Origin: a virus
UHGV virus genome: UHGV-0177730
DNA: 61,495 nucleotides
Strand: one strand, 5' to 3'
Every line of letters begins with the position of its first letter. Positions within the stretch are counted from its first letter, which is position 1. The notes under the pieces are model-generated. The model made no database searches and was not told where the DNA came from. It saw nothing but the letters and a program-made list of their open reading frames with translations. A program made the position numbers and the translations under genes. Below, one piece after another: positions 1 through 61,495 of the stretch.

Positions 1-533
1 CCAGCTTGATTCTTAGCTTCATCATGCATAAGAACATAGAGTTCTTCAGAGCTGATTTGCTTACCTTGATCCTGAGAAACAAGTTCAAGGATAGCAGCTT
101 CTTTCGTTTTACTGAACTGTGGCACTGGCGTAGGCTCAATACCCCAATTCTTATCTCCGTTCGCAGGGAACAGCAGGTCAGACAGACGACTGTCAACAGT
201 CTTGACCTTAGTTCTTGTCATACGAACAAAAGCTTTACTACGCAGAGGATCCATACGTTCAAGAACTTCAGGAGAGTAGATACCTTTGTACTGACGAAGG
301 GCATTCAACCACTTCTCTTCAATAGTCTTACGTGCACTGTCCGATCGGTCAAATGCTTCACGAACAAAAGCAGCCAGACCTTGAGGCGTTTCAGGCGCAC
401 CTTCGGTATCTTCTGCACCGGAATCTTCATCTACCTGCATACTGTCAGAAACTTCCGACAGGAAGTCCTGCACATCTTTATTTTCAACAGAGTCGATTAC
501 AGTTCCAGAACCGAAAAAATCTTTTTCAGTCAT
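1..533 (-). CDS. Portal protein, N-terminal part (partial ORF running off the window edge; in frame with 59941..61491 if the sequence is circular)
   Basis: Minus-strand ATG at 533..531 sits 5 nt downstream of the terminase stop. The 177-codon open frame (MTEKDFFGSGTVIDS...EEKWLNALRQYKG...) has no stop before position 1. Joining positions 2-1 with 61495 and continuing gives GGC-AAG-ATG, in frame with the MSKVIED... ORF at 61491. Confidence 0.55.
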   Translation of the reverse strand, partial: MTEKDFFGSGTVIDSVENKDVQDFLSEVSDSMQVDEDSGAEDTEGAPETPQGLAAFVREAFDRSDSARKTIEEKWLNALRQYKGIYSPEVLERMDPLRSKAFVRMTRTKVKTVDSRLSDLLFPANGDKNWGIEPTPVPQFSKTKEAAILELVSQDQGKQISSEELYVLMHDEAKNQA

Positions 534-538
534 GATTT

Positions 539-1954
539 TTAGTAGCCTCCAATCTGGCTAGCAGCACGATATTTACGTTGTGTGTTAAACAAGAACTTCT
601 TCTCTCGCTTATGTACGTACTCCATCATTGCGTACTGCAAGGCGTCATGAATATGAGAGAACTCATTCTTGACAGGAGATGCTTTATAAAGAACACCGTT
701 AACGGTCTTAGATTCAGCATACTTGTACTCGGACACAAAGCCTTTTCTTAAGGCTATACACTGAGGCCCAAGCTTGAACTTACCTTTCAAACGAAGGAAC
801 TGAGCAACGGCTTCAAAACGAGGAGTCCAGTTGTTTGTCTTAGCTAGCTTAACAGGAAGATTACATTCTTTCAGTATCTCCACACCAGACTTAGCATCGT
901 TCATTGACCGCTGTGAAGTAGCAGGGTCACACACAACTTTAAAGTTATTTACAATCCAAGGATACTTAGATGTGATCTTAGGCCAAAGATGTTCTTCACA
1001 GAACTCTTTAAGCGAACAGTTGTCTGTGCAGATCTCGTCAAACACAATAACTGTACCGTCTGGAGCTTGCTGTGTGAAAGCAGCAGAAGGGGTCAATCCT
1101 TGGTCCATTCCTATGACAACAGGCACACCACGAAGAGGAAGGACCTCTTCATCAACATGGTGGTCGAGATCACTGTAATCCTTATAAACAGGTTTACCTC
1201 GCTTTACTTCACCGTAGTTGTTGAGTACGTTGACGTTGATAAAGTCTTCGTCTGCGCCCATACACATGGTTTCGTAGTAATCCTTGTCAAGGTTGTCGAG
1301 GTTCTCTGCTTCAGGATTAGGGACATACTTCCCTTCAACTTTAAGCATAGCCGGAGGTTGACGGTAGAAACTATGTCCTTCTGGTTTGTCTTCCTCTGCA
1401 AGGCGATATAACCAGTGCTCGGTACTTACAGCGTTGTAGTCAAGTATGATGAATGGTCTGACTGGGCCACCGTCTTTCACAGCAGGATAACGCCTAAAGC
1501 GTGTTTTGATAAGCTGGAAAGTACCTTCAGTAAGTTCAGATGCTTCGTTCAAATGAGCAGAGGTCACTTCCAACGAACGAAGCTTTTCAGCAGATCTATC
1601 ATCGTCGACAGCGATAAACACGACTTCCATATCTACAGTCGTGCCATCAGCTAGAGGATACTTAATCCTGCCAACGATGGGGGTAGAATAAGTAATAGTG
1701 ATCTTGTCTTTAAACCATGACAACCACGTTTTAATGGTGGTTGACTTTAGGGCCGGGTACGTTGCGCGGACAACAAGGTGTCTGCTGTGCCTGACTCCAT
1801 GTTCGTCTGGTTTCTGACGCATAGCATTAAAGAACGCTTGAAAGATACAACCAGAGGACTTGCCAGATCCTACTGGCCCCATCACAAACAGAAAAGGATT
1901 AGGGTCACGATGAATCTTTGCAAACGTAGGCAGGACTTGATAGTTAATATCCAT
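539..1954 (-). CDS. terL: Terminase large subunit
   Basis: Walker A GPVGSGKSS near the N-terminus, acidic nuclease-type C-terminal half, 471 aa, immediately upstream of the portal gene. Confidence 0.85.
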   Translation of the reverse strand: MDINYQVLPTFAKIHRDPNPFLFVMGPVGSGKSSGCIFQAFFNAMRQKPDEHGVRHSRHLVVRATYPALKSTTIKTWLSWFKDKITITYSTPIVGRIKYPLADGTTVDMEVVFIAVDDDRSAEKLRSLEVTSAHLNEASELTEGTFQLIKTRFRRYPAVKDGGPVRPFIILDYNAVSTEHWLYRLAEEDKPEGHSFYRQPPAMLKVEGKYVPNPEAENLDNLDKDYYETMCMGADEDFINVNVLNNYGEVKRGKPVYKDYSDLDHHVDEEVLPLRGVPVVIGMDQGLTPSAAFTQQAPDGTVIVFDEICTDNCSLKEFCEEHLWPKITSKYPWIVNNFKVVCDPATSQRSMNDAKSGVEILKECNLPVKLAKTNNWTPRFEAVAQFLRLKGKFKLGPQCIALRKGFVSEYKYAESKTVNGVLYKASPVKNEFSHIHDALQYAMMEYVHKREKKFLFNTQRKYRAASQIGGY

Positions 1955-1962
1955 GACAGTCC

Positions 1963-2313
1963 TTACGCGGTTTCTTTCGCCAGATCCTTGAGTCCCGCAG
2001 GAGCAGTCTCTTCATCAGGGAAAGAGATATTAACGTTAATAACTTCACCAGCATTCGGATTGAAGTCCATAGCTTTCATCTTCGGCTGGTAGTAGCTCAG
2101 CAGTTCAGAGGCGATCTTAATCTTCTCTGTGCTGTTGGTCTTAGCAGACCTAGCCAAATGCACAAGTTCCTTGATGGGATCGTACCCAAATTCAAAGCGA
2201 AGACGACGAAGAAGTTCGTCTCCCTTGGTACATCCCTTACCGTCAGGAACAACTACAGAAGGACTAGGCTTCTTCAGAAGGGGCTTTATAGAGTCTTTCT
2301 TCATCAAGGTCAC
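1963..2313 (-). CDS. Small protein upstream of terL (terminase small subunit candidate)
   Basis: 116 aa, lies directly 5' of terL on the same strand. Call rests on synteny only. Confidence 0.35.
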   Translation of the reverse strand: MTLMKKDSIKPLLKKPSPSVVVPDGKGCTKGDELLRRLRFEFGYDPIKELVHLARSAKTNSTEKIKIASELLSYYQPKMKAMDFNPNAGEVINVNISFPDEETAPAGLKDLAKETA

Positions 2314-2986
2314 CTAAGTCAGAGTGGTCAAGCAGGGTAGCTATCTTCTCTGCATATGTTTTTAAAAGGAATTGAAAGTCACTAGAAGTAATGTCTTCAC
2401 GAATCTTACAGAACTCTACAGCAAAAAAGCCAAAAACATCTTGGTCGTCAGACACAAGAGGAGTAAGAGCAAAAGACACAACCTTGTGTGACTTCAACAG
2501 TATATATGTAGACATATCAAACTTACGCAAACGTTCAATGTTCAGGATTACTTTAGGCTCTGTACCAAAAGCAGCGTTAGTAAGATATGAGAAAGCAGAT
2601 ACAGGCAAGTTTAAGAAGTCAGCCTGTGCTGGCTTGAGGCCGGGACGAACAACTTCGTGTGTGCAGGACATCTTTGCAAAGTCAATACCTGACAAGTTTT
2701 GACACCCGTTATGAAACTGAACAACTGCAACTCTGTCTGCATTTAATTCAGACTTAGCATGTTTAAGCTTGGTAAGAACACGCCTATTCATATCAATTAG
2801 TGATGGAAAATCCTTTGCAAACTTCTTTGTCTTGTGTTTAGCTACACGTTTTAAAAAAGACGATAAAGTTGCACATTCATAGATAATGAATGCAGTTCCT
2901 CCCAGCATCGCAAGTGATATATAGTCAGCGTCTTTTACTAAGCTTGACAGACCGTTAACGATCCCTAGTAAAATTTGACTATCCAT
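2264..2986 (-). CDS. Hypothetical protein (first gene of the leftward late operon)
   Basis: 240-aa ORF downstream of a minus-strand sigma70-like promoter. Overlaps the next gene by 50 nt. Confidence 0.45.
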   Translation of the reverse strand: MDSQILLGIVNGLSSLVKDADYISLAMLGGTAFIIYECATLSSFLKRVAKHKTKKFAKDFPSLIDMNRRVLTKLKHAKSELNADRVAVVQFHNGCQNLSGIDFAKMSCTHEVVRPGLKPAQADFLNLPVSAFSYLTNAAFGTEPKVILNIERLRKFDMSTYILLKSHKVVSFALTPLVSDDQDVFGFFAVEFCKIREDITSSDFQFLLKTYAEKIATLLDHSDLGDLDEERLYKAPSEEA

Positions 2987-3008
2987 AACTTTTCTTTTGT
3001 TTTACCTC

Positions 3009-3037
3009 TTGACAAAAAGTCAATTAGTGATTATAGT
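3009..3037 (+). promoter_or_regulatory. Sigma70-like promoter: TTGACA (3009-3014), 17-nt spacer, TATAGT (3032-3037), driving 3131..4024
   Basis: Near-consensus -35/-10 with 17-nt spacer. The -10 lies within the 22-bp palindrome tatagtat-ttatgt-atactata (3032-3053). Confidence 0.6.
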
Positions 3038-3064
3038 ATTTATGTATACTATAACCTAAAATAT

Positions 3065-3092
3065 AGTATAATAACTATATGTATTTTGTCAA
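3065..3092 (-). promoter_or_regulatory. Sigma70-like promoter on the minus strand: TTGACA (rc of 3087-3092), 16-nt spacer, TATACT (rc of 3065-3070). Candidate promoter of the late operon
   Basis: The reverse complement reads cTTGACAaaatacatatagttatTATACT. It is divergent from the 3009 promoter. Confidence 0.55.
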
Positions 3093-3130
3093 GGGGTTAT
3101 AGTAAAAAAATGTATAAAAAGTGAAATAAA

Positions 3131-4024
3131 ATGTCGTCGACGCTGATAGAAAAAGACCGTAGGAAATTAAAGTGGCGGAGGAATCCTATACTGAATGAAG
3201 ACACACCTGAACCTTACAAGATCCCTAACTGTAGGTGTCAGGTAGGTTTATCAGAATGTGAAGTAGAAGCACAGTGGGACAAGGGTCTGTACACAAAAGG
3301 TGACCTTGTTAACGACCTGAACATCTTCTTTAACTATCTGCCTGAAAGTGAAGTAAGCAGAATGGTTAACGTTATGATCTGGTGTTTGTCTACCGGTTTA
3401 AAGAACAGAGGTGGTATCGACCTTAAAGACTTTGCAGTCATTACTGTTGAAGAGAAAACGTACAGCAGACCATTAACACAAGTAACACGTGACTGCTTTG
3501 GTGTGACTAAGCGTGTGTCCCGTGCACCTAAGAAGAGGTACTTTGTTTTTAGAGAGTATCCTCAGCTTAAGTCTGTAGTTGTACCACGTACACCTGACTT
3601 CTTTCCTGGGCATGAACGTACATGGTTTACATGGAAAGTGTCTGCAACAAACCATCCGTACTACTATGCAAGACACTGGCGTAGAGGTGCTTTGTATATG
3701 CAACAAGTCTTTGATAAGACCTTTGAATATACAGGGTACACAGACGAGTACATAGAGATGGCACAAATGAACATCATAGAACCTTTTGGTACAGAACGTG
3801 AACATATGAATACAGTTCACCTTGGCTTTGAGACACCACCTTACGTCAAGGCAGCTTACACAGACGAACTGATCAAGGTACCACTTAACTATGTGTCAAG
3901 TAAATACTTTACAAGTAATAAGGTCAAGTATGATCTTATGTTTAGAAAGATAACTAAAGAAGAAGCAAGTAAGCATCTTCTAAGTCAACCAAGAAGACTA
4001 GCTATAGACAAGAAAGAAGACTAA
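3131..4024 (+). CDS. Hypothetical protein (isolated cassette with its own promoter and terminator)
   Basis: 297-aa ORF, AT-rich codon usage, flanked by the promoter at 3009 and the hairpin at 4032-4096. Confidence 0.55.
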   Translation: MSSTLIEKDRRKLKWRRNPILNEDTPEPYKIPNCRCQVGLSECEVEAQWDKGLYTKGDLVNDLNIFFNYLPESEVSRMVNVMIWCLSTGLKNRGGIDLKDFAVITVEEKTYSRPLTQVTRDCFGVTKRVSRAPKKRYFVFREYPQLKSVVVPRTPDFFPGHERTWFTWKVSATNHPYYYARHWRRGALYMQQVFDKTFEYTGYTDEYIEMAQMNIIEPFGTEREHMNTVHLGFETPPYVKAAYTDELIKVPLNYVSSKYFTSNKVKYDLMFRKITKEEASKHLLSQPRRLAIDKKED

Positions 4025-4031
4025 ACGCAAG

Positions 4032-4096
4032 AAGCCCCCGGCTACAACAAGTACTATGCGAAGCATGGTCAGGTGTAGTACGGGGGCTTTTCTTTT
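4032..4096 (+). terminator. Long interrupted hairpin followed by a T-run (terminator and/or RNase III-type site)
   Basis: aagcccccg...(inner stem gtacta/tagtac)...cgggggctt followed by ttttcttttgg. Confidence 0.55.
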
Positions 4097-5152
4097 GGAG
4101 TAGTAGTCAGAATTTGATAGGGGGGCGCTCGGCCCTATTAACTACCAAGCTGTGCTTAACTACTAATATGTCGGAGAGTATCAATTACTTTAATGCACAG
4201 GTTGTTAGATACTATTTTCCCATGTCCTAATCAACTCAAACTACCTAAGTAGTTCGCTCGCTTTGAGGCTCGCTCACAGCCTAAAGAAAGCGTGTTCACA
4301 TGAACAAGCATGTATTGCTCAAGTACCAGTGTTGTACATGTGAACTGAGTTGAAGCATGGATTTAATCATCCAATCAATCACAGCAGCGACCCTGCGAAT
4401 CACTCCGTGATTTCTTATTCTTATGGAATAAGATAATCAGTTTTTTTCAAAAGTCAAGGGGTTTGGGACAACTTTCTTAAAAAAAGTTAAAAAAAGTTCG
4501 TCGAGACTACGTCTCTCCATCGCACCTACGAGACTAACGTCTCTTCGGTGCTCTCCTTTACTAGTAGGTGAGGCCGGGCCGGTAACTAGTGGGTGCCCCT
4601 GACTACTGTTGGTTACATATACTATAAGATGAGATGGATCATGGTGAGTATACCTCCTAGACCTGTTCTGAACATATAGAACTATGAGAAAGATAAACGA
4701 TTATGATGACGTCATTCAGCCTCCAAAAACTTACGTGTGATGTCTGTGTCAACTGTACCCCCGTGCCTCCGCTCTGTCCCACGGGTAGGGTATGCTCCCT
4801 CTCCCCCCTTGTGAAAGAAAGCACAGTGTGACTCCTAAGGTTTCTAGTGTTACTCCTAGTAGTTGTTGGATGGTTATAGATAGTTAAAAAGTACAATGAT
4901 TACAATAGGTTAGGTATGATTAGCACTGACTCATAGCCTAGCTTGTGGGTAGGATTTAAGACCCAGAACCAGCCATCAATGGTAATCATTATCAACAAAC
5001 AGCTGCTAATAGTTACCAATAGCAACTAATCGCATCCAAACGTTTTTAAAAGGTTAATCAAATCAACTACCTATGGTAAGCATGATCTAAAAGTGTAAAT
5101 GGTTTAGCATGGTTACACATAAGTTCAACTTATTGTACTCATGCACTCCAAA

Positions 5153-5271
5153 GGTACAAATGTTTGAACCATGTCCTAAGTACCTGTAGTACTTATGGTA
5201 TTATGCACAGCATGGCTCTATAAGCTCCACAAACATCCGCCGGCGCGCCTACTAGGTACAAATTCTTGAAC
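5153..5271. repeat. Two copies of the 17-mer GGTACAAATnnTTGAAC (5153-5169 and 5255-5271)
   Basis: 15 of 17 identical direct repeats about 100 bp apart in the ORF-free region. Confidence 0.5.
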
Positions 5272-5385
5272 TAATAGGATAACCAATAATCAACTATTTC
5301 AACTACTTACGTTTTGGCACAAGGCTTGCTATGTAAGAGGCAAAACACGCAAGTGCAGGTTCTTTTAAAAGCGTTGAAAAAGTGC

Positions 5386-5414
5386 TTGACAAGGCCATAC
5401 AAGCCATGTAGAGT
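5386..5414 (+). promoter_or_regulatory. Sigma70-like promoter TTGACA-N17-TAGAGT
   Basis: gtgcTTGACAaggccatacaagccatgTAGAGT. The gtgcttgacaag motif recurs at 22020. Confidence 0.5.
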
Positions 5415-5706
5415 CCATTTCAACGATGAACGTGTTCTTTCAAAAGTACATAGCGTCTTTGTCAAGTCCTGTTCTCTGGGAAAACCGGAAGTAGACGGAC
5501 GTTAAACAGCGCTTAGCTGTTCTTTGCTTGCGAGTGCTACGGCACTCTAAAGAGTAGTCGCCAGTCGGAATAACGAGCCACAAAGAGAACGAAAAAAGAC
5601 TTGACAAGCGCAAAAACTTATGAGAGAACACTTTCAACGAAAGAGGGAAAACCTACTCCTATAGAGGGCACAGTGAACAAGCGGAGCTTGACACTGGACT
5701 ACTCAT

Positions 5707-5765
5707 AAGACCCATAGGATTATGGGCAGAGTAAGTACTCTTAAGACCCACGATTGTGGGCAGAG
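5707..5765. repeat. Tandem pair of ~24-bp hairpin-containing repeats AAGACCCA-N-TGGGCAGAG
   Basis: aagacccataggattatgggcagag (5707-5731) and aagacccacgattgtgggcagag (5743-5765). Each has a 5-6 bp stem (cccata/tatggg; cccac/gtggg). Confidence 0.5.
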
Positions 5766-6567
5766 GAATAAGACCATAGCAGTCTGAAAACGTATGCTTG
5801 CGGAGTCGGTTAAAGAACTTGAGAGTCTCTGGAGAGAGACGAGGGGGCATGGAGTTGTCCCGAAAGGCATTAGTTTATAATGTCTTCTCGCACTAGCTGC
5901 ACACAAGCACAAGGCGCAGCTATGGCAATATCCGAAAGGTGAGCTATGCATGGAGCTTGCGAGTTATGCGTTCTCTGCCGTAACACTAACTACAGCAGAC
6001 TTGCACAGTAGTAAAGTGTCTTAGATGCGTTGCTTGTGTAAGTATGTAGTTCAGCAGGTAGAAGCGTACAGAAAAGCCTAGACTTGCCTATATACTCCCT
6101 TATCCTCGGGTGTGACGTATAAACAAGCGGACGGAACAAGCCGACTGGGGGCCTTGTGCACTGTGCAAGGTAGGTCGGGGGAAAGTCCTACTTACAGCAA
6201 GTCTATAATCTGCCGATAAACCGTAAACGGCATTGTGTAGCTTACACCTATACACTGTGATAAGACGGCTCAAAGGGCGGATTGAAGTAGCTTTAGAAAG
6301 GCTACAGTCGTCGAGCATTGGCGTTAAAAGGTCGCGATTCGACTTGCGTTGGAGACAGTGCAACGACTATAAATAGTAGGCAAAGGTGTTCAGTCTGTTA
6401 ATAGTTTAACAGCTACAAGGGATTGGGGTGTTTAGGCGCGTTAATCCCTTGTAGCCAACTAAATTCAACGTGGTGACGACTGGGACTTTATGGCAAAGGC
6501 ACTTGCTACTATTCCTATGGGCAAGCTGAAAAGGCGTATGCTTAGCTGGAAGTAAATAGCTTAATCG

Positions 6568-6593
6568 TTACAGGGGCATCTAAGTCCCTGTAA
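6568..6593 (+). promoter_or_regulatory. Perfect 8-bp stem hairpin (ttacaggg/ccctgtaa, 10-nt loop) about 30 nt upstream of the first early-gene RBS
   Basis: Seen directly. Followed by AGGAGA and a GTG at 6627. Confidence 0.4.
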
Positions 6594-6626
6594 TCATTTA
6601 AGTTATTTAACAATAGGAGAACTATC

Positions 6627-6791
6627 GTGTTAAAGTATCTTTCCCAACGTTATGTCAATATGCTCATGAAAGGCAATCATGCCATAGATTTTTACGTATG
6701 GGCAGGTCACGTTGCTTATAAAACTCAACAACTTAAAACCGCCGTTGAAGAACAGCAAACGCAAGCTGTGGAGAAACACCATGCACGATAA
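6627..6791 (+). CDS. Small hypothetical protein (54 aa, GTG start)
   Basis: AGGAGA lies 6 nt upstream of GTG. Its stop TAA overlaps the ATG of the next ORF (ccATGcacgaTAA), suggesting translational coupling. Confidence 0.3.
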   Translation: MLKYLSQRYVNMLMKGNHAIDFYVWAGHVAYKTQQLKTAVEEQQTQAVEKHHAR

Positions 6792-7311
6792 GCCACAAGG
6801 TTACAAGAGACAGGCTAATGCCCTGAACATTTGCAGGAATCAGGGCATGAATAACCTCTATCAAACGGAAAAGGAAGAACCGCGCATCATTCCAGTGTGG
6901 AACAAGCGCGGGGAGTGTATAGGCTTTAAGAACTCTCTTACAGGTTCCTTCATCAATCCCAACGATTTGCCTGTTGATGAAATAACAGGCTATCGTGTTC
7001 TCCCCGGTCTGGCGGATGTACCTTTCCTGTACGCTGAATACGGACAAAACAAGTCTGTAACTGGCAAGCATGGCAAGCATATCAACATCCGCAAGGTACG
7101 TACAAGCGAGCGCCCACGCGCTAAGTATCGTACTACAAACGTGGGCACTGGTGAGTCTATGGACAAGCAAGACGGGTACGCTTGTGCCCTCGTGACTCTG
7201 GACAAACCGCAAAAGGTTCGGCGTCGTGTTAGCCGTCATGCTAAGGTCGTCGTGCATACAGAAGACGATTACATCATGACCTCAACACGGTCGTCCCGGC
7301 GTTTCCGTTGA
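6781..7311 (+). CDS. Hypothetical basic protein (176 aa from ATG 6781)
   Basis: The ORF track starts at 6712. The ATG at 6781 is coupled to the upstream small ORF. Confidence 0.45.
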   Translation: MHDKPQGYKRQANALNICRNQGMNNLYQTEKEEPRIIPVWNKRGECIGFKNSLTGSFINPNDLPVDEITGYRVLPGLADVPFLYAEYGQNKSVTGKHGKHINIRKVRTSERPRAKYRTTNVGTGESMDKQDGYACALVTLDKPQKVRRRVSRHAKVVVHTEDDYIMTSTRSSRRFR

Positions 7312-7400
7312 TTTATATACAAAAGCCTAGACTATTAGGCTTTTGCAATAAGGCAATGGACTTCCACGACTACAAACCATTAAACATACGAGGTATTACT

Positions 7401-8297
7401 ATGAACGCTGCTATCGCTACTCCTATTGCTCCCGTTACTGCCGAACTCGCTACTGCTCCCGCCAAGATTACGGACTGGACAGAGGCAGACTTCCGCGCTC
7501 AAGTCAACGTCTTTGTGAACTCCCAAAAGGAATTCGTTAATGGCGTCACTCGTTGCACGCTGTACGCTGTTCGTGCTGCCATGATGAACAGCAACAACCA
7601 GCCTTTGAACTACATTCTCGGCAACCTTTCGGAAAAGCTGCGCCCGGCGTGGACTTCTTGGCTGTTCTACTTCGCGCCCTTCGCCTTGTCCGGGGGGAAG
7701 GATGCCAGTACCATCACGCTGGACGATGGGACGATCGTTGACCTTAAGTCTTCCATCAAGCTGGTCGCCAAGCGTTGTGATGAACTGTGCGACGCTGCCG
7801 AGATTGACAAGCTCGCTCGGGACAAGGGCGGGAACATCAACGACCCTGCTGGCATGATGCGCCTGTGCGACTACGTTATTGGCTCCCTTCGCTCGGCTCC
7901 GCGTTTCGACACGTGGAAGAAGGACAAGACCGCTGGCCGTGGTGACAAGCCTTTGACTGAGGAAGAAGTCATGGCGAAGTACACCAGCATCACCAATAAG
8001 CTGAACAAGCTGATTGAGCAGGCGAAGGCGTCCGGCGTGCACGATGTGCGCAAGTTCCCCGGTATCGAAACTCCGCATGGTCTGGATTACTACATCCAGA
8101 TGCTGGAAAACGCGGACGAAAACGACATGAGCGACGACGTTCTTGCTAAGGTACGCCTGCTCAAGGGGGAAAGCCTTCCCTTCATGTCCATGATTAAGCT
8201 GCTGTCGAACTGTGACAGGTCTAACCTGACCCCTGAACAGGAACTGTTCTATGAAGAAGTGTTGAAGAGTGCCGTTGTGCATGGTATCGAACTCTAA
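7401..8297 (+). CDS. Hypothetical protein, markedly GC-rich gene
   Basis: GAGG lies 9 nt upstream of ATG 7401 (the track ORF starts at 7308). Codon usage is much more GC-rich than its neighbours. A strong terminator follows. Confidence 0.55.
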   Translation: MNAAIATPIAPVTAELATAPAKITDWTEADFRAQVNVFVNSQKEFVNGVTRCTLYAVRAAMMNSNNQPLNYILGNLSEKLRPAWTSWLFYFAPFALSGGKDASTITLDDGTIVDLKSSIKLVAKRCDELCDAAEIDKLARDKGGNINDPAGMMRLCDYVIGSLRSAPRFDTWKKDKTAGRGDKPLTEEEVMAKYTSITNKLNKLIEQAKASGVHDVRKFPGIETPHGLDYYIQMLENADENDMSDDVLAKVRLLKGESLPFMSMIKLLSNCDRSNLTPEQELFYEEVLKSAVVHGIEL

Positions 8298-8307
8298 GCA
8301 TTACGTT

Positions 8308-8345
8308 AAAGCTCCGATAGGCGTGTTCTTATCGGAGCTTTTTTG
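8308..8345 (+). terminator. Rho-independent terminator
   Basis: aaagctccgata ... tatcggagc followed by tttttt. Confidence 0.8.
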
Positions 8346-8831
8346 CGTCCTGTATACAACAAGGGAGCTGTAAACATGCCAGACATTAGGCAGTTTCTGT
8401 CTAGGCGTTATCTCCGCCTTGCCGATAACCTGTCAGAGTCCTTTCTGTTGTCACCGTCAGTCTATACGGACTGGAAAACTCAACGACTGATTGAGCTCAT
8501 AGAACAAATCAATACCTGTATTATCTACAGACTTTATTAGCTAAGTATCTAAGAAACAGGCTGAACATCAGCTTGTTTCAAAGGATGCTTATTGCATCCA
8601 GTTAAACCATAACTGTCAAGGCTACATCCTTGAAAGGCAGTGTTGCTGGATGGAAAAGGTTTGTCTCAACGCGGTGACATGCATCCTTTGTCCTCTGTAT
8701 GGCAGAATGTGTGACGGTAAACCTGAACACCCTCTTGACGTACAGGACATTCCTACTACGGAAGAAGAGGATGTACTTTTCGAATTGAGGTTTGAGCGAG
8801 ACTGTTGTTCATTCTAGCATACATTCTTAAA

Positions 8832-8852
8832 ATCCACGAAAGATTTCGTGGA
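8832..8852 (+). promoter_or_regulatory. Perfect 9-bp stem with 3-nt loop hairpin (atccacgaa-aga-ttcgtggat) immediately upstream of a Shine-Dalgarno sequence
   Basis: Seen directly. GGAGGT follows at 8860-8865 and ATG at 8872. Confidence 0.4.
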
Positions 8853-8871
8853 TTTCATAGGAGGTGTGCTT

Positions 8872-9153
8872 ATGCTTAACGCTAACTATAAGGTCATTGT
8901 TCATGGTAAATACCTGCATAAAAAGACAGGTTATGTCAAGGGGCATATGTGTATTGTCAAGATGTTCTATTTAAAAAAAAATATAGTCAATTGGGTAAGG
9001 GAACAAATCAACATGCCGGATACCAAGCCGACTTGTGTCCAGTTCTTTTACAGAAAAAATCATGTCTGGGAACTTAAGGCTAAAGTGCGAGTCAAGATTC
9101 CTGTTGACAAACGCAAGAGACGCACGCTTGTATGGGGGGGTCAGTATGTTTGA
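8872..9153 (+). CDS. Hypothetical protein
   Basis: GGAGGT lies 7 nt upstream of ATG 8872 (track ORF starts at 8848). Confidence 0.4.
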   Translation: MLNANYKVIVHGKYLHKKTGYVKGHMCIVKMFYLKKNIVNWVREQINMPDTKPTCVQFFYRKNHVWELKAKVRVKIPVDKRKRRTLVWGGQYV

Positions 9154-9256
9154 AATAATACTTCTGATTATTGTGTCTTTTACACTAGGCATGTGTACCA
9201 TGTACCTGTGGAATGAACATACCAACAAGCGCAACACTTACAGGAGAAGGCCATGA
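9146..9256 (+). CDS. Small membrane protein (36 aa, one predicted TM helix)
   Basis: MFEIILLIIVSFTLGMCTMYLW. ATG at 9146 overlaps the stop of the previous gene. Confidence 0.3.
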   Translation: MFEIILLIIVSFTLGMCTMYLWNEHTNKRNTYRRRP

Positions 9257-9402
9257 ACAAGCGTACAATTCTTTTCTTTTTTCTGTTGTTTGTGTTGCTG
9301 TTTCTCACTGGATGCGCAACATGGAATACCACAGATGCATGTGTTGGTATAGTTGACGCTATTGCTAAGGCTATAAATGCTAGTCAGTTTCTGAGGTTAT
9401 AA
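9253..9402 (+). CDS. Small lipoprotein (49 aa), not in the ORF track
   Basis: MNKRTILFFFLLFVLLFLTGC: signal peptide with lipobox L-T-G-C. AGGAGA lies 6 nt upstream. The ATGA start overlaps the previous stop. Confidence 0.5.
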   Translation: MNKRTILFFFLLFVLLFLTGCATWNTTDACVGIVDAIAKAINASQFLRL

Positions 9403-9584
9403 AGAATGCTACAACCTTGTCTTGACCGAATGGTCAGTAAGCTGGCTACGGATTGCATGGCACAGCGTGCGCGACGTTTCTTTTATAAGGACTGGTATGC
9501 ACAGAACTACAGCTACTGCTATGATTACATCATTCAGCTTAGTGCTACTATGTCACAACATCCATACACCAAAGGTAGGTCTGT

Positions 9585-9926
9585 ATGTTTAAGCATTTTA
9601 AGACATCTGTTTTCGCTGGCGTTCTTTGTAGTACGGTATTGCTTTCTGTCATGCCGTCTCTGGGTCTTGCGGAAACTGTCAGGAACTTCCATGACCCCGA
9701 AGGGAGACTCTTCGAAGAATACCAGTATGTTCCAGTGGCATTGAGAGCCAGAGCCAAGATGCTGTTCGATAAGGGTCGCTTCCTGAACACGGGTGTGCAT
9801 AAAGCCCTTGAGAATCTGGTTGACCTTCAGGCGGCAGAGGAAGTGCGTTTCGCGTGGATTCTTGCTGACCTTCTCGTACATATGGATGTGATGAAGGAAT
9901 GCATTAATCGTAGTACTCTCAACTAA
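9585..9926 (+). CDS. Secreted/periplasmic protein with N-terminal signal peptide
   Basis: MFKHFKTSVFAGVLCSTVLLSVMPSLGLA-ETV. The overlapping ORF 9406..9744 in another frame is unresolved. Confidence 0.45.
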   Translation: MFKHFKTSVFAGVLCSTVLLSVMPSLGLAETVRNFHDPEGRLFEEYQYVPVALRARAKMLFDKGRFLNTGVHKALENLVDLQAAEEVRFAWILADLLVHMDVMKECINRSTLN

Positions 9927-9932
9927 GGAGCT

Positions 9933-10214
9933 GTGATGTTTACGCTTGAAGAATTTGGTGAGCTCAGACACTTGTGGTTGAAGTACAATATTGAGCTTAA
10001 ACACTGCTATATCTATGAAGAAAGGTACGGCAAAAGAATACCCATTGACCTTGACCTCAAGCGTATGAGGCAGTGTCATAAGCGGATACTTGCAGTAGAC
10101 CGTGCACTCAAATGTCTCATTGCATGTCATCCCTCTGAAGTGTTTGATGCATTCGTCTGTCCTACTGTTTGCCTACACTTCAGTGATGCCCTTACTCGCC
10201 ATGACAATGCCTGA
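9933..10214 (+). CDS. Hypothetical Cys/His-containing protein, paralog A
   Basis: RQCHKRILAVDRALKCLIACHP...FVCP; paralogous to 10778..11056. Confidence 0.55.
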   Translation: MMFTLEEFGELRHLWLKYNIELKHCYIYEERYGKRIPIDLDLKRMRQCHKRILAVDRALKCLIACHPSEVFDAFVCPTVCLHFSDALTRHDNA

Positions 10215-10247
10215 ATAAATTAGGCGTCATATATAAGGAGATAACAT

Positions 10248-10556
10248 ATGAACACCAACGAAAATCAACTGCTCAACTCCCTGCTTGTCCTCGCTGCCCT
10301 CGCCAATGTCTCCCCTGAAAAACTGAAGGAGTACGCCAACGCCCTGTCCCTGAAGAACATGTCCACGAATGTCCGAAGCGACGATAGGTTCAGTGACGCG
10401 GACATTATCCGCAGTGCATTGGGTCTGCTGCGCGTGTATCGTGATGAAACCATTGCACACATGGCTGTGTTTGAGAAGCAGCCTTTCTTGAGAAAGGTTA
10501 CTCCTGCCATCGGTGTGCTGGAAGACTGCTTGGAATATTATTCTAACAAGGAGTAG
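10248..10556 (+). CDS. Hypothetical protein
   Basis: ORF with AAGGAG upstream of the ATG. Confidence 0.45.
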   Translation: MNTNENQLLNSLLVLAALANVSPEKLKEYANALSLKNMSTNVRSDDRFSDADIIRSALGLLRVYRDETIAHMAVFEKQPFLRKVTPAIGVLEDCLEYYSNKE

Positions 10557-10558
10557 GT

Positions 10559-10762
10559 ATGCCTAATACAGTTATGGCGGAGTTGAAAAGGATACTTGAT
10601 ATCTTTGAGCATTACCAAAACAAAACTTGGCGTGAACACCATGTCAACAAACGTACCTATGGTGAACGCGATGCAGATATTAAGTCTGCAAGCAGCCTGA
10701 TTACGGACCTCATGTCTTGTCCTGAGTTCAAGGAAGCCATGAAGGACTTCGATAACAATTAA
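10559..10762 (+). CDS. Hypothetical protein (67 aa)
   Basis: ORF with AGGAG upstream, tightly packed with its neighbours. Confidence 0.4.
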   Translation: MPNTVMAELKRILDIFEHYQNKTWREHHVNKRTYGERDADIKSASSLITDLMSCPEFKEAMKDFDNN

Positions 10763-10777
10763 CAAAGGAAGTAAGAG

Positions 10778-11056
10778 ATGCTTTCTCTTTTTGAGTTTAA
10801 TGATCTCAGGGCTTTATGGCTCCTGTTCATGCAAGACCTTAAGTCTTGCTACCGATACATAGAAAAGGACGACAAGAGATGTTTGACGAATATCGACCCC
10901 ATGCACACGAGGCGGTGCCACAAAAGGGTAATTGCTGTTGAGCGTGCGCTTAAATGTCTTATTGCAGCGAATCCCGCAGCAATCTTTTACACCTTTGTTT
11001 GTCCTGACATCAGTTTGGCTCACATCAAAGCCATTGTCCACCACAACAGAACCTGA
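10778..11056 (+). CDS. Hypothetical Cys/His-containing protein, paralog B
   Basis: RRCHKRVIAVERALKCLIAANP...FVCP; paralogous to 9933..10214. Confidence 0.55.
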   Translation: MLSLFEFNDLRALWLLFMQDLKSCYRYIEKDDKRCLTNIDPMHTRRCHKRVIAVERALKCLIAANPAAIFYTFVCPDISLAHIKAIVHHNRT

Positions 11057-11235
11057 ATAACTCAGGTGTTATATAAACAAGGACTACAACATGGAGGTAG
11101 ACTACCTAGCTATCTTTGACTACATGCTTAGGTTTGGACTCTGTGATGAGTCCGACAGACCGCAGGCAGTAGAACTTGTAGAGGACTGGCTCAACATCTA
11201 CAGAGAAACTAATGAACAACAAGGAGATACATTCT

Positions 11236-11634
11236 ATGGGAACACCCGTTGGTTCTGCTACGCTTGACAACGAGATTGTCAAGTTCTTTGAGGAACTGAT
11301 TGAGTTCTACGGACATGGCAGTCCGCAGGCCCGCATCATTGAGCGGGTCAAACGCAGGCTGGAACTTGTTCCTGTCGGTGACAAGTATGAACGCCTGTGC
11401 CCCACATGCAAATGTCCTGTGTGTGGCAAGACCAGATCGCAAGCAGCTGCCATTGCACGTGAACGCCAGCGCCGGGGTAAGGCCAAGTACTATGGGCATA
11501 AATATCCCGGCATGGGTATGGAACTATCGCAACCTGATGAAGACATTCCGGTGAAGTCTGTCGGCTTCTCTGTCCTCGACATCGGTAAAGCTGAAGCCGA
11601 TGCCGTAGCCTACATCTCTAAGTTGGGCAAGTAA
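11236..11634 (+). CDS. Hypothetical protein with a CxxC...CxxC zinc-ribbon motif
   Basis: AAGGAGA upstream of ATG 11236. Contains CPTCKCPVCGK. Confidence 0.45.
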   Translation: MGTPVGSATLDNEIVKFFEELIEFYGHGSPQARIIERVKRRLELVPVGDKYERLCPTCKCPVCGKTRSQAAAIARERQRRGKAKYYGHKYPGMGMELSQPDEDIPVKSVGFSVLDIGKAEADAVAYISKLGK

Positions 11635-11702
11635 CATCTGTTACTGTACCATATACGCACATACAACGAACTGCAACCATCAAACCATTAGGAGTACTTA
11701 CT

Positions 11703-12752
11703 ATGTCCATGCGCAACATCTTCAAGATCGTCCTCGACTCCAACGCTGAAGCTGGCAAGCTCGTGACCGCCCGTATCGCTGGTAAGGCTGCGAAGGAAGC
11801 TCTCTTTGCCAATCCCACCGTGTTGCAGGGTGTGCTCACGTCCTCCGCTGTGCTGACCGCTGCCTCCCTCGCTGACCCGGACACCGCCCACGGCAAAGCC
11901 CTTCACTACCTCGGCCTCGGCATGACGATGGACGCCGCCGATGAACTCCTGCGTGTGTGCGACGAGGCGGGTGTGTTCCAGATGCGTGGCACTGCTGAAG
12001 ACAGCGCGACCGCCGACATGCAGGCCGTGGTTTCCAAGACCTTCGACTCCAAGCCTTTCCTCCAGATGCTCGGTGTTTTGCCCAAGGCTGACGGCAACAA
12101 GGAAACCAAGCCCCGGTTCTCCACGCAGGCCAAGCCTGCCGGTGTCACTGCCAACGCCATCGAGAATCCCAACAAGACCGAAGCCAAGGAAGAAGTCACC
12201 GATAAGCCTGTGTCTGTGAAGGTCGGCCCCGAAGTGGCTACGCCTGTTATCCTGCCCACCAAGGACGGCAAGGAAGCAAAGGCCGAGAAGCCTGTGCTGT
12301 GCTGCGCCTTTGAAGGTTGCGGCAGTGTGCTCCGCAAGGTGGCTGAACAGAAGCCCTTCCATCTGCCCACTGATAAGGACACGCAGAAGTACATCACCGA
12401 TGATGAGCGCAAGCTGGAAGGCAGCTACCTCTGCAAGTTCCACCGTGACGTGGTGACCAAGGCTATCCAGAAGCGCAAGAACGATGACCGCATGAACAAG
12501 GTTCGTGAACAGCGGCTGTCCGAAGCCACGGAAGAACTGACCAATGTGGAAGCCGAACTGCGTGAAGGCGAAAAGGCTCTCGCTGCCAGCGAAAAGACCA
12601 TCACCAAGATCAACGACCCCATCATCAAGTCCGGTGCTGAGAAGGCTTTGGAAGAAAAGCGCAACAGCATCCAGAACCTGCGTAAGCGCAGCATCGCTCT
12701 TCAGAACAAGTGCAAGCAGATCTCCGACGAGATCGCCAAGGCCAGCAAGTAA
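11703..12752 (+). CDS. Hypothetical protein, GC-rich gene with coiled-coil C-terminus
   Basis: 349 aa, RBS GGAG upstream. The antisense 402-aa ORF 11688..12896 is a low-complexity mirror. Confidence 0.55.
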   Translation: MSMRNIFKIVLDSNAEAGKLVTARIAGKAAKEALFANPTVLQGVLTSSAVLTAASLADPDTAHGKALHYLGLGMTMDAADELLRVCDEAGVFQMRGTAEDSATADMQAVVSKTFDSKPFLQMLGVLPKADGNKETKPRFSTQAKPAGVTANAIENPNKTEAKEEVTDKPVSVKVGPEVATPVILPTKDGKEAKAEKPVLCCAFEGCGSVLRKVAEQKPFHLPTDKDTQKYITDDERKLEGSYLCKFHRDVVTKAIQKRKNDDRMNKVREQRLSEATEELTNVEAELREGEKALAASEKTITKINDPIIKSGAEKALEEKRNSIQNLRKRSIALQNKCKQISDEIAKASK

Positions 12753-12782
12753 CACACTGAAACTCGTGGAGGTATGTAACAC

Positions 12783-13283
12783 ATGAACAAAAACAATGAG
12801 TTTATCATCGACGTGGAAGAAGCTCATGAACCCATGGGTTTCGGTGCCAAGGTCATCGGCCTTGCCAAAAGCGTGACCAGTTCTCCCACCATGCACCGTC
12901 AGATTGACAAGACCAAGGAAGCTGGTGTTGTTATTACCAAGCTCGCCGCTGGTCGGCTGGTTCTGAACAACGTGACCGATGTGATTGCGTCCGGCCTGCC
13001 TTGGGGCATGGGTGGATTCATCAAATCCAACCCTCTGAATGAGGCTCTGTTTAAGTTCAGCTTAGCTCAGGCCTTGTCCATCATGGGTGGTGCGTTCGTC
13101 TCGAATGTTGGTGAAGACGACCCGAAAGCCAAGTACTTCATGACGGCCATCGACGCGGCCACGCTCGCTTCTGTCGATGCTTTGCGTGAAGCCTCCGGCA
13201 TTGAAGAGTTCATCATGTCCAAGATTCTGACCAAGGATGTGATGGATAAGATCAAGCCTCTCGTCAACTCCCATCCTATGTAA
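12783..13283 (+). CDS. Hypothetical protein
   Basis: 166-aa ORF, GGAGG upstream. Confidence 0.5.
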   Translation: MNKNNEFIIDVEEAHEPMGFGAKVIGLAKSVTSSPTMHRQIDKTKEAGVVITKLAAGRLVLNNVTDVIASGLPWGMGGFIKSNPLNEALFKFSLAQALSIMGGAFVSNVGEDDPKAKYFMTAIDAATLASVDALREASGIEEFIMSKILTKDVMDKIKPLVNSHPM

Positions 13284-13293
13284 CCCATAACAA

Positions 13294-13325
13294 GCAGGGC
13301 CGGGGCAACTCGGCCTTGTTTGGAA
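13294..13325 (+). terminator. Probable rho-independent terminator
   Basis: caag-ca-GGCCG gggcaact CGGCC ttgtttgg. Confidence 0.45.
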
Positions 13326-13728
13326 CTAGGTTGCAAGTGAAAGGAGTAAGGCAGGCACTGTCGTGTACAAGAGAGCAAATGCAACTGGTAGGTTGCAGCC
13401 TCCGCACAAGGTACGCTCCACCGAACGTGTAGACTTAGGGTGGCTAATGAATTGTTGGTTAGGTAAACGCTTTGCAAACTTGTGTATCAGAGTGAGGTGT
13501 AGAATCCTCGATGGCTGCTGATACTGTGCTCAATGTCGGCACATCAAAACAAACTACGGATACACAACTTGTGTTTTGGGTCGAACACAGAGCTAGTGGA
13601 TGACGCAAGTAACATGAGTACCGGCTAGCCATGCCGCGAAGTTGTTACTGAATATGGCAGGTAAGATAATCTAGCAATGTGCATCATGTCCTTCATAAGA
13701 TCAACTTACTGACTACAAGGAGCCAGTC

Positions 13729-14136
13729 ATGTTTGATATACTAGGAGAACTCATGGTGTCCAGCCCTGCAGTGCGACAAGTCTATCTGCATGGTGGTGCA
13801 CTGGTGGTTGGCGTGGGGATGTGTGCTTTTACTCTGGCACGATATAGAGAGTACAAGTATTGCAGACACGTGTTGACGGAGGAACTTAACAAGCTGTACT
13901 CGATGGGCATCATCATGAGAACCGTTGCGTTCACATGTGAAACCAGCTTGGTGATGGCTGATCTCATCGAAGCTATGGCTACAACTAGGAGTAGATGGTA
14001 TGTCTTACACCTCGTTGTTCGGTCACTGCGAAGAACCCCCGTAAAGGAGATGCTGCTGGATGCTCTGCATGTGAACAAGGTACAACCTCTGACTGGACTT
14101 AAGAGAGTCAAGGCTTTGTTCACACCAGCATTCTAG
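13729..14136 (+). CDS. Hypothetical protein
   Basis: 135-aa ORF, AAGGAG upstream. Confidence 0.4.
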   Translation: MFDILGELMVSSPAVRQVYLHGGALVVGVGMCAFTLARYREYKYCRHVLTEELNKLYSMGIIMRTVAFTCETSLVMADLIEAMATTRSRWYVLHLVVRSLRRTPVKEMLLDALHVNKVQPLTGLKRVKALFTPAF

Positions 14137-14219
14137 CTTTATATCTTTAACATCTACTCGGGCTGGGGTTGGTTGCTCTCTGCTAATCCCAGTCCGTTTA
14201 CATAACAAGGAGAAAGTTT

Positions 14220-14504
14220 ATGGCTACGTATCATGACAAGTTGGATTACTGGTCTCAGAAAGACCCTTATGCTCCCCCTCGATTCCTTCCGAAGAAGTCG
14301 CCTCAGCTCACCGAAGAAGAGGTGGAAGAGTGGAAGCTGAAGAATGCAGGTAACTTTATCACCTGTCCTAAGTCTGGCACCAGTCTCTTGAGGAGCAACT
14401 GTGGCAAACTGCTGATGTGTTATCAGCAAGGGACGTGCTATCATGTGGACTACACCAACTTTGACAAGAACATTCAACGAAAAGCATACGACTTCAACGG
14501 GTAA
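14220..14504 (+). CDS. Hypothetical protein
   Basis: 94-aa ORF, AAGGAGA upstream. Confidence 0.4.
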   Translation: MATYHDKLDYWSQKDPYAPPRFLPKKSPQLTEEEVEEWKLKNAGNFITCPKSGTSLLRSNCGKLLMCYQQGTCYHVDYTNFDKNIQRKAYDFNG

Positions 14505-14583
14505 CAAAGTTGAAGTGTGGCAGGTGTAGAGGCAGGGACGTTCCTTGTCTCTTTCCTGTCACACTTTAACAAAGGAGAGCCTT

Positions 14584-14733
14584 ATGTTCCGTTTCCTGAA
14601 GCCCGTTGTGTATGCCGTCATCGCCGCCGTCGCTGGTTCCTTCGCTTTCAAGGAAGGCAAGCAGGCGCTGTTCCCGGCCCCGGCTTCCGACCAGACCGTT
14701 GATGTCAAGCCGGTGGAGGACAAGAAGGACTAG
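14584..14733 (+). CDS. Small membrane protein (49 aa)
   Basis: AAAGGAGAG upstream of ATG 14584. Contains the TM segment LKPVVYAVIAAVAGSFAF. GC-rich. Confidence 0.4.
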   Translation: MFRFLKPVVYAVIAAVAGSFAFKEGKQALFPAPASDQTVDVKPVEDKKD

Positions 14734-14768
14734 TTCCCTTCTTTAACCTTTAACTAGGAGAGGTTGCT

Positions 14769-15173
14769 GTGAGTGTTGACCAAGACGCCTTAGACATCCT
14801 TTGTGAAGTCTTCGATGATAGAGTAGAGGATGTCATGTCAAGTCGTGACAACCTCTCCTACACTCAGTACGATGACGATGGCTATCCAGTAGGTGCTGCT
14901 ATCTATGATGTGTATGTAAAGGATGAACCACTGCCATTTGTATATATATCATGGCTTGGGGTGCGCTACCGTGGTATCGGTATCGGAGGACGGATACTTA
15001 GATACTTGCATCAGCAGTTCCCTAAGTACTGGTTCGTTTTGAGTACACGCAAGGCGAACTTAAACGCCATCAGATTCTATCAACACCTCGGGTATGAAAT
15101 AACTGGAGACTTGCCCGGGTGTCCTCACTTCTATCATCTCCAGCGTAAACCTGAAAAGGAGTTCACAACATGA
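14769..15173 (+). CDS. GNAT-family N-acetyltransferase
   Basis: Acetyl-CoA binding motif VRYRGIGIGGRILRYL and ANLNAIRFYQHLGYE; GTG start. Confidence 0.65.
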   Translation: MSVDQDALDILCEVFDDRVEDVMSSRDNLSYTQYDDDGYPVGAAIYDVYVKDEPLPFVYISWLGVRYRGIGIGGRILRYLHQQFPKYWFVLSTRKANLNAIRFYQHLGYEITGDLPGCPHFYHLQRKPEKEFTT

Positions 15174-15736
15174 GTGGTGATCAGAACAATAACCAGAACC
15201 AGCAGAAACAGAAAGGTGGCAATCAGAACGGTGCGAAAGAAGGCATCACCATTGCCACTTCTGTCGTCCCGTCTCAGCCCACCACCATTGGCCAGCAGGT
15301 ACAGAACGCCGTGGTCACCTGCATTGGCGGCGTTGTCGCTGCGATGGCGTGCGCCGGTGTGCAGAAAGGCTTCGACTGGGTTGTTGGTAAATGGACTGGG
15401 CGCAAGGTTCGCCCCGTCTTCAACGTGACTCCCACCGGCCCTGTTGGTGGCTCCTGCAACATCATGCAGGAACTGCACACTGCTGCGGGAACCAATCCCG
15501 ATGAAGCCAAGCGTGCTATCCAGTCCGTGGCCAAGCGTCTCGGTATGCAGGTCGGCCAGCCTGCCCCTGCTCCTGTAACTGTCGACGCTGGTGTGGTGGA
15601 AATGACTCCTCCCACTCCGGCCCCGGCTCCTGCTCCGGCTCCCACCGCCGTCGATGTGGTTCCCAGTGAAGCCACTCTCAAGGTGGAGACCAAGCAGCCC
15701 AAGCCTCAGCAACAGGGCAAAGGCGGTAAGAAATAG
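15170..15736 (+). CDS. Hypothetical low-complexity protein (Q/N-rich N-terminus, PAPAPAPAP tract), GC-rich
   Basis: 188-aa ORF with GGAG upstream. Confidence 0.45.
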   Translation: MSGDQNNNQNQQKQKGGNQNGAKEGITIATSVVPSQPTTIGQQVQNAVVTCIGGVVAAMACAGVQKGFDWVVGKWTGRKVRPVFNVTPTGPVGGSCNIMQELHTAAGTNPDEAKRAIQSVAKRLGMQVGQPAPAPVTVDAGVVEMTPPTPAPAPAPAPTAVDVVPSEATLKVETKQPKPQQQGKGGKK

Positions 15737-15897
15737 TGTGGTGGGATGCTCTGAAACTCTTTGGTAAAGGTCTCTTTTACTTCGGCATGTCCGGCTTATA
15801 CGCGTGGTTCGGTGTCAAAGAACTGAACAACGAGTATGACAAAGCTATTGACGCAGAAGTTAAAAGGCTGTCCGACAAGAAGAACTAACCTCTAGCA

Positions 15898-16008
15898 CAT
15901 AGCAGGACTCATACGTACTAGGTGCGACTAGTCGCGTAACGGGGTCTTGTGTAGGGATAGCACCTCCACATGAGGTTGTCTTGTGTGGGATGTGTGAGTC
16001 CTGCTATG
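15898..16008. repeat. 14-bp perfect inverted repeat (catagcaggactca / tgagtcctgctatg) separated by 83 bp, enclosing the 12-bp palindrome gcgactagtcgc (15924-15935)
   Basis: Seen directly in the intergenic region. Confidence 0.5.
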
Positions 16009-16141
16009 CAACTAGGGATTAGATCAACGTGCTATTCTCCTAGCGTTGCCGACGCAGTACAGTCATGTTTACCAAGTTTAGCGTATACTTGTGACCATGA
16101 TGTTTGGTACTCATCACGTTTCAACTCACGAGGTTTTTCTT

Positions 16142-16585
16142 ATGTGTTACTTCGCTCCCTGCCACTGCTCCACGAATGCCCACATTGCCATGCCCGCCCC
16201 TGTTCGTCCTTCTGTCAAGCGTGGTGCTCTGCTCCGCGCTGTCAGCGGTGAAAAGGTCGGTGACATGTACATGCTGGTTCGTGAAGCGACTGGTGTGTAT
16301 GCTAAGGACGCAGCCGGTAACAACATCGGTGCCCCGAAGAATCTCTTCAATCTCGTCAACCTGACGAACGAAGGGAAGACTCGTGTGTCTCGGCCCCAGC
16401 GCAAGCTGGTCTGGGGACATGACGAAGTACCAATGGATGTGATTGAGCAGCACTTTGGCTTCCAGATGGTTCCTGTTGCTGACAACATCAGCAAGATCGA
16501 ACCTCTGCTCAAGGGCGTAGGCATGAACCTTCACGCTGCCAAGATTCGTGAAGAACAGTCTGCCTTGATGTACCGCCTGTTCTAA
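16142..16585 (+). CDS. Hypothetical protein
   Basis: GAGG upstream of ATG 16142 (track ORF starts at 16091). Confidence 0.45.
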   Translation: MCYFAPCHCSTNAHIAMPAPVRPSVKRGALLRAVSGEKVGDMYMLVREATGVYAKDAAGNNIGAPKNLFNLVNLTNEGKTRVSRPQRKLVWGHDEVPMDVIEQHFGFQMVPVADNISKIEPLLKGVGMNLHAAKIREEQSALMYRLF

Positions 16586-16693
16586 TCTTTAAACCTGCTG
16601 GCCCATGTGTACTCTTCGAGAAAGCCCCGACTCTATATGTGTCAATTGCCCAAAGAACATAGTGCACATGGGCTGGTTTCTTTGGAGGTTTGT

Positions 16694-18220
16694 ATGTCCA
16701 TTGATCTGAGCAAGCAATGGCCATCTCTGTTGTCTTATTACGTAGGTATTCCTGCTGATGGCACGGGTACTTACATCGAGAACATCTACAAACTGAGCAA
16801 GCAGAACAAGGCTAATCTTGCTACTAAGCTCGGGCTTCCTGACACGCTGACTGTTGAGGAAGGGGTTTCGGTTGATTTGAAGGAGAAGTTTGCATTCTCA
16901 TACAAGCTCGCGTGCGTGGTGATGCCCGAAGATAAGAAGCCTACGTTTGATGAGTTCATCACGAACAGAACGTCTAATCAGATGAAGTTATCTAAACGTA
17001 TTCTGTCTTATGCCAAGACCAACGGCGGTGCGACTACTAGGATTCTCCTTAGTGGCTTGTATTCCAATGCCTTCCAAATAAAGCTTCGTAAAGAACTGCC
17101 AAAGGTTCCTGAGGCCAGATCATTTATTATGAATACTGACTGTGCTGAAGATGCTTTTGCCACTCAGGATTATGACTACTATGCTGCTATCATTCAGAAC
17201 ATCTATTCTGAAATTGCGTCGGTTAAGAAAGCGACGTATGGTTTCAGCATGGATATGTTCACGATGCTGTCAGCTGGCAGTAGCAACAGTTTCTCGTCAT
17301 GCTTTACGGTTGGAAGATTCAACAGTAAAGGTCCGCTAGACATCGCTCTCTGCCCTTTGACTGGTGTAATCTACAACCGCCAAGGAAAGAACGTCACCGG
17401 TAGAGCTTGGGTTGTCTTTGACAAAGACTTCAATAAGTTTACTGTCATGAAGCCTTACGGGTTTATTGATTACGATGTTATCAAGAAGGTATGCAGTTGG
17501 CTGTGTGCTTTGCTTGATGACAAGGCAGACTGGTCATACATAAACGGGAACGATCAAGATGTTTATCTTTCCCTCGACTACAAACCTGCAGGATGGTATC
17601 TCGATCCCGTTCGTATGTTCTTCTTCTCGTCTACGTCTGATAAGACGAGGAACATTGATGTACGTGGGTGCGTAGAAGCACCTTGTTTGTTATGTGGTAA
17701 GCATCACACCAGATCGACACTCCTTTGCGGTGAATGCGAAGAGACAAGGCTGACTACCTGCAAGCGGTGTAACAAGTTGATGCTTAAGACGGACAGAAAC
17801 AAGATGTATCCTTTGTGCGATAACTGCATTGAGAAGGTTACGTTCTGTCCTGTCTGCGGTGCACAGATGAAGGAAGGTAAGACCTGTCCTAAGTGTTCAT
17901 GGAATAACATGTGCGCTATCTGTGGAACCAAGTCGGATAAACCTTTGCAGTGGATTGAAGGTGTCCCTGTATGTGATAACTGCATCAGTCTTTTGCACAA
18001 GAAGACCTGTGAATGTTGTGGTTCCCATGGTTTAATGTATCCTTATCGTGGTCATGCTTTGTGCAATAACTGTTACCAGCAGTTGTCTTCCCTACCTTCG
18101 TCTTCCATCAGTGAAGCTCAGGTTCACATAAATCCCGACGCCTTGAAAAGATTTGTTACTAACAACACTGACATCAACCTTAGCTGGAACGTCAGCGAAG
18201 GAGATAACAATGAGCATTGA
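16694..18220 (+). CDS. Large protein with a C-terminal array of CxxC zinc-ribbon motifs
   Basis: GGAGG 5 nt upstream of ATG 16694. The last ~170 aa hold at least 8 CxxC pairs (CLLCGK...CGEC...CKRC...CDNC...CPVC...CPKC...CAIC...CDNC...CECC...CNNC). Confidence 0.55.
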   Translation: MSIDLSKQWPSLLSYYVGIPADGTGTYIENIYKLSKQNKANLATKLGLPDTLTVEEGVSVDLKEKFAFSYKLACVVMPEDKKPTFDEFITNRTSNQMKLSKRILSYAKTNGGATTRILLSGLYSNAFQIKLRKELPKVPEARSFIMNTDCAEDAFATQDYDYYAAIIQNIYSEIASVKKATYGFSMDMFTMLSAGSSNSFSSCFTVGRFNSKGPLDIALCPLTGVIYNRQGKNVTGRAWVVFDKDFNKFTVMKPYGFIDYDVIKKVCSWLCALLDDKADWSYINGNDQDVYLSLDYKPAGWYLDPVRMFFFSSTSDKTRNIDVRGCVEAPCLLCGKHHTRSTLLCGECEETRLTTCKRCNKLMLKTDRNKMYPLCDNCIEKVTFCPVCGAQMKEGKTCPKCSWNNMCAICGTKSDKPLQWIEGVPVCDNCISLLHKKTCECCGSHGLMYPYRGHALCNNCYQQLSSLPSSSISEAQVHINPDALKRFVTNNTDINLSWNVSEGDNNEH

Positions 18221-19760
18221 AAGACTCAAGGCAATCCTTCGCATGACGGATGCGGAGGTAATACAGAACATCATTGGTACTCTGACGAGTTCCGACTCTG
18301 GGTACGAAGTATACACTGACGACGAGAACTTCGTCTTCGGTATTCCTACAACTAATACCATATGTCCTGTGCTTTTGCAGGCGCATGTGGATACAAGACG
18401 ACACGCCTCGGTGGATGAACCTCTCATCTTGTGCACCGAGTACGGAGTCATTACGAATGCCAACGGTATCCTTGGCGGTGATGACCGCTGTGGTGTTGCT
18501 GGTATTCTGGACATCATTGAACGCCATACCAGTAAACCATTCGTTCTCTTCACAAACTATGAAGAAACGGGTGGCAAAGGCATGAAGGCTTTCCTCAAGA
18601 CCGGCTACCTCGACAAGTTCGTCGACCATATTTATTGTGTCATTGCCCTTGACCGAAGAGGGCACAATGAGTATGTATACTATAGCCCTACTCTACCGAA
18701 CAAGCTGACGTACTTCCTTGCCAAGCTCGGTTACTATGAGGCCAATGGTTCTTACTCTGACTGCTATGATCTTTGGATGAAGCATGACATCGCTCATGTC
18801 AATCTGTCATGCGGTTATGGTCGGCAACACACAGCCGATGAATTTATCTTGGCTGAAAGCTATGTGTCTTCCATCCTTCGCGCTGATCGTTTGATGCAAA
18901 TGATTGACGAACCCTTCCGTGTAAAGGAACGCTTCACATACCGAAGCGGACACGGGTACTCGTCTATCGCTTACACTATCCCCAAGCCTGCTGACAATGC
19001 TGGTCAGGGAACTGCTGCTCTTGAAATAGTGGGCAGTGAAGAACTTGCATCTGACGATGGCCCTGAATATGTTCAAGGAACTCATGTCCATTCACCTGTT
19101 CACATGCCTCCTGAAGCGGTGTACGCATACTCTGCTGCACCGAAATGCTTCGTATGTGCGCGAGATGACAGGCCGATGGAGTATGACACCAAGAACAGTT
19201 TCTTCATCTGTGAGACGTGCAAGAAACAAATCATGAAACACTTTGACACGGTGACTGTCCCCAACGCTATGGCGTACTACGACTTGCTTGAGGAAGTCCG
19301 GGCCAAGAGCCGAGAGGCTAACAGGAATTTGAACAAGGCCAAGCTCAAGGCGAAGAGTTCTCTTCCTGTGTGTCCGGGATGTGGTGACAATCACCATGTT
19401 ATCTGGTCGAGAAAGGACATAGGGTTTGTGTGCACGTCTTGCTTTGAGTACTCTACTACCGATGGCTACAACGGTAAGTTCTGGGTACGAGGCGACAAGA
19501 AGTTCTTTGTGAAGACAGTGGATGGCAAGCAAATGGTACTGGTGACAGACCTTAAGGGTGAACGTCTTCTGTCAAGTGAAGAGCTGTCGAAGAGCAGTAA
19601 GCTTCACCAGTGCGCTGTCTGCCACGAGCCTCACATCTCCTGCTCTTGTGAAACCATAGGTAAGACAAGAAAGATAAACGTTTATGTTTGTCCATCTTGT
19701 AAACAAGAAGCCTTGGACACACTTCTCAATGACAACCTCCCTCCGTGGGACTTGGACTAG
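18210..19760 (+). CDS. Metal-hydrolase-like N-terminal domain (H-x-D ... DDR ... EE ... H arrangement, resembling M20/M28/M42 peptidases) fused to C-terminal CxxC zinc ribbons
   Basis: AAGGAGA upstream of ATG 18210, which overlaps the previous gene by 11 nt. Motifs: AHVDT, GGDDRCGVAGIL, NYEETGGKG, then CFVCA...CETC, CPGCG...CTSC, CAVCH...CSC...CPSC. Confidence 0.5.
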   Translation: MSIERLKAILRMTDAEVIQNIIGTLTSSDSGYEVYTDDENFVFGIPTTNTICPVLLQAHVDTRRHASVDEPLILCTEYGVITNANGILGGDDRCGVAGILDIIERHTSKPFVLFTNYEETGGKGMKAFLKTGYLDKFVDHIYCVIALDRRGHNEYVYYSPTLPNKLTYFLAKLGYYEANGSYSDCYDLWMKHDIAHVNLSCGYGRQHTADEFILAESYVSSILRADRLMQMIDEPFRVKERFTYRSGHGYSSIAYTIPKPADNAGQGTAALEIVGSEELASDDGPEYVQGTHVHSPVHMPPEAVYAYSAAPKCFVCARDDRPMEYDTKNSFFICETCKKQIMKHFDTVTVPNAMAYYDLLEEVRAKSREANRNLNKAKLKAKSSLPVCPGCGDNHHVIWSRKDIGFVCTSCFEYSTTDGYNGKFWVRGDKKFFVKTVDGKQMVLVTDLKGERLLSSEELSKSSKLHQCAVCHEPHISCSCETIGKTRKINVYVCPSCKQEALDTLLNDNLPPWDLD

Positions 19761-19772
19761 GAGGATTACAAC

Positions 19773-20057
19773 ATGATCGTGTCACGTCGTCCTGAGATTT
19801 GCAATCCTTCTGTTCCCGGTTGTGAATTCAAACTTCCTCTGTACACGGAAGAAGAACAGAAGCGCATTGAAAACATGATCGACTTCCCCGGTGAATACAC
19901 CGCAGACGATTTTCGTTCTGCGCTTGACCTCTGCTTCAAGCGTAGCACGGAAGCGGAAGCTTTCATCCGTTCCCTTCACGACTACACCCTTCGTCTTAAA
20001 GGGGTGTGGCATAGATGGTTGGGTGCTCTTCGTCCGACCGTTGTTCGTAAAAGTTAG
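19773..20057 (+). CDS. Hypothetical protein
   Basis: 94-aa ORF, GGAGG upstream. Confidence 0.4.
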   Translation: MIVSRRPEICNPSVPGCEFKLPLYTEEEQKRIENMIDFPGEYTADDFRSALDLCFKRSTEAEAFIRSLHDYTLRLKGVWHRWLGALRPTVVRKS

Positions 20058-20097
20058 CGTAGCTAACGCTACTTGTAAACCTTAACACGAGGTGCTT

Positions 20098-20436
20098 ATG
20101 CGTAATCGTATCAAGCAGTTCTTTGGCTGGTTGTTCAAAGGTATCAAAGCCCTGTGGCAGATCGGTTGGAAGAAGATCATGGACTTCGTCACCAACATAG
20201 AAGCTGCCAATGAACTACTTGACAAACTGGAAAAGAGTGATTACGTAATCATTCCTGAGAAGATGTCAAGGGTTCACAAGGCTGTGTCCTTTGTGTCCGG
20301 ATGTTGTCACAGTTTCTTTAACAGATTCCTTAAGAGGACTGACAAAGAGTACAAGCTGCTTGACATAGACATCCCTAAGAACTGGATGCGAGGGAAGAGA
20401 AGACGTTTAAGCGACGTTGAGCTGCTTGCTCTCTAG
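20098..20436 (+). CDS. Hypothetical protein
   Basis: GAGGTG upstream of ATG 20098 (track starts at GTG 20092). Confidence 0.4.
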   Translation: MRNRIKQFFGWLFKGIKALWQIGWKKIMDFVTNIEAANELLDKLEKSDYVIIPEKMSRVHKAVSFVSGCCHSFFNRFLKRTDKEYKLLDIDIPKNWMRGKRRRLSDVELLAL

Positions 20437-20687
20437 TGTAGGTTTTAAGCCTCGTTTACTATGAAGATGAACTATGAGTCATCTTTTAACTAAACGTGTC
20501 TTAGAATCAATCCTCGTGCGTTTAAACGGTATATCTAACCATAACCGAGGGACGTAGAAATGTAATGCAAACAGAACATCAACAACAGAGTAGTCATATT
20601 ATACGTCTCTGACGTAAAGGCAAGACATGAACTCATGTTTAGAGACATGGATGTATCAGCTTGTAACCATAACAGAGACGCAAGAGT

Positions 20688-21590
20688 ATGGCTGTTAGGC
20701 GAGAGGAGCTTGAGAAGTTCCTTGATTACAACGCACCTATGGACGTGCCAGTAAGACAAGCCTACTGTCCTTTCTGTGAACCAGATAAGGTAACCAGTCA
20801 TGGCTTTGTTGTGACACGTAAGAGGAATGGGTTCAGTATGTGGTGTCATAGGTGCCACACTAAATACTGGTACCCAGTTAAAAGCCCATCATCTAGCGCG
20901 ATCTTAAGTGAATTGCATCGAAGAGCAGTGGGCAATAAAGACAATGCCAGTGTCGTAACGAAGAAAGTCACTCTCCCGTCAGACTTTACTGCTGACATTC
21001 CCGCGTCAGGTTTGCTGTGGTTACGTACCTACGGTGTCAGTGAGGATGAGATACGCCGTTATCATTTTGGGTACAGCCCCAGACTAGATAGGTTAATCCT
21101 TCCTGTGTTCCGGGATGGAGAGCTGGTCTTTTGGCAGGGCCGCAACCTTTCTTCAGACACATCCAGACCTAAGTACATGAACGTGAGATCACAAAGGTCA
21201 GATATCGTTCTGTTTGTAAATAACCAAACATCGAAGGTCGTACTCGTCGAGGATATTCTTTCATGCCTCGCAGTAGCTAGGGCCGGTGTGAGTGCTGTTG
21301 CTCTACTTGGAAGCTACGTGAAGATGGATCTTTTACGTGATGTTCTGGCGGACGCAGATATAGAGTGTATAAAGGTCTGGCTTGATCCCGACAAAAGACA
21401 AGAGGCCTGCAAGTACGCAAAGCAATTGCGTGCGCTTGGTTACAGCGCAAGTCCAGTTGTGCTGGCACACCAAGACCCTAAGTGTTATAAACCCGAAGAA
21501 GTCCAACGCTTCGTAGGAGGTGCGACATGTTCGGATTCGGAAAGAAAACCTACGATGGACCTACGTGGAAGGACGTGTCCATCGGTGTGA
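20688..21590 (+). CDS. DNA primase (zinc-binding domain plus TOPRIM)
   Basis: N-terminal CPFC...CHRCH zinc finger. TOPRIM-like VVLVEDILSCLAVARAG and WLDPDK. Confidence 0.75.
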   Translation: MAVRREELEKFLDYNAPMDVPVRQAYCPFCEPDKVTSHGFVVTRKRNGFSMWCHRCHTKYWYPVKSPSSSAILSELHRRAVGNKDNASVVTKKVTLPSDFTADIPASGLLWLRTYGVSEDEIRRYHFGYSPRLDRLILPVFRDGELVFWQGRNLSSDTSRPKYMNVRSQRSDIVLFVNNQTSKVVLVEDILSCLAVARAGVSAVALLGSYVKMDLLRDVLADADIECIKVWLDPDKRQEACKYAKQLRALGYSASPVVLAHQDPKCYKPEEVQRFVGGATCSDSERKPTMDLRGRTCPSV

Positions 21591-21724
21591 CCATTGGCAA
21601 GAAGACCATGAGCATCTTCGAGATCATTCGTAAGCTGTTCTGGAACGTGATCAACATCATCAGCAACGCCCGATCTATCTGGCGTACTTTGTGTAAAGCA
21701 GCTAAGGAGGCGTGTCATGCTTAG
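21527..21724 (+). CDS. Small hypothetical protein overlapping the primase 3' end
   Basis: GGAGGTG upstream of ATG 21527. Confidence 0.3.
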   Translation: MFGFGKKTYDGPTWKDVSIGVTIGKKTMSIFEIIRKLFWNVINIISNARSIWRTLCKAAKEACHA

Positions 21725-22004
21725 CTTCAACGCTAAGACTGTCTCTTTCATGCAGTCTTCCTCTTCCTCCGGGTATGAAGTACAGCGTACCCTGTCTCGT
21801 AAGCGTAACCAGCTGTCGAACTTATACGACAAGGAACTGGTCGTGTGTGATCAGTGTGAAACTCTTTTTACAGACAAGCTTAAGGACATGCCGTGTCCTA
21901 AGTGTGGTTCTAGTAGTCACAGAGGTCATACATATAACACTACAAGTCTTGAATTTCTTGACAACATCAGGATGAGCTCGTTCGACTACGCCATGGCTGC
22001 CTAA
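21717..22004 (+). CDS. Small zinc-ribbon protein
   Basis: AAGGAGG upstream. Contains CDQCE...CPKCG. Confidence 0.4.
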   Translation: MLSFNAKTVSFMQSSSSSGYEVQRTLSRKRNQLSNLYDKELVVCDQCETLFTDKLKDMPCPKCGSSSHRGHTYNTTSLEFLDNIRMSSFDYAMAA

Positions 22005-22354
22005 CAAATGTGCGGACAGGTGCTTGACAAGCAGGTATTTGATCTTATACCTATAGTACTATAGGTTACTTAACAGGTAAACCTAAATATAAAACCTTTA
22101 GGTTAATATATTAAGTATCTTAATAAGTATCCTTGACTTTACTTAATTAAGTATTATAATATATCTAAGTATATCTTAGCCGTTACTTAACCTTACTTAA
22201 GTATAATATCTTAAATAACCTACTACGTAAAATACCTTAATAAATATATTATCCTAAGACTAAACCTAACTCTTAATTCATAAGTACTATAGGTAACTAA
22301 TGCCCTGAACATTAAGACTATATTTCTTCTGAATTAGTAGGTTGACCTTAACTC
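22005..22354. repeat. AT-rich intergenic region with iterated CTTAAT/TAAGTAT-type motifs, an 18-bp perfect palindrome (22049-22066) and two copies of GTACTATAGGTnACT (22055-22069, 22284-22298)
   Basis: Seen directly. Candidate replication origin or regulatory hub upstream of the helicase. Confidence 0.5.
22133..22160 (+). promoter_or_regulatory. Strong sigma70-like promoter TTGACT-N16-TATAAT
   Basis: ccTTGACTttacttaattaagtatTATAATat. Confidence 0.6.
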
Positions 22355-22372
22355 TTGAACAAGCAAGGCACT

Positions 22373-23752
22373 ATGAACATTGAGGAAATATCCCTTGTTT
22401 TGTTCTTGTTAAGCAAAGAAAACTTTGATAAGTATTTTAAATTCATCTTTGAGTTGAACCTTGAACTTGAAACTAAGAACTTTCTGAAAACAATTAAGGA
22501 ATATTTCTCTGAATATCCTGACAAAGAAGTCCTTAGTGTTGAAGAATTACTTGTTTTCTTTTCAGTGAAGCACCCTATTCTGAAGAAGAGAACATCTTAT
22601 TCTGCTTACCTTGAGCGTTTAGGTTCAACTGAGATTGATAATAAAGTACTTGAAGAAAACTTAAACCACTTTCTTGAGAAATATTTTGCAAGTGAGATGG
22701 TATTTAAGTTGACTGAAGTTCTTGACGGTGATTCATACTCTGTCCTTGACGAAGTACAGGATATGTTATCCGAGTTCAATGAACGCAAAGTGAAGCTTAA
22801 CAAAGATGAAGACCAACTATTTGTAAAGTCTAACTTGACTGAGCTCTTACAAGAAGAAGTACATGAAGCTGGATTACGATGGCGCTTGTCATGCCTGAAC
22901 GAAAGCATCGGAGAACTAAGAGGTGGTAGCCTTGGTCACGTATTTGCTAGAGTCGATACAGGTAAGACATCGTTTATTGTATCAGAAGTTTCTAACTTTG
23001 CATCGCAGTTGAAGGATGATGAAGTTATACTCTGGTGTAACAACGAAGAGAAAGGCAAGCGAGTTCTCTTTCGTATCTATCAGTCAGTGCTTAAGTGCAG
23101 TAAGGCTGATCTTGTAAACTATCCTGCTGATGCAGAAGAAGAGTTCATCAAACTAGGTGGACACAAGATAAAAATCTATGATCAAGCTATCATCACCGTC
23201 GAAGATATTGAACAGTTAATGAAGACATACAACGTTCGTCTATTGGTTATTGACCAAGGTGACAAGGTTCGTTTCTCTGGTGACAGAGATATGTCAACTG
23301 TTGAAAGACTTAAAGCTGTGTACGGTAAGTTCCGTGAACTCGCTAAGTCATACGACTGTGATGTTATTGCTGTTGGTCAGGCGTCAGCTTCAGCCGAAGG
23401 GTTGAAGTGGTTGAAAACTTCTGACATGGACAACAGCAAGACCGGTAAGCCCGGTGAGCTTGACTATGCAATTGGGATAGGAAAATCATTTGATGATGTT
23501 GACAATCCTGTTTGCAGTATTAGATATATATCTCTGTGTAAGAACAAGATGAATGAAGGTAAGCATGGCAGATATGAAGTAGTGTTCAATGCTTCATGTG
23601 CCTTGTATACTGACAAGGCATCAGGTAGCTTCTCCGAAGTGTCGAAGTCCGACGACCAGTCTCACCAAGGTTCTGGCTCACCTGAAGTTAAGTCCACCTT
23701 CAAGTCACTCTTGTCTGAGATATATGGGAACCCTAACTTGGAACAGAAGTAA
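22373..23752 (+). CDS. DnaB-family replicative helicase
   Basis: Walker A FARVDTGKTSF, Walker B-like LLVIDQGD, H4-like VIAVGQAS. The ATG at 22373 is preferred over the TTG at 22355. Confidence 0.75.
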   Translation: MNIEEISLVLFLLSKENFDKYFKFIFELNLELETKNFLKTIKEYFSEYPDKEVLSVEELLVFFSVKHPILKKRTSYSAYLERLGSTEIDNKVLEENLNHFLEKYFASEMVFKLTEVLDGDSYSVLDEVQDMLSEFNERKVKLNKDEDQLFVKSNLTELLQEEVHEAGLRWRLSCLNESIGELRGGSLGHVFARVDTGKTSFIVSEVSNFASQLKDDEVILWCNNEEKGKRVLFRIYQSVLKCSKADLVNYPADAEEEFIKLGGHKIKIYDQAIITVEDIEQLMKTYNVRLLVIDQGDKVRFSGDRDMSTVERLKAVYGKFRELAKSYDCDVIAVGQASASAEGLKWLKTSDMDNSKTGKPGELDYAIGIGKSFDDVDNPVCSIRYISLCKNKMNEGKHGRYEVVFNASCALYTDKASGSFSEVSKSDDQSHQGSGSPEVKSTFKSLLSEIYGNPNLEQK

Positions 23753-23754
23753 AC

Positions 23755-23967
23755 ATGTCCGTATTCACTAACAAAGTTATTGCTCAGGCTGATATCGCTT
23801 TCGAAGAGTTTGTTGCTAAGTTGGAACAGGAAACTGGTCTTGCTCTGCGCGATCTCTCCCTCGTCGACATGCTCACCGCTCTCAAGAACTATACGAAGGC
23901 TGCTGCCTCTGCTGCGTCTTTCTCTCTTGATGAGCCTGAAGTGACGACGAACAAGCCGAGCAAGTAA
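23755..23967 (+). CDS. Small hypothetical protein
   Basis: 70-aa ORF between the helicase and polymerase genes. Confidence 0.35.
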   Translation: MSVFTNKVIAQADIAFEEFVAKLEQETGLALRDLSLVDMLTALKNYTKAAASAASFSLDEPEVTTNKPSK

Positions 23968-23968
23968 T

Positions 23969-25933
23969 ATGCCTTACGCGGTACTCGACATAGAATGTTC
24001 TAAAGCACCGAAGCACATGCCTTGGACAGTAGGTTCCTTTTTGTGCTCTGTTGGAATTGAACGTCAGGACGGTACCTCAACTGTGTGGTTCTTCAATCCG
24101 AATGACAGACCACATGAAGAACTTCTTGCTGAAATCCAACAAGAGATTGACAGCGTTGACTTCTTGATTGGACACAACACTAAGTTCGACTTGAACTGGT
24201 TGAAGTGGATTGGTTTGAATGTCAAGGACAAGCCAGTCTGGTGTACGATGGTAGCTGACTATCTCATAAATGGTCAGCGTAAACTTGAGTATAGTTTGAA
24301 TGCTGTTGCCAAACGCTATGGCTTAGGTCATAAGCTCGATGCTATGGCTATGTATTGGCAAGCTGGATATGAGACGGATGAGATTCCGTTAGAGATTCAT
24401 GAAGACTATCTCAAGCAGGACGTACATCTTACACATGACGTGTTCAAGAAACAACTCACGCTCATTGAGCGTGCAAGCCTTGGCAAGATAACGGAACTTT
24501 CTTTCCGTCTAACCCAGATCCTTTCTGACATGGAAGTATCTGGTGCAGCCTTCGACAAAGAAGAAGCTATTGCTTACTGTAACCAAACGCGTGAACAGGT
24601 TAAAGCAATGGACAAGACGCTGGTCGATCTGGCTGGTATTGACTTTACTCCCTCCTCTGCTTCACAACTCAGTGCTGTTTTATTTGGTGGTTCTTGGAAG
24701 AAAGAAGTTCCTGAACTTGTAGCTCGTCAGCTAAAGAGCGGTAAGTTTAAGATCACCACACGTAAGACTAAGATTGAGATTCCTATCAAGGGACTTGGCT
24801 TTAAAGTTCCAGACGGCTGCTTGTCTAAGAAGACTGGCTTGCCTTCAACTGATAAGAACACGCTTGATTTGTTAAAGTCTCGTGACAAACGCTCTGAGTC
24901 CTTTCTTCAAACACTACGAGATCAGAAGAAGCTGATGAAAGTAGTGTCTTCAATTGCTGGTTCTAAAGAAGAGAAAGAGGCAGGATTGATTGCTGTCATC
25001 GGTAAAGACGACAGGCTTCATCCTTCCTTTAACCAGTGCATTACACGTACAGGTAGACTCTCTTCTTCAAATCCTAACGGGCAGAACTTTCCTCGTAATG
25101 GTACCAGCCCCATCAAAACATTCTTTAAAAGCAAACAAGGGGTTATTGTAAACATTGACTTAGCTCAGATTGAATGGCGTATAGCTGCTGAGTTAAGCCG
25201 AGATCCAGTTATGCTTCATGAGTTGAATGAAGGTCTGGATATTCATTCTGATAATGCTTTACGTTTCTTCGGTGCAGACAAGTATCCACGAGATTCAGCA
25301 GAGTTTAAAAGACTTCGTACTACTGCAAAAACAATGTCGTTCCGTCTTTTGTACGGTGGTTCAGCCTCTGGATTCTATAGAGATCAACGGATGCCTGACT
25401 ACAGTTTAAAGAAATGGAAAGAAATTGTTGCAGCTTTCTACCAAAAGTACCAAGGACTTAAGAAGTGGCAAGACACAAACGTGCAACTTGCTAAGTCGCA
25501 AGGGTATCTTCGTAATCCATCTGGACGTGTACTTACGTTTGATAACATGATGGGTTATGATGGTGTAGAAACTGTTGATGAAAAGCAAGTGTCAAACTAC
25601 CCGGTACAATCTGGGTCAACTGACATTATGTATTTGCTTATGTGGAAGTTGCTTACACGTACACAAGAATATAAACTTCTTGCTAAGTTTATTCTTCAAG
25701 TGCATGACTCTATGGTATTTGATTCTCCCATCGAAGAAGCAGAGACGTTATGTCGTGAAGCTCTCAAACTGATACATAGTCTTCCTCAACTTGCTAAAGA
25801 ATACTTTGGTTGGGATATTGTGGTACCCTTGACAGGAGATTGTGAAATAGGGTATGACTATGGTAACATGAAAGCGATCAAGGAAGAAGATATGGATAAG
25901 ATCTTCGCAGATCTTCCTGCCTTCCTCTCTTGA
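23969..25933 (+). CDS. Family A DNA polymerase with 3'-5' exonuclease domain
   Basis: Exo motifs AVLDIEC and YLKQDVHLTHDVF. Pol motifs RTGRLSSSNPNGQNFPR, KTMSFRLLYGG, LQVHDSMVFD. Confidence 0.9.
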   Translation: MPYAVLDIECSKAPKHMPWTVGSFLCSVGIERQDGTSTVWFFNPNDRPHEELLAEIQQEIDSVDFLIGHNTKFDLNWLKWIGLNVKDKPVWCTMVADYLINGQRKLEYSLNAVAKRYGLGHKLDAMAMYWQAGYETDEIPLEIHEDYLKQDVHLTHDVFKKQLTLIERASLGKITELSFRLTQILSDMEVSGAAFDKEEAIAYCNQTREQVKAMDKTLVDLAGIDFTPSSASQLSAVLFGGSWKKEVPELVARQLKSGKFKITTRKTKIEIPIKGLGFKVPDGCLSKKTGLPSTDKNTLDLLKSRDKRSESFLQTLRDQKKLMKVVSSIAGSKEEKEAGLIAVIGKDDRLHPSFNQCITRTGRLSSSNPNGQNFPRNGTSPIKTFFKSKQGVIVNIDLAQIEWRIAAELSRDPVMLHELNEGLDIHSDNALRFFGADKYPRDSAEFKRLRTTAKTMSFRLLYGGSASGFYRDQRMPDYSLKKWKEIVAAFYQKYQGLKKWQDTNVQLAKSQGYLRNPSGRVLTFDNMMGYDGVETVDEKQVSNYPVQSGSTDIMYLLMWKLLTRTQEYKLLAKFILQVHDSMVFDSPIEEAETLCREALKLIHSLPQLAKEYFGWDIVVPLTGDCEIGYDYGNMKAIKEEDMDKIFADLPAFLS

Positions 25934-25992
25934 CAAATCTTCTTTCATGTTTATCTTTCTTTTATACGCGCGTGAAAACATAGGAAAAGTCC

Positions 25993-26424
25993 ATGTGGTT
26001 TATTTTCGATAGCATCGAACTGAAACATGATCTGGTGTCAAGGGCTGGTCGTACCTTTACTGGTTACGTACTCAAAGGAGAACGCAAGGGTTATGACAAG
26101 GAACCCAATACTCCTTATGAAAAGATTCTCTTTGAGAACACTGCTACCACAGTAATCGAGAAGGGTATCGAACGTCCTAACTGTTCTATTGTACAGTTCT
26201 TCCAGAAGGCATGTTCTCCGGGTGACGTTGTCATCATAAAGTTCGTTCGCAGAGGTGGTAATATGTGGGATATTGCTTCCGTTGAAAAGCTCGGTGAGAG
26301 CAGAAACCTTCCCACGTATGAACCGTTGACAGAAGAGCAAGCAAAAGCTCTCAAGTCGCAAGGCGTTGCAGGTAGTGAGGCCGCGTTGGCTGCTACCAGT
26401 GGAACTCCTGCTTGGGTAAGATAA
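25993..26424 (+). CDS. Hypothetical protein (position suggests a replication accessory role)
   Basis: 143-aa ORF; no motif recognised. Confidence 0.4.
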   Translation: MWFIFDSIELKHDLVSRAGRTFTGYVLKGERKGYDKEPNTPYEKILFENTATTVIEKGIERPNCSIVQFFQKACSPGDVVIIKFVRRGGNMWDIASVEKLGESRNLPTYEPLTEEQAKALKSQGVAGSEAALAATSGTPAWVR

Positions 26425-26439
26425 ATTAGCTTAACTCAA

Positions 26440-26509
26440 AAGAGGCCAGTCTATTGATGTGAATATGTAACTTGACAACATATACATCATATACTGGCCT
26501 TTTCTTTTT
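26440..26509 (+). terminator. Long interrupted hairpin followed by a T-run (terminator and/or RNase III-type site)
   Basis: aagaggccagt ... actggcc followed by ttttcttttt. The inner arms gatgtgaatatgt / acatatacatcat are imperfectly complementary. Confidence 0.55.
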
Positions 26510-26518
26510 AGGAGTGTT

Positions 26519-27427
26519 ATGTACACAAACAAGTATCATCTGCCCAAAGCATTTGAGGATGCCCTTCAACCTCAACCTTATGACCCTGTTGGTGCATCAG
26601 ACTACAGTGCTACGTCACTGATTGATAGTCCACGTTATGTGCAGCTCTATAAGAGACACAAGCATGAGATTGTTGAAGACCTGATGGATCAATGGTATGT
26701 CTGGAGAGGTAACGCAGTACATCATGAGATGGAATCAGCTCTTTCAAAGAATCCAAAGTATCTGGTTGAACGTAAGATCACACGCTTTGACAAGCCTGAT
26801 GGAGGCGATGAGTCAACATACAGACGGGTCGTCGCAAAGTTTGACTTATATGATAAAGAGACACAAACTCTTTCCGACTGGAAAACTTGCTCCGCGTATA
26901 TGCACGGAAGCACTGGTAAGAAAGAATGGATTGACCAGCTCAACATCAATGCGTACTTCCTTGAGAAGGAGGGGTATCCTGTAAAGGATGTTGCCATCAA
27001 CGCCATCTATATGGATTGGAGACCTCAATCTGGACGGTACAAAGATGACAAGTATCCCGACTTACCTTTCAACGAATTCAGGTTCCGCGTGCTGCCTCTT
27101 GAAGAGCGCGAGTCCTACTACAAGGAACGCCTTCGTCTACACGTGGAAGCCGAATCCTGTAGCGACGACATGCTGCCAGTATGCACTCCGGACGAATGTT
27201 GGGAGAAACCTGCTAAGTATGCCGTTTACAAGGTAGGAGCAGCGAAAGCTACACGATTACTTGATTCTGAACAAGAGGCCAAGCAGTACATTATAGATAA
27301 TAAGCTTGGCCTCGGTTACAAGATTGAGTTTCGACCGGGTGAACGTACTCGCTGTGAGAAGTACTGTCCTGTAAAACAGTGGTGTAACCAGTACAAGGAG
27401 TGGAAAGATGCTCAAGGTAAGATATAA
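26519..27427 (+). CDS. PD-(D/E)XK-type nuclease with a C-terminal Cys cluster (Cas4/RecB-like Fe-S exonuclease candidate)
   Basis: Acidic/K motifs KFDLYDKE and C-terminal CSDDMLPVCTPDEC...CEKYCPVKQWC. Confidence 0.45.
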   Translation: MYTNKYHLPKAFEDALQPQPYDPVGASDYSATSLIDSPRYVQLYKRHKHEIVEDLMDQWYVWRGNAVHHEMESALSKNPKYLVERKITRFDKPDGGDESTYRRVVAKFDLYDKETQTLSDWKTCSAYMHGSTGKKEWIDQLNINAYFLEKEGYPVKDVAINAIYMDWRPQSGRYKDDKYPDLPFNEFRFRVLPLEERESYYKERLRLHVEAESCSDDMLPVCTPDECWEKPAKYAVYKVGAAKATRLLDSEQEAKQYIIDNKLGLGYKIEFRPGERTRCEKYCPVKQWCNQYKEWKDAQGKI

Positions 27428-27734
27428 CCCTAAGTGGTGTGAAGACTCGACCATCGAGCACGCATTTCGCTATACTGATGAGCAGTTCTCTGAGCTGTCT
27501 AAGGTATGGGCTGACCTAGGGCTTGAACTTCTTGTACATAAGCAGGAAGTCGACCCTATGATTGACATCATACAGAGGGACGAAGACGGCCTCATCGTGT
27601 ACGCTATGACTATCCGCGTTGGCGATTGGTTTAAGGTCGATCCTGCGGACAACGAATGGTACGTTGTTCCTAACAAGGAGCTCACGGAAAGATACATTGT
27701 CGTGGAAGAGGAGGCACCTAATGTACAAGCTTGA
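27408..27734 (+). CDS. Hypothetical protein
   Basis: 108-aa ORF. Confidence 0.35.
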   Translation: MLKVRYNPKWCEDSTIEHAFRYTDEQFSELSKVWADLGLELLVHKQEVDPMIDIIQRDEDGLIVYAMTIRVGDWFKVDPADNEWYVVPNKELTERYIVVEEEAPNVQA

Positions 27735-28008
27735 TTCAACTTGGGAGATTCTTTGTATACCTGAGAAGTCAGAGTTCTCTGAAGAAGAAAAGCAGCAGAT
27801 GAAAAGCCTTGTAAGCAGGTGCTCAGAAGTAGAAGATATCTCTTTCGTTCATGACTTTGAGTCTGATATGAAAGTTGTAGTGGAGTACTATAACGGCGGA
27901 AGTACGGTAGCTTCTGATGGATACATGGCTTACTGTGAAGACCTTGACATCCTGCTCTTACTGACTTATAAACAGTATGTTAAGTTCTTCAAGGAGGTGA
28001 TTGTGTAG
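27721..28008 (+). CDS. Hypothetical protein
   Basis: GAGGAGG upstream of ATG 27721. Confidence 0.35.
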   Translation: MYKLDSTWEILCIPEKSEFSEEEKQQMKSLVSRCSEVEDISFVHDFESDMKVVVEYYNGGSTVASDGYMAYCEDLDILLLLTYKQYVKFFKEVIV

Positions 28009-28166
28009 TGATTAGATATGAGTTGAGGATACCTGCCATTGTTACATATAGAGACAAGGGTATTGTCGATGTGCAACTTCGGTCTGGTATCAAGGTTACT
28101 TTGAAGGAAGACGACTTCGTTCGTTGCTTCAAGGTTATGAAGGATATCTCAACCATAGAGGACTAG
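28008..28166 (+). CDS. Small hypothetical protein (52 aa, GTG start), not in the ORF track
   Basis: AGGAGG lies 9 nt upstream of GTG 28008. Confidence 0.25.
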   Translation: MIRYELRIPAIVTYRDKGIVDVQLRSGIKVTLKEDDFVRCFKVMKDISTIED

Positions 28167-28168
28167 TG

Positions 28169-28432
28169 ATGAACAAGCTTGAACCGATGACTGTTGTCAA
28201 GCATTTCAAAGGTAACCAGTATCTCGTACTTGGGACTGCTAAACATACTGAACTCGGTGATGAGTTTGTTGTTTATCGTTCGCTTGATGGAGATCGCAAG
28301 TTGTTCGTTAGACCTATTGACATGTTCTTGTCTGATGTAGACAAGGAGAAGTACCCTGACGTGCAGCAGAAGGAACGGTTTGAATACGTAGCTCCTCTCA
28401 AAGATATCCTAGCAGCGAAGGCAACTGCATAG
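28169..28432 (+). CDS. DUF1653-like protein
   Basis: FKGNQYLVLGTAKHTELGDEFVVYRSLDG...VRPIDMF matches the DUF1653 pattern. ATG 28169 has AGAGGA upstream (the track start at 28124 is a TTG). Confidence 0.45.
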   Translation: MNKLEPMTVVKHFKGNQYLVLGTAKHTELGDEFVVYRSLDGDRKLFVRPIDMFLSDVDKEKYPDVQQKERFEYVAPLKDILAAKATA

Positions 28433-28485
28433 TGCTTAACTTTTTACAGGTGAGGTAGCTAAGGTTACCTCACCTATTACAAGGA

Positions 28486-28668
28486 ATGAGTATGCAAGTA
28501 TATGTCCTTCTTAGCCATGTGTATAACCCCGATACAGAATGCAACGATACGAAAGTAGTTGGTGTGTTCAAAGAAAGAGTACACTTTAAAGACAACATTA
28601 GGAAAGCCATTGAGGAAACTCTTGGCATTACCTTTGAACTTCAAGCTTGTGAGTATACGAATGATTAA
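28486..28668 (+). CDS. Small hypothetical protein
   Basis: AAGGAATGAG upstream. Confidence 0.35.
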   Translation: MSMQVYVLLSHVYNPDTECNDTKVVGVFKERVHFKDNIRKAIEETLGITFELQACEYTND

Positions 28669-28855
28669 GAAATTCATTGGGACTATCTGGCGGTGTGTGG
28701 CTAATGTGTACTGGGGTATGATGGTTGTGTTTAACCTTCCTCTCTTTCTCGTGGACATTGCTATCCGCGTAAAGACAAGCACGGAAGAAGATATCAAGCG
28801 TACCATCCAGCAGCTTGAACAGAACATTCAAGACATTGCAAAGGCAGGTATCTAA
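28657..28855 (+). CDS. Small membrane protein
   Basis: MIKKFIGTIWRCVANVYWGMMVVFNLPLFLV, with a predicted TM segment. Confidence 0.3.
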
Positions 28856-28857
28856 TA

Positions 28858-29225
28858 TGATTTATCCTAGCTCGCTGAACGTGTTCGGTCATGACGTAAG
28901 CGTAAAAGTTTTCAGTGACCCTATTGAGGTAGTGGAGGACGGTCAGAAGACTGATGTTGTACTTGCACAATATGATCCTCAGACGACTACCATTTCTCTG
29001 ATGCATGTCCCGGACAAGCCGGGAATTGGTGGCAGTAACTTCATACATGAGGTTATTGAAGCCATTGATGTGCACGGAGACTTGCAGTTGAACCATACAC
29101 AAATTTCCACACTGGCGTCTGGTTTGTATCAGGCGTTTGTGTCTGGGGAGGTAAACTTTGGACGAATCAAATATGAAGCTGTTCCCGTTGGAGAACGGGA
29201 GTACGTGTCCAATATGTTCCAGTAA
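28858..29225 (+). CDS. Hypothetical protein
   Basis: AAGGCAGG upstream of ATG 28858. Confidence 0.4.
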
Positions 29226-29343
29226 ACATGTTGACGTATACAAAGCACCGAACGGACTGCTCTTTGTTAAATGTTTTGGTTGTGGTTATGAATCTCCTCT
29301 TGTGGATACTGCTCAGCTGGCTAAGGTTATCTGGTTGCCTTAA
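29158..29343 (+). CDS. Small zinc-ribbon protein
   Basis: CPIC...CFGC. Confidence 0.3.
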   Translation: MDESNMKLFPLENGSTCPICSSKHVDVYKAPNGLLFVKCFGCGYESPLVDTAQLAKVIWLP

Positions 29344-29361
29344 CAGAGGTAGTGTGCATAT

Positions 29362-29844
29362 GTGAGATCTATAAAATCAACCTATAACAAGACAAGGTTT
29401 GCTTCTAAGTTTGAAGCAGAACTTGCTAAAAAGTTCGACGAGCTTGGTATCAAGTGGGAGTATGAACCTTGTCGTATTCCTTGGCAGCCCGCTGTACGAT
29501 ATTATAAACCTGATTTTAAGGTTACACTTCCAAATGGTGAGGAGTTCTTTGTTGAAGCAAAGGGGTACTTTGATCCCTCTATGCGGAGTAAGATGGCTCA
29601 GATTCGTGAGCAACATCCAGACCTAGATATACGCTTTGTCTTCATGCTTGAAGATAAGATTATCTCTAGGTCTACAAAGAACCCCACTACGTACAAAATG
29701 TGGGCTAAGAAACACGGGTATCCGTGTTGGAAGCCAGATACCTTAGCTGAGAGTAACAGTACGAATGTCGAACGAAAGACTTGTAGAACAGGCAAACATG
29801 GAAACACTCGAAGAAGTAAAGGAAGCCATCAAGGACGCGCATAA
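29362..29844 (+). CDS. T7 endonuclease I-like Holliday-junction resolvase
   Basis: KFEAELAKKFDELGIKWEYEP...YKPDFKV...FVEAKGYFD...IREQHPDLDIRFVF closely parallels T7 gene 3 endonuclease I (LIREQHPELDIRIVF). Confidence 0.8.
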   Translation: MRSIKSTYNKTRFASKFEAELAKKFDELGIKWEYEPCRIPWQPAVRYYKPDFKVTLPNGEEFFVEAKGYFDPSMRSKMAQIREQHPDLDIRFVFMLEDKIISRSTKNPTTYKMWAKKHGYPCWKPDTLAESNSTNVERKTCRTGKHGNTRRSKGSHQGRA

Positions 29845-30073
29845 ACGCCACCCTGAGACGCATCCTTCTATCGAGCATTCTGCTTGGATTCTCAAAGAAG
29901 AAATGGCCGAGTTGAAACATGAGCTTTACAAACCGGAGAGATGGCGTGACACTACTGCGCTTTGTGAAGAAGCCTGTCAAGTTGCTGCTTCTGCTATCCG
30001 CCTGATTGCTGACATGAAAGTCCGTAAGATGGAAGGGTATAAGGAGAACGAACATTACCGTCACGCAGCGTAA
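29765..30073 (+). CDS. Hypothetical all-alpha protein (MazG-like NTP pyrophosphatase candidate)
   Basis: EE-rich helix KEEMAELKHEL. Start uncertain (29765 or 29798). Weak call. Confidence 0.3.
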   Translation: MSNERLVEQANMETLEEVKEAIKDAHKRHPETHPSIEHSAWILKEEMAELKHELYKPERWRDTTALCEEACQVAASAIRLIADMKVRKMEGYKENEHYRHAA

Positions 30074-30086
30074 GCTGAGGTAACAA

Positions 30087-30377
30087 ATGGGATTGATGTG
30101 TTTCTTTAAAGACCACAACTGGGAAAGCACTGAAGTGTGGACTGGCACTGCGTATGATATCATCCGCATTGAAGTCGAACAGTTCAAGTGTTCTCGTTGT
30201 GGTAAGACAAAGAAGTCTGTCAGAGTGTTTGGTAAGTTGAGTAAGAAAGTTGCAGAAGATATCGTTGACAATTCCACAGGAGTGGTTAATGATAGATATG
30301 TGAAGGATGAAACTTCACCTTCTGAAGTTATTACTCTTACCAGCACAAAGGAAGACGAATGCAAGAAGGCAGCGTAA
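30087..30377 (+). CDS. Small zinc-ribbon protein
   Basis: CSRCGK motif. Confidence 0.35.
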   Translation: MGLMCFFKDHNWESTEVWTGTAYDIIRIEVEQFKCSRCGKTKKSVRVFGKLSKKVAEDIVDNSTGVVNDRYVKDETSPSEVITLTSTKEDECKKAA

Positions 30378-31510
30378 AAGCATATAGTACCGCTCTTCTT
30401 TATGCACTGACAGCTAACGGCAAGACAATGACGTGGCAAGCTCATGTGTATGAGAATGAGAATGGTACAGCTAGTATACTTATCCAGTCTGGTTACGAAG
30501 GCGGTACTCTTAAGGAGACTACTCGTACCTATAACTGTGGTAAGAATGCTGGCAAGAAGAATGCTACGACTGCGCTACAACAAGCTGTGAATGAAACTAA
30601 GTCTAGGTTCAAGAAGCAGCTTGATAAAGGATACAGGGAGAGCAAGGCTGAGTTATCTGCTCTCCCTATTCGTCCTATGCTAGCTCAGTCTTATACAGAA
30701 CATCAAAACAAAGTCAAAGACAGCACGATCTATATCTGTCAACCCAAGCTCAACGGTGTGCGATGCACGTGCCAAAGACATGGTGACAAGTTAACCTTCC
30801 TGTCAAGAACAGGTAAGTTATACGATGTCTTGCAGCGCCACAAAAAGCTCTGCAAAGAGTTGCTTGAAGTTATGCCTGATGGGTGTGTATGGGACGGTGA
30901 GATATACTGCCACGGTATGCCACTGCAAGACATAGTGTCCGCTGTGAAAGCATACAGTCCTGCTACAGACAAGTTGCAGTACTGGGTGTACGACACCATC
31001 AGTGAAGAGCTTCAGTTTGAGCGTATCTCACGTTACCGTGCTTTGCTTGCAGACAAAGATCTTAAAAAAGTAGTGGCTTGCCCTATTGACTATATCAAAG
31101 GAATAGTTAATATAAAGAAGAAGCAGAAAGAATATCTTGCAGAAGGATACGAAGGACTGATGCTGCGTAAATACAGTGCCAAGTATCGGCAAGGTATTAG
31201 GTCTTATGATCTTCTGAAATATAAACAGTACAAAGATATTAACGCTAAGATATCAGGCTTTGTATCTGATGTGAACGGCGCTATTATCTTTATGTTTAGA
31301 CTAAACAATGAACCTTTCTATGCTGTACCTTCGTTTCCTTTAAAGACTCGACAGGCCATGTACAAAGAGGGAAGCGACAGACCTTTTAATTTCATAGGCA
31401 AAGTCGCTAACATCAGATGCGTAGAGTTTTCTAAGAAAGGTCTTCCCATCGGCAATCCAATTGTTACGCAGATAAGATTGGACGAAGATGTTGAGCAAAA
31501 GGCAGCATAA
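30359..31510 (+). CDS. ATP-dependent DNA ligase (motif I variant KLNGVR)
   Basis: Motif I KLNGVR (N in place of the usual D), motif III WDGEIY, motif IV EGLMLRK, motif V LLKYKQYK. About 120 extra N-terminal residues. Confidence 0.75.
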   Translation: MQEGSVKAYSTALLYALTANGKTMTWQAHVYENENGTASILIQSGYEGGTLKETTRTYNCGKNAGKKNATTALQQAVNETKSRFKKQLDKGYRESKAELSALPIRPMLAQSYTEHQNKVKDSTIYICQPKLNGVRCTCQRHGDKLTFLSRTGKLYDVLQRHKKLCKELLEVMPDGCVWDGEIYCHGMPLQDIVSAVKAYSPATDKLQYWVYDTISEELQFERISRYRALLADKDLKKVVACPIDYIKGIVNIKKKQKEYLAEGYEGLMLRKYSAKYRQGIRSYDLLKYKQYKDINAKISGFVSDVNGAIIFMFRLNNEPFYAVPSFPLKTRQAMYKEGSDRPFNFIGKVANIRCVEFSKKGLPIGNPIVTQIRLDEDVEQKAA

Positions 31511-31782
31511 TGAGCTTCTTCAACATGATTGACAAGGCACTCAAGCATTCTGATGATACTCCAATTCCTCTTCGTAGGAAGGATGAGCCTTACTGGGGTA
31601 CATTGCCAAGGATGTGTCGTCAGTGCACAAACAGAGAGGAAGCAACACCTCCAGCATCCTTGAAGAAAGCAGGAGTTAAACCCTGCCAGTTCTGCAAGGT
31701 GTTTGAGAAAGCGTGTTACATTGCGTCGGCAATGTGCCGTCGTGTTGCAGACCCTCTCAACTTTAAGGTAAAGAAAAAATGA
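31510..31782 (+). CDS. Small Cys-containing protein
   Basis: CRQCTNRE...CQFCK. Confidence 0.35.
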   Translation: MSFFNMIDKALKHSDDTPIPLRRKDEPYWGTLPRMCRQCTNREEATPPASLKKAGVKPCQFCKVFEKACYIASAMCRRVADPLNFKVKKK

Positions 31783-32138
31783 AAGACACTAAGTGGTTCA
31801 AGGCAAAAGAATTTCAGTGTAAGTGTGGGTGTAACACAAACGAGATGGACCAAGAGTTTGTGGATAAGCTTACCCTTGCACGCGAAATCGCCGGTATTCC
31901 TTTCGCTATTACTTCTGGTTACCGTTGTCCTGCACACAACAAGGCTGTTGGTGGTGTAGCTGGTTCTTCCCATACAACTGGGTACGCTGCTGATATCAGT
32001 GCGACTACTGGTGAACAGAAGTTCAAAATTGTTCAGGCTCTTATTACAGCAGGCTTTACTCGTGTTGGTATCGCTAAGTCTTTCATCCATGTGGATAGCG
32101 ATCCCAAGAAGCCGAGTCCGACTATTTGGTTGTACTAG
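31779..32138 (+). CDS. Peptidase M15A-family peptidoglycan hydrolase (endolysin candidate)
   Basis: SGYRCPAHNKAVGGVAGSSHTTGYAADIS: zinc-binding H/D pattern of the M15A / DUF882 family. Confidence 0.65.
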   Translation: MKDTKWFKAKEFQCKCGCNTNEMDQEFVDKLTLAREIAGIPFAITSGYRCPAHNKAVGGVAGSSHTTGYAADISATTGEQKFKIVQALITAGFTRVGIAKSFIHVDSDPKKPSPTIWLY

Positions 32139-32146
32139 GAGCTGAC

Positions 32147-32380
32147 ATGAAGTTCCGTGCTCGTTACCGTGGTAAAGGAGCCAACGGAAAGTATGTTACA
32201 ACTCAGATGTTTATTAACGCAACAAACGAAGTTGAAGCTAAGGAAGAAGCAAACAAGCGTATTCCAGAAGTGGTCAAGCGTTTGACTGAGCGTGAAGGAC
32301 AGGATGTTGGACATGTTGTCTGTTGGAAGATTGAACCTCATGAACAAAAGAAAAGAAAGGAAGAAATGTATGTCGGTTAA
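32147..32380 (+). CDS. Hypothetical protein
   Basis: TAGGAG upstream of ATG 32147. Confidence 0.35.
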   Translation: MKFRARYRGKGANGKYVTTQMFINATNEVEAKEEANKRIPEVVKRLTEREGQDVGHVVCWKIEPHEQKKRKEEMYVG

Positions 32381-32810
32381 TAAAGAAGCTGTGTTGGAAG
32401 AAGTGCGTGCTCAGTTGGCTGTTGAGAACTGGGTGAAAGATGTAGCTAAGGAGAATGAAGCCAGTGACGAATACAGTCCTCGTTCTAATCGTCTTCTTCT
32501 TTGGGACTGCTTTGCTGATGAAGTAGGCAGACACGTTGAAGAGTACACTGTTCCCCAGTATGGTGACTTCCCTGATGACAATGTTGCTTCTTGGTCTGCT
32601 GATGACTGTATCAAGCAGATTCAGAAGTACGTGAACCGTATGGACTCTAACTCTCGTGGTGAGCTTGAAGCTACGCGTGACCTGCTCAAGATTGCACACT
32701 ATGCTTCTCTTGTGTGGTGCAAGCGTCTTGGCTTTGAAGAAGCTCTTGCGGAAGTAAAGAAGGAACAGGACGCACAGCCTGAGGTTAAGGAAGAGGTGCA
32801 GAATGGGTAA
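32370..32810 (+). CDS. Hypothetical acidic protein
   Basis: AAGGAAG upstream of ATG 32370. Confidence 0.4.
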   Translation: MSVNKEAVLEEVRAQLAVENWVKDVAKENEASDEYSPRSNRLLLWDCFADEVGRHVEEYTVPQYGDFPDDNVASWSADDCIKQIQKYVNRMDSNSRGELEATRDLLKIAHYASLVWCKRLGFEEALAEVKKEQDAQPEVKEEVQNG

Positions 32811-33174
32811 GGTATACTTCGTCTTCCAAGATAAGCTCATACTTAGCCTGCTTGAGAACTATGCAGCAGCAGCTGGTAAGTTTGACGGATATGACGTTGT
32901 GTTCATGCATGTGAAAGACAGTGCAGACTTCAGTGAGAAAGGTACTGTCATCACAAAGGATGACGCTGTAGTCTATATTGACTTTCAGCCTGACTGTGAA
33001 CGTGCTCGCATTATTGCACATGAGCTTAAGTGTCCTATCCGTTGGTGTGATGAAGCTGGTCTTAAGATGATTGATGTTAAGCAGATCTTTAGGCTTGACC
33101 AGCAGGCAGCTCAAGCTGCTGTGGAAGCTGATGCTGTTGCACCTTTTGCACAAGGAGTAGAACTCAATGCCTAG
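32803..33174 (+). CDS. Hypothetical protein
   Basis: 123-aa ORF. Confidence 0.4.
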   Translation: MGKVYFVFQDKLILSLLENYAAAAGKFDGYDVVFMHVKDSADFSEKGTVITKDDAVVYIDFQPDCERARIIAHELKCPIRWCDEAGLKMIDVKQIFRLDQQAAQAAVEADAVAPFAQGVELNA

Positions 33175-34123
33175 TACGTATGTCTTTTACCACGAAGATG
33201 CTGATGGTCACTGCGCTGCTGCTGTCTTCAAGTATTCTTGTGAGCAGAGCGGTCAGAACGAAGAGCTTGACCTTCGCTCCATTAACTACGGGTATGACTC
33301 TGACAAGATGTTCGGTGATCTTGAAGCTGGTGCTCGGCTTGTGTTCCTTGACTTCTGTCCTACTGAAGAAGACCTCAAAGCTCTTCATGACAAAGGTTTT
33401 CCTATCGTAGTTGTTGACCACCACAAGTCTTCTGTGTGGGCTAAGGATTACGATACGACAGGCACGAACACGAAGCCTTACATCCGTGTGTACCACAGTA
33501 TCTATCAGTCTGGCTGTGAGATTGCTTGGGGAACCTTTATGGGTGAAGCCAAGATGCCTCCTGCTGTGTGGATGACTGGTAGGTACGATGTCTGGGATCA
33601 TCAAGCAGACGAACGCATTGTTCCTTTCATTACAGGAATGAAGCTCATCATCACCGACCCTGCTACGGAAGATGGTTATGAGTTCTGGAAAGCGTGCTTC
33701 GAAACTATTGACACTCTTCCTGCAGATGCACCTGACGAAGAACGTGCTAAGCGTATGAAGTGGGATGTAGTCTTGCAGCTTATCAACATGGGTAATGTTG
33801 CACACATGTATCGTCTTGGCCTTGCTGAGGAACGAGAACGTGCTGTGCATGACATGGTGATTGAAGGCAAGAAGTTCCTTATGGTGAACTCAAAGCTTTC
33901 TGATAGCTATGACTTCCCTATGCAGAAGCTTGATGACAGTTACTTTGGTTTTGGCTGGTACTACTGGGACGGAAAGGAATGGCACTTTAATATGCGATCT
34001 GAAGGTGACAATGACCTTACTACCGTTGCTGGTATCCGTGGTCACAAGAATGCAGCAGGTTTTGCGATGTATGGTTTCCAAGACCCCAACATCTACCTGA
34101 AGGCTGCTCATGAAAGTAATTGA
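33167..34123 (+). CDS. DHH-DHHA1 family phosphoesterase (NrnA/RecJ-like)
   Basis: Motif I YHEDADGH, motif III VVVDHHK, DHHA1 motif GIRGHKNAAGF. Confidence 0.6.
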   Translation: MPSTYVFYHEDADGHCAAAVFKYSCEQSGQNEELDLRSINYGYDSDKMFGDLEAGARLVFLDFCPTEEDLKALHDKGFPIVVVDHHKSSVWAKDYDTTGTNTKPYIRVYHSIYQSGCEIAWGTFMGEAKMPPAVWMTGRYDVWDHQADERIVPFITGMKLIITDPATEDGYEFWKACFETIDTLPADAPDEERAKRMKWDVVLQLINMGNVAHMYRLGLAEERERAVHDMVIEGKKFLMVNSKLSDSYDFPMQKLDDSYFGFGWYYWDGKEWHFNMRSEGDNDLTTVAGIRGHKNAAGFAMYGFQDPNIYLKAAHESN

Positions 34124-34796
34124 TCCTTCTGTCATAGTGTCTTTGCAATCTGCTCCACACTTCATCATGCAAACGATTGAAGAGGCCGGACGTACCTGTT
34201 ATAAATCGGAGGATAAGATCAATGAAACTTCACACGTGGCTTTCATCGAGCGACTTGTACGTCGAGGGCATGAAGCTATGCTCGAACACGGGTACGCTAC
34301 TGCACACTTTCGGGTTGACCGTGGTGTCTCTCATGAACTGGTGCGTCACCGCCTTGCGAGTTTCGCTCAAGAAAGTACTAGATATTGCAACTACAAGGAT
34401 AAGGACATTGAGTTCGTAAGGCCCGCTAGTATGGATGCTTATCCATATGAACTTTGGGTTAATGCGATGCTTAACGCTGAAGAGTCATACCAGCATATGA
34501 TGCAGAACAGTTGTACACCTCAACAGGCACGTTCTGTGTTGCCTAACTCCTTGGCTACAGACATCGTAGTTACAGCTAACCTTCGAGAATGGAGAACTAT
34601 CCTCAAACTTAGGTGTGCAAAGGATGCTCATCCGGACATGCGATACATTATGCTACGGCTGCTGAGTGATATGCATAAACTCTTTCCGCCTGTGTTTGAA
34701 GACATCTATCAACTTTATAAGGAGGAAGTAGATGAGCTTGCTAGAGACCTTGTGTATGTTCTTCCGCACACAGCAGAGTCCTCAAAAGAGGCCTAG
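34110..34796 (+). CDS. thyX: Flavin-dependent thymidylate synthase ThyX
   Basis: ThyX signature RHR-x7-S: LVRHRLASFAQESTRY. The N-terminal half matches the ThyX family pattern. Confidence 0.8.
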   Translation: MKVIDPSVIVSLQSAPHFIMQTIEEAGRTCYKSEDKINETSHVAFIERLVRRGHEAMLEHGYATAHFRVDRGVSHELVRHRLASFAQESTRYCNYKDKDIEFVRPASMDAYPYELWVNAMLNAEESYQHMMQNSCTPQQARSVLPNSLATDIVVTANLREWRTILKLRCAKDAHPDMRYIMLRLLSDMHKLFPPVFEDIYQLYKEEVDELARDLVYVLPHTAESSKEA

Positions 34797-34927
34797 TACT
34801 TGTCATTGGTATGAAGACCAGCAGTACAAAGATCAGTGTACTGACTGGATGTACCCAGACAAGTGTACCTGTGATACGTGTGACAATTATCAACCCTCAA
34901 TCTTTCTTGAAGAAAAGGCAAAGAAAC

Positions 34928-35068
34928 ATGACTAAGTTTGAAATCAAGGCTACCTGTAATGGCAAGGACTACAACATTGACTTTGAAGTTCCGAAGGATA
35001 TCAAGCAGGAAGAGTGGGATCAGTTCTCCAAGCTGCTGAAGATGGCATGTCAGCAGATGAGTAAGTAA
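34928..35068 (+). CDS. Small hypothetical protein
   Basis: 46 aa from ATG 34928 within track ORF 34811..35068. Confidence 0.25.
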   Translation: MTKFEIKATCNGKDYNIDFEVPKDIKQEEWDQFSKLLKMACQQMSK

Positions 35069-35070
35069 AC

Positions 35071-35331
35071 ATGTCAGTGTTCACTATTTCTGTTCCTTGT
35101 GTTAACGAGGTTGTCACCAGAGAGATTGAACTTCCTGTTGACATCACAAAGGAAAACGTTGACTTGTTCTTTTACAGGCTAGGTGGTTTCCTTGAGTTGG
35201 CACAGTGTAGCATGCAAGCCATTATGAGTATGGAGCCTACGGGCTCTGACCCAGAAAAGGAAGCATACTTTCAAAAGTATGGCCATATCATGCCTGAGGA
35301 TGAACAACGGTTGGCCTTGACAAAAGACTAA
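35071..35331 (+). CDS. Hypothetical protein
   Basis: 86-aa ORF. Confidence 0.35.
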   Translation: MSVFTISVPCVNEVVTREIELPVDITKENVDLFFYRLGGFLELAQCSMQAIMSMEPTGSDPEKEAYFQKYGHIMPEDEQRLALTKD

Positions 35332-35382
35332 TAAGCCTTATCTTATTTTATAAGATACATTGTGTTACCTTAAACGTAGTTG

Positions 35383-35434
35383 TTAGCTACGGCAGAGACA
35401 GGTAGCCTTTAAGTTGCCTGTCTCTGTGCTAACG
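35383..35434 (+). promoter_or_regulatory. Long nested hairpin (gttagc ... cagagacagg / cctgtctctg ... gctaac) without a following U-run
   Basis: Seen directly. Candidate RNA processing or attenuation element. Confidence 0.4.
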
Positions 35435-35457
35435 CTTAACTAACTAGAAGGTTAAAC

Positions 35458-36174
35458 ATGATGGAACAAGGCTCTCTTGCGGATCTCCTTACTCTTGCTA
35501 AGTCTGGCGACGGCAGTAAGCTCGCTGAAATGATGGCTATGAACGGCGGTGCTATGGGTGGTCAGCAGTGGATGTGGTGGATCCTGATTATCTTGTTTGC
35601 TTTCGGAGGATTCGGGAACGGTATGTTTGGTAATCGTGGTGGGGCTGCTATGCCCAATAGTGCTGCGACTTCTGACACGTTCCAGATTATGGATCGTCTG
35701 AATTCGCTTGGTAATGGGATGTGTGATACTACATTCTCTCTGAACAATAGTATTCGTGACGCACGCGATGCTGCTTCGAAGTGTTGCTGCGAAACTAATC
35801 TGAACATCGAACGTTCTACGAATGCTGCCCAGCGTGCCACTGACTCGCTGTCTCACCAGCTTTCCGATTGCTGCTGCCAGACGCAGCTCCGTATGCAGGA
35901 TCTTGCTACTGGTATTCGGGAACAGGCTACGGCCAATCAGTTCCAGAACCAGCAAGAATTCTGTGACATCAAGACCCGCATGGCAGCCAACCATTGTGAG
36001 ACGCTTGCTGCTATTCAGGCTAATCAGGCGGCGATCATTGGTTACATGACTCAGGAAAAGATCAGTGGGCTGGAACGTGAGAACGCTGCTCTTACGATGC
36101 AGTTGTCTCAGAACGCTCAGACTCGTGCTATCATTGATGCACTGTCTAAGACTACGACCACGCCTGCTGCCTAG
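35458..36174 (+). CDS. Membrane-anchored coiled-coil protein with Cys triplets (i-spanin-like candidate)
   Basis: One TM segment (WMWWILIILFAFGGF) followed by a long coiled-coil with CCC motifs. Last large plus-strand gene. Confidence 0.4.
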   Translation: MMEQGSLADLLTLAKSGDGSKLAEMMAMNGGAMGGQQWMWWILIILFAFGGFGNGMFGNRGGAAMPNSAATSDTFQIMDRLNSLGNGMCDTTFSLNNSIRDARDAASKCCCETNLNIERSTNAAQRATDSLSHQLSDCCCQTQLRMQDLATGIREQATANQFQNQQEFCDIKTRMAANHCETLAAIQANQAAIIGYMTQEKISGLERENAALTMQLSQNAQTRAIIDALSKTTTTPAA

Positions 36175-36236
36175 TAGTTAAAGCTTAGCTGATAGTTTGG
36201 GGGAGCTACGGTTCCCCCTTCTTATAAGGACTAAAC

Positions 36237-36467
36237 ATGGTTGGTGTTCCTTCGATTGAAGAACGTATTAAACAGGCTCAGCGTAATGCTGACGTGTACA
36301 AGCGCGAACTTGATAAGGCCATTCGTAATATCGATCGCTATCAAGGTTGCTTGAACAAAGAACTGTCTCGAGTAGGGGAGCTTACCCTGCTGAAAGACGT
36401 GCGGGACGGCAAGCTCCTCGTACTCGACCGTGAGAGTATGGAACCTGCCCGCATCGCATTCCTCTAA
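36237..36467 (+). CDS. Hypothetical protein
   Basis: 76-aa ORF. Confidence 0.35.
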   Translation: MVGVPSIEERIKQAQRNADVYKRELDKAIRNIDRYQGCLNKELSRVGELTLLKDVRDGKLLVLDRESMEPARIAFL

Positions 36468-36692
36468 AAGGAGGTATGTATGGCCTGTGGTGGTAAGAAA
36501 AAGAAGAAAAAGGGACGTTAGGACTTGACAACTTTTCGTTAGTGATTATCTTATAATCAAGAGCGACAGTTGCGTGGACTGGCTGTACTCTGGGAGTGTC
36601 CCCCACTGGTTGCATACACACGCAGAAACCCCTTGTCGGAAAGATCAAGAACGGCAGGGGGTTTTCTATTATCCATCCTGTAGATACAAAGA

Positions 36693-36734
36693 AACCCCCT
36701 AGGGGCCTTCGGGCTCTTAGGGGGTTTTTCTTTT
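36693..36734. terminator. Bidirectional rho-independent terminator between the two convergent gene blocks
   Basis: aaaccccctagg-ggccttcgggctc-ttagggggttt followed by ttttcttttg on plus. On minus the same hairpin is followed by tttctttgtat. A second weaker plus-strand hairpin lies at 36626-36664. Confidence 0.75.
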
Positions 36735-36736
36735 GC

Positions 36737-37204
36737 CTAATTTTTATCTTCGGGTATATCAGCAAGTAGCTGTTTTATTTCTTGCACACGTGAAACATTG
36801 ACACCGTTCTTGAGGGACATGATCTCAGCAAACTTCTTGAAACCAAAGGCAGACGACACACAGATACCAAATGCTATCTGGTACCAGTCAGGCATAGTAG
36901 CAAAAGTTTCAAACCCATGCGTCACCCAGTCTGCTGTCCACGGACACCAAGCAAGAATAAGTGGCATAGAGATAACTACTGTCCAGAACTCATCCTTCCA
37001 TCCAGAGTTGTCGAGGGAGTCTTTCTCCCACGCAATATCTCCCACCACTCCAGACTTGTAGAGGTCAATCTTAGCAGCAGCCTTAGCTTTAGCTACTTCG
37101 ATCTTACTCTGCAACTCTACCTCTTTAAGTTTTTGCTTACTCGTGAACCATCCCACAACACCGGAAACAAGTGCTTCAACAGGCTTGGCAATTAAGCTTA
37201 GCAT
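36737..37204 (-). CDS. Membrane protein at the end of the late operon (holin candidate)
   Basis: Two hydrophobic segments (FWTVVISMPLILAWCPW, YQIAFGICVSSAFGF). Last gene of the late operon. Confidence 0.4.
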   Translation of the reverse strand: MLSLIAKPVEALVSGVVGWFTSKQKLKEVELQSKIEVAKAKAAAKIDLYKSGVVGDIAWEKDSLDNSGWKDEFWTVVISMPLILAWCPWTADWVTHGFETFATMPDWYQIAFGICVSSAFGFKKFAEIMSLKNGVNVSRVQEIKQLLADIPEDKN

Positions 37205-37206
37205 AG

Positions 37207-40200
37207 TTAATCCCTATAGTCAAGACCTGACTGTTTAGCTACACGAGTAAGTTCCTTCATCAAAAATTCCTTGCGCTTCTGCAGCCTTTCCTTTTCTTCG
37301 TAGTACTTAGCACCTGTAGACTTGTTGTTCTTTTCATTCAACTTCTCAAGCTTACGTACACTATTCAAACGAGCGTTGATAGAATCATACCTACCCTTGA
37401 GTTGCTGAATAGTTCTGTTCTTATTTCTAATCGCAGTACGCTCGTCAGGAGAAAGAGTTGTATCTTTTTGTGCAAGATCAAGTTCGTTCAAACCAACTTG
37501 AATCTTGTTTCGAACCTTACTGTACTCGTTAAGGGTATCACCATAACCAACCTTACCAAAGAAAGAACTGGCAAGAGGTACGTTCTTCAGCTCAACAGGA
37601 GCACCAGTTACAGGAGAAACTACTATGTCAAGAGCTTGAGTGATGAGTCTACCAAGACCACCCATGTATGATTCAGTAAGATGCTGGATGGTTTCAGGAG
37701 ATACATCAATCCAACCCTTCTCAACCTTAGACCCAAACGTCCAAGAGTTCAGTGTCTCTGCTACAACACGACACCACATAGGATTAGTACCCCAGTACTT
37801 CTGACTGTTAGGCACTTCACCCTTAAAGCTGTGTGTGCTGTCAGGCATAAGAGCATAACCAAAGCTGTTCTGGTTGGCTACTACTTCACCGATAGGACGG
37901 AAGATAGTAGGCAAGAAGTTCAACAAAGAAGCTCCGCCAACAGGGTTGAAGTTATCAAAGGAAGCACCAAAGATTTTAGCAGCAGCAGATGAAGGCTTAG
38001 TGCGTCCGCTGATTACACCCTCTATTGCATTCGAAGCTACCCAGAAGATGTTGTAACCGTAAGGCAAGGGGATCTTTACGTAACCACCATCACCAAAGGG
38101 TGCGGGTATGATAAGGTTACTGTCCTTGATGTAGTCAGGAATCTTATCGTACTTGCTTACACCGTCATCATCATCACCCATAAGCCATCTGCACAACAGA
38201 GCATGAGGAATACCACAAGCTATTGAGTAAGCCATGTAAGCAGCAGTTCTCTTTGCGTTGTTAGCAAAGCTGTCTCCACGTCTCCAGAGGTTACGCAGAA
38301 TACGCACGTTACCACCGATGTTAGCGGAGGAGAATGCCCACAGACTGTTGAAGAACGGAGCCCACGAACCCTTACGAGTAAAGTTAACTGTGATCTCCAG
38401 AGCTTCGTTAGCTGCACGCTGGTGTGCAGTTTCCATCATCTCTTGCATCTGTTGAGCAGACCAACCATTACGCTTAGCTTCCTGAGCAATATGGTTGTCA
38501 AACTCCTGTGTCAGAGCAACAAACACAGAGAACCGAGTAGCGTTTTCAGACACATCAGAAACAGTGTCCAGATACTTAAGGGCCTTGTCAAGAGTCTCCT
38601 TAAACTTACCTTTCTGCTTAGACAGCTCACGTACATCCTTGTACATAGTCTTGTAGTCGTTGGCGAGGAACATACGAGTATGTCCACCAGACTCTTTAAA
38701 GTTCTTGTACATCTCCCTAAGGTACGCTGCATCCTTGCCACCGTATTCCTTACCGTTCAGTTCTGCCCAGAGGAATTTGACCATGCGGAGAGAAGTAGCA
38801 TCCTTAATGATACGCTGACGAATGTTGTTCTCCTTGCCGAGCAAGTTGTTTGCCTGTGCTTCAGATATTACATTGCCTACGTTAAGGATAGCAGTCTGAA
38901 TATCTCGAGGATAGTTCTTGATAGCAAACACAGGATTGTACGTAGTATACAAAGCAGCGAACTTCTGTGTTAGCTTACGAATGTTGTTAATGATTGCGCC
39001 TGTTTCAAGGTTGTTCTCGTTGCGCAAAGCAGCAGCAAGAGCAGCGTCCTTGATAGCAATACGAACACGGTTACCCTTGTCATCAATTACGTTGATGAAC
39101 TTGTAGTCTTTACCTTCAAGACTATGTGACTTTCTCACATAGTAAAGAGTACCGTCTCCCTTCTCAGACATACGGAAATATGGCTGTCCCTTCTCATTCT
39201 TATCCGTAGCGATTTCCCACAGCTCTTCATTAGGAGCTTCTCGAACGAGGTTGAGCAGGCGACGAGACACATCGTTCTTCTCCCCGATGTTGATAGTGTC
39301 CATGATCTGCAACATCAGATGTGTAGAAGGACTTTCTGCAAGACCTTCCCGCCCCTTCGCTTTCTTCAACAACTCCCGACCACCCATAGAAATACCAGCC
39401 TTAGATCTCTTATGTGCATAGTCAGGGTCAAGATCGTCAACGAACTCTTCCCAGTTCTTCAACGGGACGTAGTGCTTATAGGTAGCACGCAGCTTATCAG
39501 TAAGAGTCTTAGGTACAATGCGATACTTATCCAGCAAGTCCAGATGGTATCTACCAAGCTGGTCAAACTGCGCAGCAATCTCATTCATACCCGGCACATC
39601 AGAGTACTTGTCAATGATAGCCTGTGCCTGCTGGTCAGTAAGACCAGAAGGAGACTCTAGTTTATTCTTACCACGATACCGTCTGTTGACTTCAGCGTTA
39701 CGTTCCAATGCATGTCGAGCCAGAAGGAACTCATCAAGAGCAGACCAAATAGCATTCACTCTGTCCTGCTCAGTAACCTTACGACCAGCCTTACGCAGAT
39801 CGTCAAGAGCTTCCTTCACAGCAGGAATGTCAAGCTTACCGATCTTTTCACAAAGCGGAGCAAACCGCTGGTTCATGATGTCAGTGCGCTGTTCGTTAAT
39901 TCTGTTCACCATACCGGTCAAATGACGGTAGATGTTCGTAGCAGGCGTGATGACATTCTTACCAATCGTGTCCTTGATGTACCTTTGCACAACCTGAACA
40001 CGACGATACTTGTCGTACATGCCGTCTACGAATCTTTCAAATCCAGTATGTGAAACGAGCTTACCGTCCAAGCCTACAGACTTACCAGTGTTTCTTATCC
40101 GAGCAATAAGACCATTCCAAGACTGCTGTCTCATCTGTGCACGCTTCCACTCTTCAAGATAAAGAGGAGGCATGTCACTGTAAGTAGTATCTTCATCTAC

Positions 40201-43200
40201 CATGAAGCGGACTTCAGGAGAACTGTATGCAGGTGCAGTATGACTGATGTCGTCACCTTCAAACAAACAATAGCTCTGGGAGTTGTTGTAGCTAAAGGTA
40301 GTACCAGCCACACCCAAGTCTCTCAGCATACTGGAGATTTGCTTAGTGTCATTAGACCGAGACGCAAGATATTCGTACACATCCTGACCAGTCACACGTT
40401 CAAGGTAACCCTTATTCTTCATAAACTGAGTAAGTTCATTCTTGTCAAGGAAGACACCGATGTCCTTACCCAAGAACTGAATATGCATACCATCCTGTGC
40501 AGGAATCTGCTGAGGAGGCATCTGCTTGAACAAACGGTTAAGATGTTCTGCAACATATCTTTGTTCAGACAGAGGACGTTCCCAGTTCATGAACTGCTCA
40601 AAGGTAGGAGCATAGTTCTTGTAGACCTGTCCGGGAAGGCCAGACTGCTTGTTGTTGAATCTTCTGAAGTAGTCAGCAAGCTTCGTAGGATGAGAGAAGT
40701 AAGTTCCCCAACCATATGGAGCAGAGAAAGCTTCTGGGCCTACAAGATCAACACGTTCGTACTGAGGAGCAACGTTATCCATAGCTGAGCTCATGTACGT
40801 AGCACGACCCCAGATAGTGTAGTTAGAAGAAACACCTTGAGGTTTGTTGCTAGCGAGGTTCTGTGCAGAAGCAGCAAGGACATCCTTGATGTCGGCTTCA
40901 GTAACATAACCGTCTACACCAAACAACTTCTGATACAGCTTACGAATAAACTTGTACAGGTCACTAATGACAGGGAGCCGTTCAAGCAAAGACTTAGGAG
41001 ACTCACGTTCAGCTAGCCAAGCAATGAACTCTTCTGTACGAACGAGGTCATTAGCGTTCTCATATGCAGGACGCTGACGTTCAAACTCTCTCCACAGAGG
41101 AGTACCATAAGCATCACGGTAGACAGCAGCCATGAACCCAGTAAACTGACGAGGAGTCATGATAGCACGCAGACCGTAATGAGCAACGCCTTCATGCATA
41201 AGCAGCCGTACTGCCTGTGCCTTAGACTTTACTCGGTCAGCGAACACGTAGATCTTCCCGTCACAGTACATAGCCTGCGGAATACCTCGCGTCTTGCTGG
41301 GATTAAAGGAAAGGTTAACCAAAGCATCATGTACAGCAGTAGGCACATTACTGTCAGTGACAGAAGAACAAATAGACACAACATCCTTCAAACCGGGAAG
41401 CTGAGCCAACGTATTCTTCATCCAGTCGTACACTTGTTGAGTAGCTTCAGAAGCAAGTTGGAAGTCTACTTCCTTTTCCTGCTGAGTGTATCGTTCAAAG
41501 GATTGGCGCTGTACTTCAATGTCATTACGAATCTGCTTAGACCGCTGCTCTTGCTTGTACATACGCTTGAGCTGTTCAGCTTCAAGGTCACGACGAGCTT
41601 GAGAAGTCTCCTGAGGAATAGCCTGACGCGTAGAGATGTTGCCATCCAGAGCATTGTCATAGCTAGCCTTATCCTGAGCTACCTTAAGCTGCGCCTGATA
41701 AGCAGGAGAAGCTTCATATGCACGTTGCTGTTGTTCAGCAATCATGTTACGCATGTACTGGTCAGCAGCAACCCTGTCACGACCAATCTGATTGTTCAAA
41801 GCAGCAGCTTGCTCAAGAGCAATGTTCTGCTGAAGAGCACCGTACTTCTGTGAGAAAGCATCAGCACTAGGCAAAGCAGCCTGTTGATTAGAGGAGCCCA
41901 TCTGTGAGGCTTGCCAGTCAGCAAAGTCTGCATCCCACGTATAGTTGGGATCGTTAGTCAGCTTAGCTGTGCTGCGCAGAGCACGTGCGTCCTTAAGCAG
42001 AGCATCAATACGGTCTTGAGTTTCCTTGTCTGCAAGGTCCTTCAGTTGCTTACGCAAGTCAAGTTCAAAAGGAACAGCAGGATCAAGTCTGTCTGCCTTG
42101 GCAAACAAGGCATCCATGTTCGTCTGAACTTCAGTCAAGTCCTGAGCACGTGCAGTAGAACGAGCAAAGTTAACAGCAGACTTTCTAACGTCTGCCTTCA
42201 TTCTGTTCATCTGTGCAAGGTCTTTGTCAATACGAGCAAGCTCACTTGTAACAAACTCATACTGACGTTCATTGTACGGAATAGCATTCTGCTGCAGGAG
42301 TTCAAGGTATACATTGTATTCAGCTCTACGTGCGTGCAGCTTAGACATATGCTCGTCAGCACGATTAAGCTTACGCTGTACGTACTGCTGAGTATCTTGA
42401 ATGCTGTTTATAATCTCAGTATACTTGACCGGGTCTTTCTTAAACAAAGCTTCCTGATACCTACGGTCATCAACAATCTGTTCAGCCGTAAGGTTGGTAT
42501 CATAGCCAAGCTTCTTAAAACGTTCTGTTACAGTTTCGCGGAAAGCCTTACGAGCCTTCTTATCAGACTCAGAAAGATCCTTCTCAAACTGTTGCTTACG
42601 TTGCTTAATGTCTTCACGCTGGGCCTGTGCAAGCCGGGCAAGCTGAGCAGTATACTTCTGCTGCGCACGTTCAAGCTTCTTGATGTACGCATCCTTTGCT
42701 TCTTGCGTAGCAAGCAGAGCATACTTAGGAGACGTACCTGCACGAGCAGTAGTCAGCTCATCCTTTGTCCTACGCAAAGCGTTGACAATAGGATTACGAG
42801 CACGAGCAAAAGATTCTTCAGAAGCAGCTACAGCTTTCTGTGCTTCTACACGAATAGCATCACGCATGATGCCTTCACCCTTAGAGATCTGAGTGAAGGG
42901 GTCAATCTTAGTCAGCTCTTCCTCAAACTTAGCTTGAAGTTCAAGAGGCGTCTGGTCTGGATTGACATACGGAATGTCTGTTTTAGGTGAATGCTTGAGC
43001 ATGTCAACCATAACACCAGCTCCACCAGAGGCAGAACCAACAAGAGCACCAGCAATACCAGCTTCCATCATACGGTCGAAGTCATCAGCAGTAAGCTGAG
43101 CACGCCCGTCCTGAATCATGCTATTTACTGCACCCAACCATTCCTGTGTGTATTCTTCTGCACCTTCACCAAGCATGGCCTTGGGCAGAGACAATGCAGA

Positions 43201-44187
43201 AGCCTTAAGCTTTTCCTTGAAGGTACGTTCAACAGCATCGGGTACTTTAACACCAGTCATCTTACGAAGCAGCTGACTTTCACCACCGAGCAGTGTAACA
43301 GCAGACTGCAAGATACCAGTGCCAATATCCATACCGGGGTTAGAAGTAAGCAGTCCTCCCTCAGCATAGTTACCAGAGTAGTTCTCACCAGTGTTTAGTA
43401 CAAACTCAGGAGCCATTGCACCAAGCTGAGCACCAACAGTAGTAGTCACAGCTTTAGTAGCAAGAGCGCGGGCCTCAGCTTCAGCAACACCAGAAGCTAC
43501 AAGCTGAGCAGTCTTCCCTTTGATAGCACCAGACAAAGCACCAGCAAGTACCTTCTTACCAGCAGCAGCACCTACGCCACCACTAAATAAAGACATACCT
43601 ACATTCAAGGTCTGTTCACCAAGAAGACCAGCAAAATAATCACCAAACTTCTGTATGCTGTCTATGTCTTTGTAAGATTCAACAGCAGCCTTCAGTTCAG
43701 GAGCTTGTGCTTCTTCTTGCTTCTGTTGTGCGTAGAACATCAAGTCACCAGCAGTCTGCTCGTGACCCATGAGGTCGGCAAGAGCAGCACCACCAGCAGC
43801 AACAAGAGCTTGTGTCTGAGGAATAGAACGAAGAACACCCTTTACATATTCACCATGCTCCGGCTTCGGTTCTTGATACTCAAACGGTTGAGAGTAACCA
43901 CCATAAGCAGGCATCTCCTGCTCAAAGGAAGAGAACGTAGGCTGAGCACTTACGGCAGGAGTTGCCCTTCTCGGTGCACCACTACCTACAGGAACACTAG
44001 TCGTAAACTGCTGACGTGGGTACGCAGCCTGCTGAGCAAGAACGTCTTGCAATGGCCCTTGCTCAGTAAGACCGGGAACCATCACAACACTATAAGGCTG
44101 TACACCAGAAGAGACGGGTGCAGCCTGTGCAGCAGCATACGCTTGTGCTGCAGAAATATCCGTATTCAAAACACCATCCAGTGCCAT
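37207..44187 (-). CDS. Giant 2326-aa virion-associated protein (candidate ejected / polyvalent internal protein)
   Basis: Uninterrupted 6981-nt ORF. Gly/Ala-rich N-terminus, long coiled-coil segments, HEGVAH motif near residue 998, large C-terminal region. Sits with other internal-protein-like genes. Confidence 0.75.
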   Translation of the reverse strand: MALDGVLNTDISAAQAYAAAQAAPVSSGVQPYSVVMVPGLTEQGPLQDVLAQQAAYPRQQFTTSVPVGSGAPRRATPAVSAQPTFSSFEQEMPAYGGYSQPFEYQEPKPEHGEYVKGVLRSIPQTQALVAAGGAALADLMGHEQTAGDLMFYAQQKQEEAQAPELKAAVESYKDIDSIQKFGDYFAGLLGEQTLNVGMSLFSGGVGAAAGKKVLAGALSGAIKGKTAQLVASGVAEAEARALATKAVTTTVGAQLGAMAPEFVLNTGENYSGNYAEGGLLTSNPGMDIGTGILQSAVTLLGGESQLLRKMTGVKVPDAVERTFKEKLKASALSLPKAMLGEGAEEYTQEWLGAVNSMIQDGRAQLTADDFDRMMEAGIAGALVGSASGGAGVMVDMLKHSPKTDIPYVNPDQTPLELQAKFEEELTKIDPFTQISKGEGIMRDAIRVEAQKAVAASEESFARARNPIVNALRRTKDELTTARAGTSPKYALLATQEAKDAYIKKLERAQQKYTAQLARLAQAQREDIKQRKQQFEKDLSESDKKARKAFRETVTERFKKLGYDTNLTAEQIVDDRRYQEALFKKDPVKYTEIINSIQDTQQYVQRKLNRADEHMSKLHARRAEYNVYLELLQQNAIPYNERQYEFVTSELARIDKDLAQMNRMKADVRKSAVNFARSTARAQDLTEVQTNMDALFAKADRLDPAVPFELDLRKQLKDLADKETQDRIDALLKDARALRSTAKLTNDPNYTWDADFADWQASQMGSSNQQAALPSADAFSQKYGALQQNIALEQAAALNNQIGRDRVAADQYMRNMIAEQQQRAYEASPAYQAQLKVAQDKASYDNALDGNISTRQAIPQETSQARRDLEAEQLKRMYKQEQRSKQIRNDIEVQRQSFERYTQQEKEVDFQLASEATQQVYDWMKNTLAQLPGLKDVVSICSSVTDSNVPTAVHDALVNLSFNPSKTRGIPQAMYCDGKIYVFADRVKSKAQAVRLLMHEGVAHYGLRAIMTPRQFTGFMAAVYRDAYGTPLWREFERQRPAYENANDLVRTEEFIAWLAERESPKSLLERLPVISDLYKFIRKLYQKLFGVDGYVTEADIKDVLAASAQNLASNKPQGVSSNYTIWGRATYMSSAMDNVAPQYERVDLVGPEAFSAPYGWGTYFSHPTKLADYFRRFNNKQSGLPGQVYKNYAPTFEQFMNWERPLSEQRYVAEHLNRLFKQMPPQQIPAQDGMHIQFLGKDIGVFLDKNELTQFMKNKGYLERVTGQDVYEYLASRSNDTKQISSMLRDLGVAGTTFSYNNSQSYCLFEGDDISHTAPAYSSPEVRFMVDEDTTYSDMPPLYLEEWKRAQMRQQSWNGLIARIRNTGKSVGLDGKLVSHTGFERFVDGMYDKYRRVQVVQRYIKDTIGKNVITPATNIYRHLTGMVNRINEQRTDIMNQRFAPLCEKIGKLDIPAVKEALDDLRKAGRKVTEQDRVNAIWSALDEFLLARHALERNAEVNRRYRGKNKLESPSGLTDQQAQAIIDKYSDVPGMNEIAAQFDQLGRYHLDLLDKYRIVPKTLTDKLRATYKHYVPLKNWEEFVDDLDPDYAHKRSKAGISMGGRELLKKAKGREGLAESPSTHLMLQIMDTINIGEKNDVSRRLLNLVREAPNEELWEIATDKNEKGQPYFRMSEKGDGTLYYVRKSHSLEGKDYKFINVIDDKGNRVRIAIKDAALAAALRNENNLETGAIINNIRKLTQKFAALYTTYNPVFAIKNYPRDIQTAILNVGNVISEAQANNLLGKENNIRQRIIKDATSLRMVKFLWAELNGKEYGGKDAAYLREMYKNFKESGGHTRMFLANDYKTMYKDVRELSKQKGKFKETLDKALKYLDTVSDVSENATRFSVFVALTQEFDNHIAQEAKRNGWSAQQMQEMMETAHQRAANEALEITVNFTRKGSWAPFFNSLWAFSSANIGGNVRILRNLWRRGDSFANNAKRTAAYMAYSIACGIPHALLCRWLMGDDDDGVSKYDKIPDYIKDSNLIIPAPFGDGGYVKIPLPYGYNIFWVASNAIEGVISGRTKPSSAAAKIFGASFDNFNPVGGASLLNFLPTIFRPIGEVVANQNSFGYALMPDSTHSFKGEVPNSQKYWGTNPMWCRVVAETLNSWTFGSKVEKGWIDVSPETIQHLTESYMGGLGRLITQALDIVVSPVTGAPVELKNVPLASSFFGKVGYGDTLNEYSKVRNKIQVGLNELDLAQKDTTLSPDERTAIRNKNRTIQQLKGRYDSINARLNSVRKLEKLNEKNNKSTGAKYYEEKERLQKRKEFLMKELTRVAKQSGLDYRD

Positions 44188-44240
44188 AACTAGAATACCT
44201 TTCTTTGGCCCATATTTCGATTCTGAGGGCCTTTAATTAG

Positions 44241-45392
44241 TTAACGTATAAAACCATAAGCACGAGCTCGTTCAAGAGCTCTAGCCTGCCTTGCAGCTTC
44301 AGCAGCAGCTACATCCTGTGCCTGCTTGTCAAGGGATTGTTGAACAGCGCCAAGCTGCTGGCCACCAAAATTGAAACCAAAGTTATTGTAAGGATTACTC
44401 TGAACACCAGAGAGACCAGTATTGAACGTAAGAACAGGAACACCAGCAGGCATACCCAAAGCTTGATCAAACAGACCTTGCGTGTTCTGTGCAGTAGGGG
44501 AGTTACCATACACCACTTGTTCATTGAACACATAAGGAATCGTAGCACGAGGGCCAAGATTACCTTGAAGAGAAGTCATACCCGTGTACGTATTCAGAGC
44601 AGCAACTTCTTGTTCAGGAGTCATCTGAGGCAGGATAAGATTATTCGTAGCAGAGTCAATTGTAGGAGCCTTACCAGTAGCAACGCTTACAGCCTGAGCC
44701 CACTTAGATCTATCAAGCTTCTCAATGTTCTCCATCTGAGCAGTACGCAGACGAGTGTCAGCTTCAAGCTCAGCTTTGTACCTATCAACACCAGCTTTAA
44801 TACCAGTAGCCCCAAGAGTAGCATTAGCTCCTATAGAGGCAGCCCCAAGCTGTGCATTAGCTTTAATGCCTTCAACATCAACAGCCTTCTTGTAGTCGAA
44901 ACCCTTCTCTTCACGCATCTTAGTCATTTCATAAGCGCGCTGTTGAGCAGTCTGCTGAGCTGCGACGTTAGCTGCATAGGTCTGATCAATTGTGTTACCA
45001 AGCTGCATCAACTTAGCAACACCGTCCATACCCATAAGGGGCTGCTGTCTGCCTACTTCCTTACCATCCTTGTCTATAAGGACAACTTCTTTCGTATCAG
45101 GGTCTACAGTAACCTTGCCGTCAAAGTTACGGTATATGGTGTCTCTCAGTACGTTAGCAGTACCAGTAGGGTCACCGATAAGGATACGTTCACGGTTGTC
45201 CAGAATAGACTTCTTAGCAGCCCGTGCCTGTTCATTAGCCTGATTCAAGTACTCAACAGCAGCTTCTTGTTCCTTAAGCTGTGCATCAAAGAGTTTTCTG
45301 CCCGCCTTATGACGATACAGGTCTTCGTCTTGACTCATCAGCTGATTAGCCAGCATACCACCTTGAATAATACCAAGGCCAATAGATGCCAT
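44241..45392 (-). CDS. Internal virion protein candidate (Q/A-rich, coiled-coil)
   Basis: 383-aa ORF in the structural block. Confidence 0.5.
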   Translation of the reverse strand: MASIGLGIIQGGMLANQLMSQDEDLYRHKAGRKLFDAQLKEQEAAVEYLNQANEQARAAKKSILDNRERILIGDPTGTANVLRDTIYRNFDGKVTVDPDTKEVVLIDKDGKEVGRQQPLMGMDGVAKLMQLGNTIDQTYAANVAAQQTAQQRAYEMTKMREEKGFDYKKAVDVEGIKANAQLGAASIGANATLGATGIKAGVDRYKAELEADTRLRTAQMENIEKLDRSKWAQAVSVATGKAPTIDSATNNLILPQMTPEQEVAALNTYTGMTSLQGNLGPRATIPYVFNEQVVYGNSPTAQNTQGLFDQALGMPAGVPVLTFNTGLSGVQSNPYNNFGFNFGGQQLGAVQQSLDKQAQDVAAAEAARQARALERARAYGFIR

Positions 45393-45402
45393 ACAAGCCC
45401 CC

Positions 45403-46401
45403 TTATTCCTTAGACCCAGTAGTCAGTAGTTTAAGCAGTCCACCAAAACCAGTCATGTTATTCTGAGCCATATTGTTATACATATTAGCCATATTACTAT
45501 ACGAACCAGAAGCAGCACTGTACCCGCTCATTGCCTGTGCTCCATAGTTACCACCAGAACCACTCAACCCAGAGGCTGTAGAAATAGCAGTAGAAGGTGT
45601 ATAGTTAGCAGTAGACAAGTTCAAACCCTTATTGTAGTTAAGTGCCTGAGCCCATCTATTCATAGTAGTATCTTCTGCCGTATTAGCTGCATTAGTGCGG
45701 GCAGCAGCTTCAGCAAGGGCTTGGCTTTGTGCCATCTCAGTACGGGCAGCCCACGCTTGCGGAGAAGACGTAGAAATACCAGCAAGACCAAGCTGACGAT
45801 CAAGGTTGGAAGAAGCGTCAGCATAAGAAGACTTAACGTCCGTGCTAGCCTGAGACATCATTCTGTCACGGAGTACATCTTCACCTTCAGTGAGCTTACG
45901 AATAAGAGAACGTTCTGTTTGATCGTAGGTGTCATACAGCTGTTGTCTGCGAAGTAGATCCTTCCAACCTTCTTCAGTATATACATTTGCTTGTGCTCGC
46001 AGATAAGGCTCAAGAGTAAAGAACTGATCCAGAGCAAACTGTGACTGTCTAGCCTGCAGATCTCCTGCAGTTCTATTAGCATTCGCGTATGAAGTCCACA
46101 TCTCTGGACTCAGTGCAAAGTCCAGCTGCTTTTCAGTCAAGGCATTCTGCTTGTCTTCAATAGGCCAATAAGTATTCTTGTACCTATCAAACATCTCTTG
46201 TGCATACTGATTCTGCGCCTCTGCTGTAGAGAAAGACATGTTTGCGTACTTATCAGCAAGTTTAGAATTCTGAATACCTTGATACAAGTCGTACCCAGCT
46301 CCAGCAATATTGGCAACGGTGGATAGTGCTTTACCCCCAGAGCCTCCAAGCCAATCTGTAGCAGAGCTAAGTCCACTAGAGATACTGTCCCAAAGAGACA
46401 T
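45403..46401 (-). CDS. Internal virion protein candidate
   Basis: 332-aa ORF, Ser/Ala/Asn-rich C-terminus. Confidence 0.5.
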   Translation of the reverse strand: MSLWDSISSGLSSATDWLGGSGGKALSTVANIAGAGYDLYQGIQNSKLADKYANMSFSTAEAQNQYAQEMFDRYKNTYWPIEDKQNALTEKQLDFALSPEMWTSYANANRTAGDLQARQSQFALDQFFTLEPYLRAQANVYTEEGWKDLLRRQQLYDTYDQTERSLIRKLTEGEDVLRDRMMSQASTDVKSSYADASSNLDRQLGLAGISTSSPQAWAARTEMAQSQALAEAAARTNAANTAEDTTMNRWAQALNYNKGLNLSTANYTPSTAISTASGLSGSGGNYGAQAMSGYSAASGSYSNMANMYNNMAQNNMTGFGGLLKLLTTGSKE

Positions 46402-46437
46402 AGTTTTTATCCATCCTTGGGTTAAAGATTAAAGAAC

Positions 46438-47907
46438 TTACCAGCCACCGTCTGTGTCCCCGCCATCATCACCACCATCGTTCTGACCGTTGGCTCCAGA
46501 ACCAGTGCCGTCACCGGCTTGTCCTTCGCCAGTGCCTTGGCTATCAGAACCACCGTTAGGGCCGCCATTATTATCTCCGGGGCCACCACCATTATCACCA
46601 TCACCACCGCTGTCGTTGTCTCCACCAAAACCGTCGTGGTCGCCACTGCCTCCTCCACCATTATCGTTAGAAGAAGAGTCGCCCTGTTCTCCATCACTCC
46701 CATCAGAAGGTGAATCACTAGGACTAGATGAAGAATCAGCAGAAGGAGAGTTAGTGGAATCGGACTCAGCAGCCTGTTGTGTAGCTTCGTTCATAGCGTT
46801 AGACATAGCCTCAGCAGCTCTGTCAGCAGAAGGTGCGGACTGTGTAGGTCCACCAAAAGAAGACATAGCATTAGAAAATGCCTCGTTAACCTCACCAATT
46901 GTATCAGAAATAGAATCTATAGCACCTTGCAAGCTACCAGTTGGGTCTGTTTCAACACCAAAAGAACCAAGATTAGCCATAGCTCCAGCATACGCAGCAG
47001 CAGGAGTAATACCGATATTTCTAGCTACGTCACCAAGCTTGTCCTTAGACATACTGCTGAACGACTTACCAAGAGCGTTACTAAAAGAAGTCTTAGCTAC
47101 GTTCTTTTGTGTAGGACTCATGGACATACTATCAACAGCATAGTTAAAGGAAGGTGTTACAGTCTTAGTTTTATCGTAGGCATCTGAGAAAGCTTGTCCC
47201 ATTCTACGACCAGAGAAAGTACCAACGGTATCTTCCAAAGCATCTCGAACATCTTCCATAGACCTAACACCTAAAGCATCTTCGGCTAAGCCTACTACAG
47301 TAGGACCTATAAGACCACCAAGCAATCCACCAATAGGCCCAGCAATGGAACCAAGAATCCCGCCTACAACAGCAGGACTCATCTTACCCACTGGAGTACT
47401 AGGAGCTGCCCCAAGAGAAGTAGCGCCCAGTCTACCCACATAACCAGCAAGAGCATTAGGCATAGAACTAAAAGCACTGTGCATTGCTGCTTGGGCTACT
47501 TGGCTAGGGGTAGCCCCAACCATAGTACCAAGACCAGCAGTAAGTGCAGCAGCTTGTGCCATATCTAAACCAATATCTTGTAGACCAGAAACGGCTAAAT
47601 CATTAACAGCTTTGTCTGTATGCGTTGAAGACATGCTGTTCTTTGAAGAAACGTTTCCTATGCCAGAGGTAGAAGAGACACCCCAACCAGCTTTACCAGA
47701 ACCTCTGTCTGAAAGACCGTTAGCAGCTTTATCTTTGGTGGTCTTCTTATCTAAGTATGCATCGTCAGTTTGACTATACTTAGAAGGTTTCTGTGTTTTA
47801 GTACCAAAGATAGAGGTTCTAGTAAGGGTATTGTAGAAAGGGTTAAGGCCATAAGAGAATACAGGCATAGTAGCAATGTAGGGCACACCAAAACCAAAAG
47901 TAGCCAT
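46438..47907 (-). CDS. Structural protein with Gly/Asp/Ser low-complexity acidic C-terminal tail
   Basis: 489 aa. C-terminus DGEQGDSSSNDNGGGGSGDHDGFGGDNDSGGDGDNGGGPGDNNGG... Confidence 0.5.
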   Translation of the reverse strand: MATFGFGVPYIATMPVFSYGLNPFYNTLTRTSIFGTKTQKPSKYSQTDDAYLDKKTTKDKAANGLSDRGSGKAGWGVSSTSGIGNVSSKNSMSSTHTDKAVNDLAVSGLQDIGLDMAQAAALTAGLGTMVGATPSQVAQAAMHSAFSSMPNALAGYVGRLGATSLGAAPSTPVGKMSPAVVGGILGSIAGPIGGLLGGLIGPTVVGLAEDALGVRSMEDVRDALEDTVGTFSGRRMGQAFSDAYDKTKTVTPSFNYAVDSMSMSPTQKNVAKTSFSNALGKSFSSMSKDKLGDVARNIGITPAAAYAGAMANLGSFGVETDPTGSLQGAIDSISDTIGEVNEAFSNAMSSFGGPTQSAPSADRAAEAMSNAMNEATQQAAESDSTNSPSADSSSSPSDSPSDGSDGEQGDSSSNDNGGGGSGDHDGFGGDNDSGGDGDNGGGPGDNNGGPNGGSDSQGTGEGQAGDGTGSGANGQNDGGDDGGDTDGGW

Positions 47908-47908
47908 G

Positions 47909-48499
47909 TTACTTCCACCAACCTATAACTATAGTTTGATAACCCCACGTACCGGAAGGCCATACAGATACAGGTACAGACACGGTGCCTATGACTTCAC
48001 CCTTCCCGTTGACTACACTTCTTGCTTGCTCAACAAACTGGGGAATACCACACACCTTTATTTTACAGTACGTGCTTGTCTTCTCGTATACGTATGCAGA
48101 CCATTCGTAAGAAGAGCTGGGTGCAACAACGTTGGTAACAGCAATGTAGTTATCGTCTTTAAAGGGAACAGGAAAATCAAGCTGCTCAATGTTCGAAGAC
48201 ATCCAATCACCTAACCAGCATATCTGCAATCCATTACCAAAGCGAACGTACTGCTGTCCTAGACCTTGTGACCTACTAATGATATTTGTCTTAGCCTGCT
48301 GATTAAGCAAAGCTGTTGCCATGTCCTGCAAAGTGTCCATGTTACTAGACGTGGCTTGAATAGCCGCAGTAATGTCCGAGTAAAAGCCTGCTAAAGCACC
48401 TGTTTCTGTGTTGGGAATATCAGGAGTACGAATAGCAACAAGTGACGATTCCTTTACAGAACCATCAGAACTAATATAAGTAGAACTGTCTACACTCAT
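47909..48499 (-). CDS. Tail protein candidate
   Basis: 196 aa, Trp-rich C-terminus; start overlaps the upstream gene's stop by 4 nt. Confidence 0.45.
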   Translation of the reverse strand: MSVDSSTYISSDGSVKESSLVAIRTPDIPNTETGALAGFYSDITAAIQATSSNMDTLQDMATALLNQQAKTNIISRSQGLGQQYVRFGNGLQICWLGDWMSSNIEQLDFPVPFKDDNYIAVTNVVAPSSSYEWSAYVYEKTSTYCKIKVCGIPQFVEQARSVVNGKGEVIGTVSVPVSVWPSGTWGYQTIVIGWWK

Positions 48500-50259
48500 T
48501 TACTTTCTGCTCCTTCCAAGCACTCAACCATACTCGATGCGATCGTTACTGAATGCACTGTGTTGTCAGCACTAGAAGCTGCCATGTCTAGCTTGAACTG
48601 AAGTTCTGTTCCTGTGTATCCAGCAGGCAGCTTAACTACCTTAGATCCTGTAATCAGCTTTGAGAAGATAGTCTTACCGTCAAGATAAACTGTCAGTGTA
48701 CAACTACCTTCTTGATTAACTTTAGCAGCAACTGGTCTCCACGCACCTTGTGCACTTACAAAAGTACGAGATGTCCAGCTCCACATACCCGGCTTAGTAG
48801 ACGTAACGTCTGTCGTGTACACAGACACAGAGCTGCTGTTAGTGTACTTAACGTACAGTCTTCTTACGTTAGGATCCCACCAAGTATTCACAACATTAGG
48901 GTTTGAAGTAGTATGGTTAGTAAGACCGGGAGATGTAAGCTGATTGTACAGAGAGTTATAGCTGTACTCGTTGAAGTTTAGCGTGTACAATATCTGAGTA
49001 GAAGACCTACTAAAAATGTACAGAGTCTTACCGATGTAAGCAAACTGCATATCAGAAGGGTTCAACTTAGCCCAGTCGCGGTTAGAGAACAATTGAGAAG
49101 TAATAATCTTAGGCGTGTCTGAACTAATCAGTGCTACTCCAGTAGGACATGCGTACATTACACCTTGGGAAGTAGACACAATACTGTGTTTACTAAGACA
49201 AGGCAGTGGATCTTGCATAGCTTTAACGATAGGGTTGGCTGGGTCAGACACTGTGATAAGCACAGGTTCTGATTTAGTACAGGCTACGATAGTATTGCCG
49301 AAGGAACCAAGACCAACCACAGACTCACTAATTGTTACACTATACTTACGAGGAAACGCGTAAGGTCTGTTGTAATTAGACACATAGATAGTGCTGTCTT
49401 TAGCAGCAGCGTAGTAACCGTTAGCAAGTGCAATAAAGGAATGCGCACCACCCGGAATAGCATAGTTGTTCATGTCCGTCAGAGCAGGCCCTGTGGTTAG
49501 CATATTGTCAGTAATAGTGTACTTAGTAGACGGAGGTGTAGCTTCTGGGTAGATAGCTGTAGCTGCAAGATAGTACCGTGCGGTACCGGTAGAAGTAGTC
49601 TCCGACCGGTACACACGAATCTCACGAGTTCCATCGTTACCGAAAGCATTCATACCAGAGATGTTTTTAATAACCACAGACTGTCCCGGGTATACGTCTA
49701 CTACAGACGCACCAGTAGAAGTAGTCACGTTAGCAGAGGCAGGACCTTCGTCAAGAATACCGTCAGCCCATTTACGTGCAAACGTTATCACATAACTATG
49801 TGAAGTAGGTATAGTGCCTTCCTGAGGAGTACCAGTAACTTCCATAGTCATGCCTTGAGGCTGGGGAATGCCAGCAATAACAGAGTCACCTTGAATGGTG
49901 CCAACCTGTGTAAGCAAGTCGGCACCTTCACAAACATGCATTGTGTCACCGTCTGGCATCCAGTAGCACTGCTGTCTATCAACAGATACGTCAGGAATAG
50001 AGATGAACACAACATTCACTTTGTCGTACTGAGTACTTCCCCACCAGTAGTCATTGTCTTTAAATCTCCATTTGAAGAAACACTTGGCTGCTGAAGGTAC
50101 TTGTGAAGGCAAGGAAAACGTCCCGTCATAATGAGCAAAGGGAAGAATGTCACCTGTAGAAGTATCTGTGTTGCTGGTGAAATCTGCAAAGTTATCATGT
50201 TTCAAACGGGATGGGATCTTAGGTGCCATCCCCTTGAAATTGTTTACATAAATCTTCAA
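48496..50259 (-). CDS. Tail structural protein (587 aa)
   Basis: Beta-rich, S/T-rich composition typical of tail or baseplate proteins. Confidence 0.5.
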   Translation of the reverse strand: MKIYVNNFKGMAPKIPSRLKHDNFADFTSNTDTSTGDILPFAHYDGTFSLPSQVPSAAKCFFKWRFKDNDYWWGSTQYDKVNVVFISIPDVSVDRQQCYWMPDGDTMHVCEGADLLTQVGTIQGDSVIAGIPQPQGMTMEVTGTPQEGTIPTSHSYVITFARKWADGILDEGPASANVTTSTGASVVDVYPGQSVVIKNISGMNAFGNDGTREIRVYRSETTSTGTARYYLAATAIYPEATPPSTKYTITDNMLTTGPALTDMNNYAIPGGAHSFIALANGYYAAAKDSTIYVSNYNRPYAFPRKYSVTISESVVGLGSFGNTIVACTKSEPVLITVSDPANPIVKAMQDPLPCLSKHSIVSTSQGVMYACPTGVALISSDTPKIITSQLFSNRDWAKLNPSDMQFAYIGKTLYIFSRSSTQILYTLNFNEYSYNSLYNQLTSPGLTNHTTSNPNVVNTWWDPNVRRLYVKYTNSSSVSVYTTDVTSTKPGMWSWTSRTFVSAQGAWRPVAAKVNQEGSCTLTVYLDGKTIFSKLITGSKVVKLPAGYTGTELQFKLDMAASSADNTVHSVTIASSMVECLEGAESK

Positions 50260-50261
50260 CG

Positions 50262-50978
50262 TTATTCTCCTTCAGGAGCATCAGCCTCCGGCGTAACCTC
50301 ACCTTCCACAGAAGGCGTAGGTTCTTCTACTGGAAGAACTTCTTCAGTAGGTTCACTTGTATCAAGAACCGGATTGAAACTCACGTCAAGGTCAATGAGA
50401 TCCTGCCCAGTACGAGCCTTAACAGCTTCTTGCAACATATTACGCTTAGCGATAGCAGTAGCTACACATTCATCAAATGCAGCAGCCTTGTCGTTGACCT
50501 TCATAGCAAACTCATCAAGAGAGATGCCTTGCTTGTCAGCTAGCTTCTGCAGCAAGTTGTTAGCAGGAAGAGTTTTACCCATAACGTAGTTATGAGCAAG
50601 CTCACGCTGAGTAGGCCACGTAGACTTCTCGTACTCATCGTAGCCGTTAAAGACCTTGGCTACATAGTTATTATAGTTCGTCTCAATCTGAGCGTTCTTA
50701 GAACTTCTAAGTTCGTCGTCAGAACGCATAACCCAGACTTGCTTCCTACGATACACAACGAACTTAGGATCCCATTCTACTGTACCCTGCTCCTTAAGCG
50801 TAAAGTACCTGTCGTCTGCAGGCATGTCAGGTTTATCCGTAAGCAACGGGTAGAAACCGTACTGCTGCATAACCACACGAGAAGACGTAGGAAGACCCAT
50901 GTTCTGACAGATCTTATCAGTAGCAGTTACACCAGTGTTCTTGTTGTACCACATCACAATATCATTAGCGTTATTCAT
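50262..50978 (-). CDS. Tail structural protein candidate with acidic Pro/Glu C-terminus
   Basis: 238-aa ORF. Confidence 0.45.
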   Translation of the reverse strand: MNNANDIVMWYNKNTGVTATDKICQNMGLPTSSRVVMQQYGFYPLLTDKPDMPADDRYFTLKEQGTVEWDPKFVVYRRKQVWVMRSDDELRSSKNAQIETNYNNYVAKVFNGYDEYEKSTWPTQRELAHNYVMGKTLPANNLLQKLADKQGISLDEFAMKVNDKAAAFDECVATAIAKRNMLQEAVKARTGQDLIDLDVSFNPVLDTSEPTEEVLPVEEPTPSVEGEVTPEADAPEGE

Positions 50979-50997
50979 AAAAAGATAAACCTTTTAG

Positions 50998-53900
50998 TTA
51001 AGCAGCAAGTTCAAAGACAGGGCATATGCCAAGAGTAGTCGTAGGCTGTATCTTGGTAGCCATAGTGTTACTAACTATAATCATATAGCCCGGACTGCTC
51101 CAGCCAATTGATGACGTAGCCAAGGATTTAGTAGTAGTGTCAATACCAAAGAAGCCATTAGGATTAGCGTCCCCCAGAGCTTTTGTTGCATTAGCGCTCA
51201 GCGTAGGATCTAAGGCATCAAGATTATTCGCTTCTATAAAGATACGAAGAGCAACATTCAAGGTAGGTACTTGGCAAGCTGTCCCAGCTACAGTTATTGC
51301 AGACGCATATTGTGCTGCAGCAGGGTCTGTAGCAAGCTCTAACCACTGTTGCGTATTATAAGCAGAGGAATGAGAATCAACCTTAGCTGCAGGCCAAACC
51401 TTGTTCAAATAAGAATCAGACATAAACAGCCTTGTAGCGTTGGCAAAACCAGTGACATAATTATTTCCTAAAGCATTGCTTATATCTTCAGAAGCGGAAG
51501 AGGCTAGCTGTTTAAGCGTGGATGGACAGACATTTGTGCTTGCAGACTTGCTTGTACTTCTATAAGAAGCGTCCAAGATCAGGACCTTTTTCTTTGAGGC
51601 GTCAGCATCTATGTATTCCATCACAGTACCCATTCCAGAGGAATGACGATACAATTTACGACCAGTGTCTACAGGAAGGTATTCATGCGTGGTGACAAAA
51701 CACTGTTTAACTGAAGGAAAAGTCATGTTCTCTGCTGAAGGAGAAGACGCATATTTAATCCCAGGTCCACCGAAAATACCAGTTAGATACTTCTGGGAAG
51801 CATTCGTGTAGTAATAGCTTGCATAACTAAAGTTTACATCATTTGCAGAAGCATCATAAGCAGCCTTAACTAAAGTAACATACGGAGACGCAATAAAACA
51901 AGACGCTCCGTCTAGTGTTTCTTGAGAAGGCAGTGTGCTAATATACCACCGAGCATCCTTTGCTCCCATACCGAAGATCTGGAAAGGGTAAACATTGAAT
52001 AAGTAATCGCCTCTGGCGGTAACGTTAGTCTTAGTATTTAGTTTAGCAGTTTTGGGTGCGCTCTGTGCTAGATAAGAACCCATCGAACTAAAGGTCTCTG
52101 AAAGCACGGTGTCACTAGTACAAGCCCAGAAACGTCTTCCCGTGTAGTCCATCAACGGAGAGTTTGCACCAAAACCCCAGTAGTGATAACCAGCATTAGT
52201 AGGATGAGCCACACCATGTTTGTCAGGCAAGATAGTACCCTGTCGATCACAGTCAACAGTAACTAGTGCAGTTGTGTACGTGTATATCAAGCTAGTGTTC
52301 CAAGCGACATTACCACAATGAAGGTTCTCACGAGGAATTATTACATTAAATATACCCGGGCCATATAGCGTGCTTGTGACATTATATTTATTCATGCCTG
52401 CAACATGGGCATCAAAAAAAGAAGCACCCGCAACAGCATCTATTGCATCGCTCTGTATAACAAGGTACAGAAGCTCTCGTTTAGAAGGCATGTGACAAAA
52501 CTTAGAATACGTAGAATTTCGACTAAGAGTACGTGCAGGCAGGAATTTATTTCCAGTTAACGCGTCTCCGCTAAGAGGAATTCCTGTAGCAGCACATACA
52601 AGTGTAGAGTACTCTCCGTCTTGTGTAGAACCTACTGTACAAAGCGTTCTGTCAATAAGACTCGGGTCATTTTTAATATTCTGCAGAGACACGTCTGTAA
52701 CTACCGTGTCATAGTTAAACACGCCGCTTCCGTCTTGCGCATAATCAAAACCAGACGCATACGCAATAGTCTGTGACGTAGGAGTCTGTCTTTCTACCTC
52801 TGTGCTTATACCAAGCCAGTAGAACGTACCGTCAGGTCTATCAAAAGGAGTACCGTCGGGCTTACCTACGTACAAAAGCTTACCGTCGTCACTAAACGTC
52901 AGATGCAAAACAGGAGACACCGTAATGTTTACGTACTCAGACCAAGCAGACCAACCAAGGCTAGCACCTTTATTACGCGCACGCGCACGAAGAGCAATAT
53001 CAGTAATAGGCTTAGTGATGGTAGCTGTATGTGCAGAATAGTCTGTGGTCAGTTCACCAGAATCATAGTATACAGAGTTATCAGCTGTGAGAAGTTGATA
53101 CTGTACACCAGTCTGCGTATCAGACGTACCTGTCGTAGCAAAGCCCTGCTGTACGAAAGCAACCGTAGTACCCTTGATCTGCGCATTCTGCGTAGGAGCA
53201 GTAAGCACAGGAGCATTCACGTAAGCAGACTTGATGGACACAGCAACGTCAGTAGACCAGTCAGACCAACCATACGTAGCACCTTTATAGCGCATACTAA
53301 TCTTGTACGTCTCACCAACCACAGCTTCAGTAAGTTCAGGAATAGTGATAGAAGTAAGAGCGTCTGTCTTCTCACCACTGTCATATATGTTAGTTCCGAG
53401 TACATTCTGCACACGATACTGCGAAGCAGTGTGCGTGTCAGTTCCGCCACCAACTACAGCAAAAGGATTACCAGAGACAACTACATTGTACTTGAAGATC
53501 TGGTTACCAGTAACAGGAGAGATGACAGTAGGAGTTTGAATATAGATATCAGCAGTACGGAAACTAACAAAATCAGACCAAGCAGAAGGCGTGGTCAACG
53601 TAGTACCAATCTGACGACACCTAATCCTATACAGAACACCACGCTGCAGGTTAGCGTCCGTAATCGTAGCAGTGTACGTAGTACCAGTAAGCTCCTTCGT
53701 GTACACCGTAACACCAGAACTGTTCTGAATCTGGAACTCTGTTTTAGCACACGTGTCATCAAGACCTTCAGCAGCAAACGTAGAAGACTGGATGTCAAAG
53801 CTAATAGCAATAACTTCCTGACCTTCAGTAGGCTTAACTACCGTAGGAACCTTAACGTAAGGAGCAACTACAGTGAGCTGCTTGTACGCAGGAGAAGACT

Positions 53901-54519
53901 TCCAACCCTGACTGTCAGTAGCAGTGACGTACATGTCAAGCTTGGTACCAGCAGAGATAGTAGTAGGAATCTTAAGCGTATACGTACCGGCATTACCAGC
54001 AGCAGTAATCACTTGTGTACCGACACCAGACACGTCTACCAAGAAGGAAGAGATAGTGTTGCCTGCCAACGTAGGGCTAGCAGTAAAGGAGTATTCGTTA
54101 GCATACGTGCCCTGATAAACGATAGGAGCATCAGGACCAGTAATCTCAGGAGTAGTAACAAGGTTACCAGTAAGCTGATACACCTCGTTAAACAACTCGT
54201 TGAGTTCAGTCTGCGTCACACGGAGTTCCCACTCAGCAGACGTGTACATGAACTTAGTGATAGTTTCTTCCGAGATAGACGCACCGGGGAAGAACAGCGT
54301 GTACTCGTCGGTACTTGCGTTGTACGTGCAGCTCTCACTGAACCCAGTAAACAAAGTATCGTCCATAGCCATAAAGGTGATGGGATACACTTCAGAAGTA
54401 GATACACCCAGCTGTCCAGAGTTCACCTTCACAACAACTTCTACTTTGTTTGTAATGCTGTTGCGCGTGGCAGACTGCACGACACCGTTAGTGTTGTTAT
54501 AGTATTTATATTTCTTCAT
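50998..54519 (-). CDS. Large tail fibre / receptor-binding protein with three tandem FN3-like repeats
   Basis: 1173 aa. Three ~100-aa internal repeats (residues ~215-545), each ending in a WSxWS-like motif (SAWSDF, GWSDWS, GWSAWS). Confidence 0.65.
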   Translation of the reverse strand: MKKYKYYNNTNGVVQSATRNSITNKVEVVVKVNSGQLGVSTSEVYPITFMAMDDTLFTGFSESCTYNASTDEYTLFFPGASISEETITKFMYTSAEWELRVTQTELNELFNEVYQLTGNLVTTPEITGPDAPIVYQGTYANEYSFTASPTLAGNTISSFLVDVSGVGTQVITAAGNAGTYTLKIPTTISAGTKLDMYVTATDSQGWKSSPAYKQLTVVAPYVKVPTVVKPTEGQEVIAISFDIQSSTFAAEGLDDTCAKTEFQIQNSSGVTVYTKELTGTTYTATITDANLQRGVLYRIRCRQIGTTLTTPSAWSDFVSFRTADIYIQTPTVISPVTGNQIFKYNVVVSGNPFAVVGGGTDTHTASQYRVQNVLGTNIYDSGEKTDALTSITIPELTEAVVGETYKISMRYKGATYGWSDWSTDVAVSIKSAYVNAPVLTAPTQNAQIKGTTVAFVQQGFATTGTSDTQTGVQYQLLTADNSVYYDSGELTTDYSAHTATITKPITDIALRARARNKGASLGWSAWSEYVNITVSPVLHLTFSDDGKLLYVGKPDGTPFDRPDGTFYWLGISTEVERQTPTSQTIAYASGFDYAQDGSGVFNYDTVVTDVSLQNIKNDPSLIDRTLCTVGSTQDGEYSTLVCAATGIPLSGDALTGNKFLPARTLSRNSTYSKFCHMPSKRELLYLVIQSDAIDAVAGASFFDAHVAGMNKYNVTSTLYGPGIFNVIIPRENLHCGNVAWNTSLIYTYTTALVTVDCDRQGTILPDKHGVAHPTNAGYHYWGFGANSPLMDYTGRRFWACTSDTVLSETFSSMGSYLAQSAPKTAKLNTKTNVTARGDYLFNVYPFQIFGMGAKDARWYISTLPSQETLDGASCFIASPYVTLVKAAYDASANDVNFSYASYYYTNASQKYLTGIFGGPGIKYASSPSAENMTFPSVKQCFVTTHEYLPVDTGRKLYRHSSGMGTVMEYIDADASKKKVLILDASYRSTSKSASTNVCPSTLKQLASSASEDISNALGNNYVTGFANATRLFMSDSYLNKVWPAAKVDSHSSAYNTQQWLELATDPAAAQYASAITVAGTACQVPTLNVALRIFIEANNLDALDPTLSANATKALGDANPNGFFGIDTTTKSLATSSIGWSSPGYMIIVSNTMATKIQPTTTLGICPVFELAA

Positions 54520-54533
54520 AGAAGAAGTCCTTC

Positions 54534-55037
54534 TTAGTTAAAGACGCAGCAGTTTTCATCTGCACGCATGGCGGGTTTACCTTCAAAGAGGATAGCAGTA
54601 CCATTACAGTAGCCTTGGGCTTCAGCCTTTGCATGACCATAACCAATGATAGTCAACAAGACATCATCAACTTTGCCAAGCACTTGAGCCTTACTATGTT
54701 CTTCATGATGTCCTTGCTTTATGCCAGTCAAAGGAGCACTGCCGTATGCTTCAGCATGGCCGACATAACTAGGCATAATAACATAGAAGCCATCACATCT
54801 ACCGTAAGCACTGGGTTTACCAAAGACAGCACCGTTAACAATAGTCTCGCACTGACTAGCTACGTTATGGACTACCGCTACGGGATTGATCTCAGGAACC
54901 CAGATAAAACTATCATTAACCTTTGAAAGTGCCCAGTTAACTATACGGTACGTTTCAGCAGCACCGTAGGTACCGCGTACAGCCTTGGTGCGAAGTGCAG
55001 AAGAACGTACTGCGCCAGAGCCATTAGACGCAGCCAT
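54534..55037 (-). CDS. Structural protein candidate
   Basis: 167-aa ORF. Confidence 0.4.
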   Translation of the reverse strand: MAASNGSGAVRSSALRTKAVRGTYGAAETYRIVNWALSKVNDSFIWVPEINPVAVVHNVASQCETIVNGAVFGKPSAYGRCDGFYVIMPSYVGHAEAYGSAPLTGIKQGHHEEHSKAQVLGKVDDVLLTIIGYGHAKAEAQGYCNGTAILFEGKPAMRADENCCVFN

Positions 55038-55042
55038 AGGTA

Positions 55043-55486
55043 TTACAGATCCGCACTGTCACGGATAGAGAACTTGATACCGTTAGCACGAATAACAAAC
55101 TGGTCAGCAGTCGTGATATTCTTCGGCATCGGCTGAGTTCCGTCCGGAGTAGTAATGGTAGCCCAAGCAAGTACGTTACCAGCAGTCAGAGCATCCATGA
55201 TACCAACGTGAGTAATGGTGCCCCAAGACTCAGTAGCAATGGGGAAGGTAACTTCAGTCTTATTCGTAACAAGACCAGAAGCAGCAGCGTTGAACGCACT
55301 GTTCTCCATCTTTACTCTGTTATACCCACCACCAGACAGCTCGCCAGTAGGAGCATTGGTAGCAAGACCAGCATCCGTAGAGAACAATGCAACGTACTTA
55401 GAAGGGGTAGTGTACGCAGTGCCATTAAAAAGAAGGTCAGGCAGTTTGTTGTCAAGATAGACAGAAAAACCAGAAGTGTTAGCCAT
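55043..55486 (-). CDS. Structural protein candidate
   Basis: 147-aa ORF, T/A/G-rich. Confidence 0.4.
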   Translation of the reverse strand: MANTSGFSVYLDNKLPDLLFNGTAYTTPSKYVALFSTDAGLATNAPTGELSGGGYNRVKMENSAFNAAASGLVTNKTEVTFPIATESWGTITHVGIMDALTAGNVLAWATITTPDGTQPMPKNITTADQFVIRANGIKFSIRDSADL

Positions 55487-55515
55487 ATCGTTTTGTACCC
55501 AATATAGTTAGAAGA

Positions 55516-56256
55516 TTAAACAAACCAAGTACGAAGACTATTGCTCGCAGCTTGGCGCTGGTTAAACGGTCTCATCTCACCAAGAGTAACAACAGGCAGA
55601 ATACCTTTACTCTGCACAACATGAGACTTATAGAACTTAGACTTAGCTCTACTGATACCAGCACGGAACCGACGTAGATAATAGTTTACCATCTCAGGTC
55701 TAGCCCAAGACTTACCAGACATAGAATGCAAACGATACAGAGCACCGTCTACAATAGTATCCAACCATTCGTTGTACAGAAAGGTTGGCAGCATGTCAGC
55801 AGTACGAGAAGGACGAGCAGCTACACGAATGTGCAAACCGTTTGCAATAGATTGTGTAGGACGTTCCACAAGACGAATGACGTTAGGCATCTCAAAGAAG
55901 TAATGCGAAGGAACTTCCGCTTCTTGCAATCTCCAGTCAGGAGACAACGTGTCGAGATCTTGTTCATTAGTCTTAATAAGAACCTTGTACACCTGTTCTT
56001 TTTCAGCAGAATCGTCACCACAATTAGCGATGATCACCGTAAGAGGCTGAGCGATAGTGAGATCAGAGCTGATGTAATTCAGAGCGTACTTACTCTGGCC
56101 TTTCTCAAGGTCTGAACAAACATACACCTGTTCATACGCCATAGATTTATCACAGAACTCAATAACTGAACCTCGAATGGCATCCTTAATGTACGCCTCG
56201 GGGCAACCCACAACGTCAGGATAGACATGCAGGAAGAAGTCAGAAATAGGAATCAT
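55516..56256 (-). CDS. Head-tail joining / structural protein candidate
   Basis: 246-aa ORF; stop overlaps the upstream gene's start by 4 nt. Confidence 0.4.
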   Translation of the reverse strand: MIPISDFFLHVYPDVVGCPEAYIKDAIRGSVIEFCDKSMAYEQVYVCSDLEKGQSKYALNYISSDLTIAQPLTVIIANCGDDSAEKEQVYKVLIKTNEQDLDTLSPDWRLQEAEVPSHYFFEMPNVIRLVERPTQSIANGLHIRVAARPSRTADMLPTFLYNEWLDTIVDGALYRLHSMSGKSWARPEMVNYYLRRFRAGISRAKSKFYKSHVVQSKGILPVVTLGEMRPFNQRQAASNSLRTWFV

Positions 56257-56915
56257 TCAGAACCTCCTTGTGCAGGAGTACCAGCCTGTCGCGCAAGTGT
56301 CTGCATAGGATACGGAGACTTATCCTGCATCGTCATAGGACGTTGCATAGACACCATAGTCGTGAACTCTTGCAGGTACTGCTGAGCAAGCATTTGGTCT
56401 TGCTGAGAAGTACTATCAGAAGAGTAAGCCAAGTACAGAACGTACTTGTCAAGGGCTTCATCAAGCCAAGGAGATACCGTAATCGTCAAAGACGGATCAC
56501 TTACTTCAAGCACAGCCTGTACGTCAGGAACAAACTTATCAAAGTACAGAGACGTAAGTCTATCAAGAATATCTACAGTGTACTCAGTAATGTCATGAAT
56601 AGTAGTACCTGTCTCCCTACCCCAAGTAGGATACTTAGCAACAGCTTCAATGTAATCCACTAGCCTAGGGAAGGTGTTTTCTGTATCTTTAATAAGACCT
56701 TTAAATTTAATGAAGTCAGTTCCTGTGGGCACACTGACTGTAGACAATCCTGCAGCATCTTTAGTAAGCGGTACACTCACAGACTTACAAAACAAGTCAG
56801 GGCGAAGAACGTACAAATAGTGAAGAGCATTAGTTCTAAAGGCAGTGTACTGAGCATTTGTGAATCGAGTATTATCTACATCACCATAAAGAAGCTTAAC
56901 AGTGTCTATAGACAT
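56253..56915 (-). CDS. Structural protein candidate
   Basis: 220-aa ORF. Confidence 0.4.
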   Translation of the reverse strand: MSIDTVKLLYGDVDNTRFTNAQYTAFRTNALHYLYVLRPDLFCKSVSVPLTKDAAGLSTVSVPTGTDFIKFKGLIKDTENTFPRLVDYIEAVAKYPTWGRETGTTIHDITEYTVDILDRLTSLYFDKFVPDVQAVLEVSDPSLTITVSPWLDEALDKYVLYLAYSSDSTSQQDQMLAQQYLQEFTTMVSMQRPMTMQDKSPYPMQTLARQAGTPAQGGSE

Positions 56916-56930
56916 GTTAATCCTTATTAG

Positions 56931-57509
56931 TTAAACATTGACAGAATTCTTACGCGGACGACCGGGTCCACGCTTTACTGGCATCACCAGCTGAACGTCA
57001 AGAGCGTCAGCTTCCATCTTACCAACTTGTTCAGGAGTGGGAACCACTTCTTCCGTTCCATCAACCTGTTCCTCAACATAGCCAAGAAACGTATAGGGAT
57101 ACGTAGGAATGTGAACTTCAACAGTAGACTGCCGACCGAATTCATCCTGCTGCGTCTGATAAGACGTAGTGTAAGCACGGTCAATGCATTCACGAAGCAT
57201 GTACTCAGGAACAATTACTTCCTTGCCATAAGGAGCTTGGAAGTTCTTGCTGTTCACAGAAGCATACACATAAGGGCCAGCAGAAGGATTAGAAGACGTA
57301 TGAAAGATAACCCGACACTTACGTGCATTCTCGTTCATACTAGCGTGATCCTGTCTCCAGTCCATCAACAGTCTAATAGCGTGCTTACGAATAAGCTTAT
57401 TGTCTTCCGTCAACGGAATGTGCAGACCACGTTCAAAAAGCATATCCCGAACCTGCATGTCAGAAGCAGAGTTGAGATCGGTGTCAGTAAAAACAGGAGT
57501 GTTAGCCAT
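56931..57509 (-). CDS. Structural protein with a C-terminal AT-hook-like motif (KRGPGRPRKN)
   Basis: 192 aa, immediately downstream of the capsid gene. Confidence 0.45.
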   Translation of the reverse strand: MANTPVFTDTDLNSASDMQVRDMLFERGLHIPLTEDNKLIRKHAIRLLMDWRQDHASMNENARKCRVIFHTSSNPSAGPYVYASVNSKNFQAPYGKEVIVPEYMLRECIDRAYTTSYQTQQDEFGRQSTVEVHIPTYPYTFLGYVEEQVDGTEEVVPTPEQVGKMEADALDVQLVMPVKRGPGRPRKNSVNV

Positions 57510-57613
57510 AAAGAATATACCTTAAATTTAGTTTGTAGAGCTAGGTGTAGCAGAGCTAGATACGAGAAAGGGGAGAACCCCAAGAGTAGTTGTTCTCCCC
57601 ATATGGACAAGGT

Positions 57614-58651
57614 TTAGTAGTCGGTGCAAGCGACTTCAGCGCGAACCATCCAAGCCTGATTGAGAATCACGCAGGTCTGCATGGTCTTCCAAGCAACGTG
57701 GGCACGCTGAGCGAGCGGGTCAGATTCAGTATGAGAAGGATTGATAATCACCGGAGTCAGGGACTCAGCACCCTTCAGGGGCACCAGACCATAGGCATCC
57801 TTCGCAAGGAAGAGGATGGGATAAACGTCAGCCTTGGTACCGGTGGTAGAAACCATCGTGTCACCAGCAGCATTCGTCTTAGCACCACCAGCATCCGGCC
57901 AGCTCTTCATCAGAGTGGTGAAGAGGTAACGCACTCCTTCAACAGCACCGATTTCATTCTCCCACGGAGACGTGTTGCCGTAATCCTTCACGTCTTGGAA
58001 GTGAGGCATCGAACGGATGTCAGCTTCACAGTCGGGATGGCAGACAGCCACGAAGCAGGGGGAGATGGATTCAGTGTAGAAACGAGGCGTGGACTTAATG
58101 CTATCGGTCAGGAAGCGAGCCTTCTGGTTCTTCAGCTTACGCGTAATGCGACGCTGCATAGGCAGAGTGATGGGCGTGTTTACTTCATTGCGGGCACCAC
58201 CGTTCGCGTATTCAACGTTGGAACCGCCGAGCAGAACACCGATACGCATGTTTTCAACAGTTTCCGCAGCCTGTTCACCCACGATCTGCGTAACCTGTTC
58301 CATAACAGGGGAGTCGTTGGTATCGAGCAGAACGTCGGTCATGGTCACGAGGTTACCGTACTGATGCACAGTGGCTTCAATGTCGGTAACCGAGAAGGTC
58401 TGGGCAGTAGGCGTAACACCTTCGGTCAGTTCCTTCGGCGTGGCATCAAGCGATTCAAAGCGACGGAACTTAGCGGTCTTCGTGCTCTTGGTCGGCAGGG
58501 GATAAGCCTGACCAAACTTTTCAAACACGAGGTAAGGAAGAGCACGGATGAGCATCTTAGCAACGACATAGACATTAGCCATCGTGCTAAGAGTACCATC
58601 AGTAGAAGAACTGGTAGCACCAGTATGCATGATAGTATTCGGAGTAGCCAT
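57614..58651 (-). CDS. Major capsid protein
   Basis: 345 aa, GC-rich (highly expressed) codon usage, directly downstream of the scaffold-like gene. Confidence 0.65.
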   Translation of the reverse strand: MATPNTIMHTGATSSSTDGTLSTMANVYVVAKMLIRALPYLVFEKFGQAYPLPTKSTKTAKFRRFESLDATPKELTEGVTPTAQTFSVTDIEATVHQYGNLVTMTDVLLDTNDSPVMEQVTQIVGEQAAETVENMRIGVLLGGSNVEYANGGARNEVNTPITLPMQRRITRKLKNQKARFLTDSIKSTPRFYTESISPCFVAVCHPDCEADIRSMPHFQDVKDYGNTSPWENEIGAVEGVRYLFTTLMKSWPDAGGAKTNAAGDTMVSTTGTKADVYPILFLAKDAYGLVPLKGAESLTPVIINPSHTESDPLAQRAHVAWKTMQTCVILNQAWMVRAEVACTDY

Positions 58652-58681
58652 TAGATATAATTCCTAGTTTCAAAAACGAGT

Positions 58682-59635
58682 TTAGCGCGTCCTTCTGCTA
58701 CGTTCATACTCACGAGCAAGATCATCAAAAGACTTCTCACGAGGCTTGGCTTTAGGCTTATTGTTTATATCAATAGGTTCCTTGCCAGTACGAACTGCCA
58801 TAGCAGCGAGCACTTGTTTAACAATGTCTTCAGTCTCAGACGCAGGGTTTGTCTGCACCTGAGTAGAAGAAGCCCTAGTCATCTGTGGCTTATTAACACC
58901 ACGAGCAGACTTGTAGTCGTCCAGAAGAGAAATAACTTCCTGTGCCGTACCGTACTGATACACATACTTGGCACCGTTCTGCATCACAGGAGGCAGAGAG
59001 TTAATCCAAGTAAAGAGATCACCACTGTCCAATATCGCACTGATATCAGGGTGGGCAGCACGGATAGCACTGAAATGTTTATCCGCTTCGGACTGGAAGA
59101 TCTGCTGCTGAATAGGTTCAACCCGAGTCTTAAGCTCAGTCTCAACGTTCTTCTTAACAGCAGACACCTTGGTATCAACAAGCGTTTTCACTGCATTAGC
59201 AATTTCAGGATGAATCTCAAAGAGCTCCTTCACATTGTCAGGAAGGTCATCTGGCTCTTCCTTCGTCTGTGCAGGTGCATTCTTTGTCTCTTTGAGCTCC
59301 TGATACTTATGAGACAGATCTGTGAGTCTGCTAGCCCACAGAGCATTCTGTGCTTCAGCGTCACGCTTTGCCTTTTCATAAAGCTCTTTATAATTCAGAG
59401 GAAGCTCAGTGGTCTGTTGTTCATTCTGAACAGGGGCTTCTTGTTCTTGCTCCAGTTCTTCTGCAGGCTGAACTTCATCGTCATCATTCTGGCTCACGAC
59501 GTTTTCTTCTTCGGAAGGATCTTCAGGCTCACTCATGAAATCATCAAACGAGGGCTCTACCTTAGAGGGATCTTCGTAAGACTTCGCAAGTTCGTCGAAG
59601 GCTTCATTGAAATCTTTGTTGTTCTGATCGTTCAT
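58682..59635 (-). CDS. Scaffolding protein
   Basis: 317 aa, highly acidic and helical (EEE-rich). Located between the portal and capsid genes. Confidence 0.55.
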   Translation of the reverse strand: MNDQNNKDFNEAFDELAKSYEDPSKVEPSFDDFMSEPEDPSEEENVVSQNDDDEVQPAEELEQEQEAPVQNEQQTTELPLNYKELYEKAKRDAEAQNALWASRLTDLSHKYQELKETKNAPAQTKEEPDDLPDNVKELFEIHPEIANAVKTLVDTKVSAVKKNVETELKTRVEPIQQQIFQSEADKHFSAIRAAHPDISAILDSGDLFTWINSLPPVMQNGAKYVYQYGTAQEVISLLDDYKSARGVNKPQMTRASSTQVQTNPASETEDIVKQVLAAMAVRTGKEPIDINNKPKAKPREKSFDDLAREYERSRRTR

Positions 59636-59675
59636 ATTTTTATAACTAAGTTAGGGAGGGTTAATACCCTAAGTC

Positions 59676-59939
59676 CTAACTGGCTTGGCTCATGAGCAAG
59701 TTATCCGAAAGGGGCTCGCTCCCAAGTTCCAGTACATCCAAGAGCTTTTGTACCATACGTAGTTCACCGATAAGTCGGTCTACGTTGTCAGTATTATCAG
59801 GACTTAGTAACTTACTGTACCGTTGGCTCCTAAGAACCTTCAGATAAGCAACTATATTTTTTTGTAGATCGGCATTGGCCGTGAGTCTGAAGGCTTTCTC
59901 CAAACTCACACGCCTACCGTTAAGTGGTGTATCAGTCAT
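59676..59939 (-). CDS. Small hypothetical protein between portal and scaffold genes
   Basis: 87-aa ORF. Confidence 0.35.
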   Translation of the reverse strand: MTDTPLNGRRVSLEKAFRLTANADLQKNIVAYLKVLRSQRYSKLLSPDNTDNVDRLIGELRMVQKLLDVLELGSEPLSDNLLMSQAS

Positions 59940-59940
59940 A

Positions 59941-61491
59941 TTAACTCTGAGGATACGCTTGTTCAGGCTGACTAATCAGAGACATATCTTCACGAAGCTG
60001 TCTCAGACTATCAATCAAAGCCGCAGGACTAACACCTTCAGACCGTGCAGTCTCGACCATATCGGTCATCCACTGACGTTCTTCCTGAGCTTGCTTCTGT
60101 GCTTGCTGCTTCTGAACTTCAATCTCCTTGTCAGAGTACACCAAGTTGTCATCAGAAAGATCAAGGGCGTCAGCGATCGAACGAATAATGCTCGGACGTT
60201 TAACAGTACCAAGGTCAACCTGATTGTTAGTGATCTGCGCGAAGTTAATCAGACTCTGTGCTCTGATTTCCTTAGCGATGAGAGATGAAGTACCACGAGC
60301 TTGAACAGCATAGTCACCTTTGATATCAGCATCACTATTGAACTTCATGTTCCAGTGATACATAGCAGAAATAAACGGCTTAGTGATGCCATCATCAAAG
60401 TTCTTGACCTGATCCTTAATCGTAATGTTTGCAGAACCCATCAACATAGACAGACCGGAAGCAGTACGACCGGCAGCACCAGAAGGTTCTCCCCACATCT
60501 GACGAGGAATAGAAGTAACTTCATCCCCATAGCTGCGGAAGAGTTCAATCATCCGTTCAAATTCAGTAGTATAACTGGGAAGCTGGAAGACACGAATAGC
60601 AGGGTTAGCAGCATCAGCTCCTTCACCTGTACGCATCCATACCTTAAACGGATAGACATCACGAGGATCTTCGTCTTCCGACATAAGGTCAAGGTTTACT
60701 TCAATCTGAGGACCAGCAGAGATTGCAGCGTTGTCCAGCATAGCTCTGAACGCACTATTAATCAACTCCTGAACATCAGACATAATAGACGGAATACCTT
60801 CACCAAAGATGGAGGTTTCGTCTTTATCATAATAATAGAAGAAGTAAGGCCACTTAACGCCTTCCATAGGCATGAGAGACGCTTTAATGACGTGGTTACC
60901 AAGTACCCAAATGTTTGCAGCCAGTTCTACCTGACCTTGCATACGTTCAGGAATCTCAACACCAACCTGACTCAGATCATCAGCATCTACAAAACCCCAG
61001 AACTCAAACACTTCGTACTTCTTAGAGTGAGCAGCATCAGCAACACCGCTGTCAATTACATCACCCATAGAGGTAAGCTGGTTTTCAAAGTCCTTCTTCT
61101 GATAATCACCTTCAGGATTCTCAGCAACATAAGTAGAGATTACGTCCCCATTGAAGTCTGATCTCTTTCCGAGACCGATGACATCGTGCTTATCCATCTT
61201 ACGTCGCTGAATGATGTATCTACATTCGGAGGGGCAAGTAGCTTCCATGTCCGGGTAGATATCCCATATGCGGACGTTTTCGATGAAGGGCGTGATGGAG
61301 TCATAATCACAGAGTATCCACTTCTCTTTGTCTCCATTCTTTTCCTTCTTATAGTACTGACGGTTTTCAGAAATAGAAACAAGAGGCCCTTTAAGAATAC
61401 CAGTACCATACAGATTACCAGAATGCATAACATCCCGCATAATCTCACGGTACTTCAACTCAGCAAGCTGGTCTTCAATAACCTTAGACAT
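59941..61491 (-). CDS. Portal protein (C-terminal ~516 aa; probably continuous with 1..533 across the window junction)
   Basis: Positioned between terL and the scaffold gene. Acidic C-terminus with QQAQKQAQEE. In-frame continuity with the ORF at the opposite window edge. Confidence 0.7.
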   Translation of the reverse strand: MSKVIEDQLAELKYREIMRDVMHSGNLYGTGILKGPLVSISENRQYYKKEKNGDKEKWILCDYDSITPFIENVRIWDIYPDMEATCPSECRYIIQRRKMDKHDVIGLGKRSDFNGDVISTYVAENPEGDYQKKDFENQLTSMGDVIDSGVADAAHSKKYEVFEFWGFVDADDLSQVGVEIPERMQGQVELAANIWVLGNHVIKASLMPMEGVKWPYFFYYYDKDETSIFGEGIPSIMSDVQELINSAFRAMLDNAAISAGPQIEVNLDLMSEDEDPRDVYPFKVWMRTGEGADAANPAIRVFQLPSYTTEFERMIELFRSYGDEVTSIPRQMWGEPSGAAGRTASGLSMLMGSANITIKDQVKNFDDGITKPFISAMYHWNMKFNSDADIKGDYAVQARGTSSLIAKEIRAQSLINFAQITNNQVDLGTVKRPSIIRSIADALDLSDDNLVYSDKEIEVQKQQAQKQAQEERQWMTDMVETARSEGVSPAALIDSLRQLREDMSLISQPEQAYPQS

Positions 61492-61495
61492 CTTG

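Follow-up and report, generated by a model that had tools for sequence, protein, structure and literature searches.

What does a phage keep in 2.6 kb of DNA that appears to encode no protein? The question is raised by positions 4025-6626 of the virus genome UHGV-0177730, analyzed here as a single window of 61,495 nucleotides, where a gap free of open reading frames separates the stop codon of a 297-aa gene (4024) from a ribosome-binding site and GTG start codon (6616/6627). The first-pass annotation left it to comparison with related phages to decide whether this region is conserved at all, and such comparison shows that it is: the same gap is kept in ~45 related human-gut phage contigs of ~62 kb, and its position and size are kept even where identity between the flanking proteins falls to 60 and 41%.

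The related contigs combine SU10-like structural genes with T7-like replication genes, those found being a primase-helicase, a family A polymerase, endonuclease I, and a ligase. A conventional large terminase is present. No phage RNA polymerase gene was found, the only match to a 2326-aa protein being LPD38, and ARAGORN detected no tRNA or tmRNA in the whole 61.5-kb window. We consider it very probable that the source is a lytic ~62-kb human-gut podophage and that the gap is its non-coding early control region, the main product of which is a new, large, and highly structured RNA.

The gap does not encode protein

The gap is non-coding. Its longest open reading frame under the standard code is 87-88 aa, none reaching 100 aa, and those listed for it span 40-88 aa. 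Stop codons are spread evenly over the six frames (47-63 per frame, whereas a real gene has 1 in its coding frame), and all three kinds of stop break every frame. In 11 genomes, no 3-base periodicity of substitution was found across 4000-6470 (power ratio <3), whereas the flanking genes in the same genomes give power ratios of 9-17. Both the distribution of stops and the missing periodicity bear out the earlier judgment that the region holds no credible reading frame under the standard code.

That protein genes are nonetheless concealed here, through an alternative code or as many very small reading frames, is hardly credible. Stop codons are recoded in some gut phages, and frames of 40-88 aa are there to be listed, but reassignment of TGA, TAG, or TAA one at a time yields at most 144 aa, stops of all three kinds lie in every frame, and the third-position substitution pattern that is strong in both flanking genes is absent from the gap. 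The small frames are neither conserved nor preceded by ribosome-binding sites. A coding signal under an alternative code and a lack of conservation in relatives, which the annotation had named among the ways in which its view might fail, were both looked for and not found.

A single strict promoter candidate faces the early operon

The region had been described as dense in promoters, with sigma-70-type candidates at 5386-5414, 5601, and 5688. The density does not hold up, since a consensus scan returns 9 sites against 7.8 +/- 2.7 in shuffled sequences. The CTTGACA motif was correctly placed at 5385, 5600, and 5687 on the + strand and at 5460-5466 on the - strand; it is over-represented genome-wide (43 copies vs. 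14.4 +/- 3.6 expected), and the gap's share of 4 in 43 is no special excess. Among the three candidates, the one at 5386-5414 is conserved in every relative, that at 5601 has a poor -10 element, and that at 5688 is absent from relatives. The first two belong to the following units.

5376-5414, + strand: P1, consisting of an A-tract, cTTGACA (5385-5391), a 17-nt spacer, and TAGAGT (5409-5414); scan score 10/12
5591-5629, + strand: P2, a second A-tract with cTTGACAAG (5600-5608) and a weak -10 element, GAGAAC; a direct repeat of P1 (family D5)

P1 is near-invariant across 12 aligned relatives. A strict scan finds one promoter per clade: the window's own at 5386-5414 and its equivalents in two diverged relatives, L059 (3237-3265, TTGACA-17-TATAGT, 11/12) and L066 (146-174, TTGACA-17-TAGAGT). 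P1 is the best-supported early promoter, and its transcripts would start at ~5421. P2 is highly conserved and has a perfect -35 element, but it fails the strict scan; if active, it would start transcription at ~5636. Its -35 region also supplies the 3' strand of RNA helix 5457/5597 (family I7). One to three further copies of an A-tract plus CTTGACAAG are conserved with weak -10 hexamers, CTTGACAAG itself being a 9-bp palindrome that is repeated in the region, and the CTTGACA at 5687 is window-specific and lies inside an RNA helix.

The idea of an early promoter region for host RNA polymerase survives in outline, in that a conserved sigma-70-type promoter faces the early operon, although only one promoter is strict. 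Further consensus sigma-70 promoters occur in the genome at 3009-3037, 3092-3065, 22023, 35316, and 36524, which argues that the phage uses the host polymerase.

Covariation reveals a large structured RNA

On the + strand, a conserved fold of several domains spans ~5440-6465. A 5' extension that some relatives lack precedes three core domains, and the fold also has a long-range closing helix, one or more pseudoknots, and a stem-loop at its end. RNAalifold assigns 184 base pairs to ~5421-6465 on this strand, 85-86 of them compensatory. Alignment cells are paired in 96.5% of cases, compared with 32-38% in controls with slid partners; the 86 compensatory pairs compare with 6-19 in the slid controls, and none of 500 shuffles reaches the observed value, although most of the aligned sequences form one clade of 65-95% identity and many of the compensatory changes are therefore inherited rather than independent events.

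A covariance model of domain 3 (R1; 169 positions, 48 pairs) finds one match per genome, on the + strand only, at 30 of 30 loci tested, and recovers the diverged relatives L059 (55 bits, E ~1e-11) and L066 (33 bits, E ~1e-6). Across 30 genomes, 98.9% of the cells of this domain are paired and 37 of its 48 pairs are compensatory, against 6-10 in slid controls. Because G·U is tolerated (305 cells) and A·C is not (18 cells), the + strand must be the RNA. The window copy has a minimum free energy z-score of -4.15 on the + strand and -1.33 on the - strand, and a sliding RNAalifold scan favors + from 5443 to 6470. The segment is non-coding and conserved and shows compensatory pairing on one strand, the general marks of a large structured RNA.

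The suggestion that the region might specify one or more structured non-coding RNAs is thus strongly supported by the very steps recommended for checking it, RNA folding and comparison with related phages. Its location had been missed: the RNA lies at ~5421/5636-6465, and the mini-hairpins, poly-C tracts, and GC palindrome that had been singled out as RNA-like features are no part of it.

Architecture of the RNA

The elements of the fold, in order, are as follows.

5440-5607, + strand: structured module between P1 and P2, with outer helix 5457-5467/5597-5607
5505-5521, + strand: terminator-like hairpin followed by CTTTGCTT, conserved, within the P1-P2 module
5530-5545, + strand: hairpin with a UACG loop, also present in L059
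5637-5863, + strand: variable 5' extension, absent in L002/L009-type relatives
5864-6067, + strand: domain 1 (helices 3-10), most of them compensatory between three sequence types
5873-5877/6120-6124, + strand: covarying pseudoknot between the first hairpin loop of domain 1 and domain 2
6068-6205, + strand: domain 2 (helices 11-18)
6203-6371, + strand: domain 3, the most conserved part (covariance model R1)
6400-6465, + strand: 3' terminal stem-loop with a perfect 13-bp stem, 6412-6424/6443-6455 (family I8; helices 27 and 28)

In the stretch between the promoters, 19 of the 38 pairs predicted for 5443-5588 on the + strand are compensatory (sliding RNAalifold scan), and the hairpins of the module vary compensatorily, as in AACAGC/GCUGUU, CAUGCC/GGUAUG, and AAAGGC/GCCUUU. 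The hairpin at 5505-5521, with its U-rich tail, could terminate transcripts from P1; because of this, and because the -10 element of P2 is poor, either promoter may feed the large RNA. In the window genome, the RNA would be ~830 nt long from P2 and ~1,045 nt from P1, and its core is ~615-635 nt in the shortest relatives. The 5' extension contains two tandem hairpin units of ~36 nt (5700-5770; families D6 and D9) and the non-conserved CTTGACA at 5687.

Domain 1 has a first hairpin, a three-way junction where the sequence CACAAG is retained in one hairpin loop, a hairpin capped by a GNRA loop (GAAA), and a stem that is long and irregular; the same arrangement recurs in single-sequence folds of L059 and L066. 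The pseudoknot made by the loop of the first hairpin occurs in three forms: most relatives have GCUUA/UAAGC, the L021 clade has GCUAU/AUAGC, and the window copy has GUUUA/UAAAC. All of its cells (100%) are paired, compared with 22-40% in slid controls, and 3 of its 5 pairs are compensatory; L066 has CUACUAC/GUAGUAG at the matching places.

Domains 2 and 3 are enclosed by a long-range closing helix that joins ACAGA (6068-6072) to UCUGU (6394-6398). Domain 2 has alternative pairings, of CUUGCYUAUA with either UAUAARCAAG or GCAAGUC, and its invariant unpaired stretches include ACAGAAAA, CUAUAUACUC, and GGACGGAAC. Those of domain 3 include CGAUAAAC, GAUAAG, CUCAAAGG, GUUAAAAGG, UUGGAGACA, and CUAUAAAUA, and many invariant, unpaired, purine-rich junctions occur in the fold as a whole. 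The terminal stem-loop, to which relatives add an outer stem of ~10 bp, is not followed by a U-tract.

The early operon downstream

In relatives, the RNA ends ~27 nt upstream of the ribosome-binding site of the first early gene (L065 sequence), and no terminator was found between the two. The window genome differs by a private insertion.

6466-6614, + strand: insertion private to the window genome, absent from 11 of 11 aligned relatives
6616-7311, + strand: early coding start, where coding periodicity resumes; ribosome-binding site AGGAG (6616-6620), 54-aa reading frame (6627-6791), and 176-aa protein (6781-7311)

Within the insertion, a 21-codon reading frame occupies 6490-6555, and a hairpin resembling a terminator, its tail rich in T, lies at 6567-6594. 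The 54-aa reading frame is found in a subset of relatives, and the 176-aa protein, which is basic (pI 9.9), comes after the RNA in every relative; in L066, an extra reading frame lies between the RNA and the coding region. A structure model of the basic protein had a pLDDT of 45 and was unusable.

Comparison with known RNAs and phage systems

The covariance-model check proposed in the annotation returned no catalogued family: none in Rfam 15 reaches its gathering score anywhere in the window, and permissive searches of 3900-6800 (E up to 10) and of L059 and L066 (E up to 1) turned up nothing beyond two or one junk matches to microRNA/sRNA families. Genomes in GTDB, searched by pattern scans, gave no matches. 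Judged against Rfam 15 and the available literature, the RNA is previously uncatalogued.

Individual candidates were rejected on the same grounds and on others. No family model for GOLLD or ROOL matches the window, L059, or L066. For a group I intron, there is no Rfam match to the catalytic core (P3-P8), and the RNA is bordered by non-coding sequence or by the start of an intact gene; for a group II intron, there is no Rfam match, the fold is not a six-domain wheel, and an internal reading frame is lacking. Neither bacterial RNase P RNA nor tmRNA gives a family-model match, and a GGAAAGUCC-like string in the RNA pairs locally. It is highly improbable that the RNA is nevertheless a divergent member of a known large class (GOLLD, ROOL, an intron of group I or II lacking a reading frame, RNase P RNA, or tmRNA). 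It is ornate, phage-encoded, and longer than 600 nt, the GGAAAGUCC-like string recalls RNase P, and a conserved 3' part is joined to a variable 5' part, as for GOLLD (PMC12286853). Set against this are the want of an Rfam 15 match, strict or permissive, and of any tRNA or tmRNA, the absence of exon context, with nothing coding or RNA-coding interrupted, and the local pairing of the string in the covariation model, unlike the P4 helix of RNase P.

Likenesses to GOLLD and ROOL are of a general kind: phage encoding, a length of at least 600 nt, multiple domains, pseudoknots, strong covariation, and no known associated protein. GOLLD is encoded by phages and prophages, often beside tRNA genes, whereas the window RNA has no adjoining tRNAs and its genome has none. 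The window RNA also differs from both classes in showing no Rfam-detectable similarity of sequence or structure and in its fixed place behind an early promoter, as the leader of a lytic podophage early operon. Like the window RNA, GOLLD joins a 3' part that is well conserved to a 5' part that varies; it forms a homo-oligomeric nanocage (PMC12286853). The resemblance to T7 lies in host-type sigma-70 promoter candidates that precede the early genes, an untranslated leader of considerable length, a long stem shortly before the first gene, and T7-like replication genes downstream. The T7 early region, just inside the left genome end or terminal repeat, comprises promoters A1-A2-A3, the gene 0.3 leader, and RNase III site R0.3, to which the long stem may correspond. 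The window has no terminal overlap. The T7 leader, however, runs ~430 nt from A1 and is not known as a conserved multi-domain fold, whereas that of the window phage is 0.6-1.0 kb long and structurally constrained; moreover, only one of the repeated TTGACA units here has a good -10 element, and no phage RNA polymerase gene was found.

The put RNAs of HK022, of ~70 nt and two stem-loops, are encoded close behind early promoters and exert their effect on the polymerase during transcription. The window RNA is likewise structured, directly downstream of early promoters, and probably transcribed first, but it is tenfold larger, and no finding connects it with antitermination. The pRNA of phi29 and similar protein-primed phages, 120-174 nt long, is transcribed from an early promoter close to the packaging genes and works through three-dimensional structure and oligomerization. 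It too is a phage non-coding RNA from an early promoter; no similarity of the window RNA to it was found, and the window phage has a conventional large terminase.

Proposed role and alternatives

We propose that, upon entry of the DNA, host RNA polymerase would start at P1 (5386-5414) and perhaps at the weaker P2, and that the RNA would be the first phage product. It would be transcribed as part of the early operon, forming its 5' leader, since relatives have no terminator between it and the first early gene, and may be released by cleavage at the long terminal stem, much as RNase III cuts T7 early RNA. The absence of a terminator fits a cis-acting leader and a released RNA equally well. The invariant single-stranded nucleotides held in a covarying scaffold lead us to guess that the RNA acts through its three-dimensional shape, as a protein or ligand scaffold, a self-assembling particle, or a ribozyme, and not as a mere stabilizer of mRNA. 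Given how early it would be made, and since a small, highly basic protein is always encoded downstream of it, we further guess at an early host-takeover or anti-defense RNA or ribonucleoprotein. A bolder reading, which we hold to be slightly less likely than not, is that of an undescribed class of large (0.6-1.0 kb), ornate RNA confined to a lytic human-gut podophage lineage, made first from a host-type promoter, folding as a ribozyme, a self-assembling particle, or a ribonucleoprotein with the basic protein, and serving host takeover or the disarming of defenses.

A purely cis-acting 5' leader, such as a giant attenuator, a riboswitch, or an antitermination, translation, or stability element, with no function in trans, seems to us unlikely. 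In its favor, the RNA immediately precedes the first early gene and shares its strand, ~27 nt from the ribosome-binding site and with no terminator between in relatives; domain 2 has alternative pairings (CUUGCYUAUA with UAUAARCAAG or GCAAGUC), and the put RNAs of HK022 are similarly placed. With 0.6-1.0 kb, three domains, a pseudoknot, and many invariant unpaired nucleotides, however, it would exceed in size and complexity, several times over, the cis-regulators known from bacteria and phages. The RNA is, moreover, intact in the window genome despite a 150-nt insertion with a terminator-like hairpin before the coding region, and in L066 an extra reading frame intervenes.

Function at the level of DNA only, as promoters, operators, an origin, or packaging or terminal repeats, with the folds being protein-bound palindromes, is very unlikely. 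It draws on the left half of the gap (4100-5380), which is conserved with little covariation, on the repeated 9-bp palindrome CTTGACAAG, on GTTAC/TAGGTA/CTATGG motifs enriched in the region of some relatives, and on the clustering of contig ends from independent assemblies at ~4550-4820. Pairing across 5440-6465 nonetheless accepts G·U and not A·C, and the helices are long-range, nested over hundreds of nucleotides, and accompanied by a pseudoknot; no iteron family was found in the window. The contig ends do not fall at one base, and a second cluster at ~8460-8590 shows that mosaic junctions also yield clusters, which suggests assembly breaks at such junctions as an equally good cause. Also very unlikely is a replication primer or origin RNA, akin to ColE1 RNA II or to transcription-primed initiation at the T7 primary origin, with structure kept for R-loop formation. 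The replication genes are T7-like (primase-helicase, family A polymerase, endonuclease I, and ligase), and the T7 primary origin is located behind promoters, but no AT-rich unwinding element follows the RNA (GC 0.45-0.48), no antisense regulator is evident, and the tertiary-structure-like conservation goes far beyond that of known primer RNAs.

To our knowledge, only a handful of bacterial or phage RNAs exceed 500 nt and have complex conserved folds (rRNAs, RNase P, group I and II introns, OLE, GOLLD, ROOL, and HEARO). Each of these has proved to be a ribozyme, the core of a ribonucleoprotein, or a self-assembling particle. Although GOLLD and ROOL are carried by phages, their function is still unsettled, in part because their tRNA-island context in prophages reveals little. 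The RNA described here, borne by a clade of abundant human-gut phages, adds to a very short list of large structured phage RNAs, and its context is sharper: it lies behind a conserved early promoter and before the first early gene, and in every case the protein encoded after it is the same small, basic one. Because this context is fixed, timing, processing, partners, and phenotype are directly testable, and an alignment rich in natural compensatory variation, very divergent members included, is a starting point for probing and cryo-EM. If the bolder reading is true, no large structured RNA of a phage would before this one have had a fixed and interpretable place in the infection program. Long "empty" stretches in metagenomic phage genomes merit inspection at the RNA level.

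The left half of the gap

Upstream of P1 (4100-5380), the gap holds a leftward promoter and DNA blocks that are conserved with little covariation.

4034-4096, unstranded: long GC-clamped hairpin GCCCCCG...CGGGGGC, then TTTTCTTTT, read from the sequence
4430-4457, - strand: leftward sigma-70-type promoter, TTGACT-16-TATCTT in the window and TTGACA-17-TATACT in most relatives
4503-4543, unstranded: mini-hairpins GAGAC-TAC-GTCTC (4503-4515) and GAGAC-TAAC-GTCTC (4530-4543), present in the window
4745-4812, unstranded: C-rich conserved block TGTCCCACGGGTAGGG...CCCTCTCCCCCC, 82-92% identical in relatives and recognizable in L059
5152-5169 and 5254-5271, + strand: two copies of AGGTACAAAnnnTTGAAC (repeat family D2)

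The 4034-4096 hairpin is conserved within the main clade and was not listed by a simple terminator scan owing to its long loop. By appearance it would terminate transcripts of the 297-aa gene and, on the opposite strand, the leftward transcript of the promoter at 4457. That promoter is conserved in all clades, including L021/L022 and L059 (2299-2270); in the ~400 nt downstream of it (4430 to 4100), unrelated sequence is substituted in many relatives, and no credible reading frame was found there.

The mini-hairpins were correctly located by the first-pass annotation, but the block that contains them is absent or different in all relatives and is thus specific to the window. Promoters of the N4 virion RNA polymerase are small hairpins with a 5-7-bp stem and a 3-nt loop, upstream of early genes. 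The shape of the mini-hairpins fits, yet they are missing from all relatives, and a gene for a virion RNA polymerase was not found, the 2326-aa protein matching LPD38 only.

The C-tracts (4757-4810) and the GC palindrome (5238-5250) also lie where they had been placed, and the C-rich block shows little covariation on either strand. Of the short repeats reported, direct repeats do exist, as two-copy families of 12-20 nt. Both copies of AGGTACAAAnnnTTGAAC are conserved out to L059, and the second is followed ~25 nt later by TTTCAAC, a spacing that matches the promoter at 5386; the -10 regions near them are poor, and it is uncertain whether they act as promoters. The stretch at 4860-5110, noted as AT-rich and possibly origin-like, is indeed so in composition (GC 0.37 vs. 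~0.44), although more mildly than the divergent-promoter region at 2851-3150 (GC 0.30).

A conserved, mosaic and non-coding gap

The stretch devoid of open reading frames recognized by the first-pass annotation is real, running from 4025 to 6626, where a ribosome-binding site and GTG start are found. Every frame contains 47-63 stops, and the longest frame obtained after reassignment of TGA, TAG or TAA is 144 aa. The period-3 substitution power ratio of an 11-genome alignment is 9-17 in the flanking genes, as against less than 3 across the gap (4000-6470). Alternative genetic codes and hidden small ORFs are thus ruled out by the stops, the failed reassignments and the absence of a third-position rhythm.

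The gap lies between the same pair of genes in 12 IMG/VR contigs and 24 metagenome contigs, and a gap of about 2.3-2.5 kb is kept in relatives recovered via the flanking proteins. It persists in L059, with only 60% identity in the upstream protein, and in L066, with only 41% in the downstream protein, these being the two deeply diverged homologues. Identity within the gap is around 75-83% compared with 85-92% for the flanking genes. Blocks 4178-4566 and 5638-6066 have been swapped wholesale in many relatives, and 6466-6614 is an insertion private to the window genome.

A large structured RNA on the plus strand

In an alignment of 5340-6480, helix arms change jointly between sequence types; one helix reads AGCUGC...GCAGCU, GAUUGUA...UACAAUC or GAUACAG...CUGUAUC around a constant CACAAG loop. 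RNAalifold, applied to 12 sequences and 875 columns, predicted 184 pairs, 85 of them with compensatory double changes. Across the whole RNA, standard pairs occupy 96.5% of cells as against 32-38% in slid controls, in which every 3' partner was moved by 1-3 columns, and pairs with double changes number 86 as against 6-19. The observed pairing values were reached by none of 500 column shuffles, and the predicted pairs include 305 G·U cells compared with only 18 A·C. The fold is also strand-specific: the window copy gives -208 kcal/mol (z = -4.15) on the plus strand versus -162 kcal/mol (z = -1.33) on the minus strand, and a sliding RNAalifold scan favours the plus strand from 5443 to 6470, with little covariation to the left of 5380.

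A covariance model of the third and best-conserved domain, R1 (6203-6371; 169 positions, 48 pairs), found exactly one match per locus, on the plus strand, in all 30 of 30 loci, including the diverged copies in L059 (55 bits, E about 1e-11) and L066 (33 bits, E about 1e-6), whose single-sequence folds show the same helices. In the 30-sequence R1 alignment, 98.9% of cells are paired and 37 of the 48 pairs have double changes (6-10 when slid); this alignment was fitted to the model and is biased towards it, a bias of which the MAFFT-based whole-RNA counts are independent. A scan for additional covarying stacks revealed a pseudoknot between the first-hairpin loop (5873-5877) and 6120-6124. All of its cells are paired, as GUUUA/UAAAC (window genome only), GCUUA/UAAGC or GCUAU/AUAGC, and L066 has CUACUAC/GUAGUAG at the matching positions. 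This covarying intramolecular pseudoknot supersedes a reading of the AGCU loop of the first hairpin as a palindromic kissing loop.

These data show that the plus strand carries a conserved, non-coding, multi-domain RNA fold, lying downstream of a conserved sigma-70-type promoter and upstream of the early genes. The first-pass annotation was right about the gene-free region and partly right in reading it as early promoters plus structured ncRNA, but it singled out the wrong details. The small features it listed are present where it placed them; its short direct repeats are two-copy families, and its AT-rich stretch is only mildly so.

Anatomy of the RNA

The locus is made up of the following elements.

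5376-5414, promoter P1, inferred start about 5421
5440-5607, closed structured module, with a terminator-like hairpin (5505-5521) and a UACG-loop hairpin (5530-5545)
5591-5629, promoter-like repeat P2, inferred start about 5636
5637-5863, variable 5' extension, absent from some relatives
5864-6067, domain 1
6068-6205, domain 2
6203-6371, domain 3
6068-6072 with 6394-6398, closing helix
6400-6465, terminal stem-loop

The shortest natural versions of the RNA are 615-635 nt long. Transcription in the window genome would yield an RNA of about 830 nt if started at P2, and of about 1,045 nt if started at P1. The 3' two-thirds contain many invariant, unpaired, purine-rich strings (ACAGAAAA, CUAUAUACUC, GGACGGAAC, CGAUAAAC, CUCAAAGG, GUUAAAAGG, UUGGAGACA and CUAUAAAUA), several of which are kept even in L059 and L066. 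Unpaired positions that stay fixed while the surrounding helices covary suggest an active site, a binding surface or tertiary contacts.

Within the variable extension, window 5700-5770 holds two tandem hairpin units of about 36 nt, GACCCAUAGGAUUAUGGGC and GACCCACGAUUGUGGGC, which differ in a compensatory manner and are confined to the window genome and two relatives. In length the units recall the ToxI-like repeats of type III antitoxins, although Rfam gives no match.

Known RNA families

Searches of the window and the divergent copies against Rfam 15, at gathering score and at permissive E-values, matched no family, GOLLD, ROOL, OLE, HEARO, group I and II introns, RNase P, tmRNA, 6S and riboswitches included; nor was any tRNA or tmRNA found. 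The gap has no DNA similarity to any of 50,697 GenBank phages. Pattern scans of GTDB (185,579 species genomes) with two motif combinations gave 0 matches, and further scans of IMG/VR returned the same clade only. At the stringency of the GTDB motif scan, the RNA does not belong to hosts or prophages, and no earlier description of it turned up in the literature searches. What the gap mainly holds is a new family of large structured RNA. In kind it belongs beside GOLLD and ROOL, although the Rfam models detect no relationship to either, and its genomic position is unusually informative.

Promoters and CTTGACA words

P1 consists of cTTGACA-N17-TAGAGT preceded by an A-tract and hardly varies between relatives; the strict scan that it passes also accepts the equivalent sites of L059 (TTGACA-17-TATAGT) and L066 (TTGACA-17-TAGAGT). 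The A-tract plus CTTGACAAG recurs in 1-3 further copies per genome with weak -10 hexamers, P2 being among them. The proposed early promoter region is supported in outline, with P1 alone passing the strict scan, and the third proposed promoter (5687/5688) was rejected: it occurs only in the window genome and two relatives, inside a helix of the variable extension. Nor is the region dense in promoters, as had been claimed, with 9 promoter-like sites compared with 7.8 in shuffled sequence. The antisense CTTGACA at 5460 (first annotated at 5461) was also rejected; it supplies the 5' side of an RNA helix in which 5457-5467 pairs with the -35 region of P2. Mini-hairpins as N4-like promoters were likewise discarded, not being conserved.

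The hairpin at 5505-5521 may either terminate transcription from P1, in which case P1 would yield an RNA of about 105 nt and the large RNA would start at P2, or form part of a 1-kb RNA. Three GUUCUUU(U/C)AAAAG-like strings lie 3' of promoter-like units (5356-5370, 5441-5455 and 5513-5525) and bear a loose likeness to the rrn/lambda boxA (10/13 positions). They are probably not meaningful, since they are not conserved in L059, and a boxA-like reading of GUUCUUUCAAAAG 3' of P1 was dropped because the motif is absent there.

An excess of CTTGACA is a property of the genome at large and not specially of the gap. Over both strands of the whole window there are 43 sites against 14.4 +/- 3.6 expected, a count reached in 0 of 100 shuffles; examples are at 3008, 3093 (minus strand), 22023, 25929, 35316 and 36524. 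Many copies are intragenic and lack a -10 element, and eight form the 9-bp palindrome CTTGACAAG. The excess cannot be put down to real promoters; it may reflect a protein-binding site or selection for the word itself.

The phage and its relatives

The 61.5-kb phage genome has the following landmarks.

539-1954, minus strand, large terminase
59941-61491, minus strand, portal or adaptor protein
minus strand, 2326-aa protein with an LPD38 domain
plus strand, T7-like replication set: primase/helicase, family A DNA polymerase (23969-25933), endonuclease I, ATP-dependent ligase and ThyX

Human-gut metagenomes supplied the relatives, as contigs of about 61-63 kb, and precomputed Pfam matches assign the structural genes of close relatives to SU10_portal, SU10_adaptor and Phage_capsid_4. 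The nearest cultured phages by large terminase are 38% identical or less, and so no annotated relative was usable. In one close relative (L063, 6395-8803) the large-terminase gene has 802 codons instead of 471 and a faint LAGLIDADG match, pointing to the insertion of an intein or homing endonuclease.

No phage RNA polymerase was found in the window. The boundaries of gene clusters bear consensus sigma-70 promoters, for example the divergent pair 3009-3037 (plus) and 3092-3065 (minus), each matching at 11/12 positions, and transcription of the phage thus appears to depend on the host polymerase. This near-consensus pair, which drives a 297-aa gene and the terminase operon, lies in the most AT-rich stretch near the gap (2850-3130, GC 0.30).

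Early genes and the possible role of the RNA

About 27 nt separate the end of the terminal stem from the ribosome-binding site of the first early gene in relatives, and no U-tract follows the stem, which argues that the RNA forms the leader of the early-operon transcript. This long stem (about 10 + 13 bp) would be a plausible RNase III site, for which T7 early RNA offers a precedent. The private insertion of the window genome carries (6490-6594) a 21-codon ORF (MAKALATIPMGKLKRRMLSWK) with no obvious ribosome-binding site, followed by a good intrinsic-terminator-like hairpin. Were this hairpin functional, the large RNA would be a discrete transcript in the window phage only.

Directly 3' of the RNA, in every relative examined and down to 41% identity, is the first early gene, which encodes a 176-aa protein (6781-7311) that is very basic (pI 9.9), with a conserved KVRTSERPRAKYRT and a C-terminal TRSSRRFR. 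It has no Pfam or PHROG match and is probably largely disordered. The protein is a candidate partner of the RNA in a possible RNP, an association taken as a lead only, because the AlphaFold model (pLDDT 45) is unusable.

We infer that the host polymerase would transcribe the RNA first after DNA entry, as part of the early transcript, from which it may be cut free at the terminal stem. Our guess is that it serves early host takeover or counter-defence through its three-dimensional structure, as a scaffold, a decoy or an RNP, and that the neighbouring basic protein may take part. It may instead self-assemble in the manner of GOLLD and ROOL, or be a ribozyme. The main rival, less likely but still plausible, is a purely cis-regulatory leader; against this are the size and complexity of the RNA and its being intact despite an insertion (window genome) or an extra ORF (L066) before the first gene.

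The left half of the gap and possible genome ends

The left half (4025-5380), a possible origin or terminal-repeat region, is without coding signal and shows little covariation. Its features are as follows.

4034-4096, terminator-like hairpin
4457 to 4430, minus strand, conserved leftward sigma-70 promoter
4572-4582, conserved GC palindrome GGCCGGGCCGG
4745-4812, conserved C-rich block
5152-5271, two copies of AGGTACAAAnnnTTGAAC
5238-5250, GC palindrome

The region of about 400 nt that the 4457 promoter would transcribe is replaced by unrelated sequence in many relatives. No iterons were found in 4100-5380 of the window genome, only weak 6-7-mers. In some relatives (L021 at about 7600-8000, L022, and L059 at 1890-2270) the left half is crowded with GTTAC, TAGGTAAC, CTATGG and TAAGAC, enriched 5-10 times over the rest of those loci, and with 18-nt units such as ATGTTACTnnTAGGTAAC; the window has mere traces of these motifs.

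Eight contigs from independent metagenome assemblies end at about 4547-4819 (L001, L005, L013, L035, L037, L040, L044 and L048), and a second cluster of ends lies at about 8460-8590 (L004, L007, L021, L056 and L058). Physical termini or a terminal repeat could lie behind these clusters, but assembly breaks at mosaic junctions are as good an explanation, given that the ends do not fall at one base and that there is a second cluster. L013 and L048 both begin with GATTATGATGCAG twice, the copies being 27 nt apart. At 4699-4722 the window reads GATTATGATGACGTCATTCAGC, which includes the perfect palindrome TGACGTCA, with TGATGCAGTCA there in relatives, and this site coincides exactly with the break point of several contigs.
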